Shown here piece by piece: positions 1 to 64,000 of a DNA stretch of 64,000 nt. The translations under genes were made by a program, and so were the position numbers. The stretch's first letter is position 1, and the number at the start of each line of letters is the position of its first letter. Source of the DNA: Vicugna vicugna (taxonomy: Eukaryota); NCBI GenBank assembly GCA_013265495.1, contig MU062811.1:4125462-4189461 (forward strand). The letters run 5' to 3'. The notes beneath the pieces are model-generated. The model saw nothing but the letters and a program-made list of their open reading frames with translations, was not told the origin of the DNA and ran no database searches.

Positions 1-581
1 AACAGTACGGGAATTTAGAGTCAGACAGACCCAATGCCAATCCCAGGACTTGTTAAATCTCTGAACTTCAACAGTCCCACATATAAAATTAGGATAGTAT
101 CGCCTAGCTCATACATTTCAATGATTGATGATTAAATGAGATGACGGAGGAAAACGAAAGGCACAAAGTGGGTGCATTAACTCCATCCTGTCAATTAAGG
201 GGTTGGCTGCAAGCGAGACACAGACTGAAGCAGCACAGCCCAAGCTCCGGCCCAAGACTTAATGATACAAAGACAGAAAAGCTGTAGGCTCGCGGAGGGG
301 TGCGGACAAGTGGCGTTGAACTCAATTCCTTTGCATAAAACACTCTTATCCCAAGATTAGCCAGAATTAAAGGTCTGTCTTCTCCTCAGTCCCAGGTACA
401 CCTCCCTTTCGCTGCGCAGCAAACGTTTCCCGGGGCTGACTCTAAGCATCCACCCACGGATTGCGCCTTCCCTACTCTCTGGCACGTGGGTTAGATCCTA
501 GGCAACGCTACTTTCCGCCCCTAGCAACCGCTCACCTGTTATTCTCTTCCTATAGGCCAGCAAATTTCCTTTCTTTTTCTT

Positions 582-625
582 ATTGGTCCGCGTAACTCTA
601 TTTCTACCAATCAGTAGCAGCCACG
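582..625 (+). promoter_or_regulatory. ER-stress module upstream of SYVN1: UPRE-II (ATTGG-T-CCGCGT, 582-593) and ERSE (CCAAT-N9-CCACG, 607-625)
   Basis: Both motifs are read directly: attggtccgcgt and ccaat-cagtagcag-ccacg with an exact 9-nt spacer. They lie about 500 bp upstream of exon 1 of SYVN1, a known UPR target. Confidence 0.85.
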
Positions 626-1090
626 GGGACCCAACTCACTCCCACACTATTTAGGGGGTGATCAAGGAGGAGACAAAATTTTCTTTTCTAAACCCAGTTC
701 TCTTAGAAAGCATCTTATTTGTCGAACTGTTGTGAACCTCATTGTAATGAATTTCTAACACATTTTATTTCTCTTATGTCTGTAAGTCCTTCCCTTGCAT
801 ACTCCCCCCTCCAAATGGTACGGCCCGCACGAAGCCCCACCTACCAGCCACTTTGGGAGCGGAATGTCTCTGCTAGGTTGAGTCCACGCCGCGGCGAAGA
901 CGATACCATCTGTGACTAACAAGTAGGGGGACTGTAACCCTCTCGGGGTAGCTGTCGTCAGCTCAGACCTCTCGCATCTGTTGCTCTAGCCGTGGGCACG
1001 AACCCCAGATGGGTGGTGGAACTACCGCTCCCGGCACCACAGAGAGCGCGCTGTGCTGGCAAGGGAAGGGTGCACTTGGTACGACCCACA

Positions 1091-1219
1091 GCCCCGCCCC
1101 CGCCGGAAGTGAGGTGTCTCACTCCCGAAGTTCCGGTTCGCAGTGGGTGGGGAGTGTTGTTAACCGGAGCCGCCTCCGCAATCGCGGGGATAGAGCGGGC
1201 TCGCGGCGCTGGGCTCCTG
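1091..1219 (+). promoter_or_regulatory. SYVN1: SYVN1 core promoter and non-coding exon 1 (GC box 1091-1100, ETS/GABP site GCCGGAAGTGA 1102-1112, donor after 1219)
   Basis: Motifs are seen in a CpG-rich region (about 800-1700). Donor CTG|GTGAGT at 1219/1220. Confidence 0.75.
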
Positions 1220-2079
1220 GTGAGTGGGCCGGGGTCGGGCCCGGGTTGCGGTTGGAGTCAGGACTTGGACCTTTTCCCTTGAGGTCTCCAGGGTCGGCGC
1301 GCTCCCTCAGCCCCGCTGCCCGCTTTTGGCCTGTCAGCTGGCGATAGACAGGCGCCCGCGCGGCCGCTCTCCTACAGGCTGGGCCCCGCCTGCGACGCTC
1401 GCAGCTCCTGGCGCTTTTAAGTGCGTAGCCTCGGGGGCGACCTGGGTCCCTCTTCGACCCGCTCCTGCATCCGGGGTGGTCGGCCGTTTGTCCGGTGTCC
1501 CTAGTTGACACTGCCCCAGGGGTTGACGGGTGCCAGGGTTCCAGGTTGACGTTCCCCGCCCTCTCCCGCGGGGCGCGCGTCGGAGCTGCCCACCCTGGCA
1601 GAGCTGTCACCGGTGCTGTCGCCTGCCCGGCTGCGCCCCCCAGCGCCTTAGCTTCTCCCAGTCCAGGCCGCACGTTCCCGCTTCTGGAGATTTCTGCGTT
1701 TGCATCCCACTCCGTCACATCACTTTAGGGTCAGTGGGAGCAGTTCCCTCCTCCTCCCACACTGCTGCCTTTCCTCATTCTTCCCTAGAGGCGGCGGTTT
1801 GGCAGGCCGCGTGGAAAGAGCCCTAGATTTGAAACCAGACTGACCCAGGCTCCAGGCCTTGCGTCAGTGTGATCACTTAACCCCTTTGAGTCTCGGTCTT
1901 ATTTGTAAAATGGGGAGCATATGCTATTCCTAATGCGGTGATGGTGAGGATGAAGTGAGGTTTGCTTTTCTTTCCGTTTATTATTAACACTGCGTTTCAG
2001 GCTCTGTGCTGTTTGCACAGTATGGGCATCGCACAGTTCTTTCCTTTCCTTTCCTCATGCAGGTCCCCAGGCCAGGGCA

Positions 2080-5000
2080 ATGTTCCGNNNNNNNNNNNNN
2101 NNNNNNNNNNNNNNNNNNNNNNNNNNNNNNNNNNNNNNNNNNNNNNNNNNNNNNNNNNNNNNNNNNNNNNNNNNNNNNNNNNNNNNNNNNNNNNNNNNNN
2201 NNNNNNNNNNNNNNNNNNNNNNNNNNNNNNNNNNNNNNNNNNNNNNNNNNNNNNNNNNNNNNNNNNNTGAGACAGGGGTGGGGCTAGAGGTCAGGTAAGT
2301 AGGAGAAAAGTGAGGTAGCTGCCAGTCTTACCTGAGTAAATTGTGATGGGGATGTGGAGAGATTCCTGAATGATGAGCCCCAGGCAGAGCAAAGCAGAAA
2401 GCGACCTCAGACCATAGCCTCTCCTCACTCCTAGGTCCTGTACATCCAGGCCTTCGTCCTTGTCTTCCTCTTGGGCAAGGTGATGGGCAAGGTGTTCTTT
2501 GGGCAGCTGAGGGCAGCAGAGATGGAGGTAAGATGTTCCTGGCCCCAAAGGTGAGGGGTAGGGAGCTGGGCAAGCAGAACGTCTGAGTTCCACATCGTTC
2601 CTTGCCCCCCATGCCAGCATCTTCTGGAACGTTCCTGGTATGCTGTCACTGAGACTTGTCTGGCCTTCACGGTCTTTCGGGACGACTTCAGCCCCCGCTT
2701 TGTTGCGCTCTTCACTCTCCTCCTCTTCCTCAAGTGTTTTCACTGGCTGGCTGAGGATCGTGTGGACTTTGTGAGTTGGGTCAGGGTTCTCTGGAGCACA
2801 TGGAGTGGCCGGAATGGCTAGTGGGCTGGCTTGTGGGGTGAAGGCTGGGTTGGGGATGTGGGGTGATCCCCAGCCTTCCTGATGGGCTCCCTCTCTGCTC
2901 TACCTCAGATGGAACGCAGCCCCAATATCTCTTGGCTCTTTCACTGCCGCATTGTCTGTGAGTGAGACCCATGGGAGTGGAAAGGAGGGAGCTGGAGGGA
3001 GAAGAGGCACCTTGAAGGACTGGAACCTGAAAAGTCACTAACCATGGACCTGTACCGTAGAGCACAGGCTGCCCCTCGGCCCGCAGCTGTACAGGAAAGA
3101 TAATTTAGGAAGTTAATTTGCATCGTCTCTGCCCTGTTCCACGCCAGGGCTTCTCAACTGCCTGGCCCCTTAGCTCTTTGCCTCCTCACCTGGAGCTTGG
3201 GCTGCCCCTAGGCAGAACTGGAGTTCCCAGGGGGCCGGGTTCAATGGAGTGTGCCCACCTGACTAGATGGCTGGGGCCATGGTGGGCTTGAGGGTGGGAG
3301 CTGCCTTAGAGCAGGAAGTGGCTGTCAGGCCCTGGGCTGACCCCCACCAACCTCCCATTTGGGGGGTCCCCACAGCCCTTANNNNNNNNNNNNNNNNNNN
3401 NNNNNNNNNNNNNNNNNNNNNNNNNNNNNNNNNNNNNNNNNNNNNNNNNNNNNNNNNNNNNNNNNNNNNNNNNNNNNNNNNNNNNNNNNNNNNNNNNNNN
3501 NNNNNNNNNNNNNTGAGGTGGCACTGCATGTGCCTTGAATAACTCAACAAACCTTTATCGAGTACCTGCTCTGTGGCCAGCCCCATGTGGGCCACCAAGG
3601 AGCAGCCATCAGTCAGCCCCAGCCCCTGCCCTCTACACACTCACTGCTAGGACAGTAGGCAGGCATAGAAAGAAGCGTGTGTGGAGGAGGAGCACTGACC
3701 TCAGGGAAGGCTTCCTGGAAGTTGCTGCCAGAGGAGCTGGCCATTGATGGACAGAAGGAATTAGCTTGATGGACAGCTGGGGAGGTGTGTCCCTGGCAGA
3801 GAAAGAACATGTTCATTGGCAACAGCTCACGTTTGTTGAGTGCTTACTGTGTGCCAGGCCCTGGGCTGAGCACTTGACCTATATCTCTTTTAAAATCAGC
3901 AAAGCAACACTGTTATAAAGGAACAGTTAATTCTGACAAGCAAACTGAGGTTCAGAGAGGTCAGTATGTGGCTGAATGTCACACCAGCAAGTGAGTGGAA
4001 AACCTAGGAGTACCTGGGCTGTGTCCCAGCCTGTGCTTATACCACTGCACTCTGCTGTGCACAGGCCTGGGGACAGCAGAGTGTGGCTGGAGCAAGCGGG
4101 CTGCGTTCTCATGTCCTCCCATCCCACCCCCTCCCTCCAGTATGCCATCCTGATGACTATGGTGCTCACCATTTTCATCAAGTACGTGCTGCACTCCGTG
4201 GACCTCCAGAGTGAGAATCCTTGGGACAATAAGGCCGTGTACATGCTCTATACGGAGCTCTTTACAGGTGAGAGGAGCCTGGACCTCTCCTGACCTGGAC
4301 CAGTGTCCCCAGCCCCAGGTCCTACCAGGTCCTATGACCTGCTGCTTTCTGCATCCCCTGCCCCACAGGGTTCATCAAGGTTCTGCTGTACATGGCTTTC
4401 ATGACCATCATGATCAAGGTGCACACTTTCCCTCTCTTTGCCATCCGGCCTATGTACCTGGCCATGAGGTGAGCCTACTCCTGCCCTGCCACACCTATGA
4501 CCCCTCCCCTCCCTCTCCCTGCTTCTACTGAAACTGTCCTTTCAGGCAGTTCAAGAAAGCTGTGACAGACGCCATTATGTCTCGCCGAGCCATCCGCAAC
4601 ATGAACACACTGTAAGTGGGCCTGTCCTAGCTGCTCTCCCAGGCTCTGCCCCAGTGCCCTGCCTTCAGCTCTGGTCTCGATGTGTCCTCGGCCTGTCCTA
4701 ACCAGGTATCCAGATGCCACCCCAGAGGAACTCCAGGCAATGGACAACGTCTGCATCATCTGCCGAGAAGAGATGGTGACTGGTGCCAAGAGACTGCCCT
4801 GCAACCACATTTTCCATACCAGGTGGGAGATGCCCTGAGGAGCCTGCATGTCAGAGGAGAGGCTCTGGAAGGCAGACCTGCTAAGCATTGCCTGGTCTTG
4901 GCCCCCAGCTGCCTGCGCTCCTGGTTCCAGCGGCAGCAGACCTGCCCCACCTGCCGTATGGACGTCCTCCGGGCATCGCTGCCGACCCAGTCACCACCGC

Positions 5001-7203
5001 CCCCTGAACCTGCAGATCAGGGGCCACCACAGGCTCCCCAGCCCCCACCACTCCTGCCCCAGCCCCCCAACTGTGAGTGGCCCCCTCATTTGGCCATCCA
5101 GCACAACACTGTTGAGTACTTGCCCTGGGCTGGGTATGGGAAATACTAAGGTGAATCAGAGTCCCTGCCTTCTAGAAGCTCAGTCTGCCGGGGGTGGGTG
5201 GGGGATGTCACAGGAAGAGACAGATGATTGCAGTCATGTGTGGTGAGTGCTGAGCTCAAAGAGGGCCTGCAGGAGGAGAGGCCCGAGCCCCATCAACTAG
5301 TCCCTTCCTATGATTTGGATCTAACTCAGTCTGGACCTTTTCTTACCACCCCGTCCTCTCTCTGCAGTCCCCCAGGGCCTCCTGCCTCCCTTTCCTCCAG
5401 GCATGTTCCCGCTGTGGCCCCCCATGGGCCCCTTTCCTCCTGTCCCACCTCCCCCGAGCTCAGGAGAGGCAGGGGCCCCTCCGTCCACCAGCACAGGTGA
5501 GCCTTTTGGGTATTGTGCCGGCCCCAGGGGGTGGGAGGGATGGAAGCAGAGGCCCCTCAACGCTTACTGACTTCCTGTTCTTGCTCTTCAGCAGCCCTTT
5601 CTCGGCCCAGTGGAGCAGCCACAACCACAGCTGCTTCTGCTGCCTCTGCCCCGGCACCTGGCTCTGCCTCCACCCCTGAAGCCAGCCCCGCCCCAGGCTT
5701 CCCCTTCCCTCCTCCCTGGATGGGCATGCCTCTGCCTCCACCCTTTGGTAAGCTGGGCCACTCTCGAGGTTCTTTTGGGAGGTGGGGGGATGTCGGGCCC
5801 AGGCAACCCAGGCTGAGCTGCTCCCTCTCTCCAGCCTTCCCCCCAATGCCTGTGCCTCCTGCCGGCTTTGCTGGGCTGACCCCGGACGAGCTGCGGGCTC
5901 TGGAAGGCCATGAGCGGCAACACCTGGAGGCTCGCCTACAGAGCCTGCGCAACATCCACACGCTGCTGGATGCCGCTATGCTGCAGATCAACCAGTACCT
6001 CACCGTGCTTGCCTCCCTGGGGTACGTCTGCACAGGGGCCTAGGGTGGGCAACGGGGGTGTGGAGCTGCCAAGAGAAGGCCCCTGGCAGTGGTTCTTGGC
6101 CTTTTTCTCTTCTGCCACCCTATGACATCTGTTGATCCAGGCATCCTATCTGTAGGTACAGCCAAGGTGTCAGTGTTCCTGTGCTTTTTTATTCTCCCAC
6201 TGCAGAAGGGCAATCTGCACCTAAGGAGGAGTGGTGTTTATTAGAGAGCTGACTTTGAATCTTTTTCCTTTATGTTCTTCTAAAGTCAAATGACTTATAA
6301 TTCTCAGTACTTTTATCTCATGCACCCTCTGACACAGGATAACACTTTGGGAATCACTGCCCCGATCTAGTAAGATAGCAAGTCAAGTCACTTAGAGCCA
6401 GCCTGATCCGAGTTCAAGTCCTGGCCCCATCACTCACTTGCTTTGTGACCTTCACTACCTTATTCGAATAGAGTTCTAATTCCTGTTCATAGGTGATGTG
6501 TGCAAAGTGCCTGGCACCCAGCAGTCACAGCTCAGGCTTGGAGGGGAGCTTGAGCCTGAGACTTGTGTGCTTTGTGTTTTATTCAGTGGACTGTCTTACT
6601 TGAGTTGATACCCTGTAAGGTGCCTGGCATCTCATAGTGGAGACTCTACAGTGTAATGGTGAACAAGGCCAACAGGCCCTGCCTATAAGTGGGTTACAAT
6701 CCGTCTATAGAATAACAAGAATTCATACACGTGTTTCTTTGTCTGCTGGTCACTGGGGCTGCAGAGGCACAATAGTGCTGTACTCCATCCTGCAAGGCTC
6801 ACCAAGGGCAGAGTCTGTCCAGTCATGCCAGGATGCCAAGGCCCTCCTCTTGTCCATTCTCTTCCTAGGCCCCCCAGGCCTGCCACCTCAGCCAACCCCA
6901 CTGAGGAGACTGCCCCTACAGCTGCCACTGCTGCCTCGTCCACCAGCATCCCCAGCTCTGAGGCCACCACCCCGTCCCCAGGAGCCTCCCCACCAGCCCC
7001 TGAACCTGAAAAGCCTCCAGGTAGTTGCGGTCACCCTGCAGGGGGGTATGGCAGGGGACTTTTCCAGGTTCCACTTCTGGACCTTTCTGTTCTCAGCTCC
7101 TGAGTCAGTGGGCACTGAGGAGCTGCCTGAGGACGGGGAGCCTGATGCAGCAGAGCTCCGTCGCCGTCGCCTACAAAAGCTGGAGTCCCCTGTTGCCCAC
7201 TGA
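2080..7203 (+). CDS. SYVN1: E3 ubiquitin ligase synoviolin/HRD1 (ERAD; multi-TM, RING-H2, Pro-rich tail)
   Basis: Coding exons: 2080-(gap), 2435-2527, 2618-2770, 2909-2957, 3376-(gap)-3517, 4141-4267, 4369-4468, 4546-4611, 4706-4822, 4909-5072, 5368-5496, 5592/5595-5747, 5835-6021, 6869-7020, 7097-7203. All visible junctions are GT-AG. Translation includes CIICREEM...LPCNHIFH..CLRSWFQRQQTCPTCR and ends RRRRLQKLESPVAH*. Confidence 0.98.
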
Positions 7204-8284
7204 CACTGCCCCAGTCCTGGCTCCTGCCCTCACTCTCTTGAGCAGCCCTTGCTGGAACACGTCCTGCCACCAAGTGCCAGCTCCCTAAGTCTGCACCAGG
7301 GAGTAGTAACCCCCAGCTCTGAGACAGAGGAGGTGGCACCCCCTAGACCAAGTGGAAAGAGGCCTGAGGCCCCAGCTGACTCCAGCCCTTACAGTCCTGG
7401 GCAGCCATGGGGATCTTGGGTCAGTTCCAGCTGCCTTCTCCAACCCTTCAGCCCTATGTTCTGCTGGGGCCATGAAGGCAGAAAGGGGCAGCCTCTGAGC
7501 TTTCTGACCCCCTACTACTTTCTGGGAGAAGGGGGAGCCCCTCTGAGCCCCGCTTGTGTGTGGAATCACGCTGCAGTGCCGAACAGTATTAGCTCCTGTT
7601 CCCAGCTGTGGACTCAAGGGGCTGGAGGTAGGCTAGAAATTTGCTTTCTGGCCTACCCACCAAAACCAATGTCTTTCTCTTACCTTATAGTCCCCAGTTG
7701 CCCTTTGTGGTGGTGGCTGTGCCCCTTGTGCCCTGTGGCATTTCCATGTCTTACTGGTAACCACACAACTCAGGGAAAAGAGTGCCCGGGGGCGGAGGAG
7801 CAGGTGGGCAGCACCAAGGGGCCCTGCTCTGCCCCTCCCCCCCAGGCCCTTCTCTCCCTGCAGTTTGTCGGAGGTGAGATTGTCCCTGGTCTTGCCCAGC
7901 AGCCACTGTGCAGCCACACTCCAGGCTGAGGGCTCGTGTGTCTGCTGCTGAACACTGCAAGCCCTGGCACCTACAGAAGGCCACTTCTTAACTTACAGAA
8001 CTTTTCTTGAGTTTAGAAGAATTCCTTCCTCTATTGTCTTTTGGCTTAAATTTTGAATTTGAATGCTTGACCCCAGAAACAGGGAGCAGCAGTGCCGAAC
8101 TCCTGGCCTTTCCAGTTTAGAAAAGGCTCTGGGCCAGGTAGGGACCACAGGAGCTGAGGCCTTGCCTGCCCATCTTTTCTCCCTTGGTTTTGTGTTACAG
8201 GAGTTGCTGGAGACAGTTTTGAGATGATTATTTAATTTGTAAATATTGTACAAATTTTAATAGCTTAAATTGTATATACAGCCA

Positions 8285-8290
8285 AATAAA
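8285..8290 (+). terminator. SYVN1 polyadenylation signal AATAAA
   Basis: AATAAA at the end of an AT-rich 3' UTR segment, about 1.1 kb after the stop codon. Confidence 0.8.
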
Positions 8291-8401
8291 AACTTGCATT
8301 AATGACTGGTGAAACTGGTGTGGTAGAATCAGTGTGCCGGGCTCCTTTTCCTTACTCAGGCTGTAAACTTGAGAGTGGCCTGGAATCTCCAGGAGTGAGG
8401 G

Positions 8402-8407
8402 TTTATT
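8402..8407 (-). terminator. Probable MRPL49 polyadenylation signal (AATAAA on minus strand)
   Basis: TTTATT on the plus strand, about 1.07 kb past the MRPL49 stop codon. Confidence 0.6.
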
Positions 8408-9475
8408 TATACAAGCCAGCGCTGTCCTTGGGGACACTTGAATATTATGGTATTAGGAAGATACACCCATTTTACATATTAAGAAACTGAACCCCAGAAA
8501 GATTAAGTACCCTGCTTAGGGGAGTCAGGCTCTGAACCCCCTTCTAGCCAGTTTGATGTTAAGGTAGGATGGGAACTCAGGCCTTTGGCCCTTGAGACTC
8601 CAAGGATGGGGCAAGTATGAAGGTTCCTAGGCTGCGGTGGGATGGGATGGCACAGACAAAAGGACATTTCTTCCTGCCTGCAACCCCCCGTCCAGCCTTG
8701 ATACTAGGTCAGCAAGCTGGGAAGGATGGCCCTGTGCTGGGCTGCTAGCTCTCAAGCACCCTCTTGTGGGTAGGCCAGCTAAAGCTAATCACTTAGATTC
8801 CTGGAGCTGGAAACCCAGTCAGGCCCCACTCCAGTCTGGAATGGAATAGAGATGACTGGCCTTTCAACTTCTCCATGGGTAGAAGCAACAAGCCCAGGGG
8901 CTGCCATGCCCAGCACTGCACTTGGAACTGAAGACGTCCAGGACCCAAGTCTGAGTCATCTTGTGTTTGCTGTAGCCTCTACCAAGCAAGGTCTGACCTA
9001 GAGCAAGGGTTCAGGGATTTTTGCAGCAGTGAGGGTCTGAGGGCCAATGAAGGATGTGCCAACAGGTCTGCCCTGTGCTACCCTCCCATAAACTGGGTTT
9101 GGCTATTGCTTCCACCAGAGGAGCAGTCAACAGCCTCTAAAATTGAAATGCTGAGTCTAAGGAGCTCCAATGAAAGGAAAGCAGGACTACACCAAAGTGT
9201 GCATGTGGTGGTGGTGGGGGGGGTGCAGCAATTAATGCCCCCCACTAGCTTGGCTGTGCCTGGTGGGTCCCCTGGGTTAGACAGCCCTCTCCCAGTGCTG
9301 GCATCTATGCAGAGTCCCATTTCCTCCTTTATGCAAGCGAGGCCGGCTCCAAAGCCCTCAGCCCTGGTCTCTGCACCCGCTGTCCTAGTTGCTCCAACAC
9401 CCACCTCCCTCCTCTTGAGATCCCCAGGACTCCAGTCTGAGGGGGATGCTGTCTTGCAGGATGTTCAGCTGGGCT

Positions 9476-11918
<2,443 letters not shown>

Positions 11919-11926
<8 letters not shown>

Positions 11927-12196
11927 CTTGAACTGCTCCAGCACACTAGCTTTCTGCGAGCGCAACCCGCCTGGTCCCACCCCTTCCTGTTCGCACTGCC
12001 TGGGACCGAGAGGGCGCCTGCGTAAAGCATAAAGAGGCGGGGCCAGGGCGGCCGTAGGTAGCACAAAATTCCGAGGCCTTGGAGGTCGCTCAGTAGTGAC
12101 GTAGCACGCCGCAGGCGGAGAGGACGTTTGCGCTCTCGTTCCTTCCTCTTTCTCGACTCCATCTTTGCGGTAGCGGCACTGGTGGCTACGGTTCAG
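11919..12196. promoter_or_regulatory. Bidirectional CpG-island promoter MRPL49/FAU, including FAU non-coding exon 1 with 5' TOP tract
   Basis: The MRPL49 ATG (11926) is about 215 bp from the FAU pyrimidine tract (TTCCTCTTTCTC, about 12142-12153). CRE-like TGACGT near 12097. FAU exon 1 donor CAG|GTAAG at 12196. Confidence 0.85.
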
Positions 12197-12460
12197 GTAA
12201 GATATGGGCCATGGCTGGAGCCGGAGGGCTTAATAGCAGGCTGAGCTCGAGGTTGGAGGGCGTGTGAAGAATAGAGGAAAAAGGCTGCTCTGTGGGCCGG
12301 TCCGGTCCCCATCGGACTTCTCTGGCAGGCTCGGCCTTACCCACGTGAGACTCCGAGACCACCTACAGTTGTCCCCGGCCCGCCACCCATTCCTGACCCC
12401 CTTTCTCCCAGAGTATTTCTTTTACAAGCCTGGTTGGTTGGTTTCTTTTCAGTCGCCAAA

Positions 12461-13555
<1,095 letters not shown>

Positions 13556-15872
13556 GTCCATTGTAATCCTGGCTTTCTCTAATAAAGCCACTTAGCCCAG
13601 TCATCTCATTGTTTCGTCTTCATTTACAGGACCTCAGGAGTGATAGGGCTTCTAGGGCTGGTGGTATGAACAGTGAGGCCTCAGTTTGGTTTCTTGGCAG
13701 TGTCCAGAGTCAGCAGCTCCTGGCAGGGGTGTGGGGGCGGGAGGTGGAAAGGTGATAACCTACACCAAAGAACTTCTTGTGCAAACTGGTAACCGCAGAT
13801 GCCAGCTCTTCCGATGTAGAGTTGGGGAAAATTCCAATTCCAAATAACTTGATAATTATCCTCCAAATATTTCTTCTTTTTATTCTTATTCTTTTAAACA
13901 GAGAAGATAGTAGGAGTCATTGTAGTGGGAAAGGTTTTATGGAGGCAGCACTAAAGGGGAGGAGACTGTAGATAGGAGATCTATCAGGGAAAGCCAGTTT
14001 GGCCTTTCCCCGAGCTTGGGACCAGCTATGGCATTAGTGGAGTCCAGACCAGGAATCTGGTCTGCCACAGCTTTAGAAAGTATTGACCGATTACATTAGT
14101 ACTGCAGTGATCTTGTTCTGATTGCCTGACTGGCCTTGCTAACCTAATCACAGGGAGGTTGGTCAGTTGCTTGTTTCAGTGTTCCCAGAAGTGGAGTTTT
14201 CTGTAGCTGATTGAAGTTCCCTCCTAGCAACACATGCATACCTATTCATTTTGCTAAAGTTTTTGAAACTGCTGGTTCTTGGAATGGAGCATAGTATGGG
14301 GTAAAGACCTTGGGCTCTAGACTTGGACAGACTTGAGTTTGGATCCTTGCTCCCATTTATTTGCTGGCTGTCTGACCTTGAGCTAACTAATCTGCCATCA
14401 TCTCTTGAGAGTTGCTGTGAGGATTAAAGGATGTAAAGTGCTTAGATCAGCACCTGCCATATAGAAAGTGCACAAATATATTGGCTATTTTTGTCTTCTG
14501 TAGTGATCTTTCCTGAAAGATACTTGCCCCTATCCCTTTTATGAGTTTAGATTCTTGTGGAGAAAGCAAGTTAACTAAATATTTACAAGTGCTATAGCCT
14601 TGAAGTAAGCAGGGTGCTGCAATGAAAGGGGGTGGGGATGGAGAGTGATACTCGGAGTATCCTAGGGAAGGTCTCTGAAGATGGGATGAAACAGGAGCCC
14701 ATCAAGTGGTGAGATGGTGGAAGAGTTCCAGCCAAGAGGACTGTATGCAAAGGTATGTGGCAGATCCTACAGGGTCTTGTCAGACATGGAGGGAAGTTGG
14801 AGTCCAAGTGCAATGTAGGGTCACCAAGTTCCAGGAAGGGTTTTAAGCAGGGCCTGATGTGATCTAACGTATGACCTAATATTTTCTCTGGCTGACTCCT
14901 GGAGGGCTGGCAAGAAAACTAGAAAACCAGTTAAGGTGAGAAACAAATAGTTCAGACCATTACTGATGGAGGGGATGTGAAAATGAGAAGGTTCATCAAA
15001 TCCATCCACGTCTTGGTAGGGAATATGTGATCCACATTGAGATAAAGACAAGGTATTTTGAAGGCAGAACTGACCAGAGGTCGGACTGGATATGAATGAG
15101 GTGAGGAACCAACGAACCATATCTTCCTTTCAGGGGTAAGCCATGGATCAAGGCTTCACAGCGTTTGGCACAGTTTGTGGGTGGATCATCACCTCCACTC
15201 TACCACAGACTGGAAGCTCTATTAGGACAGATTCCCCATCTCTGCTTTTCAGTGTATTTTCGGTGCCTAGTGTAGCATTTGAACTTTAAAGTTGGGTGGG
15301 GACATCAAGCGGGAACTCGGATTTGTGAATTTTGCTTTCTTCTGAAAAGGGGAAATGCCAACACACACCCAGTGTAGGCTAGGTACCCAACTCGGCCTTC
15401 CTTCCACTCTTCCATTTGTGTCCCCTGGTCAAATTGCTGCCGCTCTAGCGCAGGGATGCCTTCTCTCATTTGGACTTGGCAGTTAGTGGCCCAGAGTAGG
15501 TGCTTTACAATGATTGATTTCCACCACAGTACTTTATAGTGCGAAAAAGGCAGCCACTAGAGGGCGAGCTGGACGGACGGCAACTCACTTTCCCTATCTC
15601 TCGCACCGCGCGGGGCGGGGCTCCGCCAGAGCCCAGGACCCAGCACATACGCCACCACCGGCTCCTGCGCCTGCCCAAGGGAGGCTCGAGAAGGGCGGGG
15701 CTTGGCGTCCGAGTACGGCCGGAAAGTGCCGAGAGTCTTCGGAGAGCGTTGACTAAGCGCTAGGTAGGCCCCAAAGAGGCGGAAGTAGCCAAGAAGCGCC
15801 GGAAGTGTTGGACTTACGGCGGGTGTGCGTTCGCGGAGGGCGTGCGGCGTGCCGCGTTCGGCGCCAGTTGCC

Positions 15873-17072
15873 ATGGAGCCGGCCGGGCCGTGTGGTTTCT
15901 GCCCGGTGGGGGAGACCCAGCCAGCACGCTACACCTGCCCTCGCTGTAATGTGCCCTACTGCTCGCTGCGCTGCTACCGGGCTCATGGCACCTGCGCCGA
16001 AGACTTCTACCGTGACCAGGTACTGGGAGAGCTGCGTGGCCGCAGCGCCTCGCCCAGCCGCCTGGCCAGCGCCCTACGCCGGCTGCGTCAACAACGCGAG
16101 ACCGAGGACGACCCCGAAGACGCGGGCCTCAGGCCTAGCCCGGTGCCCGGCGCCCTCTCAGGACTCTGGGAGCGGCTCGCGCCGGCCGACAAGGCGGCCT
16201 TCGAGCGGCTGCTGAGCCGAGGGGAGGCCGGACGGCTGCTGCCTCCGTGGCGGCCATGGTGGTGGCGTTGCGGGGCCCAGCCGCGGCTTCTGGAGGAGCT
16301 GGGTGATACCCCGGGCCCTGACGCTGAGGAGCTGGAGCCCGACTCCGCGAGGACGCCGCCAGACCCCGTAAAGGATGAGCCCGGGGCGGCCAAGCTGGTT
16401 CTCGGAGACGTCTTTGGGCCCATCGCCCCCGCCGTGCCCACCCGGATCCCCACGCTGGCCAGCCTGAGCGGTGGCCGGGCATCGCCGCTCGTGCGCTTCC
16501 AGCTACCCAACGTGCTGTTCGCCTATGCACACACTCTTGCCCTGTATCATGGCGGCGACGAGGCGCTGCTCTCCGACTTCTGTGCCACGCTGCTTGGCGT
16601 TTCTGGAGCCCTAGGCGCTCAGCAAGTCTTCACCTCTGTTGAGGAAGCCCTGCAGGCCGCAGTCCACGTTCTAGAAGCAGGCGAGCATCCACCTGGGCCC
16701 TTGGGCACACGGGGTGCCATGTGCGAGGCCGCCCGCATCCTACTGGGTGAGGGCCCGGCCAACCAGAAAGGCTACACGCTAGCAGCACTGGGGGACCTGG
16801 CGCGGACCCTGGGCCGGGCCCGAAAACAAGCCGTGGCCACCGAAGAGCGAGAACGCCTCTACCGGGCCCGAAAGAAGTGCCAGTTCCTGCTGGCTTGGAC
16901 CAACGAAAATGAGGTAGCCCTCACACCCCTGGCTCTAGACTGCGCCAGGGCCCACCGAGCACATACTGTGGCAGCCGAGGAAGTGGCAGCCCTCACTGGG
17001 GAGCTGGAGCAGCTTTGGGGAGGCCCCCTGCCACCTGCCCGGAGGACTCTCATTGAGGAACTCCCCGGCTGA
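15873..17072 (+). CDS. ZNHIT2: Zinc finger HIT domain protein 2, intronless, 399 aa
   Basis: Single ORF from ATG 15873 (GCCATGG context): CGFC...YTCPRCNVPYCSLRCYRAHGTC zf-HIT motif, ending LIEELPG*. AATAAA at 17091-17096. ETS sites at 15780-15786 and 15799-15807. Confidence 0.97.
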   Translation: MEPAGPCGFCPVGETQPARYTCPRCNVPYCSLRCYRAHGTCAEDFYRDQVLGELRGRSASPSRLASALRRLRQQRETEDDPEDAGLRPSPVPGALSGLWERLAPADKAAFERLLSRGEAGRLLPPWRPWWWRCGAQPRLLEELGDTPGPDAEELEPDSARTPPDPVKDEPGAAKLVLGDVFGPIAPAVPTRIPTLASLSGGRASPLVRFQLPNVLFAYAHTLALYHGGDEALLSDFCATLLGVSGALGAQQVFTSVEEALQAAVHVLEAGEHPPGPLGTRGAMCEAARILLGEGPANQKGYTLAALGDLARTLGRARKQAVATEERERLYRARKKCQFLLAWTNENEVALTPLALDCARAHRAHTVAAEEVAALTGELEQLWGGPLPPARRTLIEELPG

Positions 17073-17489
17073 ATTGGAGACCTTGTCAGTAATAAAGGTG
17101 TGACTGGTCTGTCCTGTCGCCAGTGCCCGTTTCTGAATGACAGCTGGTCCACCCACCCCTAGACTCTTCGTGGGTCCTCAAAGCAAACCACCTCTCAGCT
17201 TCTACCTGATCGGGGCTGACAGCCTGGCCCCAGAAAGGGAGAGAAGCAACCCCAAGGGTTCCAGACATTTATCCAAAGAGAAAGAGCAGCCCCTCCACTC
17301 CATTTTGAGGCACAGGCTTCATTTTCCCCTTGTTCCAACCACTGCCTGAGGCTGCTCATCCCTGCCTGTTGGAGCTCGGGGCAGGATAGGGTATAGGCCC
17401 TTGAGCCCCGGGTGTGTCCAGGCTCTTGATGCTGGGTGTGCTGGCCGACTGGTGGGTGCGTGCCCCAACCTGGGCTTCATGGAGCAGCT

Positions 17490-20400
17490 TCAGTAGATGT
17501 AGGGCATAATTCGGTAAGGCACACGCCGGCAATATTCGTGCCAGGCCAGGCCGTACTTCTGCAGACACTGCTGTTCATCTCGGGCCTCACGGTGCACCAG
17601 CAGCGCAGTGAAGTAGAGGAGGTAGAAGTAGGGCAACAAGTGGGACACCCCTGTGGAGAAAGGGGTTTCCAATCACTCAGCCAGCCCCCCTGTTCACAAG
17701 GGTTTCCACAGCTAATGGCTCACAGGGGCATCAGGGCTCAATGGTGAAAGGTCTAAGGTCTACAGGGGGTGCTGGCAATGAGGTCTGTCCCAGCCACACC
17801 GTAACTCCATCCCTAGCTCCCTGACTACTCTCTCCACTGGGATGCCTCCCTGTTATCCATTCCATACCCAGACTGGGCATCCTGTGCTCGCCACTCAGCT
17901 GCTGCCCCTTGTAGCTCCTGCCCTGTGCCCACCCAGGCCACTCACCGCAGGGCAAGGACCAGGCCAGAGCCATGATGAGGTCTCCAAGGTAGTTGGGATG
18001 ACGGACCATACCCCACCACCCGGACACCAGCAGCTGTCGCCCTGTGGCTGTAGAGATGGTCTCAAGGTCTAGGGAAAGAGAGATAGTGGGATGGGGGACC
18101 CCCCCCAGAAGTCAGCTGCCCCATCTCACAGCACCCGGAAAGCCAGCTCACCAGCCACTCTGGGATCAGAAGGATTCTTTCGGAAGGTGTTTTTCTGGGA
18201 ATTGGCTCCACGGAATATGTAGTAACCAACAGCTGGGGGAAAGTGTGAGCAGGTGGTTAGGGACCTTCTATCTGACCCTGACCATCTACCCACAGCCCGG
18301 ACTCAGTCGGCCTGGGGACCCAGGACCCAGCCCCTGGCTTTGAAGAAACATCTGAGGCTTAGCATCTACCCAGTGGATGCTGAACATTGAGTGAATGAAC
18401 CCCATCCTGACTGACCATTGATGAGGCAGATGACTGAGGCCATGGGCAACCCGAGCGGCTGTGGGTGGTACAGCAGGAACTGGGCCTGCAGGCTGTAGGT
18501 GAAGGGTACCCAGGCCAGGTCCCCAAAGGCCAGCATGAAGCCAAACCCGTCGTGTATGATGTCCATGGTGGTGAGGACAGCCTCCTGCAGGGACAGGACC
18601 CAGACACACTGGCTTAGTCTCCACGAGATCCTCAGGCACCCACCCCTGCCTCCTCTGCCCAGTCCAGCCTCACCTCATGCCAAAGGGCATCACCCACATA
18701 TAGTAGCTGGAAGCCATTGACCAGCCACATGGCCAGCGAAGGACTCCCCCGAAGTTCCACTTCCTGCATCATCAAGGCCAAGTTGATGAGGACCTGGGGG
18801 TTAGGTGGAGGGTGAGACAGAGCAGTCTATCCCCAGCCTGTCTCCACAGTGGTGGAAGCACCTGGATGGGGCAGCGGCCAGCCTCTGCCCCTTCTCTCAG
18901 CTGTCCATCACTAGCTCTCCAACCCTTTGTTGAGTGGCTCAATGGATCGCCTCCTGAGGCGCTCCCCGCCTGTCCTCTCTTGCCTTGTCCTGTAGTGTTC
19001 CCTTTGGGAGAGCAACACAGGGAGCAGCTGGATGCTTTCAGGCTTGAGAGTTAAAACCTGGTTTTGAATCTCAGCTTCGCCACCAGGGCAAGTTGCTTAT
19101 CCTCTAAAGCCTACTCTCCCCACCTCCATGTGGAAAATGGACATAATCATGGACCTGCCTCATGGGGCTTAGGACTCACGGACAGTGTGTGTGAAGCACT
19201 AAGCACATGTTTGGCACATAGTAAGTGCTCGATCACGATGAGCTGGCAGCCAGCCTGTGCTGAGCACCCCCATTCTGCCAGCAATGGGCTCAGTGCTGTC
19301 ATTAAGGTTATCACTTCTGATCCTCACAATAACCTGGGGAGGAAGCTCTTACTTTAGCCCATGTCATACATGAGGAAATAGCCTCAAAGACCAGGATTCA
19401 GATCCATGATGGGCACTCAGCTCTCCTGACTCTGGATGAGGTCATTTCCAGGGTTTGTTTGTTTCCCAGTACCTAGAGTAAAGCTTAGGGCACATGGGGG
19501 ACTCAACAAAGATTTGTGGAATGAATGATTAATGATTTACATCTGCACAATATTGGCCCTGCCCTGCCCTGCCCAGGCAGTGCTCACCCATCCCACCCCT
19601 CCTCCTGGCTAGAGGCCCATTTAGCTGTGCTCAGCATACCCAGCCGATGAGGCCGGGCCGCAGTTCGCAGAAGTATTTGAAGTCAAAGGAACAGATGCGT
19701 GGGTTGAGCTCCCGTCCCAGGAAAAAGTCGTAGATGGGATTTCCTGGAGAATAATGGAGGGTGAAGGTGAAAGCAAACAGCCCCATCTGCTTCTATGCAC
19801 ACCGTACTGGGACTCCTCTCACCTGAGTTTCCCCCTGGTGCCAGGGCAAAAGCAGGGACTACCAGAGACTTCAGATAGAGAAGGAGGCTGAAGATGAAGG
19901 CGATGAGGGTGGCCGCAAATGCCAAGGGCAGGAGCATTTCTGAGAGCGCTCCCAGGGGCAGCCCAGCTGACATCCCCAGGCCGAGCAACAAGGCTGTCAG
20001 CACCAAGGCCTGGAAACCTGAACCGCAGCACACAGTGAGTACTGGAAATTACGCCCCTCCACCCCAGGGAGGTCGCAGACTTTGCCCAAGCCATTAGGCT
20101 GTCACTCTGGCTTTCAGAGGGTCACCCCAGCCACTTCTCCGGTGCAGAGTAGCAGCAAATGCTGTAGGAGGGGAGGAGGGACGCGGGGTGTGGAGCCAGC
20201 GGAATCCCCTATGTCTGTCCTGGGCGGAAAAGAGGCGCAAAATAGAGCTTGGGGTCTCCGTGGACCCCCCCCATCAGGCCCGGGGCTCCACCCCCATCCA
20301 CCCAACTCCAGCGCAAGGAACCAGTCCCCAGGCACCGTTAATGGGGTAGCGCAGTCGACTCTTGTCCTTCAATTCTTGCCCCTCGGCCACCTGTGGGCAC

Positions 20401-21205
20401 AAGGGGGCTCTGATAAGGGTTGAGGGTACCTTCAGGCTCGCGGAACACCCTCCCTCCGCCCGCCTCCACCCGCCTCCCCCAGTCTCCACCCGCCTCCCCC
20501 AGCCTCCCCCAGCCTCCCCCGCGCGTCAGCACACCTTGCGCGCCGGCAAAAGGTAGAGCGCCGCCTGCAGGCCGAGCCAGGTAAGACACAGCAACAGCGC
20601 CCACGGGCTCCACAGCGCCTCGAGTCCCGGCAGGTAGGGGGGTGGGCCCAGGAGGCGCGCCGAGCCCGAGCGGGCTACCAGTAGCAGGTGGAACATGGTG
20701 GCAGGGAGCAGCAGCATCAGAGCCGCAGCGCCTGGGGAAGGGGACCGATCGCGTGGGACGTCCGCTCTCCAAATCTCCCGGACCCCCACAGACGCCCGGT
20801 AATATACAGGGCCCCATCACCGTCTTCCATATCCCGTTCTCAGCCTTCAGCCCCCTTCTCTGATTTCTGTCTTGGTCACCGCCCCCAGGTACTCTCGAAG
20901 ACTCTGCTCCTGCTCCCCTTAGTCCGCCCAGTCTTCCAATCCACAAATCCCCTGCTCTGAATCCCCCGAAACTGGTTCCTCCTCAGCCCCTTCTCCAGAC
21001 TCTCCTCCCCAAACCCTTAAATCCCTCTGCCTCTGGATACCTCTCAAAGCCTTTCATCCTCAGATCCTGCTCCCATCCTCACTCGTAGCTCACCCCTCCA
21101 GTTCTCCCTCGCTAAGCCTCTGGCCGTAAGTCCCCCTTTCTCTGCCCCATTACCCAGGGGTCCTCCGAATTCCATCGGGGCCCGGGAGCCCTGAAGAGGT
21201 GCCAT
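17490..21205 (-). CDS. TM7SF2: Delta(14)-sterol reductase (DHCR14), 418 aa
   Basis: Ten exons sum to 1257 nt: 21205-21154, 20731-20535, 20390-20336, 20017-19823, 19743-19640, 18793-18674, 18584-18416, 18232-18152, 18068-17946, 17650-17490. ERG4/ERG24 motifs [30 protein letters not shown]; ends YRIMPYIY*. Confidence 0.98.
18990..19420. mobile_element. MIR fragments in TM7SF2 intron 5 (other MIR-like pieces at about 1860-1960, 3830-3990, 14330-14480, 47420-47510, 55130-55260, 58840-59050)
   Basis: MIR core-like strings such as GGGCAAGTTGCTTA.CCTCT..AGCCT...TGTGGAAAATGG. Boundaries approximate. Confidence 0.6.
20461..20520. repeat. 10-bp tandem repeat x6, consensus (C/A)GCCTCC(A/C)CC, in TM7SF2 intron 2
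   Basis: Units read directly: cgcctccacc cgcctccccc agtctccacc cgcctccccc agcctccccc agcctccccc. Confidence 0.85.
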
Positions 21206-21662
21206 TGTCTTCGCTCCGCCGTGGAGAGGGTGAGGGATCACAAAAATCCGTCAAGGAAACACAGCCCACCCCATTTCCCCAGGAGATTGGCTCGGTAACA
21301 CGGAGGATCCTGCCCTGCTGGGCTTGCACCTGTCTCGGCACCGAGCTCATACAGCGACCGCTTTTGTCCCCAGGTCTTTAAATGGACCCGCCCCCAGCCC
21401 ATTCTGGGCCCAGCAGGTCAGCCAATCGGCTCTCGGGGAGAGACCAACGCGAGGGCCAGCCGCCTGGGTAGTTTCTGCAGTCTCAGGCTCACAGCTCCAC
21501 CCCACGGCCGCAAGTCCCGCCTTACAAGCGACAGGGAGCAGGAGACAACACGTCTTTATTAGGCAAGTCTGGAGGCCAGAAAGGAAGGGCCCCCGGGGAG
21601 GGAGACCACGGGTCCGGAGGGTTGGGGCGACGGGGCCAGCCCGTGTATGGCTGGGACTGGGC

Positions 21663-24600
21663 CTAGCCTCGCTCACAGATGACCTCGACGACACTGGGTT
21701 CCATGGGCACTGGGTCCGGGCAGCGAAGGGCAGCTGAGGCCACCACTTCATCCAACAGCAGGTGCACAAGCTCTTCATCAGCCACGAAGCGCCACAGGTA
21801 GAGCTGTAGGAAGTGACAGTCCACCTGTACCTGCTGCAGGCCGAAGCGCCCAAAGGTGCGCAGCCGCACACACTCCAGCAGCGTCTTCAGGCTGATTTTG
21901 ATGATGCCTGTCAGTACTGACACCTGCAGGCAGGGAAACAGTGATGCAGATCCCCAACAGCAGGTGTTGGGGAGGGGTACTGGACCCCTGAGAAAGGGAA
22001 CCCACGTTCTGGGCCAGGGCCAGGGAGACAATAAGATGCCAGTAGCTGTGATGGGGTAGAAAATCTCAGGACCCAAGTTAAGAGGGAGAAAATATACAAT
22101 GTTGGCACCATCATCTAGAGGGGAGCAGACAGGGAGCACCGAGCAGACAGAGAGGGCCTAGCAATCAGAGGCAGAGATGGGGGTCAGCACTGACATGGGG
22201 AGGGGGAAGGTTTACTAACTTAGCACCAAATCCCTGAGTATGGACTGGGTGGGGGCAGAGAGCACACTGTGAATAGAAATCCCTAGGGAAGACCAGAACT
22301 ATGGTGGGGACAAGGACAACGGCCAAACAGGCATACTTGATTGTCACCCAGGTTGGGAGCACACCAAGGTTAGGGAAGAGGGTTATGAGATGGTGATGGT
22401 GGGTCTCTGGATGTCCACTCACTCCTACAAACAGCCCTCAGAAACAGAGACTGGGGGACAGAGACCTAGGGCTCCCTAGGCCAATGTGGGACTGCTTCAG
22501 CCAAACTTCCCAAGGGGACCTGGGAAGGTAGGGTCACCAGGGACTTCGGACCTTATTGAATTCCACAGGGCTGAACACATCAATACGTTCAGAGAACAGC
22601 TTCTGGATGTTGCTCAAGAGGTTGGTGTCCATTGGGGCACTGGATGGGGGGAGACAAGCAATCAGAGCCCACCCTGTATGCCCATCCTCCTTTGTCCATC
22701 CCACATGGGGCTACCCTGACCAGCCAGACCTGGGTGTATAGCTGGGGGCATAGCGGCCCTGCTGCCGAGAGCTGCTGTAAACGGAGAAGGTCCTCTTGCT
22801 AGAGTCGCTGCTCTGAGCCTTCCGAACACCCTCCTCATATAGGAGCCCTACCTGGTGGTGGAAGGAGGAGCTGCAATGAAGCCAGGGCATGGGGAACATC
22901 CAGCCCACCAGGCACCCTAGGGAAGGACCACGGATGCCTTAAGTTACACACTCACTTGTTACAAGAATTACATCTGTTATAAGAGCCACAGGGTAGTTCG
23001 GGCCTATACCCAGTCAGTACCCAGTCACTATTCGCAGAACCAGTGGAGCAGGGCAAAGGTGGGCCATAAGAGTTGATACTGAGGCCCAATCTTTAGTGCC
23101 AACCCTGCCCTGATTTCCTGGGTGACTCTGGGCCTCAGCTTCCTCCTAGGTGGAATGGGGGTGACAATGCCACAATTCACGGCTGAGGACGAAGAGGGCA
23201 CTGCCTGGCCGCTGCTGTCTTGATCCTCAGAGGGTTGTTCCTCAGCACCCCACCTGCATCAGGGCTCCCCCGGCCAGCCCAGAGCAGCACCTGCACGTCA
23301 ATAGCTGTCGTGTCCTCCACCACCCGCTTCATGACAGCACGCACGTTCCGAGGCTCCAGGGTACTGAGCCAGTCCCGCGTCTCCACACTCTTGCGCAGCA
23401 TCTGTGATATAACCAGGCCCTGCACCTTTACGTAGTGGGTCAGCAGCCGCCGCGCCGTCTCCCTGGCCTCCGCACACAGTGTGCTCACAGGCGTCACTGG
23501 AGACTGGTCCTGAGCCAGGGATGCAGAGGACAGACAAGTAGTGGGTACTGGGGGAGGCTGAGCTGGGCACAGGCAGCCCTGACCATAAGGGTACTGCCCA
23601 GCCTCCTGCAGTCCTAGCATCAGCATCCCCTACCCTGCTATGAGTTAGCAGTTCACCTGCACCAGAAACTGTTCATCGGTGAGGGTGAGGATGTAGGAGA
23701 TGGTGGCTGTCTCGTAGTCCAGGCAGAGGCGGGAGAGCAGCAGGAGCAGGGCAGGTGGCGTGGCACCCCCCTTCTCCCCAGGGCTGTCACAGAAGCTCTG
23801 AGCTGTCTGGCACATGGAGCGGATGAAGCCCACGATGAGGCCCTCCCGGACACCCTGGCTGCAGAACTCACCCTGTGAGGAGGAGGGGCCCAGATACACA
23901 GCAGGTCCCGTTTTCCAGGCAGGGGCTGCTAGTGACCCTCTACTGGGACACTAAATGCCCTGGCTCCTCTCCAAGGGACAGCTTCACCCTGCATTCCAGT
24001 ACCCCAGATCAGCTCCCCTGCATGGGGAGGGAATGCAAGGGGGCAAAGCCAGCACTGTGGGACCTTGCTTGCAGATGCCCTCATCCAAGCCTTCCCCACC
24101 CCTCCAGGCTGTGCCAGCCTTCCTCAAGACAAACTAAAACCACTTTCAGAGTGCCTGGGGCAACGACTGTGTGCCCTGGTAGCTGCCAGCCTGCATGCAG
24201 GATGAACAAAAGAATGCCCAGAAAAAGAAAAAGGAAAAAAAAAAGAATGCCCAGGGAAAGGCCGTACCCGGAAGTAGGGCTTGTTGGAGAAAGACACCTC
24301 CTTGGCAGTGAAGAGGTGCACAGAGGCCAGCGAGGCCTTAATGTGGCTCAGGATGGAGCTGGCCACGTTGGCCAGCAACTCAGCCAGGCCGGGGCCTTCC
24401 TTCCCAGCCATTCGAGGCGCGGCCAGCGCCTGCCGCACATCAGTCAGGCAGCCCAGGAAGGCTGCCTGCAGGCCCTGCAGGTGGTGGCCCAGGCGTTCGC
24501 GGGCCACTCGCTCCACGATCTCTGTGGCGGCCTCCGCCAGCCCGGCAGCGGCCAGCAGGGCCCCAGGTGCCCGCAGGCGCCGGTGGAAGCGGTCCAGCGC

Positions 24601-27600
24601 CCGCACCAGCAGGGAGTTGTCACCGCCACCTTGCTCCTGCGCCAGCCGCCGCTCCACCAGCGCAAAGTAGCGGCTACCCAGCTCCCGGGCAAAGGCTGCC
24701 AGTTTCTCGGCACCTGCTGGGCCCTGGGCCGCAAACAGCTCCTGGTAGGCTGCCGCCACCTGACAGAGGCCACTGACGAAGCCGCTGCCGCCATGGTCAG
24801 TGAACTCTAATACGTCCGGGGCCGGAGGGGAGGGTCCCAGCTCCGCCTCCAGGCTTCTCAGCTCCTCCTCCAGCCGCCCTCGCGCGTGCGCCAGGAACTC
24901 CTCGCACAGCTCCTCCGCAGGCTCTCCCAGGGCCAGCAGCAGCTCCACGCACTCTGCTTGCTCTGGGGCCCCCGAGCCGCCCTCCCTGCGGGGAGGGAGA
25001 TGCAGGTGAAGAGCAGGAAGATAGAATTCGGGGGGATGGGAGCAGACCCAAGTGCCCAGCGAGGTTGGCAATGAGAGCCCTGGGCCCACACCTGAAGCGC
25101 TGCCGTAGTTGCTGAGCTAGGCGAGCCGTGATGACCTGGCAGTCGTCCTGGATGGCGCGGAAAGACGGCAGGTGCTGGTACTGCTGCAGCACGGCCCGCG
25201 CGCGGCCCTGGTAGCGCACCGCCTGCCCGTAGGCGCCCAGCTCCACGCACTTGGTGAGGCGTGAGGGCAGCTCGAAGAGGAACTGCAGCTTCCGTAACAG
25301 CGCGTGGACCCCTGGGGGGACAGGGGGAGATGGTGTTAGCCCCAAAGCCCCGAGGGTGGCCCACTTTAGCCCCAGCTCTGGGGCGCGGCCCACCTGCCAG
25401 CTTGGTGATGCGCTCGTGACGGTCCTGAAGCGTGGCACTGATGCGCGCGCTGAATTCTGTGATCACTGCCATGTTGGTGGCCAGCCGGTCCATCTCGTCC
25501 TCCATCTTCCGGAAATCGTTCTTCATCTTCCGAATGGTGTCTACAAGTGCAGGAGCGCAGGAGAGGGAAAAGCGGTTGAGGAGGGGCCCAGGCAGAACAC
25601 TCAGCTTGAGACCACGGCCAAATGCCCTCACACACCCTCACCCCACTTCCCAAGCGCGCCTGAGCCCATTCTAGGGTCACACTGCTGATTCGGTGCTTGA
25701 AAAGGGTTGCAGTGGTGCCTGGTCACTGGAAATGGGGGTGAGGTGTCATCATGTCAGTGCGGCAGATGTTTTCTGAGCACCCCTTGTGTGCTCCTAGTCC
25801 TGGTGCAGTGGGGAGATGGCCCATGATGCTACAGCCCTTGCTCCCAGAAGACGCCCAGATCCAAAGGAGGGCACAGGGCACTTGGCAGGGACCTGTCTGC
25901 TCCTTCCCAGGGGCATCTTCCAGGCCTAGCACCCTGCCTGGCACCGGGAGACAATAAATACTTGTACACCCTTATCTCCTTCCCAGACCTCCCAAACCCT
26001 CTCACTCTGCCTTGTGGAACAAGGGTTTGGGGTTTGTTGTGCTTTTGGATGTGTATATTAATGCTTTTCATCAAATTTGGGCAGGTTTTGCCCATTATTT
26101 TTTCATGTATTATTTCTGCTTTCTCCACTCACTCTGGCATCCCCATTATGCAGGTGTGGGCACACTTGATGGTGTACCCCAGGTCCCTAAGGCTCTCTTC
26201 ACTTTTCTTCATGCTTTCTTTCTGTTCCTCACACTGAATAATTTCATCTAACCTATGTTCAAGTCTGCTTATTCTTTCTCTGCTTGTTCAAATCTGTAAA
26301 AGAGCCCCTCCAGCGATCTTTCATTTTAGTTGTTGGACCTTATCATTTCTATTTGGTTCTTTTGTTAAATAATTTCTTCTCTTTGATATTCTGTATCTGG
26401 TGAAACAATCTCATTCCTTTCTTTAGTTTAGATACAGTTTACTTTAGGTCTCTGAACATATTCAAAATAGCAGATTTAAATCTCTGTAATAAATCCAATG
26501 TCTGGGCTTCTACAGAGTTTCTACTGAGTTTTTTCCCCTGTATGGGTCGGATTCCTGCTTTATTTGCATGTCCTATAAATTTTTGTTGAAAAAACATATA
26601 AATAACATGGCAAGTCTAGAAATCAGATTCTCTTCTCCTGTTTATTGTTGTTGCTGCTTGTTGCTGTTGTTTATTTTTCTGAGTTACTAAACCTGTACTA
26701 ATTAGCTTCTGAATCAATTCTGTAAAGTCTGAATTCTTTGTTGTGTATAGCCACTAAAATACTTACTTGGTTAGCTTAGTGATCAGCTACTGATTGGACA
26801 GGAATTTCTTTAAATACCTGGAAACAATAAATCTCCTAGTATTTATTGAGGAGCTCTGTGTGTGTGTGTGTTGGGGCATACCTTAAACACTTAACCAGGA
26901 GGTTTATAACTCTGCCTCAGCTTTCACTTCCTGCTCGCACTAAGCCTGAAGGTGAGCCAGAGGTGAGAGCTTAGGGCATTCTCAGGTCCTTAAAAGCATG
27001 TGTACTACCCTACATATGTTGGCCCTTCAAAATTACTAATATGTCAGAGCTTGTCAAAGCCCCTAGAGACATCTCATTCCTCAGCTTTTCCTTTTAAGCT
27101 TTTGGGTTAGTACTATTATTTGCCCCATGTGTTATTCATCACTTCAGGGAGACACCACTTTTGCCTATAATTGTTTTTGACAAACAACTCTGGTGAGAGG
27201 CTTTTAACACTGGGTGACCTCCAGGTCAAGACAAACCTACCGGGTGGAGTGTGTTAGGAAACCACCAGACAGGTTAAATAATGATAATTCTTTGGGCATG
27301 AGGCATTGAAACAGCTCCAGCTTTGTTCCACTCCTTCTAGTACTAGGAATATGGGCTATTTTTCAAGGTTACTGCAGAGATGGAGAGGAAATGGTGGGGC
27401 CAGGGCAAGTTAAAACGTCTCAGGATTGCTACTTTTACCAAGATTCAGCTGTTTTTGTCAAATAAATGCTCCTCTGATTGCTGCACATCTTTGGCTAATT
27501 TTCATAGTTCTGAGAAAGTTAATTCTAACTATTTTGGCCAGTTTTGGGGTTGCTTTCATGGAGGGGATATTTTCAAATGCACCTCCTCCACTATTTTTGC

Positions 27601-30600
27601 TGAGGCCACCCTGGACACCATGCCTGTTTGCGTAAATGAATTTTGCTGGAATACAGCCATGCTGAGTCATTTATATTATCTCCAGTTGCTTTCAGGCTAC
27701 AATGATATCTAAGTAGTTCCAACAGAAACCAGATGGTCCACAAAGCCTAAAATATTTACTTTTTGGTCTTTTCAGAAGACCACCCCTGGCGCATAGCCAA
27801 TGCAGTTAGACCCTACTCTGTTCTCTTGTTCTCCCTGCTCCATTCTCTTTTTCTCCCTGCTCCGGTCACAGCACTTTCCCAGGGCCTTTGCACAGGTTGT
27901 TTCCTTAGCCTGGGCCTCTCTGCCCCCAGATCCTCCCACTTTTCCACTGTTACCCCTCAGTCCATACCACCAGCATCTTGCAATAGCCTGTTGCAATAGC
28001 CTTCTAATGGGTATCTCTGCCATCCTTGCCTCCCTATAGTCCAGTCTCAATAAAGTGGGCAGAGAGGTCCTTTTAAAACAAAAGTCAGGTCACCCCATTC
28101 TTCTGTTCATTTCCTCTCACTCAGAGTAAAGAGTAGGATCTTCATACCCAGTTACAAATCCCTACATAATCTGGCCCCCACTAACCCTCCGCCCTAGTCA
28201 CCTACCTCTCCTCCTCCCTTCCTCCTCCCAAACTCCCTGCTTCACTCTGAATACACCAGACACGTTCTCTCTTCAGAATTCTTGTTCCTGCTGTTTCGTC
28301 CCCTAACTTCTCCTCCCCATGGCTGGCTCTTCCTCACCAAGGCCTTGCTCAAAGTTTACCACCTCAGAGGTGCCTTCTCATACTTACCCTAAAGATGGAA
28401 CCCCCCGTCCCACATTACTCTTTTCCTCTTACTGTTTTTTCTTATAGCACTTACTACTACTTTTATTTGTGTGTTCACTTATTGTCTGTCTTCCCAACTA
28501 GAATGTGGGCTCCAGGCAGGAGCTTGATCTAGTTGGTTCACTGTTAGATTCCCAATATGCAGAGGAGCCCTTGGCAAAAAAGGAAGGAAAAAAAAAAGCA
28601 TTCAGTGATTATTTCTTTAAGGAATATAAGACTCTAAAGTCTTTATAGATTTAGAACCCCTAACTCCAACACTCACTTTATAATTTTCTCCTTTTCTTAG
28701 GAAAAAAGGTAAAAAACCAAATCATCCCTATTAAGAAGAGCGAAGTGTCAAAATATTATACATATTCTAACAAATGGAAAATGTAATGTTGGCAAATTCC
28801 TGGAGAAACTTCTCAGCATAGGAATTATACTTTCTTGCTGTTTGATGCTGATATTAATATTAACAAATATAAGGGCACGTACTCATAGAACCTGCTTCAA
28901 ATCAGATAAAAGAACGATGACTGTGTTACTACACCCACCATTGTGACGCGAGCAGAATGAGAGGTGTGAGAATGCACCCCACAGAGGTTCATGGAACAGT
29001 CCCACAGCCTGCAGTAGACCCTCCGGATCTGCCTCTAGGACTAGTACGTGTGGGTCCAAAATTATTACTAAAGTCTGAGCAGTGCATGTCACCAACAGAG
29101 GACAGAAGCTAGTGCAGATGATAGCTGAATGCTGTCTAGCACTGTCTTGAATAAAAGGGACAGAAGGGGAAGAAACCCTTTACTTGATCTTTGTCCCTTA
29201 CTGTCATAAATTTTCAGTCTCTTTGCTTCATTAAAAAAAAAAAAAAAAGAGCTCTTTCAGCCATCTTGGAGACTGTGGAAACCTGCTGGGAACAGGACTT
29301 CTAAACCAATAAATATGTCTGGAAGGCTGTGGTCCAAGGCCATTTTTGCTGGCTATAAGAGGGGTCTCCGGAGCCAGAGGGAGCACATGGCTCTTCTTAA
29401 AATTGACGGTATTTATGCACAAGCTGAAATTGAATTCTATCTAGGCAAGAGATGTGCTTGTGTGTACAAAGCAAAGAACAACACATTAACTCNNNNNNNN
29501 NNNNNNNNNNNNNNNNNNNNNNNNNNNNNNNNNNNNNNNNNNNNNNNNNNNNNNNNNNNNNNNNNNNNNNNNNNNNNNNNNNNNNNNNNNNNNNNNNNNN
29601 NNNNNNNNNNNNNNNNNNNNNNNNNNNNNNNNNNNNNNNNNNNNNNNNNNNNNNNNNNNNNNTGGATTTGTTAAAAAAAAAAAAAAGAAGAAGAAGGGGA
29701 GAAGGGGAAAGGAATGAAGGAAGGAGAGAGGTAGGAAGGAAGAAAAGGAAAGAAGAGAAGAGAAGAGAGAGAAAGACATAAGCTTATTACAAGGCAGACT
29801 TGAACCAAAGAAGAACAATGCCACTAATAAGCGAAGCTAACCTTACTGAGGCACCCTTAGTGTCAGAGAGTCTAAGTGTTTCATATAAATTCATTTTTTT
29901 AAATTTCATTTTGTCCTTTCTCTCCTTTGGTCCTCAAAACAACCCTCTGAGAACAGTTATTACCTCTATAGCCATCAGATCACAAATGCTCTCAGAGAGA
30001 GAGGTGACAGTGGATTAATGTCAGGGCAGGACTGGAATCTGGGTCTGCTCCATCTAAATCCTCTGGCTTCCCCAACACAGGAGTAACTGGGGGATGTGGG
30101 TCTGCAAGGANNNNNNNNNNNNNNNNNNNNNNNNNNNNNNNNNNNNNNNNNNNNNNNNNNNNNNNNNNNNNNNNNNNNNNNNNNNNNNNNNNNNNNNNNN
30201 NNNNNNNNNNNNNNNNNNNNNNNNNNNNNNNNNNNNNNNNNNNNNNNNNCTCTACGCAGCTGGAGGAAGTTGCGTGGTTAGTGTTCAGGACAGGGGGCAC
30301 TCATGTCCCCCAGCCTTGCCCCTAACTGGGAACGCTTTTAGTGCAAGAAAACCCTGATTTCCCTCCTACTCCATTGACAGTAATCTCAGACATGGAGCCT
30401 GTAAGCGGCATAGCTCAGGAATTACCAAATTAGACCCTTTTGGGGTTTGTCAGCATTTGAAATCCGCAGATTTGGCCAAGGCCCAGTCCTACGCCTGTCT
30501 GCGCGTGGGCCACGCTCCTATCTTGGGTCTCATACGATCGATCAGCCCAGGAGACTGCAGACTTCTCACTATCTCAGGTCAGTCCACGTCTGCCCACGCC

Positions 30601-30971
30601 CCCTTAAACTCCAGCTCTGACCCTACTGCCGGCCGAGGGTCGTCCTGCTTTTATGAACCCCTGCTTCCTTCACCCCCGCAACGTCTCAGGCATTATCTAT
30701 CGGGTGCAATATATCGGGGGTCTAGTCCCCTTACCCATACACACACCTTGTCCAGATACACTTCCGGGTCGAAGTGCGCCCCGTTGAGATCCGTCGGGTC
30801 CAGGGGGTCCGGCCCCGCGGGGTGCCCCGCAGCCTCCCCCTCTGAGAGGCCGTAGTAAAGCTTCAGCATCCCGTGCGCCTTCCGCCGACGCTCCGGAGCC
30901 TCCGCTTCGGGCCCCTCCGGGGAGTCCCCAGGTCCAGACCCCGGGCCAGGCCCAGCGGCTGCGGCCGCCAT
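21663..30971 (-). CDS. VPS51: GARP/EARP tethering complex subunit VPS51 (about 781 aa)
   Basis: Exons 30971-30747, 30259-(gap; starts LRRE), 25540-25394, 25311-25092, 24985-24268, 23872-23657, 23509-23291, 22851-22730, 22639-22552, 21923-21663. Translation: [15 protein letters not shown]...[15 protein letters not shown]...[21 protein letters not shown]...VICERG*. Minus-strand AATAAA at 21555-21560. Confidence 0.97.
26020..27600 (-). mobile_element. Old L1 (L1M-type) fragment(s) in VPS51 intron 2
   Basis: Abrupt switch to T-rich, CpG-poor sequence with L1M-like text such as CATCAAATTTGGG..GTTTT..CCATTATTT. Boundaries approximate. Confidence 0.65.
27620..27787 (+). mobile_element. MER58-like hAT-Charlie fragment
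   Basis: GTAAATGAATTTTGCTGGAATACAGCCATG...AAGCCTAAAATATTTACT..TGG.C.TTT.CAGAA matches the remembered MER58 3' half. Confidence 0.65.
29252..29686 (+). pseudogene. RPL35A: Processed pseudogene (retrocopy) of 60S ribosomal protein L35a, antisense within VPS51 intron 2
   Basis: 5' UTR begins with a CTCTTT TOP-like tract. Intronless ORF from 29315: [59 protein letters not shown], then gap 29493-29662. Poly-A at 29673-29686. A-rich flanks on both sides, with TT|AAAA at 29231. Confidence 0.93.
29687..29780. repeat. Purine-rich (GA/GAA) low-complexity tract following the retrocopy tail
   Basis: Almost exclusively G and A for about 90 bp. Confidence 0.75.
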
Positions 30972-31300
30972 GGCTCCAACTGCCGCCCACGGGCGTGAGG
31001 CTGGGCAGGAGACGGGGAGGAGGCACTTCCGGGAGCCATAAAGTTGTTGTTGAAACGAGGCAGTCCTTCAGGTGAAACGTCCCCCTGCAGCCTTAGTCCT
31101 TCGAGATTAGAGTTCCCCCTAGTCTTTCCTCCCTGAGCGAAGAGGTTCCGGAAGAGCCCTGGGGTCCCCCCAGCTTCTCAGGTGGAAGGATTCTGTCGAA
31201 CTGGTCGGGTTACTCTCTTCTCAGAAGGAGAGCGGGGCGTGGCTCCCACCCCCGCACCCCTGCAGGCAAGGTCTCAGGGAATATGTCCCTAGATGCAGTG
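30450..31300 (-). promoter_or_regulatory. VPS51 CpG-island promoter with ETS/GABP site (CCGGAAGTG on minus strand, 31024-31032)
   Basis: High CpG density; motif about 55 bp upstream of the ATG. Island limits are approximate. Confidence 0.7.
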
Positions 31301-31919
31301 GACGGAGTGCAGGCCATGGAGCCAGAGAGCACGTGCCTGGCATCCTGCCACTGCCTTGTTACCGGGGCCACGGCTTGGCTTCCCCATTGGGGTATGTATT
31401 TCACAAGGGGGCTGTGAGGATTAAAGGCATGTACAGTACCGCACAGTGCCTCTACCGTAGTGTTTCTCAAGCCTGGTCCTCTGATGTGGATCAGAATTGC
31501 CTTCAGAATTACCTTTGGCGCGTTGCAGACTCTGGGCTCCCTTCAGACCTAGCTTCTTTTTAAAAATCCTCAAGTAGTTCGGGTGCACTTGAATTTGATA
31601 ACTATTATACCGTGCTGATAAGGCACACTTGTCAGATGTTAAGTGACTGATGAGATGTGTCCAGTGAGAGGTTGGGTGGAGATGTTGAGGATAATTCCCA
31701 GGTTTCTGATTTGGACAAAGGTACAGCTGTTCAACGAGGTGAAGAGTTGAAGATAGGGAAAGATTTGGAGGTCAAATTGAAACATGTTGATTTTGAATGG
31801 ATGAAAAGGAGAAAAAGACTGTGAATGTGGCCTTTCAAACATTACTTATGATGGGCGGGGGGCCAGGGGTGGAATAGAAACAACTTTATTCTTCCACAGG
31901 GATCCTTCGAACCAAACAC

Positions 31920-32216
31920 AGCCACACCATCTGTTTTCATATGGCCTGTAAGCTGCTGCTTTTTTTTTCTTCCTTTTTAAATGGTTGAAAAATATAATAG
32001 TGACATTTCATGACGTGAAAATTATATAACATTCGTATTTATGTCCATAAATAAAGTTTTATGGGAACATACCCATGCCCACTTGTTTACATCTTATCAA
32101 TGCCTGCTTTTGCACTACTGCAGTAGAACTGAGAGGTTGCAACAGAGACCATATGGCTGGCAAAACCTAAAACATTTACTGTCTGCTCTTTCACAGGAAA
32201 AGTTTGCTGACCTCTG
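31920..32216 (+). mobile_element. MER58B-like hAT-Charlie element
   Basis: AAATAAAGTTTTATGGGAACA...AAAACCTAAAACATTTACT.TCTG..CTTT.ACAGGAAAAGTTTGCTGACCTCTG terminal segment. Confidence 0.7.
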
Positions 32217-34304
32217 AAACTATGGGATGTTCAGAGGCTGTATAAAATATATACATTTAGCTTATGAAGCTACAATCTTAAGAAAAATGAAGTAAAGAGT
32301 ATATTTAGATCTACTCCAGCTTTTTAAAAAAAAAAGTTGCAGAATACTGTTAAGAAAAATTAACTAAAACTTGGAATAAAGACAAAGAGTGTAACAGGGC
32401 CTTCCAAAGTCATACTGGGGCATTGTTTCACAAGCCCACCCAAGAATTAATTACTCATAGAACTGTACATTTGTTTGATTTTTTTAATTTAGATATTATC
32501 CCAGAGAGATGCACATTTCTATCTGGTTGGGAAATAACCTCAAAATTAGTTTTTATTGCCCTGTAGGACATCAACCAATTTTGGATCTAACCTAGTCACA
32601 TTCTAACATTCTTCTTTAAATGCATATCAATATCTAGCTCCTCAAGATGTGTTACTACCTTACTGAGGGGGAACACGTTCACTCATGAGTTAATACATCT
32701 TAGTTATGCATTTATTCTTTATTTAGATATCGTGTTTTTAACTTTTTGAAAAGCATACTTTGACAACACATACAGTGGGATTTTATTTTTTTAATTCTGC
32801 ATGTAGATGTACATGTAGGTGTATGAAGTTACATCAAGAAGGGACCCAAAAGATGCCCACTCACCAAACTGCTGAAGGGGTTATGTCTGTAGGAGTGGAG
32901 GTGGAGGCAGGAGACTGTTACATTTTCCCCTGTATGCTTGTGTATGATGCAAATCTTTGACAAGAACGTATTCATACACTACTTGGATTTTTTTGAATAG
33001 CATTGAGGTAGGAGCCCTAATATATGAAAGTCCATTTGCATTCAAATGAGAACTAAAGGGCAATTGTTTCAACAGTGTGACCAAGACTGGGCATTAGGGC
33101 ACCAGGCAGCACCCCTTTAATGTGTTAAGCTGGGGGTCTGAGGGTCTGATGTGATTAATGACATGGGGCAGCAATAACTGGTGGGGTCAGGCTCTTACCT
33201 TACCACCTTGAGGCAGGAGACTTCAGGTTTTGGCCTGACCTGGGACTTAACTTCTGAGGCAGGAGGCAATGGGGCTGGCCAAATTCAACATCAATTCTTC
33301 TTCTACTTAGTTCCTGGAAGCATGCATGTTTTCTCACTTATTTTGTTGACAATCCTGAATTCTCACCTCCTTTGTCGTGTGCAGAGGGAATGTTTCCTTC
33401 TTGGCTTCTAACTGCCCCTGCACTTTTCACATTCTCGGGCAGAACTGGATCTTAGTGTCAGTACTGATTCCCTCACTCATTAGTTGTAAAAACTTGAGCT
33501 GGCAATCCCTCTCTGTGCCTCAGACTCACGTAGAAAATAGGATTTGTGCCACCAGTCCCAGCTTTCTCATGGGATTCCTGGAATGGTAGAGGTGATGGGT
33601 GTGAAAATGCTGAGGGCTGGAAGGTAGCAGAGAGGGAGAGCTGCCAGCATCATGTGCTGGAAGAACACCTGGGGAGATGGAAAAGCCTGTTGCTCTCCAG
33701 GCCACACCCAGGAGGGTACAGGGAAGGTCCTAGGACAGCTATCCCTTCCCTTAGTTCCTCCCATTAGGGTTTAGAACAAATACTTGGAGCCTGTGATCCA
33801 GCCCAGGCCTGCCCTCACCTGGTTATGCCCTCCAGTTACACCGAAGAGGTTTTATTAGGAGAGATGACACTAATCTCTCATCTAAGACTTGCTGTGGACC
33901 TGCCACATGCCCCTGCACTCTTCTGAGCCCCAGGTCTTCATCTATAGAATGTGTCCACACCACCTCCTGTGTGGAACTGTTGAGAGGACTCGGTGAGAAG
34001 ATTCGCACAAGAGCACAGAGGCTGTGGGCTGGGATGGTGAGGAACACTGTCCCTCCTGCAACATGATATGCCCCACTGCTCTGCACCTTTAGCTCACCAC
34101 CCCTCCACAATTCAGGGCTGCCCTGGCCACCCATGAAACATTCCTGTATTGGTTGGAATCAGCCTGTGTTCTAGAATCTTGTCCCCTATAATGTCCTCAA
34201 TTCTAGAATCCTACTGTTATTCCAGACTGTGTATTCTAGAACCAGAGGGGTCGGCTGATTTTCCTGGCAGTGTCTGCTTGTTCAAGCTCTGCCGGCTGAC
34301 CTGA

Positions 34305-34884
<580 letters not shown>

Positions 34885-34936
34885 GGCCTGGGAACCAGGC
34901 TGAGAAGGGGAAGGAAAAGGCTGCTTCAGGTGTTTT

Positions 34937-34956
34937 AATAAAGTCTGTCATTTATT
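34937..34956. terminator. Opposed polyadenylation signals of TMEM262 (+, 34937-34942) and ZFPL1 (-, 34951-34956)
   Basis: AATAAA followed 8 bp later by TTTATT. Confidence 0.8.
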
Positions 34957-35204
34957 TCCACCTGACAGTTCCTTTGTTGGGTGGGGGGTCGGGGGGGGAA
35001 GGCTGGAGAACCAGGGGAAGCAGATCAAGACAAACGCTTGAACTGCAGGGACCCCAGGCCAAGCCTGCAGCCACCCTGGTGGACTTGGCTTTGGGCCTGG
35101 GATCTTAGTGTCTCAGGCTTGAGGGAAAGGAGCAGAGAAGGGCCCCAGACTTCCCCCCTTGCTTAAGCCCCAAGTCCTAGACTGGACCAGCCATAAGCAA
35201 GGGC

Positions 35205-38516
<3,312 letters not shown>

Positions 38517-38939
38517 CTACGCACTACTCAGCCCAGTTCGTTTCCACTCTTAACTGCCCTAAACACCTTTCGTTTTCTCCCCAACCCCAAATTCCTGCCT
38601 ACCGTACCTCTTCATTCGGAACCACGCCCCCTGAATAAATCCCGCCTCCGGAGACCCCACATTCCTCCAGTACCCTACCCCCGGCCAGGCCCCTCCATCA
38701 GTCCCTCCGATACCACCGGCCCCGCCCCCAAGGGGGCCCCTCCTGAGCCCCACCCCTTCCAAGCCCCGCCCCCACTTTCTCCACACACCCCACTCTCTCC
38801 ACACACCCAACTCTCCGTATTACTAATCCGAGGCGGCACCGGCCCCACGGGCGCGAGGGCTGGTGCGAGGTGCGGAAGGTCAGACCGCGCTCAGCCGAGC
38901 TCTCGCTCAGCTCACTCCAGCTCAGAACGCTCCGATTAT

Positions 38940-39152
38940 CCCTCCGCTGCCACGTCTCTTCCGGGTGCAGCGCGCACTGATGACGCCAGCGCGCCACTGG
39001 TCCCGCCCCTGTAGACGCTAGACATGGAGGCGGCTGAAGAAGGGGTGATGAGAGCTCGGCGGCCCTCCCGCTCTACGTCACTTCCGCTTCCTCTCGGGCA
39101 AGGCGGGTAATTCGAACGTTTGCCCTTCGGGTTGGCGCGAGCCCCGGCAGCT

Positions 39153-39184
<32 letters not shown>

Positions 39185-39200
39185 CGATACCAAGGCTAGA
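38940..39200. promoter_or_regulatory. Bidirectional ZFPL1/CDCA5 promoter with ETS-CRE composite (39075-39086) and CDE/CHR (GGCGG 39102-39106, TTCGAA 39111-39116)
   Basis: Motifs are read directly in a CpG island; the CDE and CHR are separated by exactly 4 nt. Confidence 0.8.
39153..39182 (+). repeat. (GCG)10 trinucleotide repeat just upstream of the CDCA5 ATG
   Basis: 30 nt of perfect GCG repeat ending 19 nt before ATG 39202. Confidence 0.95.
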
Positions 39201-39201
39201 C

Positions 39202-42200
39202 ATGTCCGAGAGGCGAACGCGGTCCGGAGGGGCCGCCCAGTGCTCCGGTGAGCAGAGGGCGCGCGGGAGGGATGGGGTTGAACCGTTTGAGGGACGCTGT
39301 CCTGTGAGGAAGGCCCTCCCCTCACTACACTAGGAGGCTTGTCCCCTCCACTGGGAAGGCGCCCCCAAAGGGCCTGTTAGGGACCTTCTCTCGCTCTCTC
39401 CAGAACCTGTTCTCTAGACTCTGAGGTCCAGAGTGCTCCCCTACCTCGTAAGTTTTTCTCCTTCCAGAGCCCAAGGCCCCAACTCCCACTCAGTCTTTGC
39501 GGAGGTCCCAGCGGAAATCAGGCTCTGATCTCCCAAGCACCCTCCCGGAAATCTGGCCTAAGGTGAGCCCTGCGTTCCTCAGTTCCTCCTGCCCATGGGG
39601 TCCCTGGACTAATATAGAGCTCATGTTCACCCCTTTTCTCCAGGCACCCCAAGAGGCTCCAATCAGAAAGCCCATCGTCTTGAAGAAGATCGTGGCACAT
39701 ACTGTAGAGGTGAGGGCTGAGAGAGGGGTTGTAGGTGGGGAGCCAAAATTGGGGGCCAGCTCTGTGTTTAATTGGTGTTGTCTCCGCAGACCCCATCTGT
39801 TCAGTCGCCTCGAAGGAGCCCCAGGGTAAGTTCATTTTCATCTGCTTAGTTGATGGGAATCCAGGGCACTCTAGAGCTGGGGCGGGACATAATGGCTACT
39901 TACATCTACCCAGGGAGCTGTTTTTGTTGTATTTTGAAATAATTTGCCTTTGGACACCTGCATGTACTGCCTGTCTTGCTTGCTTCCTGCAGATTTAGTA
40001 CATTTAGCTATTGATGTCCTAGTATTCCCTGCTGTTTTTCTTTGAAAGTTGAGCTGTGTCTTAATTACTCTTTCTTCTTTCTGGTCTATTATTTTAGTTT
40101 TTACTTATGGAATTGCAGTGTTCTTAACTGTTAGCAGAAGTTACTAAGGATGTTTCATTGACAAGATCTGTGCCTGAAGCTATAATGAAAGAGAAGATAT
40201 AATGAATGCCTTTGAAGAGCTCATGGGGCTTACAGTCAAATGAGGAGAAAGACGAATAAGTGATAACAACCTAGTGTGCTGAGAACTGTAATAAGGAGAC
40301 TACTAGATGCTGTGGAGGCACCTAACCCAGACCAGATGGCTCAGGGAATATTTCACAGAAGAAGTATTTAAACTGAATCTTTAAAGGCAGGCTGTGTTTG
40401 CAGAGTCCACAAGGAAAAGCCCAAGGTTTGGGAACAGCAGCTTGTTTGGTGTGTCTGCAGCAGACCTTGTCAGGGCAAGGGAGTGTGCTGAGCCAGACCA
40501 GATCCTGATGAGGCATGAAAGCCACGCTTAGGAGTTTGGACTTCATCCTTGGTTCTGTGGGCAGCTTTGGAGAGCCTTAAGCAAGGTAGTGACTGAGGCA
40601 AGCTTGGATGTTTTAGAAAGATCCCTCTTGGGTCTGGGTGGAGGATGTGTTGGAGAAAGCCTCTTGGGGACCCCAAAACCAGGTACGAGGACTTGAAAGG
40701 AATCCTGAAGTGAGATGGTGGGAGCCCGGAGTAAGGTAAAGGCAGAGTGCTGCTCCTCACCCCATCACACAGGACTTAGCTCAAAGAACACCTCCTAGAA
40801 ACATTCCGGATATAGTTCTCCACAGGCTTGATGAATAGCAGAGAGTATTTTGTTTGCATGTTTGTTGTCTTGAGGACAGGGACTTCTGCCTCCCCTGTGG
40901 TGGCCACTCTTTCTTGGCTGAATGATTGTTTGATGAAATAATAAGCCAAAAAGCTGCGTGCTTGGCTGTAGGGGAAGAAGTAGTTGGGTGACACCCAACT
41001 ACTTTTGTTCAGCATCCCTTTTACTAGGTTAAGAGTAATAGGGCAGATTTCTCAGAGCCTGTAGCCAGATGTCTCTCTTAATAACCAATACAATTCTATT
41101 AGACCACAATAGAGGTCACTGAATTTATCCCACTTCTCACCTTGTCTTGGCTGTCAGAAAGCTCAGTGCCAAGTTTGTGTAAGTTAATCCGGTGAGCATC
41201 TGTTGAATACCTGCTCCTTGCAGGGCCCTACTGAAGGTGCTGGGCGTAGGCGAGAACCAGACAGATGAAGCGCACGTTCTGATTGGGGTGACAGTCAACC
41301 AGTGAGCAGCCAAAATCAGGTAGTGATGGTTGCTGTCCAGGAAAGAGGTCATTGTGACGGAGGGTAACAAGCAGAGGTGAAGGGGGGCTGGTCTCTACTC
41401 CAAGGTGAGGGATGGCCTCCCTGAGGGAACAGTATTTGAACTGAGATTAGACTTAAGAGGAGCCAGTACATGGACCTCTTAGTACGCATGTCAGATTAAG
41501 CACTTTCCTGTTCATAACCTTGCCATGGCTCCCTGGGTCTCAGAGCAAGGGTCTCCCCTTACAGTGGCCTACCAAAACGCCTTAGAACATGCCCATTACC
41601 TCCCAAACCACCTTCAGTTCCTCTTCTCACTTTAGCCACACTGGCCTTCCTGTTCCTTGACAGTGACTGTCATAGTTGCACCTCAGGACCTTTGTACCTT
41701 CTGTTTGCTCTGCCTAGAACATTTCTTCTCCAGATGACTTATTCCCTCACCTCCTTCAAGTCATAGCTCAGATGCTACCTCAGTGGGGCCTACATTGATG
41801 TATACCTGCTTAAAATTCCAAACCACCCCCAAGTATGCTCTAGGCTCCTGTTTTTCTCCAAAAGAGAACTTAGCATCTCTAACGGACAACATGATTTCTA
41901 TTGCCTCTTTTCCCTGCTAGAGTGGAAGCTCCACGAAGACAGGGGTTCTCTCTGTTTTTTTCCCTGCTGTACTCCCAGTGCCCAGGACAGGGCCTGGCAG
42001 GTGACCCATACGTACTTACTGACTGGATGGAGATTTTAGGAAAATCATCTCCAGCTGTGTGGCAAATGGACCGGAGCAGGAAGGGGCAGGGAGGAGGGTA
42101 TTGAAAGGGTCTAGAGGACAGGTGATGGGGGCTTGCTCCAGTGACGGATGGTTAGGGTTCAGTCACATTTTGGGGACAGACCTGATAGCGTCGGGGATGG

Positions 42201-43111
42201 TGGCCAGTCTTCTTGTGTCACAACAGTGGACTCAGAAGCCATGACTGACTGGTCTCTTCCCCTCCCCACATCTGTCTCAGTGCCTAACTTGTTTCCACTT
42301 TCCCTTTTAAAAGTGTCCTGTGGGTCTGTCTTTCTGCCCTACATCTCCTTGGGCCTTTCTGAGAGTAACACAGCTAGGTAACAGGGAGGCATTCTCTCTT
42401 CCATCTTGGTACAGATTGCTTTTCTCTTGGAGAAAGAAAACAACCCTTCCAGCAAGAAGCCTGCAAGGGAAGACCTCTTCCAGACATGCAGCGTCCCTGT
42501 CACCCCCACCCCCACTCCTGTGCTCTGCTCTATTAGTGTTGAGTCCAACTCCGGAGAAGGAGACCTGGACGCCAGAGACTTGGAAATGTCGAAGAAAGTC
42601 AGGCGATCCTATAGCCGTCTGGAGACTCTTGGCTCTGCCTCCACCTCCACCCCTGGCCGCCGGTCCTGCTTTGGCTTTGAGGGGCTGCTGGCGGCAGAAG
42701 ACTTGGCTGGAGTCTCACCGGTGGTGTGTTCAAAGTTAACCGAGGTCCCCAGGGTCCCTGCGAAGCCCTGGGCCCCAGACATGACTCTTCCTGGAATCTC
42801 CCCGCCGGTCATAAAAGAGAAGCGAAAGAAGAAGAAGGTGCCTGAAATCTTGGTGAGTGAGGGGCAGGGCCTTCCTCTGCGGACACGCCAGACACACCAG
42901 ACACTCACAGGGCCGGGGCTCAGCTCTGGTTTTTATGAGGGAAAGGCAGCGCCTGCAGACCATAGGTGGAGACATTCCAGCCAACATGCCCCCTTCCCCA
43001 CTCACCTGCCCCCCATTTCTCTTCCCCCAGAAATCGGAGCTGGATGAGTGGGCCGCGGCCATGAATGCTGAGTTTGAAGCTGCTGAGCAGTTTGATCTCC
43101 TGGTTGAATGA
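39202..43111 (+). CDS. CDCA5: Sororin (cohesin stabiliser), 253 aa
   Basis: Exons 39202-39247, 39468-39562, 39644-39709, 39790-39825, 42415-42852 and 43031-43111 sum to 762 nt. KEN box (LEKENN), FGF motif (RSCFGFEGLL), ends ELDEWAAAMNAEFEAAEQFDLLVE*. AATAAA at 43988-43993. Confidence 0.98.
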
Positions 43112-46100
43112 GATGAGATGGGGATGCACCTGGCCAGACTCTTCTCCTCCCCCTGTACATAGTCCCCTCTACCTGTGGAGAAGACTCTCAGGGTCCCCTC
43201 CCCTGGCCTTGTTACCCACCACCGTGCTGTTGCTGCACAGGAGGCCTGTCCTCCTCCCAGGGCTTGTGTGGTAGCCACAGCCGTCTCAGCTTCAGGAAAG
43301 GGGGCCCGGCCTGCCTGGCCCAGCCATGCACTGGTGTCCTTTCTGTAGTCGGTGACCCACTACCCTCTCCTCCCTGCCTCCCAGAGTATCCCAGTTGGTT
43401 TCCAGTTGGGCCACAGACTAGGGAGTCAGAATCACTGGCCCAGCCCGAGGAGGTTAAAGGGCGGGGGGTTGTGGGTGAGAGAGCACCTCCGCCCTTGTTG
43501 GGAAACATGGCTGCTCTGCACCAGCTCCACCAGAAACGAATGCCGAGGGCCACAGCCAGCCTTGCCCTTTCTCTTCTGAGTTGCCTTCTGTTCCCTGTCA
43601 TGATCCTCTCAAGGTATCAAGGCTTGGGTTTCCTCATAGATTCTGTGGCTGGTCTAGGAGGACATGTCCCCATGGATTGCAAACAGTCTATCTGAGGGAG
43701 AAGCTGGACATTCAGTCTATAGGGTCTTAGGTTTTGAAGGATAGAGGGAAGCCTTGGCTGGGTCTCAAACGTAAATGTTTACTGCAGAGAAGCTGTGTTT
43801 TATAGTCTGTTCTGCTGTTGAGGTGTTCGGTTAAATGCCAGGCTGATGGGGCACTGGCTGCTTGGGGCAAAGAAGGTGTCTCCAGATGCCACTGAACCTG
43901 AGGCTCAGGGCACTGGGACTGGAGGCCCGCAGGGGGCCGGGAAGGGGTACGCTCCTGTCACTTATACCTGTTTTTTTTTTTTAACAAAATAAAGTGTACA
44001 GAGTCTACTCAGCTATAGAAGAATAACTTAGGGTTTGGATGGTCTTGATGGTGATCTAGCATTTTGCAGCTACACTTGTAAATTTCTAAGAAGCTTTTCT
44101 CGCGTGCCAGAAAGGGGCTGTGGTTAATAGCAGTTTTAGCTTTCAGCTTCCTTAGTGTCCTCTCACACGAGGACATTGCCCTGAGGTAGGTGCTCAGAGT
44201 TGAATGGGGCAGAGCGGTGGTCGTTCTCTGGGGAACCCTGCTCCCCTACCCTCTGCTTCTTGTTCCTCAATGTTGTTAAAAAGTGAGCCTTCAAAGGCTT
44301 CCCAGCCACAGCTTCCGCCAGAGCCCAGGCCATTGTGCCTTTTGACATTTACAGGTTCGTGGACGTGGAGGCTAAGAGGAGTGTAGAGGGGCTGGTGGAC
44401 AGCAGAGAACATCAGGGAAAATAAGCGCTTCCTCGGTTAGGGCACCTGAAATGCTTGGGCCTGATGGCACTAATTAAACTCTTTGCAAGGCTGAAGGGTC
44501 CCAGGCTACCTGTTGAACGCTTCGTGCTTTGTCAAATCCTGCAAGCAAGCCCGTTTACCAGGGTGGGCCCAGATGCCTTTGGGCTGTCCTCACCAGCTGG
44601 CAGGACAACTCCCAGGAAACAGTCCTGTAGAACTGGAAGTCACCAAATGATGTTGGGTTGATTTCATTATCACAAACTTCTCTCTGTCCCTGAAAAAGTA
44701 AGAATGGAGTTTAAGAGAAAACAGGTTTCTTTTTTAAATTAAAAAAGAAAACCTGATTAAAGAATTATTGCCTGTTCAGAGAGTGTTTCTTTTGTTGGGT
44801 CAAAGGCAGAGCTGATGGTGTGGGGCCCAAGAGCCACACTTTCTTTTGGCTGTGTCACCAGGCTTGTCCCTTTGTACCGAGGGCTGCCAGCCTGACCTCC
44901 AGAAGCCCTGCAGTAGGTCACTCCCACCTGTCCAGTCACTGTACCCACTCCAAGGCAGGGCTGGAGGAAAGAAGTCGGGGCTGGGGTGAGGCTGCTAAGA
45001 GCTTTGCTCAGTACCTGGAAACCAATCTGCACACCACCCCAATTCCAGCCCTTGCTCCCCGGCCCCGTCTCCCTGTCAGACTCCTGCTAAGGGACCGATG
45101 TTTCACACGGGCCCAACCTGGATGCTCCCCAGCACTGAGTGCAGAACCCCTGGGGAGCTAGTCAGAGGTGCAGATTCCCAGGAATTCTCTTCCTCTCCCT
45201 CGCATCCTCTATGCTTGTCCTTGCCTCCTAGTCCTTAGAGCAGATCAAGGTCTTTAAATTCTCCCTAAGCCTCCCCACCTTTACCTCCTTCCCTTACCCA
45301 GAGGAGAGGGGGCTCCTCTTTTCAAGACCAAGCTTTCCATTTTGGCTTTTGATCCAGTTCTCATCTCTGAGATGCCTCTTTCTCCTACAAGTCTTAAACA
45401 GGCTTATGTTCATTTAATTGTTGAAAACAACCACCTTAATCCTAATCCAAAAAAAATCTTATCCAGCATGTTTTCATCTACTGCTATTAATGTCTTTCAA
45501 GATTAACCCCTTTGAAATAATGTCCAAAGGTTCTCTGCTTCCTTTCAATTTACTCTGGGTGCCCTCATCACTCCATTTACTGCTTGGACAAAAGTAACCA
45601 GCGGCCCCCCTAATGACCAATGCTACAGACTCAGGCCTCTGCAGCCTGGGCTGAGAACACGCTTCTTGGGGCCGTAGTACTGGTGGCCCCTCTTTCTTGG
45701 CTTCCCCTGAAATACCAGCACACCCACGTTCAGTCCTGGATCCTCTTTTCAATCTCCTTGCTCTTTGTGGGTCACCTCCTTGCTCAAGACTTGCTAGTCT
45801 CTATCTCCAAACCATACCTCTCTCCTGAGCTTCAAACCAGAATCTAGGACTGTCTTTTAGAACTGTATCCCACCCCAGAAGTCATCTCAAATTCAGCTCA
45901 TCCACCAGCTTGCCTCTTCCTGTGCTCCCTCTGCCATTATCACCACCACCAGCTGACCCAGTCCCACCACCCAGGGACCTGGGGTCATATGCACCTCTAC
46001 CCTCTCTCTCACCCCATTCTGTCAGCCCCAACCTCCTCCACATCCCTCCATCCCTGAGGCCACTGGACAGTTGCCCTGGCCTCCTAACGAGTCTCCTTCC

Positions 46101-46195
46101 CTTTAATCTCTCACCTCTTCAAACTCCACAACACTGCGGCCCGAATGAGTTTTCTAAGAAAGTATGATGCTGTTTATCCCCTGCTTAACACTGAT

Positions 46196-46720
46196 ACTGT
46201 TCCACTTCTGAGTATAATACCCAAAAGAATTGAAAGCAGGGTCTCAAGATACTCGTACACCCATGTTCATAGCAGCATTCACAACGGCCAGAAAGTGGAA
46301 ACAACACAAACATCCATCAGTGAATGAGTGGATAAACATAATGCAGTATAAGGTACAACAGAATATTATTCAGCCCTCAAAAGGGATGATTTTCTGATAC
46401 AAGCTACATGGATAAACCTTGAAAACATGCTTAGTGAAATGAGCCAGACACAAAAAGACAAATATTGTACAACTCTTGTTTATATGAGATACCTAGAACT
46501 GTCGAATTCACAAAGACAGACAGGATGGTGGTTGCCAGGGGCTGGGGGAATGGGGAGTTACTATTTAATGGGGACAATTTCAGTTTGGGAAGATGAAGAA
46601 GTTCTGGACGTGGATGATGGTGATGGTTGTGCAGCGATGTTGAGTCTGCTCAATGCCACTGAACTGTACAGTTAAAATGGTAAATGTCATGTATTTTACC
46701 ATAGTAAGTTTTAAAAAACA
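46196..46720 (+). mobile_element. L1 3' end (L1MB-like)
   Basis: ORF2 C-terminal remnant (CCCATGTTCATAGCAGCATT, ATCCATCAGTGAATGAGTGGATAAAC) followed by typical L1M 3' UTR and an A tail. Confidence 0.8.
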
Positions 46721-46769
46721 ACCCTTTGGCAACTTTACATTGTCCATGCAGTGGTGTGATGCACAGTTA

Positions 46770-47210
46770 TGGGGTTTTGGTGGCCCAGAGTCCTAACATC
46801 TACAAATGGGCTGACTGCAGACCCTGCTTCCTCCTGTGGGCATGAGGAGGCCACACTTGCTCCCTCTGACCCCAGCAACCAAGGCACAGGCATCTGACCT
46901 GAGCTCAGCCGATCAGATTTTGCACGAGGACCTGGAAAGAGGGAAGAACAACTGAAGATCCAGCAAGGTGGTAGCCTCACATGTCCAGCAGCCCCAGGCT
47001 TCTGGTATCCAGTGTGGAGATGGCAGAACGCTACAGTTTGCTTCTGTGGCAGCGTCCTCATGTGGTCCTGGTGGCCAGCGTCCCACACTTACTGCCCTTT
47101 GAGTCTGTTCTTTCTCTGAATTTTGCAACTCCCAAGTGTCTTTCTAGTAAACTCCTTTTCTGCTCAAATTAGCCAATATGGTTTTCTCTTGTTTGCAACC
47201 AGGATCCCTG
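46770..47210 (+). mobile_element. MaLR-type solo LTR (MLT1-like)
   Basis: 3' part AGTAAACTCCTTTTCTGCTCAAATTAGCCA...TTTGCAACCAGGA resembles an MLT1 end. By-eye call. Confidence 0.5.
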
Positions 47211-47520
47211 CTGGTCCAGACTGCTTGGCAGGCCTCGTGAGGACTCCAGGGTGAGGCTGGTGGCCATGCCTCCAGTCTTGAGGCCCACAGAACCCTGAGC
47301 TGCTGCAAGGTCCACACCTCCAGGCCTTTGCTCAGTCTTTCCTCCCTGCCTGTTCCGTCTGCAGAGGCAGCATGATGGGCAAGAGCACAGATTCCAGAGG
47401 TCAATGGGGTTTGGATACTGGTGCTGCCAGTTTCTAGATGTCTGACCCCAGGCAAGTTATTTGTTTCTCTGTGCCTCCGTTTCCTTATCTGTAAAATGGA
47501 AACAATAATAGGACAAATTT

Positions 47521-47667
47521 AGCGAGGAGGGTATAGCTCAAGTGGTAGAGCGCATGCCTAGCGTGCACAAGGTCCTGGGTTCAATCCCCAGTACCTCCTC
47601 TAAAAAAAAAATAAACATAATTACCTTCCCCCCTCAAAAACAAACAAACAAAAAAAGCAATTAAAAA
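47521..47667 (+). mobile_element. tRNA-Ala-derived SINE (Vic-1-like, camelid), copy 1
   Basis: Head GGGTATAGCTCAAGTGGTAGAGCGC...GGTTCAATCCCCAGTACCTCC with A and B boxes, then an A-rich tail. Perfect 17-bp TSD AATAATAGGACAAATTT at 47504-47520 and 47668-47684. Confidence 0.92.
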
Positions 47668-47937
47668 AATAATAGGACAAATTTCCCCCACTATCTAAAA
47701 GTAGAGCATTCTTGTCAAACCTTTGTAGGCCAAAATGGTGTAAAGCAAAAAGCACATATCTTGCTAACGGACGCACAAAGTAAATGGAGATGAAGCACAG
47801 ATGCTCACTTGATACTGAGATGCTGAGTGCAGTTGCTGGTGGAGGAGTCTGGCGGGACCACTGTGGCTGCTTCTATACCAGCGTGCTGCAGAACCAACAA
47901 CTGAACGCTATTTTCACTTTTTACCTTTTTTCCTAGG

Positions 47938-48118
47938 TCAGATAAACAATGAATTTTTGTTTAGCATAAGCATGTCCCAAATCCAATAAACAGTGAGTAT
48001 TTTTGTAGTACACATATGTCCCATGCAATATTTGGGATGTGTTTAAACTAAAGCAAATCTCATTGTTTATCTGGCATTCAAATTGAACCAGGCATCCTGT
48101 GTTTCATTTGGCAACCTT
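47938..48118. mobile_element. MER53-like MITE, left end truncated, with an internally duplicated left-arm segment
   Basis: CAGATAAACAATGAA...ATGTCCCA occurs twice in degenerate form. The right arm TTGTTTATCTG..ATTCAAATT...GGCAACCTT is present. Confidence 0.65.
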
Positions 48119-49866
48119 GCATGGTACACTGCACATGGAGCACAGACAGACCGTGTGAGGTCTGCTTTGGTGGTGTGACAGCGTCTCATGTGCGCCTTGC
48201 CCGATATTAAGATAGTGTAGACCCTTTCTTGCACAGCAGTTGTATGTGCTTCTCTCCTTCATTCCCAAGACCTTGGGCTTCTGCCCCCAGTCTCTTCCTC
48301 CCATCCATCTTCCCAGCTACGGCCCCAACAACCCACATGGAGAAACAACCAAAGGTCTCCCTTGCCTCCTTGTCACCTGGGAACCACAGCCCAGGCCTGC
48401 TCAGCTTGGATCTCAGTGGGAGCACCCCACACCTGAACATGCCAAGCCAATCAGCACCATCCTGCCCAAACCATTCCCTCTTCTGGATTCCCCTTCTTCC
48501 TTCTCTGGCCAGGATACCTGACTTGTTGAAGATTGAGTAGTCCCTTCTTGGTGGAGTCTTTCTGGAGCTCCTAAGCCAAGTGGCTCTCTCATCTTGCTGC
48601 CAGAGCTTTCTCTGCAAGTGTCTGTATTGGCACATCTCCCAGCACTGGTCACCTGTGACCATCCCCGTACCCCATTCACTACAGAGTGGACTGTATTCTA
48701 TTACGTTCATAAGTCACTGTTTACTTACTTTTTCTTATATTTGGGCCCTTTAGGCCGGTTCCAGTTTTTCTTCTTGGTGTGAATCATCTGCTGTGGATCT
48801 CTGGGTGAATTATTTTTACTACCTTTGGAGTTGTTTCTTTAGCCCTAGTTTCCAAAGCAAAGTTAACAGGACAAAGTTCTGGCTAGTTTTGTAGACCTTG
48901 CTATATGTTGCCGCATCCCTCTGGGACAGATCAAAGCCAGTGACAGAGCTCCCAGCTTCTGAGAATCGGTTCCACCCTGAAGCTCAGTGCGTGCCCAGGG
49001 TGACAGGCCCTCTGCAGGGCACTGCAGGCCACGGAGATTCTGCTTATGTCACATGGACAGGAACCATGATATTTTTAAGTTATCTGGAAAGGTTCAATGT
49101 GATGCAGAGAGCACACTGCATACAATTCCTGCCGCAACCCACAGGGCTGTCAGAAGCCCAGGTGGAGCTCAGTGTGAAGAAGGACACATCTGAGGTCACT
49201 ATTTGTTCTCTAATTGGATTGCCGTCCATCGTTTGGCCAGCAAATGGACAAGATTCTGAAAAATCTCACAGTGCAAAATGATAACAATTTCATCTATTGA
49301 CTTAAGACTTTCTGTGACTTGTGGAGAAGCTTCTATTTCAAGCCTGCTCGGTGGAACATCTTATACCACCTGGTAGAGACAGAAGCATCCTCAGGCTCAG
49401 CCCAGCTCTGGCTCCTCTGCAGACCTGCCCAAGGGGGTCCTGGGGAGGCGCTGCCTTGGCTCAGCAGAGAAAAGAGTGACCAGGTTCAGATTGCAAAGTG
49501 GGGAGGGAATGGGAGAAGGGTGAACTGTATAGGTAAGAGTACAGCAGAGGGGACGGCTGGGACGGTGCTGGGAAGTGAAGCTCATGGCCCAGTATGAGCA
49601 GGGGCTTATTCAAGGACGGCGGAATATTAGGTGGGTTAGAAACAAGGGTGTCCACAAGTTGAGGGTCTTGAATGGCACACTCTTTGCTTCTCAATGTACA
49701 ATTGATAGATGACTTCTACACCAAAAATTGGAGAGATTCTCTACTTTCTTATAAGTTTCTCTAGGATTCCTTTAAATAGTGCCAACCCAGCCCTCCCAGA
49801 CCCCAACCCCACCTCCTTGCATCTCTGGGGGTTCGTTTACCAAATATCACTAGCAGGTAGCTTTGG

Positions 49867-50058
49867 TAGGGTTGCCAGGTAAAATACAGGATACCCAGTG
49901 AAATTTGAATTTAGATGAAAAATAAATACTTTTTAAAGTATAAGTCTATCCTGTGCAATGTTTGGGATCGACTTATGCTAAAAAGTGATTCACTGTTTAC
50001 CTGAAATTCTAATTTCTCTGGGTGTCCTATATTTTGTTTGCTAAATCTGATAGCCCTA
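49867..50058. mobile_element. MER53-like palindromic hAT MITE, near full length
   Basis: Begins TAGGGTTGCCAG and ends CTGATAGCCCTA. The two halves are imperfect reverse complements around a central loop. Family assigned from memory of the consensus. Confidence 0.8.
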
Positions 50059-50243
50059 ACTTTAAGCCCCCCAGGCACTGGGGAGATGGGTGGCAGCCCA
50101 GGTTCAAAGGGCTGGTTTACTGCACAGAGCTGGTGGTGGAGATTCTCGAGGCTGGAGGCTGCCCCAGGAAAACCAGAGGCTAGAAAGGGGAGGCCAATGG
50201 GACGGGGGATGTGGCTCATCAACCAAGTTTCTATCTCCCTCAG

Positions 50244-52425
50244 TCTCCCAGGGGCGGACGAAGGGCCCACTCCAAGCCTGAGGAGAAGCCCGTGCGGCAG
50301 CCTGTTGAGAAGCAGAAGCCAGAAGACCCTCAGGTCTCTAGGGAGCCAGGCACAGAGGTAACAGGAAGCCCCAGGACCTCCCAAGGCAGAGGGCCAGGAT
50401 GGCAGGAGGGCTGGAGAAATTCTTCTTCTGCCTGGATGGAGATCTGAACCCCCAGCCATTGCACCCCACCATCTTGCTATTGGGTGTGGGAGGACCCAGC
50501 TCCTGGGCAGCCAGCCTCATGCCCCTTCAGTCACCACGACACCCTCTCTGCCAAAGCCACCTTCTTCAGATTCTTCAGAGCAAAAGCTGGGCCTCCAAGA
50601 GGAAGCCACCATCACGTTCCTGTTTACACTCCTGAGCACAGCAGAGCCCACCAAAGACCCTGAAGAGTAAGGCTGTGTGTGCATGTGTGAGGGTGTGAAG
50701 AGGAATGGGGCACAGAGTGCTTCTCCCTGACCATCACCATTCAGACCTGGGCTAGGACTCAGCCCTGGGGTGTGCAGGGACATGGCTAAGATAGGACTGA
50801 GGAAGCCTCAACCTCGGGCTGGGTCCCCGCTCTGCCCACCCTACCCCTGCCCCAGTCTCTAGACTGGTCCAACCCTCATTGCCCACCCACCCCAGGGACT
50901 TGGAGAGCCAGGCGTGCCGGTTCCTGGATAAGGAAGACTGGGGCCCCCAGCGGACCTCGAAGGAAATGAGCCATTTGCAGAATATTTGCCAGAGGTGAGC
51001 TGGGCAGGAGCAGGTGGGGACAGGTAGGAGGGGGAATGAGGACAGGTAGGGTGGAGCTCTGTGGAGGTCAAGGACTGGGGCTTGACAGCTGTGGGTTTGC
51101 ACCTTCACTCAGCCTTGGTCTTCCCCTCCTTCCCTTGCCTTCTGTCTGTTCTACTCTGGATGACGTCCTTGCTGGCCAATCAGTCCCTTCCCTCCCCAGC
51201 ATCGGTGTCCTTGTATGTGAGCAGGAATGGAGGCCACAGCTCTTTCCCATCAGTGCGCCCACCTGCCTGGATAGTGGGCCGTCTATAGGCTGCCTAGAAG
51301 GGACCCCATCTTTAATTGTCCAAGAACCTGAGGGGTAGTTTGGTCTGTGGGGAAGTGGCAGGGAGGGTCTGTTCTCCGCATGTCAGACTCTGGACATTAG
51401 GTCTGCACAATCCCATGGTCGCTTGCCTGTCTGAGGCAATACTAGGGTCAGATCTCCACCTGGTGACAGAGGTCTTGGGATGGGGGGGGTGTGACATCAT
51501 TCCCCAAAGGCTGCACATGGCTCCCATGGCCATGGAGCTGTGTGGTTGGCACTTCCATTCATCCACAGCTGACCCAGCCGCTCCGGCAGGGCTAGTTCCA
51601 CACAGTTCCACACGGAAACCACCCAGAACCTGTCACAGCCCCCACTGAAGCCCAGAGGGGTGGGGTGGCCAGCCCTATAGGCTGCCTTAGAGGATTCCTA
51701 TCCAAGCATATGCGATGAAGTCACCTGCTCTTCTCTGGCTAAAGAAGAAGAAAAGCACAGTTCGGCTCTGTGCGGTCCCCTGCTGCGGGTCACGTGGGGA
51801 GATCAATTCCCTCCCTGCCTGTGGCTTCCCCAGAGCCAGCCTGAGCTCTTGGTGAAACCCTGGGCTCCTGGCTGGTGCCAGATCCTGCAGCTCATGCAAG
51901 AGCTGTGTGTTGGGGGTGGGGGTGAGGGCTGACTAGGACAAGCTCCTGGGGGCTGAGCAGAGGGTCTCTTTTTCAACTCTAGGCTTCGGGAGTCCCTGAG
52001 TACCATCCAAGCAGACAACCTGGCCCTGGGGGAGAAGCTGCAAGACCTGGTGAGAGCCTCAGTCTAGGACCCTCTTCTTCACTGTGCCTCCTCCCTGTCT
52101 CCTGGACCAGCTCCTGTGCTGGCAGTCCTGCCTGAGGTTGGCTACTCACCTCTGGCCCCTGCAACCCTTTTTTCCAGCCTAACTCTTTGTACGAGAGCCT
52201 GAAGGAGGAAGCAAAGGCCATCCTAGATGGAGAGAGGGCCATCCAGGAGGAAGGGAAGGACACCCAGGAGGGAGCCCAGGCCTTCCAAGAGGGGGCGCTG
52301 TTCCAGGTACACAGACCTCCACCCAGGGGTGCATGGGGCGAGAGGACAGCATGCCCAGCCACTGACTCGGCTCCCCTTGCCTGCAGCCGCCCAGTTCCCA
52401 GAAGGATGAGCTGGCCATCCTGTAG
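50244..52425 (+). CDS. Unassigned multi-exon protein-coding gene candidate with a leucine zipper; 5' end unresolved
   Basis: Exons 50531-50666, 50896-50994, 51983-52049, 52178-52306 and 52387-52425 are all AG/GT-bounded and phase-compatible, giving 156 aa without internal stops (VTTTPSLPK...DLESQACRFLDKEDWGPQRTSKEMSHLQNICQRLRESLSTIQADNLALGEKLQDLPNSLYESLKEEAKAIL...KDELAIL*). Candidate upstream exon 50244-50357. AGTAAA at 52543-52548. Confidence 0.7.
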
Positions 52426-53392
52426 CCTGATGCTCCCCACAACCACGGAAACCAGTGGCAGCCCTGGCTGGGCCCGAGGCTGGAGACAGGTGGCCTCCTC
52501 AGGAAGCCATTCCATCCTAGCAGCTATGCTCTAGGTCCCAGCAGTAAACGTCTCTGCAGCTGAGCCATGGCTCCCCTGCCTGTCTGTGGGCCCTGGGACT
52601 CGGGTGGAGCAGCTTGGTCCCTAGGCCATCCTCTGACATCGCCCTACCTCCCTTAGTTTGCTGGCCCTGAGCTTCCCCCACCCCAGAGGAGATTCCTGGT
52701 CTGGCTGGTTATCAGCCTCAAGATCAATGTCTCTGTGATAAGTGCTGGGTTGGGACTGGAAGGGGGCCGCACCCTCCCCTGGGGAGGTTGGAAGCATCGG
52801 GTCTAATTCCAAAGGGCAGAAGACTAGGGAGGGGCCAGAAGAGCCACTTCCCACCTTGTGAACTTGGATGAGTCTTCCCCTTTGTTAGTCAAGTCGTGGG
52901 GTGGGTAATGAGAGCTCCCCTGGAGCCCAACACTCAACATGCTTCAGGCCTGAAGATGCATCTGGAATTTTAATTCCCACCCCCACCTCCAGCGACGGCC
53001 TCCTAGGGCCTCCCTTGAGACCTGCCCCTCTTCACCAATGGGGTTTTCCCTATCCTAAGCCACAGAGCCTCCCCCAACCCCGCTCGTAGGCCCAAGTGTC
53101 CAGCTGTAGTCACTGTGCCCTGGCCACCAATAGGCTCTCAGGACTTGTGCCCATCAGCCTTGCTGCCCTCAGACCCTGTCCAGCCCTGGGGAGCCTTTCT
53201 AGACATCCCATGATTCCTGATGTAACGAGACAGAGACAGAGACATACACATACACAGAGAATGTTTAAGTAGAATATTCAAAAACTTAGAAATAATTCCC
53301 ATATAACTAGACATGCAGCATGCTTTAGACTTTTTTTTAAACTCCCTAATGAGGGGGATGACAGAGCCAGTTTAAAGGGGATACAAGAAACT

Positions 53393-53416
53393 CACACACA
53401 CACACACACACACACA
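53393..53416. repeat. (CA)12 microsatellite
   Basis: Direct read. Confidence 0.9.
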
Positions 53417-55699
53417 CGTATATAGTCAGGGGGGAGGAAGAAGGAATTCTGAAATAAGATTGCTAAATCAGATACAAAATTGGTCAATATCCTATAGAGC
53501 AATTTTTTTCCAAAGACCCAAAACCCCTAGGGTGTATTGTTTACTGGGTAGAATCCTCTGTCATGGAAGAACTGTGCCCATCTTTCTGCTTTATACCCAC
53601 TACAGGGGAACACTAGCCAAGGGGATGGAAATTCAGGTTTGTGGTCCCTCCTCAGACCTGGTCTGACTTATACCGGATCTGCGGGGTCCTGCCCAGGCCA
53701 AAAACTGATGACAGACTTGATTAGTGAAAGTTTGATTTGGTCACAGCTTTAGGCTGCACTGACCTTGGACTGAGCAGCCCTCCTGTCCTAAGACTCCACC
53801 CTCCCCGACTCCAGGTTCCCAGGCATCCCCTACCACCCGCTTCCTGATCGGTTCTTGCCCAGTGGCCTAGCTAACCGGTGACCCAGCTGTACAAATAGCC
53901 ATCTTGCCATTTTCCTGAAGGGAATTATCTGATAGAGAGATTGAGGGGAATAGTTGTCTCCACAGCTAAATGGTTAAATCAATTTAACCACTTAAGGACT
54001 CCTATCAATAAGATACAGTCACTACATGGTCCCATTTGGTAGGTGGCAGTTTTAATAAGCAAAGGATTATCTTGGGCGCTGAAAGACAGTAGTTCTCTGC
54101 ATCCACTTGCCAGAATAATAAAATTTATATAGAGGCCTTAACTGAGTTCAGTCACGTATTCAGTCCAGATGGTCCCAACACCACCTTACTCTCTCAAGGC
54201 CATGTCCTTAAAACAGCTCCTAGGGTGGAGCATACATTCTGAAGGCAGGGGAGGGGGTGAGGAACCCCCAGTTGCCCGGGTGAGCTAGCAGGTCAACTGG
54301 TGGTCACACCCTCTCAGTGCCCTCCTCCAGCAGTGTATAACTAATGCACTTCATATAAACTCATAGGAGCTGAAGCTTCATAGAAGTGGAATTCTACAGT
54401 ATGTTATCTTTTGTGTCTGTCTTCGTTTGTTCATCTTTATGTCTGTGACAGTCATCCATGTTGCTACAGGTAAGAGCATGTAAAAGTAGTCTGTTCTTTT
54501 TATTGCTGTTTAAATATTCCACCATTTATTTAAGAAACAAAACAAACAAAAAAAAACCTTCCTTTAAAAAGCCTCCAGCTTCCCAGCCTAGGAAAGCAAG
54601 CACATGTGCTACATCCACACTGCGCAGCTACAGGGAATGGAGAGGCGACAGGCCCCCAGTTATCAGCCACAAAAGTGCTGCCGGATGTCCCAAGGCATCC
54701 TGGCCACAGCCCAGCAGCCGGGGGCCCCAGCTTCGCCCTGAGCTTAGTTCCTGTCACCACTCCTGTTGACTCTGCACAGTCAGGAAGGCCTTTTGAAGGG
54801 ACAGTCCTGCAGCAAAGCTGTGTGGGTCCCAGGGCATTACCAGGTCTTTTAATTCACAGACACACACACACGCACATGCACACTCACATTTCCCCCAGAA
54901 CTACTAGTCAAAGCAGAACACCGTGTCAGTCACCAGCTGTGCCCAGATCTTCCAGGCCCGCATGTCCTCAAGGCGCTGGGACTGGGGTGGCAGACCAACC
55001 TCTTGTGTCCCCATGGTCCCATCTCTCTTGTGAGGGACAGAATGGGACGCCTCTCTCTTGGCTAGTGAGTCGTGGTACAACCTCAGGTTTGAGGTGGCCC
55101 ATTTCCCTGCATTCTAACCCAGCTTCACCACGAGCCAGCTTCTGTGACCTTAACCAAGGAACTGGACACGCTTCTTCATCTGTAAAATGGGGTTGATCAC
55201 AGCGCTCACCTCAGAGGCTCTTGGGGGGACTGATGATGTAGTGTGAGCCTGGCCAGTTGTCAGCGTTCAGGGATTGGTAGCGATTATTGGCTGACCTGTG
55301 TATCTACCCACATCTTGGACTGGCTTCAGGGGAAGCAAGTTGGGGTACCTCCACTCCCAGCAGGCTCCCCACTCCTGCCCAGCCTAAAAGATCTGCCACT
55401 CCTGCCTGAGAGGGTGGCCGAATCCTGCAGCCGGCAGCGTCACCCTCCCTCCCGGGGCATCATCCTTCAGAAACAGCCTGCTCTGGTGGTCTGTTAGATC
55501 CCACTGCCCCGTCTCATGAGGGCACCTGCGCTGTGCAGGCCCCGCCCAAGGCTGGCACAGCAATCTTGCTGAGGCTTGTTCCGATAGGGGCTGTTTCTCA
55601 GGGATTCTGTGCCCACCTTTTGTGTCCCTTGTGGTGGCCCCAGACACTCCTTAATACCAGACACCAGAGTTGAGGAGCTGTGCTCTTTCAGGTCAGTTT

Positions 55700-57130
55700 T
55701 TCATCTATTCTGCAAATATTTCTTGAGTGCCTCCTCTATACCAGGCACTGTTCCAGGCTCTGAAGATTCAGTGGGGAATAAAAGAAGGATCCAGGCCCTG
55801 GGAGAACTCGCATTCTACAAGGGGAGACAGGAGATAATTAAAAGTCAGATGGTGATAGAGGCAATGGAGAAAAACGAAGCAGGAGAAGGGAGAGGAAGCC
55901 TGAGGGGGTAGAAGGCACACACTTTACACAGAATGGCAGTGAAGATCTTGGGCAGAAGTGATGTTTGAGCAGAGAGATGGAGGACCTGAGGGAGGAGTCA
56001 CAACTGAATTTAAAGCCATGAGATCACCTGGGAAATGGGTGCAGCTAGAGAAGCAATCCAAGGCCAGGCCCTGGGCCACTCTGCCACTGAGAAGTCAGGA
56101 GATGAGGACAGCCCAGCACTGGAGACTGAAAAGGCAGGAGGGAAACCGGGTGCATAAGAGGTCCTGGAAGCTAGGTGACCAAAGCACTTAAGGACAATGA
56201 GGTGATCAGCTGTGCCAGGTCAAGTAAGAAGACAAGGTTGAGCAACATGGAGTGAAGTGGACATTTCCCAGGGCAGTTTTAGTGGGGTGCTGGGTAAAGC
56301 CTGACTTGGAGCGGCCTCAAGAGAACAGGAGGAGAGGAACTGGAGAAAAGCATGGTCAACTCTTCTGAGGGGTTTTATCATAAAAGGGGACAGAAAAGTG
56401 GGACAGTAGCTGGAGGAGCAGGTGGAATTGAGAGATTTTTTTAAAAGATGGTGTTAAACATCATGAATATGTGCTTTAGGTGGGTGGAAATGATCCACTA
56501 AAGAAAGCGGGGAGCAGAAGGACTTGCTGGGGCTACATCCTTGAGCAGTGAGGGGTCGGGCTCTGGGGTGCAGGGGAGAGGCTGCCTTAGACGGGTGGAC
56601 CACTCATCGCAGTGATGGGAGAGAGGGCCAAGGAGACGCGGTAGGGATGTGTAGCTTGAGCAGTGATGTTCCTTATGATTTTCTCAGTGAAACAGGAAGC
56701 ACAGTCAGCTGCTGAGAGTGAAGGGGGAGAATGTGTTGGAGGCTTGAGATGAGAGCAGGCAGTGTGAAGTCGCTGTCTAGGAGCATGGGAGAGTAGACCA
56801 GGGGAAGATGGTAGGACTTCCAGGCAGCACTATGGGCCACTTGAGGGCTAGGATCATAAATTTAAAGCGAGATCAGTGAGGTCATGTGACTCCACAGGCA
56901 CATTCAGGGTCAGGGGTACAGGTGCAGAGTAGGTGGAGGGTCAGATGCAACCAGGTCAGTTTTTCTAGCGAATGTGACCAAAGCAGAGTAGATGAAGGAG
57001 GTTGAGATGGCTTGCAAGGGACTTGGGCTGGGCAAAGAGGGAGGTAAACACACGAGGGAGGTGAGGGAGAGTGGAAAGGAGCTAGCACCAATAGACTGAC
57101 AGTCCTGGAGGGATGGAATAAAGCTCTGAG
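55700..57130. mobile_element. L2 fragments (similar pieces at about 14580-15110, 27800-28560, 40090-40760, 41150-42140, 45200-46170)
   Basis: Degenerate L2-like text (AAATATTTCTTGAGTGCCTCCTCTATACCAGGCACTGTT..AGG; GATGTTTGAGCAGAGA). By-eye call. Confidence 0.5.
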
Positions 57131-57178
57131 TTACAGTGATCGAGGGAGTGAGGTGGGAAGTTGAAAAAGAAGTCAAAC

Positions 57179-57337
57179 GAAGGAGGCTATAGCTCAGTGG
57201 TAGAGTGCATGCTTAGCACGCACCAGGTCCTGGGTTCAATCCCCAGCACCTCTGGTAAAAAATAAATAAATAAACCTAATTACTGCCCCCCAAATAACTT
57301 CATTAATTTAAAAAATGAATGCATTTTTTAAAAAAAG
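57179..57337 (+). mobile_element. tRNA-Ala-derived SINE (Vic-1-like), copy 2
   Basis: Same head and AATAAACCTAATTAC tail. Imperfect 15-bp TSD (57164-57178 vs 57338-57352, 2 mismatches). Confidence 0.88.
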
Positions 57338-57988
57338 AAAAGGAAGTAAAACTATATTAGCTACCTGAAGTGATTTCCATCAACACCCATGAAGAGAGGG
57401 GCCATCCCATCCTCCCAGCCAAGATGGGGAAAGAAGATTGATCAAGTTAGTGTCTAATGCCTACAGCAATGTAGGCCTCAGCTGACTCCAGCAGCCTGAG
57501 CCAGAGTTCTTGAGTGTCACTCACTCAGATGTGACACACTCTTGGCCAGATGTCATGTCTGTAGTTTCACATGTTCAAGTCTCTAAATCCTTCCAGGAGG
57601 GGGTGGGGCAGGACCATGGACCTGCTGTCTCATGGTGCCATCACCACGTCTGTTCCTCAGCTTATCAGCTGACCTTGACATCTTGCCGGCTTCCTGGCTC
57701 TCCTCCCGTGCCCTCAGAAGGAATGTGTATGCTCCCCACACTGCCAGGCTTCTGGTAAGATCATGTCCTGGGTGCTGATAATCATCTCTCCAAAAACTGT
57801 GGCTTTTTGGTGCGCCTCCCTAACGTCCCTGATCACACCGTACCCGAGTCCTGACATGCGAACATGCTAACCCTCCTGACCAGCAGCACGAGGGGAATGG
57901 GCACGGTGGTGCGGGTGAACGAGGTTGTAAGCAGCAGGAAGGGTGCTGCTCTGAGAGGGTACTTTGGAATCATGCGCATGTGCGTGCG

Positions 57989-58012
57989 CACACACACACA
58001 CACACACACACA
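57989..58012. repeat. (CA)12 microsatellite preceded by alternating TGCGCATGTGCGTGCG
   Basis: Direct read. Confidence 0.9.
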
Positions 58013-59345
58013 CTCACAAAGTCTACCATGCTAGCTCCTACAGATCATCAGATATCTTTGGGTTAATGAGTTGCAGCCTGGCTGGACTCCCAAGGCAGGA
58101 CAGGATGGTGGGCGAAAGGAGTCACACTTGAGCCCCAGGGACCTTCCCAGCCCTGCCTGGCTCCCAGTGAAGTCTGAAAGATGCCCAACACTTAGAATGA
58201 GCACATCGTGTCCCCCCCCCCTCAGCCCTTGCACACCTGGGCCATCTGCATGGGTGGCCTGCCCTTTGCCTACTGCACACACAATGCCTTTTCATCCCTG
58301 GAAGTTCCCCTCAAATGTTCCCTGCTGGACAGAATTTGTTGTTCTCCACTGTGAGCACCCTGGTCCTCCCTCTACAGGTGCACTCACCACATGGTTGACC
58401 CCAAAGCCTGTCTGGCTCTCCTGCTGGACTTGAGTTCCTGGGCATCTTGGCTTCCCCAAGGCCTGGCATGGATCTGGCATGGAGCTGAATAAATGAAAGA
58501 TGCTTGCAGGTATAAGGGAAGGAGTCAGTAAATGGATGGATGGAAGGATGGGGGGGAGTGGAAGGGTGGATAGGAGAATGGGTGGATAGATGGGTAGGTA
58601 GGTGGATGAACAGATGGATGGATTCCAGATGGAGTCTGGGGATGGAGGAGGAGGTCACTTTGTCAAGAAAGTGTGGGCTTCCCCAGCTCCGGTCTCTAGA
58701 ACAGTCTTCCTTGCTAAGTGTCCCACTTCCTCCCATAAGCTAGGGCCCCTGCAGGATGCAGAGACTTCTGGGTCCCTCTTCTTTGCTTAGCTCTAGGCTT
58801 AGCATTTTAGGAGATCAGATGAGGCAGGAGTGGCTAAAATGTACTGAGTTCCCACTACGTGCCAGACATTGGGCTAGATGTTTTTATAGATATGGTCTTG
58901 TTTAATGAAAACAGCACCCCAGTTTTGTGAAACAGATTCTATTATCCCATTGTACAGCTAAGAAATCAGGCTCAGAGAAGCTAAGTGAATTGCCCAAAGT
59001 CACATAGCTTATGTCTAGCAAGGATGGGATTTGAACTTAAAACTCACTCAGGTAGCCAGGGCTGGATGTGCTGGAGATCGAATGACACCAGGGAAACAGA
59101 GGCAGGGATGGCGGGCAGCAGGCCCAGGCCTGCTCTGGAGACAGGGGCTCTGAGTTCTAGTCCTGACTTGGTCTTTTTTACTGAGAGATCGTAGGTGAGA
59201 CTTTGTCTCCCTCCGAGCCTCAGTGTCCATGTGTGGGCTTGATGCCCGTTAGAGGTGTCTTCCAGGTGAAAAATGAAATTGAGGTGGATGTGAAGCACTC
59301 CCGGCCTTCTCTACAGGAGATCCTTTACTTTCCTGGCAAGCTAGC

Positions 59346-59407
59346 GGCCAAAGGGCAGGGCCAACCATTAGATAATGGTTAACTGGACCCAACGCCTCAT
59401 CTATAAG
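59346..59407 (+). promoter_or_regulatory. Candidate NAALADL1 proximal promoter: HNF4-like DR1, GATA, HNF1-like and TATA-like motifs
   Basis: GGCCAAAGGGCA 59346-59357, AGATAA 59370-59375, GATAATGGTTAAC 59371-59383, TATAAG 59402-59407, all within 95 bp of the ATG. Confidence 0.55.
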
Positions 59408-59438
59408 GAGCCATCCCAGCTGGCCAAGACTCCACAGG

Positions 59439-62400
59439 ATGCAGTGCGTGAAGGTGCTTGGAGGGGTGGTGGGGGCCGCTGCCCTCTTGGGGCTGGGGAT
59501 CATCCTGGGCCACTTTGCCATCCCCAAGGGGACCGACTCGCCAGCCCCCAGTGTCTCAGTTCCCCAGGACCTGGACCTGGAGCTCCTTGAGACCGTCATG
59601 GGACAGCTGGATGCCAACAGGATCCGGGAGAATCTTAGGTGAGAGGCCTGCCCACCTGCCCCTCCTGTTTGCCAGAGGCCCCTCCTTGACCCTGGGCCTG
59701 CATGTCCACCCCGCCCTCCATGCAGAGAACTCTCCAAGGAGCCGCACCTGGCCACCACCCCCCGGGACGAGGCGCTGGTGCAGCTGCTGCTGCAGCGCTG
59801 GCAGGACCCAGAGTCAGGCCTGGACTCAGCCAGGACCTCTGAGTACGAAGTGCTGCTGTCCTTCCCCAGCCAGGAACAGCCTAATCATGTGGACGTTGGT
59901 GAGGCCCTGCTCTGGCTTGGGGATGCCTGTGGGCTGGGGGAGCTGCCGGGCCCTGCCCTGACCTTGCCCTCCCTCCACAGTGGGGCCCACTGGGGACATC
60001 ATCCACTCCTGCCGACGAAGCGAAGAGAACCTGACTGGGGAGCAGGGGGGGCCCGATGTGGTGCCACCCTATGCTGCCTATGCTCCCCCTGGAAGCCCTC
60101 AGGTGGGCCTAGGACACCCCCTTCCCGCTGCCATAGCTCAGCTCCCCCGGGCTCCCACCCCAGCTTCTCTCATCCTGACCCAGGTGCAGTTAAAGAAAAG
60201 TGCCTCAGCTGGGGCTCAGCCCTGCCTCCCCCTCAGAATTTACTCACCTCCACATTCCAGTACTACTCTTTTTGCCCATCACTTAGTCATTCAACAAACA
60301 CTAACAGGCCGTGCTCAAGGGCAGGCCTAATACAGGATACCTGGACACAGAGCACAGAGGAAACCAGGTGTGAATTTGTCTGGGGAGCTTATAAGCACTG
60401 GGTGAGGCAGGGGAACAGACTCCAAATCCTTCATCCTGCCACTCCACCTTCCCTCTTCTTTCCCCACTGCCTTTCTGGGGCCTGGCTCTAAGGGTCACTT
60501 TGTCTTGGGAATAGGGCCTCCTTGTCTATGCCAACCAGGGCACGGAAGAAGACTTCATGTGGCTATCCAATCAGGGCATCCAACTCCAAGACACCATCGT
60601 TCTGACCCGCTATGGGGGTATAGGGCGCGGGGCCAAGGTAAGCAGCTGCTGCCCGTGAAGGGGGCTGGGTGGGGAGAGGGGCCCAGCAGTGGGCAGTGAG
60701 GAGAAGAGGATGGAGCTGTGCTGAGTGCTGGACCAAGGGCTCAGGGCCAGAGAGGGTGACTCCTTCACCCACCAGGCCTGCGTTGGGACTCAGCCCAGCC
60801 AGACTCCAGCCCACTGAGTGGCCCAAAGAGCACTTACATGCTGTGAGAACTTGGATGCCTCCCTAACTTCCCTGAGCCTTAGGAAATAAAGGAATTGGGC
60901 ACATTTTTCAGCTCTGATATCCTGGAAGTGCTTGTCTAAGTCCTCCTGGGAGGTAGTTGTTCTGAATATTCAACTTAAATCCCTCCTGTTGTCCCCACCC
61001 CCCTCCCCCTGCAACTTGCTTCTTTTCAATACAGAATTTTGACTAAGGATGACATGTCTATGGTTTTAAAACGTTTACTTATTTATTTTAAATGTTAAAA
61101 GGTATAGAGTGAGAGAGGGGACTAGGGAGCTTGTGTTCAGTAGGTAGAGTTTCAGATTTCCAAAATGAAAAAAGTTCTGGAGATTAATGGTGGTGACGGT
61201 AGCACAATATTGGCAATGTAGTGACTGCCACTGATCTGTACACTTTAAAACGGTTAAGATAGCACATTTTATGTTTTGTGTATTTTATCACAATTTTAAA
61301 AGAGGTGCCCATGATGAGAGCTGGGGGTTGAAAAAAAGGAAAGAAAAGAGAAGAAAAGAAAGGGGAACAGGCCTGGTGGAATTATACAGATTATGGAATT
61401 TCCAGTTTAAAAAAAAAAAGGTATAGAATGAAAAAGTTTTCCCATAATGCCATCCTCCAAAGAAGTAGCTTTTTAAAAAAATTTTTTTTATTTTTTTAGT
61501 TGATGGGATATCTATCAGAGTTTTGGGGGAAGAAGAGCATATGAAGATATTTCCTTATTTCCCTCTTTTTTTTATATAAAAGTAGCATACAGAGGTAGGG
61601 TATAGCTCAGTGGTAGAGTGCATGATTAGCATGCATGAGGTCCTGGATTCAATCTTCAGTACCTCCATTAAAAAAATTTTTTTTAAATAAATAAACCTAT
61701 TTACCTCCACATCCGCCCACAAAAAAAGTAGCATACAATACCTACTGTTCTGAGCTGTGCTTTTTTCACTTTAACACATCCTGGAGATCATTCTTAATTG
61801 GCACATAAGCTCTGTCCTTGTTCTTTTTTTTTAATGTATTGTTTTGTTTTTATTGTCCTAAAATATATGTAACATAAAGTTTACCATGTTAACCATTTTT
61901 TAAATGTACAATGCAATAGCATTAAAAACATTCACAATATTGTGCAACCATCACGACTCTCCATTTCCAGAATGCTTTCATTATTCCAAAAGAAGCTCTC
62001 ATTATTCCCATTAAAAACTAACTCCCTTGTATTCCCTCCCCAGTCCCCATTAAACTCTATTTGACTTTCTATCTCTATGAATTTGCCTATTCCAGGTACC
62101 TCATTCATAAGAGGAATCATTGCTATTTGTTCTTTCGTGTATGTTATTTCACTTAGCATAGTATTTTCAAGGTTCACTGATGTATCAGAACTTCATTCCT
62201 TTTTAAAGCTTAGTAATATTCCCTTGCACGTTGTATACTATGTTTTGCTTATCCATTTATCAGTAATGGACAATTGGGTGGTTTCTGCTTTTTGGCTACT
62301 GTGAATAGGGCTTATATAAACATGGGTGTAGGAGCACACCCTCCTTTTATACAGCTGCATAGTGCTCCGCTGTAGGGTGCCTTGGTTCATTTAATGGCCC

Positions 62401-63903
62401 CTTTGATGAGCACTGGCTTGTCTATGCCCAACAGTATTTGCTATCTCAGGCAGCACTACAACAAATGACTTGTGTAAGCACTGTCTTGCCAGTGGGAAGA
62501 CAGCTCTGTCCTGGCTTCCACAGGGAGGGAGGAAGGAAAAGGAGCAGGACATGCCCCTTTCTTGCCCCTCCCCTAAACACAGCCTTCCCTGCCCACCCCT
62601 GCAGGCTGTGAATGCCGCCCAGCACAGGGTGGCTGGGCTGCTGGTGTACACAGACCCTGGCGACATCAACGATGGGAAGAGCTTGCCAAATGAAACCTTC
62701 CCGCACTCCTGGGGCCTGCCTCCCTCAGGGGTCGAGCGAGGCTCCTACTTTGAGTATTTTGGGGACCCCCTGACTCCTTACCTTCCAGCCAACCCCTCCT
62801 CCTTCCGCCTGGACCCTGCCAATGTCTCCGGGTTTCCTCCAATTCCCACTCAGCCCATTGGCTTTGAGGATGCAAAAATCCTTCTTTGGTGAGCTTGTGC
62901 CCTGGGGTTCCCTGCCCACCCTCCAGTGGCCCCCAAACTTCAACCCCCATATCCATATTTGCTCTGAAGGGCCTCCTCCTCCTCCTCCTCCCTAGTAACC
63001 TCCAAGGAATCTTGGCCCCAGCTGCCTGGCAGGGAGGATTAGGCTGTGACTACAGATTGGGGCCTGGCTTCCAGCCAGATGGTATCTTCCCAGCAGGCAG
63101 GTAAGACAGGGGCCTCCCTCTTCCCCCAAACCCTCCCCTTCTCTCCCCTTGTTATGCTTCTTTGACCCTGGGTTTCCTCTCTGCTCACTTCAAGGCCTGG
63201 GCCGGTCCCTTTCTTCTCTCTTCCAACCGTCCCTGATTCCAAAATATCTGTCTTTGGGGAAGCCTGTGAAACAAGGCTCTTTGGGGTTTCCCCCACCTCA
63301 TCTTGGACCTCCATTTTCCAGCCACCTCCTCTCTTGAACACACCAAGCTCGTTCCTAAGTCAGGGTCTCTGAACCTGTCCCCTCTGATGGGAACATCCCT
63401 CCCTCCGCCAGTCCTGGCCTGCACTAACCTCTCTCCGTACCACCAGGTACCCGAGTCTCACCCATTAACTCGTCAGTGTCCTCCCAAGCCCCTTCACCGC
63501 CTGCAGTGGTTCACTTCCCCGGGGTCTGTCTCCGTCAGGAGATGGCGGCCCCACGAGGGCGGGGCCCATGTCTGTCTCAGTCATTGCCCAGAGCCTGGTT
63601 CGGTGCCGGCATACACTAAATATCCCATGAGTGAGTGAGTACAAAGGGGAATTGGAATCGTAAGACCTGAGTTCTGGCCTCACAGCCTCTCCCGGTACTT
63701 CCGGGAAAGTGACTTTGCCAGGTCCTTTTCCTGCTCTGGGCCTGTTTCTCCCACAATGGTGGTGGTGGGGAAGTGGGCGGTGCCGAGACTCCTGTCGGCC
63801 CTCTTCGCTCCCCCCAGCCAGGTGAACATGAGCATCTACAACCGCCTGGAGCTGCGGAACTCCTCCAACGTCCTGGGGATTATCCGCGGGGCTGTGGAGC
63901 CTG
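59439..63903 (+). CDS. NAALADL1: N-acetylated alpha-linked acidic dipeptidase-like 1 (ileal aminopeptidase, M28B family); 5' part only, continues beyond the window
   Basis: Exons 59439-59638, 59726-59898, 59981-60102, 60515-60637, 62605-62888, 62996-63100, 63818-63903. Type II signal anchor [19 protein letters not shown]-domain LVYAN.G..EDF...[15 protein letters not shown], then [15 protein letters not shown]. Confidence 0.96.
61592..61723 (+). mobile_element. tRNA-Ala-derived SINE (Vic-1-like), copy 3, in NAALADL1 intron 4
   Basis: Same head and tail. Perfect 14-bp TSD AAAAGTAGCATACA at 61578-61591 and 61724-61737. Confidence 0.9.
61830..62325 (-). mobile_element. L1 3' end fragment (L1MB-like), antisense in NAALADL1 intron 4; a second sense fragment lies at about 61130-61300
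   Basis: Reverse complement reads like the L1 segment at 46400-46700 (ATGAACCTTGAAAATACTATGCTAAGTGAAATA). Confidence 0.75.
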
Positions 63904-64000
63904 GTGAGCACCCCCTCACTGCTCCCTGCGCCCCCAGGACCCGGCCGGACTCTGGGAGCCCCGACCACGCCCCCTCCGCCCGGCCGGCCTGACCCCGCCC

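Follow-up and report, generated by a model that had tools for sequence, protein, structure and literature searches.

The window analysed is a stretch of 64,000 nucleotides of Vicugna vicugna DNA (contig MU062811.1), and all positions given are those of the window. Just 3' of CDCA5 and on the CDCA5 strand, it holds a spliced gene with six coding pieces (exons A–F). The coding sequence of CDCA5 runs to 43108; lift-over from L003 places the start of NAALADL1 at about 59.5 kb. The following elements were located:

39787–39825, + strand: end of the CDCA5 exon coding ...SPRRSPR; phase-0 donor gtaagt.
42412–42852, + strand: penultimate coding exon of CDCA5, ending ...VPEIL; phase-0 donor gtgagt.
43482–43613, + strand: stretch of the CDCA5 3' UTR corresponding to the 5' coding exon of the Camelus ferus RefSeq model; donor AAG/gtatca.
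49105–49394, + strand: homologue of the upstream first exon of horse (horse RNA contigs, 81% alignment).
50011–50243, + strand: transcribed stretch abutting the exon A acceptor (word sharing with RNA runs).
50244–50357, + strand: exon A, coding, 114 nt, phase 0 at both ends; absent from the first-pass annotation.
50557–50666, + strand: exon B, coding, 110 nt; encodes the conserved FLFTLL helix; exon 1 of the first-pass annotation with its start corrected.
50896–50994, + strand: exon C, coding, 99 nt; carries the FLDKEDWGPQRT motif and the first part of the zipper.
51983–52049, + strand: exon D, coding, 67 nt; carries the heptads of the zipper, core Asn included.
52178–52306, + strand: exon E, coding, 129 nt; E/Q/A-rich helical repeat region of species-variable length.
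52387–52425, + strand: last coding piece; TAG at 52423–52425.
52426–53417, + strand: 3' UTR, minimum extent (at least 1 kb); the RNA contig stops inside a (CA)n run.

Junctions were read from assembled RNA contigs of a related species (Camelus). Two spliced contigs from a Camelus sample (L001 and L002), 97–100% identical to the window, begin at 50243 and 50244, respectively, join 50357 to 50557 and make the joins 50666/50896, 50994/51983, 52049/52178 and 52306/52387, all exact; the window as such is about 97% identical to Camelus ferus. Exon A is bounded by the acceptor tccctcag/T and the donor GAG/gtaaca. The share of the words of the locus that was found in RNA runs was 0.20, approximately the exon-only share (expected: 0.17 for the camel RNA contigs, 0.25 for a transcript of identical sequence, 0.46 for the whole locus with introns). 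The RNA samples with the transcript are labelled reproductive-system; the transcript was found in other studies too. A canonical AATAAA next occurs at 54117 and may serve as the poly(A) signal.

The first-pass annotation had proposed a real spliced protein-coding gene of five blocks with AG/GT boundaries, an open chain of codons, a CTGAC motif 5' of the last acceptor and no CpG island; the blocks with their boundaries, a chain of 155 open codons and the motif, about 20 nt 5' of that acceptor, are present in the sequence, CpG o/e is ≤0.35 across 49000–51000, and its four predicted junctions coincide exactly with the joins of L001 and L002. Its model was corrected at three points. RNA and orthologues use the acceptor 50556/50557 in phase 0 and not 50530/50531 with a phase 1 start, so that its first 26 nt and its starting phase were wrong; five exons were incomplete, exon A and transcribed sequence upstream having to be added; and the AGTAAA at 52543 is not the end of the transcript, since an RNA contig runs on to at least 53417.

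The gene corresponds to RefSeq LOC102508993 in C. ferus, where the gene order, with the neighbours typed by Pfam, is identical. Models of it, present in RefSeq for dozens of mammals, carry the label 'uncharacterized LOC' in pig, cattle, seal, sloth, elephant, lemur, rabbit and rodents. For a further group of species, human, orang-utan, dog, cat and baboon among them, these exons are predicted as 3' exons belonging to CDCA5 ('sororin isoform X2/X3'). A profile search of 1.84 billion proteins gave 80 proteins with E ≤ 0.001, 31 of them with E ≤ 1e-30; exon E alone retrieved the family at E 1e-16 to 1e-4. The family spans Laurasiatheria, Xenarthra, Afrotheria, primates, lagomorphs, rodents and Tupaia, with orthologues in all four placental superorders. 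The window locus shares with it the similarity of the core (FLFTLL ... DWGPQRT ... zipper), the location between CDCA5 and NAALADL1, in the orientation of CDCA5, and the exon structure (114, about 110, 99 and 67 nt, GT-AG). Exons of 99 and 67 nt recur in the gene models of seven other species (pig, cattle, sloth, seal, Peromyscus, lemur, C. ferus). Conservation of the exon A acceptor was seen in 10/10 species; the length of this exon is 114 nt in eight, 102 nt in seal and 110 nt in Peromyscus leucopus, and is in frame in all but the last (9/10).

The 94-codon core was found to be under purifying selection: codon-model omega 0.36, 2ΔlnL = 49 against omega = 1, in an analysis that left out the zebra model and to which the whale model contributed fewer codons because exon B is skipped in it. 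Pairwise dN/dS of the core had a median of 0.32 and was below 1 in 35/35 computable pairs; in the 36th pair, window and C. ferus, dS = 0 and the ratio is not computable. On the camelid lineage, a crude parsimony count gave 4 non-synonymous versus 7 synonymous changes in the core (omega about 0.16), and the tail gave omega of about 1.25 (parsimony count).

On these RNA contigs, the exon structure of the orthologues and the purifying selection, the locus is read as the camelid orthologue of an unnamed small-protein gene of placental mammals, transcribed and spliced; a probability of about 0.8 is assigned to this reading.

Sequence 5' of exon A is transcribed: RNA runs X1, X2 and X5 contain 0.60–0.68 of the words of 49950–50243, for which the Camelus ceiling is 0.70 (i.e., 50011–50226). 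The start codon used in pig, cattle, whale and seal (ATG) reads ACG in the window at 50202–50204; an in-frame TAG stands at 50181, 21 nt upstream of it, and out-of-frame ATGs at 50086 and 50197. The conserved ORF is thus without an AUG of its own in the window and in C. ferus, and in an unspliced transcript the AUGs that come first lead into a different frame. Contigs assembled from five horse RNA runs (L012–L016) align to 49105–49398 and are spliced on to the acceptor at 50244; the donor of this upstream exon (49395–49396) is GT in horse, GC in the window and GA in C. ferus, and the in-frame ATG of the horse exon is GTG in the window (49174), the frame then stopping at TGA 49279.

The exon A acceptor is phase-compatible with two CDCA5 donors, both of phase 0 in the window, which makes a fusion with sororin a second possible form of the core. 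That the exons are chiefly alternative 3' terminal exons of CDCA5, with the stand-alone transcript secondary, is considered unlikely, though it is the strongest competitor of the preferred reading; the zipper module would then replace the cohesin-binding Sororin domain or, in the shorter form, everything past exon 3 of CDCA5. RefSeq models join ...MPEIL to the exon A acceptor in human, dog, tree shrew and beaver, and ...RRSPR to it in cat, baboon, Molossus, Peromyscus and Thomomys; three more models, from orang-utan, hyena and mouse lemur, were compared by name, length and Pfam match and agree with the former in these properties. The acceptor is kept in every species compared, camelids, Peromyscus and lemur have their local ATG either lost or in another frame, with the core still constrained, and L001 and L002 both break exactly at the acceptor, as a branch of the assembly graph would cause. 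However, the fusion evidence consists entirely of predicted models, and a join to CDCA5 was seen in none of the assembled RNA contigs. The horse contigs show a local upstream exon spliced to the same acceptor, which explains its conservation without a fusion; the models of pig, cattle, whale and seal begin at a local ATG; the 110-nt exon A of P. leucopus would break the fusion frame; and the sequence 5' of the acceptor is transcribed in camel RNA. It is similarly doubtful that sororin has the zipper module as a second, conserved C-terminus, with CDCA5 exons 1–3 or 1–5 joined to it in frame placental-wide. Such a product would keep the N-terminal part of sororin and, in its long form, the FGF/PDS5-binding part too; if real, it would be the only AUG-initiated route to the constrained core in camelids, which lost every local AUG.

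Distinctly less probable is decay of the camelid gene, i.e., a young unitary pseudogene or non-coding RNA, transcribed and spliced and no longer translated. Four lesions are present in both the window and C. ferus: three are identical (ATG to ACG, the in-frame TAG upstream, CAG to TAG), and the fourth strikes the upstream-exon donor at the same site by different changes (GT to GC in the window, GT to GA in C. ferus). The horse upstream ATG, as given above, is also lost and followed by a stop, and the omega of the tail, about 1.25 on the camelid lineage, likewise speaks for decay. The TAG at 52423–52425 is camelid-specific (CAG in other mammals) and removes a C-terminal tail of about 40 residues; past it the frame is open for 41 more codons to 52548 (the end of the translated stretch), homologous to the tail of the others. 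Against decay, the five internal splice-site pairs and a 185-codon frame are intact in both camelids, which are about 3% diverged, the camelid-lineage changes in the core are mostly synonymous, and in-frame CDCA5 joins would still provide an AUG. Chance open frames with splice-like motifs, favoured by nothing but the short length of each block, may practically be dismissed: camel and horse both have spliced RNA, each of the four placental superorders has orthologues, and omega lies well below 1.

The predicted product consists of a variable disordered N-terminus, the conserved core and a variable E/Q/A-rich helix. The core contains an amphipathic FLFTLL helix, the acidic FLDKEDWGPQRT motif (DWGPQRT) and a leucine zipper in which the d positions of five heptads in a row are L/I and the a positions are C, L, N and L, closed by Pro. 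The a/d columns of the zipper are invariant or nearly so across the family, and so are S96, S98, Q101, A102, D103, N104, D73, W74 and G75. AF2 predicted helices at 33–49, 57–71 and 76–156 (pLDDT >90 over about 80–130). By its heptad pattern, the zipper may dimerise in parallel in the manner of GCN4-type zippers that have an Asn in the core, the AF2 model being of a monomer with pTM 0.32; the invariant residues outside the zipper core (S, S, Q, A and D around the Asn, and the DWG motif) may form a partner-binding surface.

No Pfam relative was found for 22 family members, single exons and members giving generic coiled-coil noise below the cut-offs; no PDB relative was found either, a sequence profile search bringing up, at E of about 1e-3, nothing but designed coiled coils and a single viral stalk. 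The Chibby family (PF14645) reached a protein-atlas score of 0.91 but 148–150 shared features, fewer than the 170 that mark true relatives, and PF14645 was not matched in the Pfam search of the 22 members; Takusan, a coiled-coil look-alike in the protein atlas, fell below the atlas reliability marks. Both were rejected, as was an origin by duplication of CDCA5 (hhalign probability 1.2%, best BLASTP E-value 14).

The gene is already known to annotation, in RefSeq for the sister camelid and dozens of mammals and intact in human models, so that the claim of a discovery fails. The earlier description of it as poorly annotated holds in that it is unnamed and without a described function, and fails in that RefSeq carries it (LOC102508993, the LOC models and the sororin isoforms). 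The suggestion that it was possibly lost in humans is not supported, human, bonobo, orang-utan and baboon models holding an intact ORF. Literature searches on the LOC numbers, 'sororin isoform' and 'Gm550' found no gene name or function in papers; support at the protein level is a single list entry, Gm550, in one mouse microglia-line proteome (PMC12977177). The name Gm550 comes here from one hamster (Phodopus) record. The remaining interest lies in a placental-wide protein under selection that has no name, Pfam family or paper and that predicted in-frame splicing links to CDCA5, whose role in regulating cohesin is well studied. Should the fusion isoforms prove real, cohesin researchers have overlooked a form of sororin that ends in another C-terminal module. 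A small puzzle is that the local start codon was lost repeatedly while the core remains constrained.

Compared with known systems, the closest is C. ferus LOC102508993 (XP_032346412.1, 234 aa), which is the same gene: exons A–F are 97–100% identical, and the stop, the ACG for the start and the place between CDCA5 and NAALADL1 are shared. The RefSeq model differs from the window gene in starting at an ATG 7 nt past the CDCA5 stop, with two introns in the CDCA5 3' UTR leading to exon A; its 5' part is conserved at the protein level in the window at only 84%, and its first intron (GC-AG, without a pyrimidine tract) looks, from its sequence, like a modelling device. The rodent orthologues (Phodopus 'Gm550', Cricetulus LOC118237983, Peromyscus LOC119088375) belong to the same family by profile search and share the core motifs, the zipper and the 99- and 67-nt exons; they differ in having about 50% identity, a shorter exon B, a start at an internal Met (MKPAEP / MQPAEP) and long acidic tails, repetitive in hamsters (AEDTQEK units in Cricetulus, GHPGEST units in Phodopus). 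In the predicted human 'sororin isoform X2/X3' the last approximately 215 residues are the orthologue, with all core motifs kept and 60% identity to the camel product over 166 aa, so the gene was not lost in humans; unlike the window gene, the human model is a fusion in which CDCA5 up to ...MPEIL stands in for the N-terminus of the gene and the Sororin domain at the C-terminus is missing, and its zipper reads VHN in place of ADN.

Sororin (CDCA5) itself is the upstream same-strand neighbour and predicted splice partner, without sequence relationship to the gene: the Pfam sororin domains (Sororin_middle / Sororin_C) had no match on stand-alone members, and PF09666 is confined to the fusion models, within their CDCA5 part. 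In GCN4, L/I at the d positions with a single central Asn at an a position specifies parallel dimers. The window product resembles GCN4-type/bZIP zippers in its L/I at five successive d positions and one central a Asn; bZIP_1, bZIP_2 and bZIP_Maf gave no match at E ≤ 0.1 (Pfam, 22 members). Whereas bZIP proteins carry a basic DNA-binding region before the zipper, the window product has an acidic segment there (EEDLE..FLDKEDWG); on the reading of a zipper dimer with a partner-binding surface, the protein is most likely a dimerising adaptor and not an enzyme or DNA binder.

The unnamed zipper-protein gene located 3' of CDCA5 is real and annotated already, and is uncharacterised. A protein search seeded on its exon E gave P0001 (169 aa), the product of two spliced Logan RNA contigs of Camelus (L001, L002) that encode the C. 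ferus protein exactly; P0001 groups at 90% identity with XP_032346412.1, 'uncharacterized protein LOC102508993 [Camelus ferus]'. The contigs were then aligned to the window, giving six blocks:

50243/4-50357, plus strand, exon A
~50557-50666, plus strand, exon B
50896-50994, plus strand, exon C
51983-52049, plus strand, exon D
52178-52306, plus strand, exon E
52387-53417, plus strand, exon F and 3' UTR

The first-pass annotation had proposed a real, poorly annotated gene of five exons; its reality holds, the C. ferus record LOC102508993 being annotation already in place. The five blocks with AG and GT boundaries are present in the window, as are the open chain (155 codons) and CTGAC (~20 nt 5' of the last acceptor), and the six-block alignment confirms all four junctions between them, so that 4/5 of its junctions were right; 5' exon(s) had been missed, and one acceptor and the 3' end misplaced. 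Exon B, begun at 50531 with a correct donor junction, starts at 50557 (ccaaag/CCACCT, phase 0); the structure was not complete, a further coding exon lying at 50244-50357 (RNA contigs); AGTAAA at 52543 is not the transcript end, because the RNA contig extends at least 1 kb beyond the stop codon. L001 stops in a (CA)n microsatellite of the 3' UTR (53393-53417), and ends only because this run was met; AATAAA at 54117 is a candidate poly(A) signal. In the run index, 0.11-0.20 of the words sampled from 50300-52700 occur in several RNA runs whose labels read reproductive-system samples or 'organism A'; expected shares: 0.17 (camel RNA contigs), 0.25 (identical-sequence transcript, exons and 3' UTR), 0.46 (entire Camelus locus with introns).

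The surroundings of the gene are as follows:

SYVN1, ZNHIT2, VPS51 and CDCA5: genes of the mammalian block in the window
43108, plus strand: end of the CDCA5 CDS
7 kb 3' of the CDCA5 CDS end, same strand as CDCA5: the candidate gene
~59.5 kb, 3' of the candidate gene: NAALADL1 (lift-over from the C. ferus locus)

The C. ferus locus was aligned to the window at 96.5-97.2% identity across 15 kb (Camelus divergence ~3%), which marks the window as camelid and probably South American. A tRNA-derived SINE-like element was seen at ~47540-47660. At the cattle orthologue locus, a 419-aa SAC3_GANP gene model on the opposite strand spans the entire length; this is possibly an over-extended SAC3D1 model.

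Eight annotated family proteins were mapped to their own genomic loci; the 99-nt and 67-nt exons were present in seven species beyond the window (pig, cattle, sloth, seal, Peromyscus, lemur, C. ferus). The dN/dS check proposed in the first pass was run on the conserved core (94 codons): pairwise 0.16-0.60, median 0.32, in 35/35 computable pairs, the 36th (window and C. ferus) being left out as dS = 0; omega 0.36 (GY+F3X4 codon model), with a loss of 24.6 log-likelihood units at omega fixed at 1 (2dlnL = 49). In the tail, and in exon A towards the N-terminus, dN/dS was ~0.6. Purifying selection on the core is moderate, and the ends are free to evolve.

Word-based and exhaustive profile searches, with name look-ups, showed the family to be widespread (80 proteins at E<=0.001, 31 at E<=1e-30), with members in pig, cattle, deer, reindeer, whale, seals, ferret, bear, zebra, rhinoceros, bats, pangolins, sloth, elephant, lemur, titi monkey, baboon, bonobo, rabbit, hare, tree shrew and, among rodents, squirrel, guinea pig, beaver, mole-rats, hamsters and Peromyscus. 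A single hamster record bears the name Gm550, suggesting that mouse Gm550 is the orthologue. In human the family is present only within two predicted models, 'sororin isoform X2' of 441 aa and 'X3' of 439 aa, and their last ~215 residues are 60% identical with the camel product; the suggested loss in humans is therefore excluded. A literature search on the family's LOC numbers and on sororin isoforms found nothing; the sole occurrence of 'Gm550' as a gene in the literature found was the protein list of a mouse microglia-line proteome (PMC12977177).

The exon-A acceptor (tccctcag/T, 50243/50244) is kept in 10/10 species compared; eight have an exon A of 114 nt and seal one of 102 nt, so that the exon is in frame in 9/10. 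The exception is Peromyscus leucopus, at 110 nt, where the frame counted from this acceptor is broken, either by a real 1-nt deletion or by an assembly error; the P. maniculatus model implies 111 nt. The partner of the acceptor differs between RefSeq models:

CDCA5 donor after ...MPEIL: human, dog, tree shrew, beaver; orang-utan, hyena and mouse lemur models matched to this type by name, length and Pfam match
CDCA5 donor after ...RRSPR: cat, baboon, Molossus, Peromyscus, Thomomys
donor within the CDCA5 3' UTR: C. ferus
local upstream exon: zebra, sloth (the sloth model joins 10 nt 5' of the conserved acceptor)

Since the window CDCA5 donors (39825/gtaagt, 42852/gtgagt) and the acceptor are all phase 0, either fusion would keep the reading frame. 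The first codon of the C. ferus model is an ATG 7 nt past the CDCA5 stop (window 43118-43613; 10001-10496 of the C. ferus locus L003); its GC-AG intron, which has a purine-rich acceptor and lacks a pyrimidine tract, looks like a device giving the model an ATG, not a real intron. A reading of the locus as CDCA5 exons only is opposed by horse RNA contigs from five runs, in which a local upstream exon (homologue of window 49105-49394, with an in-frame ATG in horse) is spliced to the same acceptor; this explains the conservation of the acceptor and shows an independent promoter. An independent gene, also readable as CDCA5 3' exons, is rated above CDCA5 exons only.

At 50202-50204, where models of pig, cattle, whale and seal have their start ATG, the window and C. 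ferus have ACG, 3' of an in-frame TAG (50181-50183). The horse upstream ATG is GTG at the window homologue, and a TGA follows at 49279; at the upstream-exon donor (49395-49396), GT is replaced by GC in the window and by GA in C. ferus. The stop TAG at 52423-52425 is a camelid change from CAG that removes a conserved tail of ~40 residues; the 41 further codons translated past it are open and still resemble the tail of other mammals. Despite these lesions the core ORF and all core splice sites are intact in both. The local start is absent or out of frame also in Peromyscus and lemur, and in zebra the first of its two Mets is absent. The words just 5' of the exon-A acceptor are present in RNA runs at 0.60-0.68, near the Camelus maximum of 0.70, and this stretch is therefore transcribed, as would be expected with the upstream donor lost. 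Each of the two camel contigs breaks precisely at the acceptor, which suggests that those samples contain a spliced form as well. In an unspliced camelid transcript the AUGs met first (50086, 50197) begin the +1 frame, which spans the whole of exon A and, after splicing, ~28 codons of exon B, and would compete with the conserved frame. By parsimony, in a crude count with a bias towards conserved columns, the core has 4 non-synonymous and 7 synonymous changes on the camelid lineage (omega ~0.16; tail ~1.25). The core thus looks still constrained though no local AUG reaches it, which makes translation from another start, e.g., from a non-AUG codon or through fusion to CDCA5, plausible.

Points of agreement between the family alignment and the AF2 model (pTM 0.32; pLDDT >90 at ~residues 80-130) are:

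N-terminus: disordered, variable
around FLFTLL..EP: short conserved helix
within FLDKEDWGPQRT: acidic stretch with invariant D-W-G
C-terminal to the acidic stretch: single long helix

The first part of the long helix (L-x6-L-x6-I-x6-L-x6-L; a positions C, L, N, L; Pro at the end) is a predicted leucine zipper with a central core Asn, spanning the exon C/D junction and built from both exons. Its surface residues around the Asn (S, S, Q, A, D) hardly vary, and this speaks for a specific partner surface. The protein would form a parallel dimer acting as an adaptor. Pfam matched no family, and a search for solved structural relatives found none. No basic region was found before the zipper, and identity as a bZIP factor was rejected for this reason. 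Profile comparison revealed no homology between the family and sororin, and the likeness of P0001 68-78 (FLDKEDWGPQR) to the KEN-box stretch of human sororin 85-95 (FLEKENEPPGR; 6/11 identical, E 1.4) is therefore probably chance.
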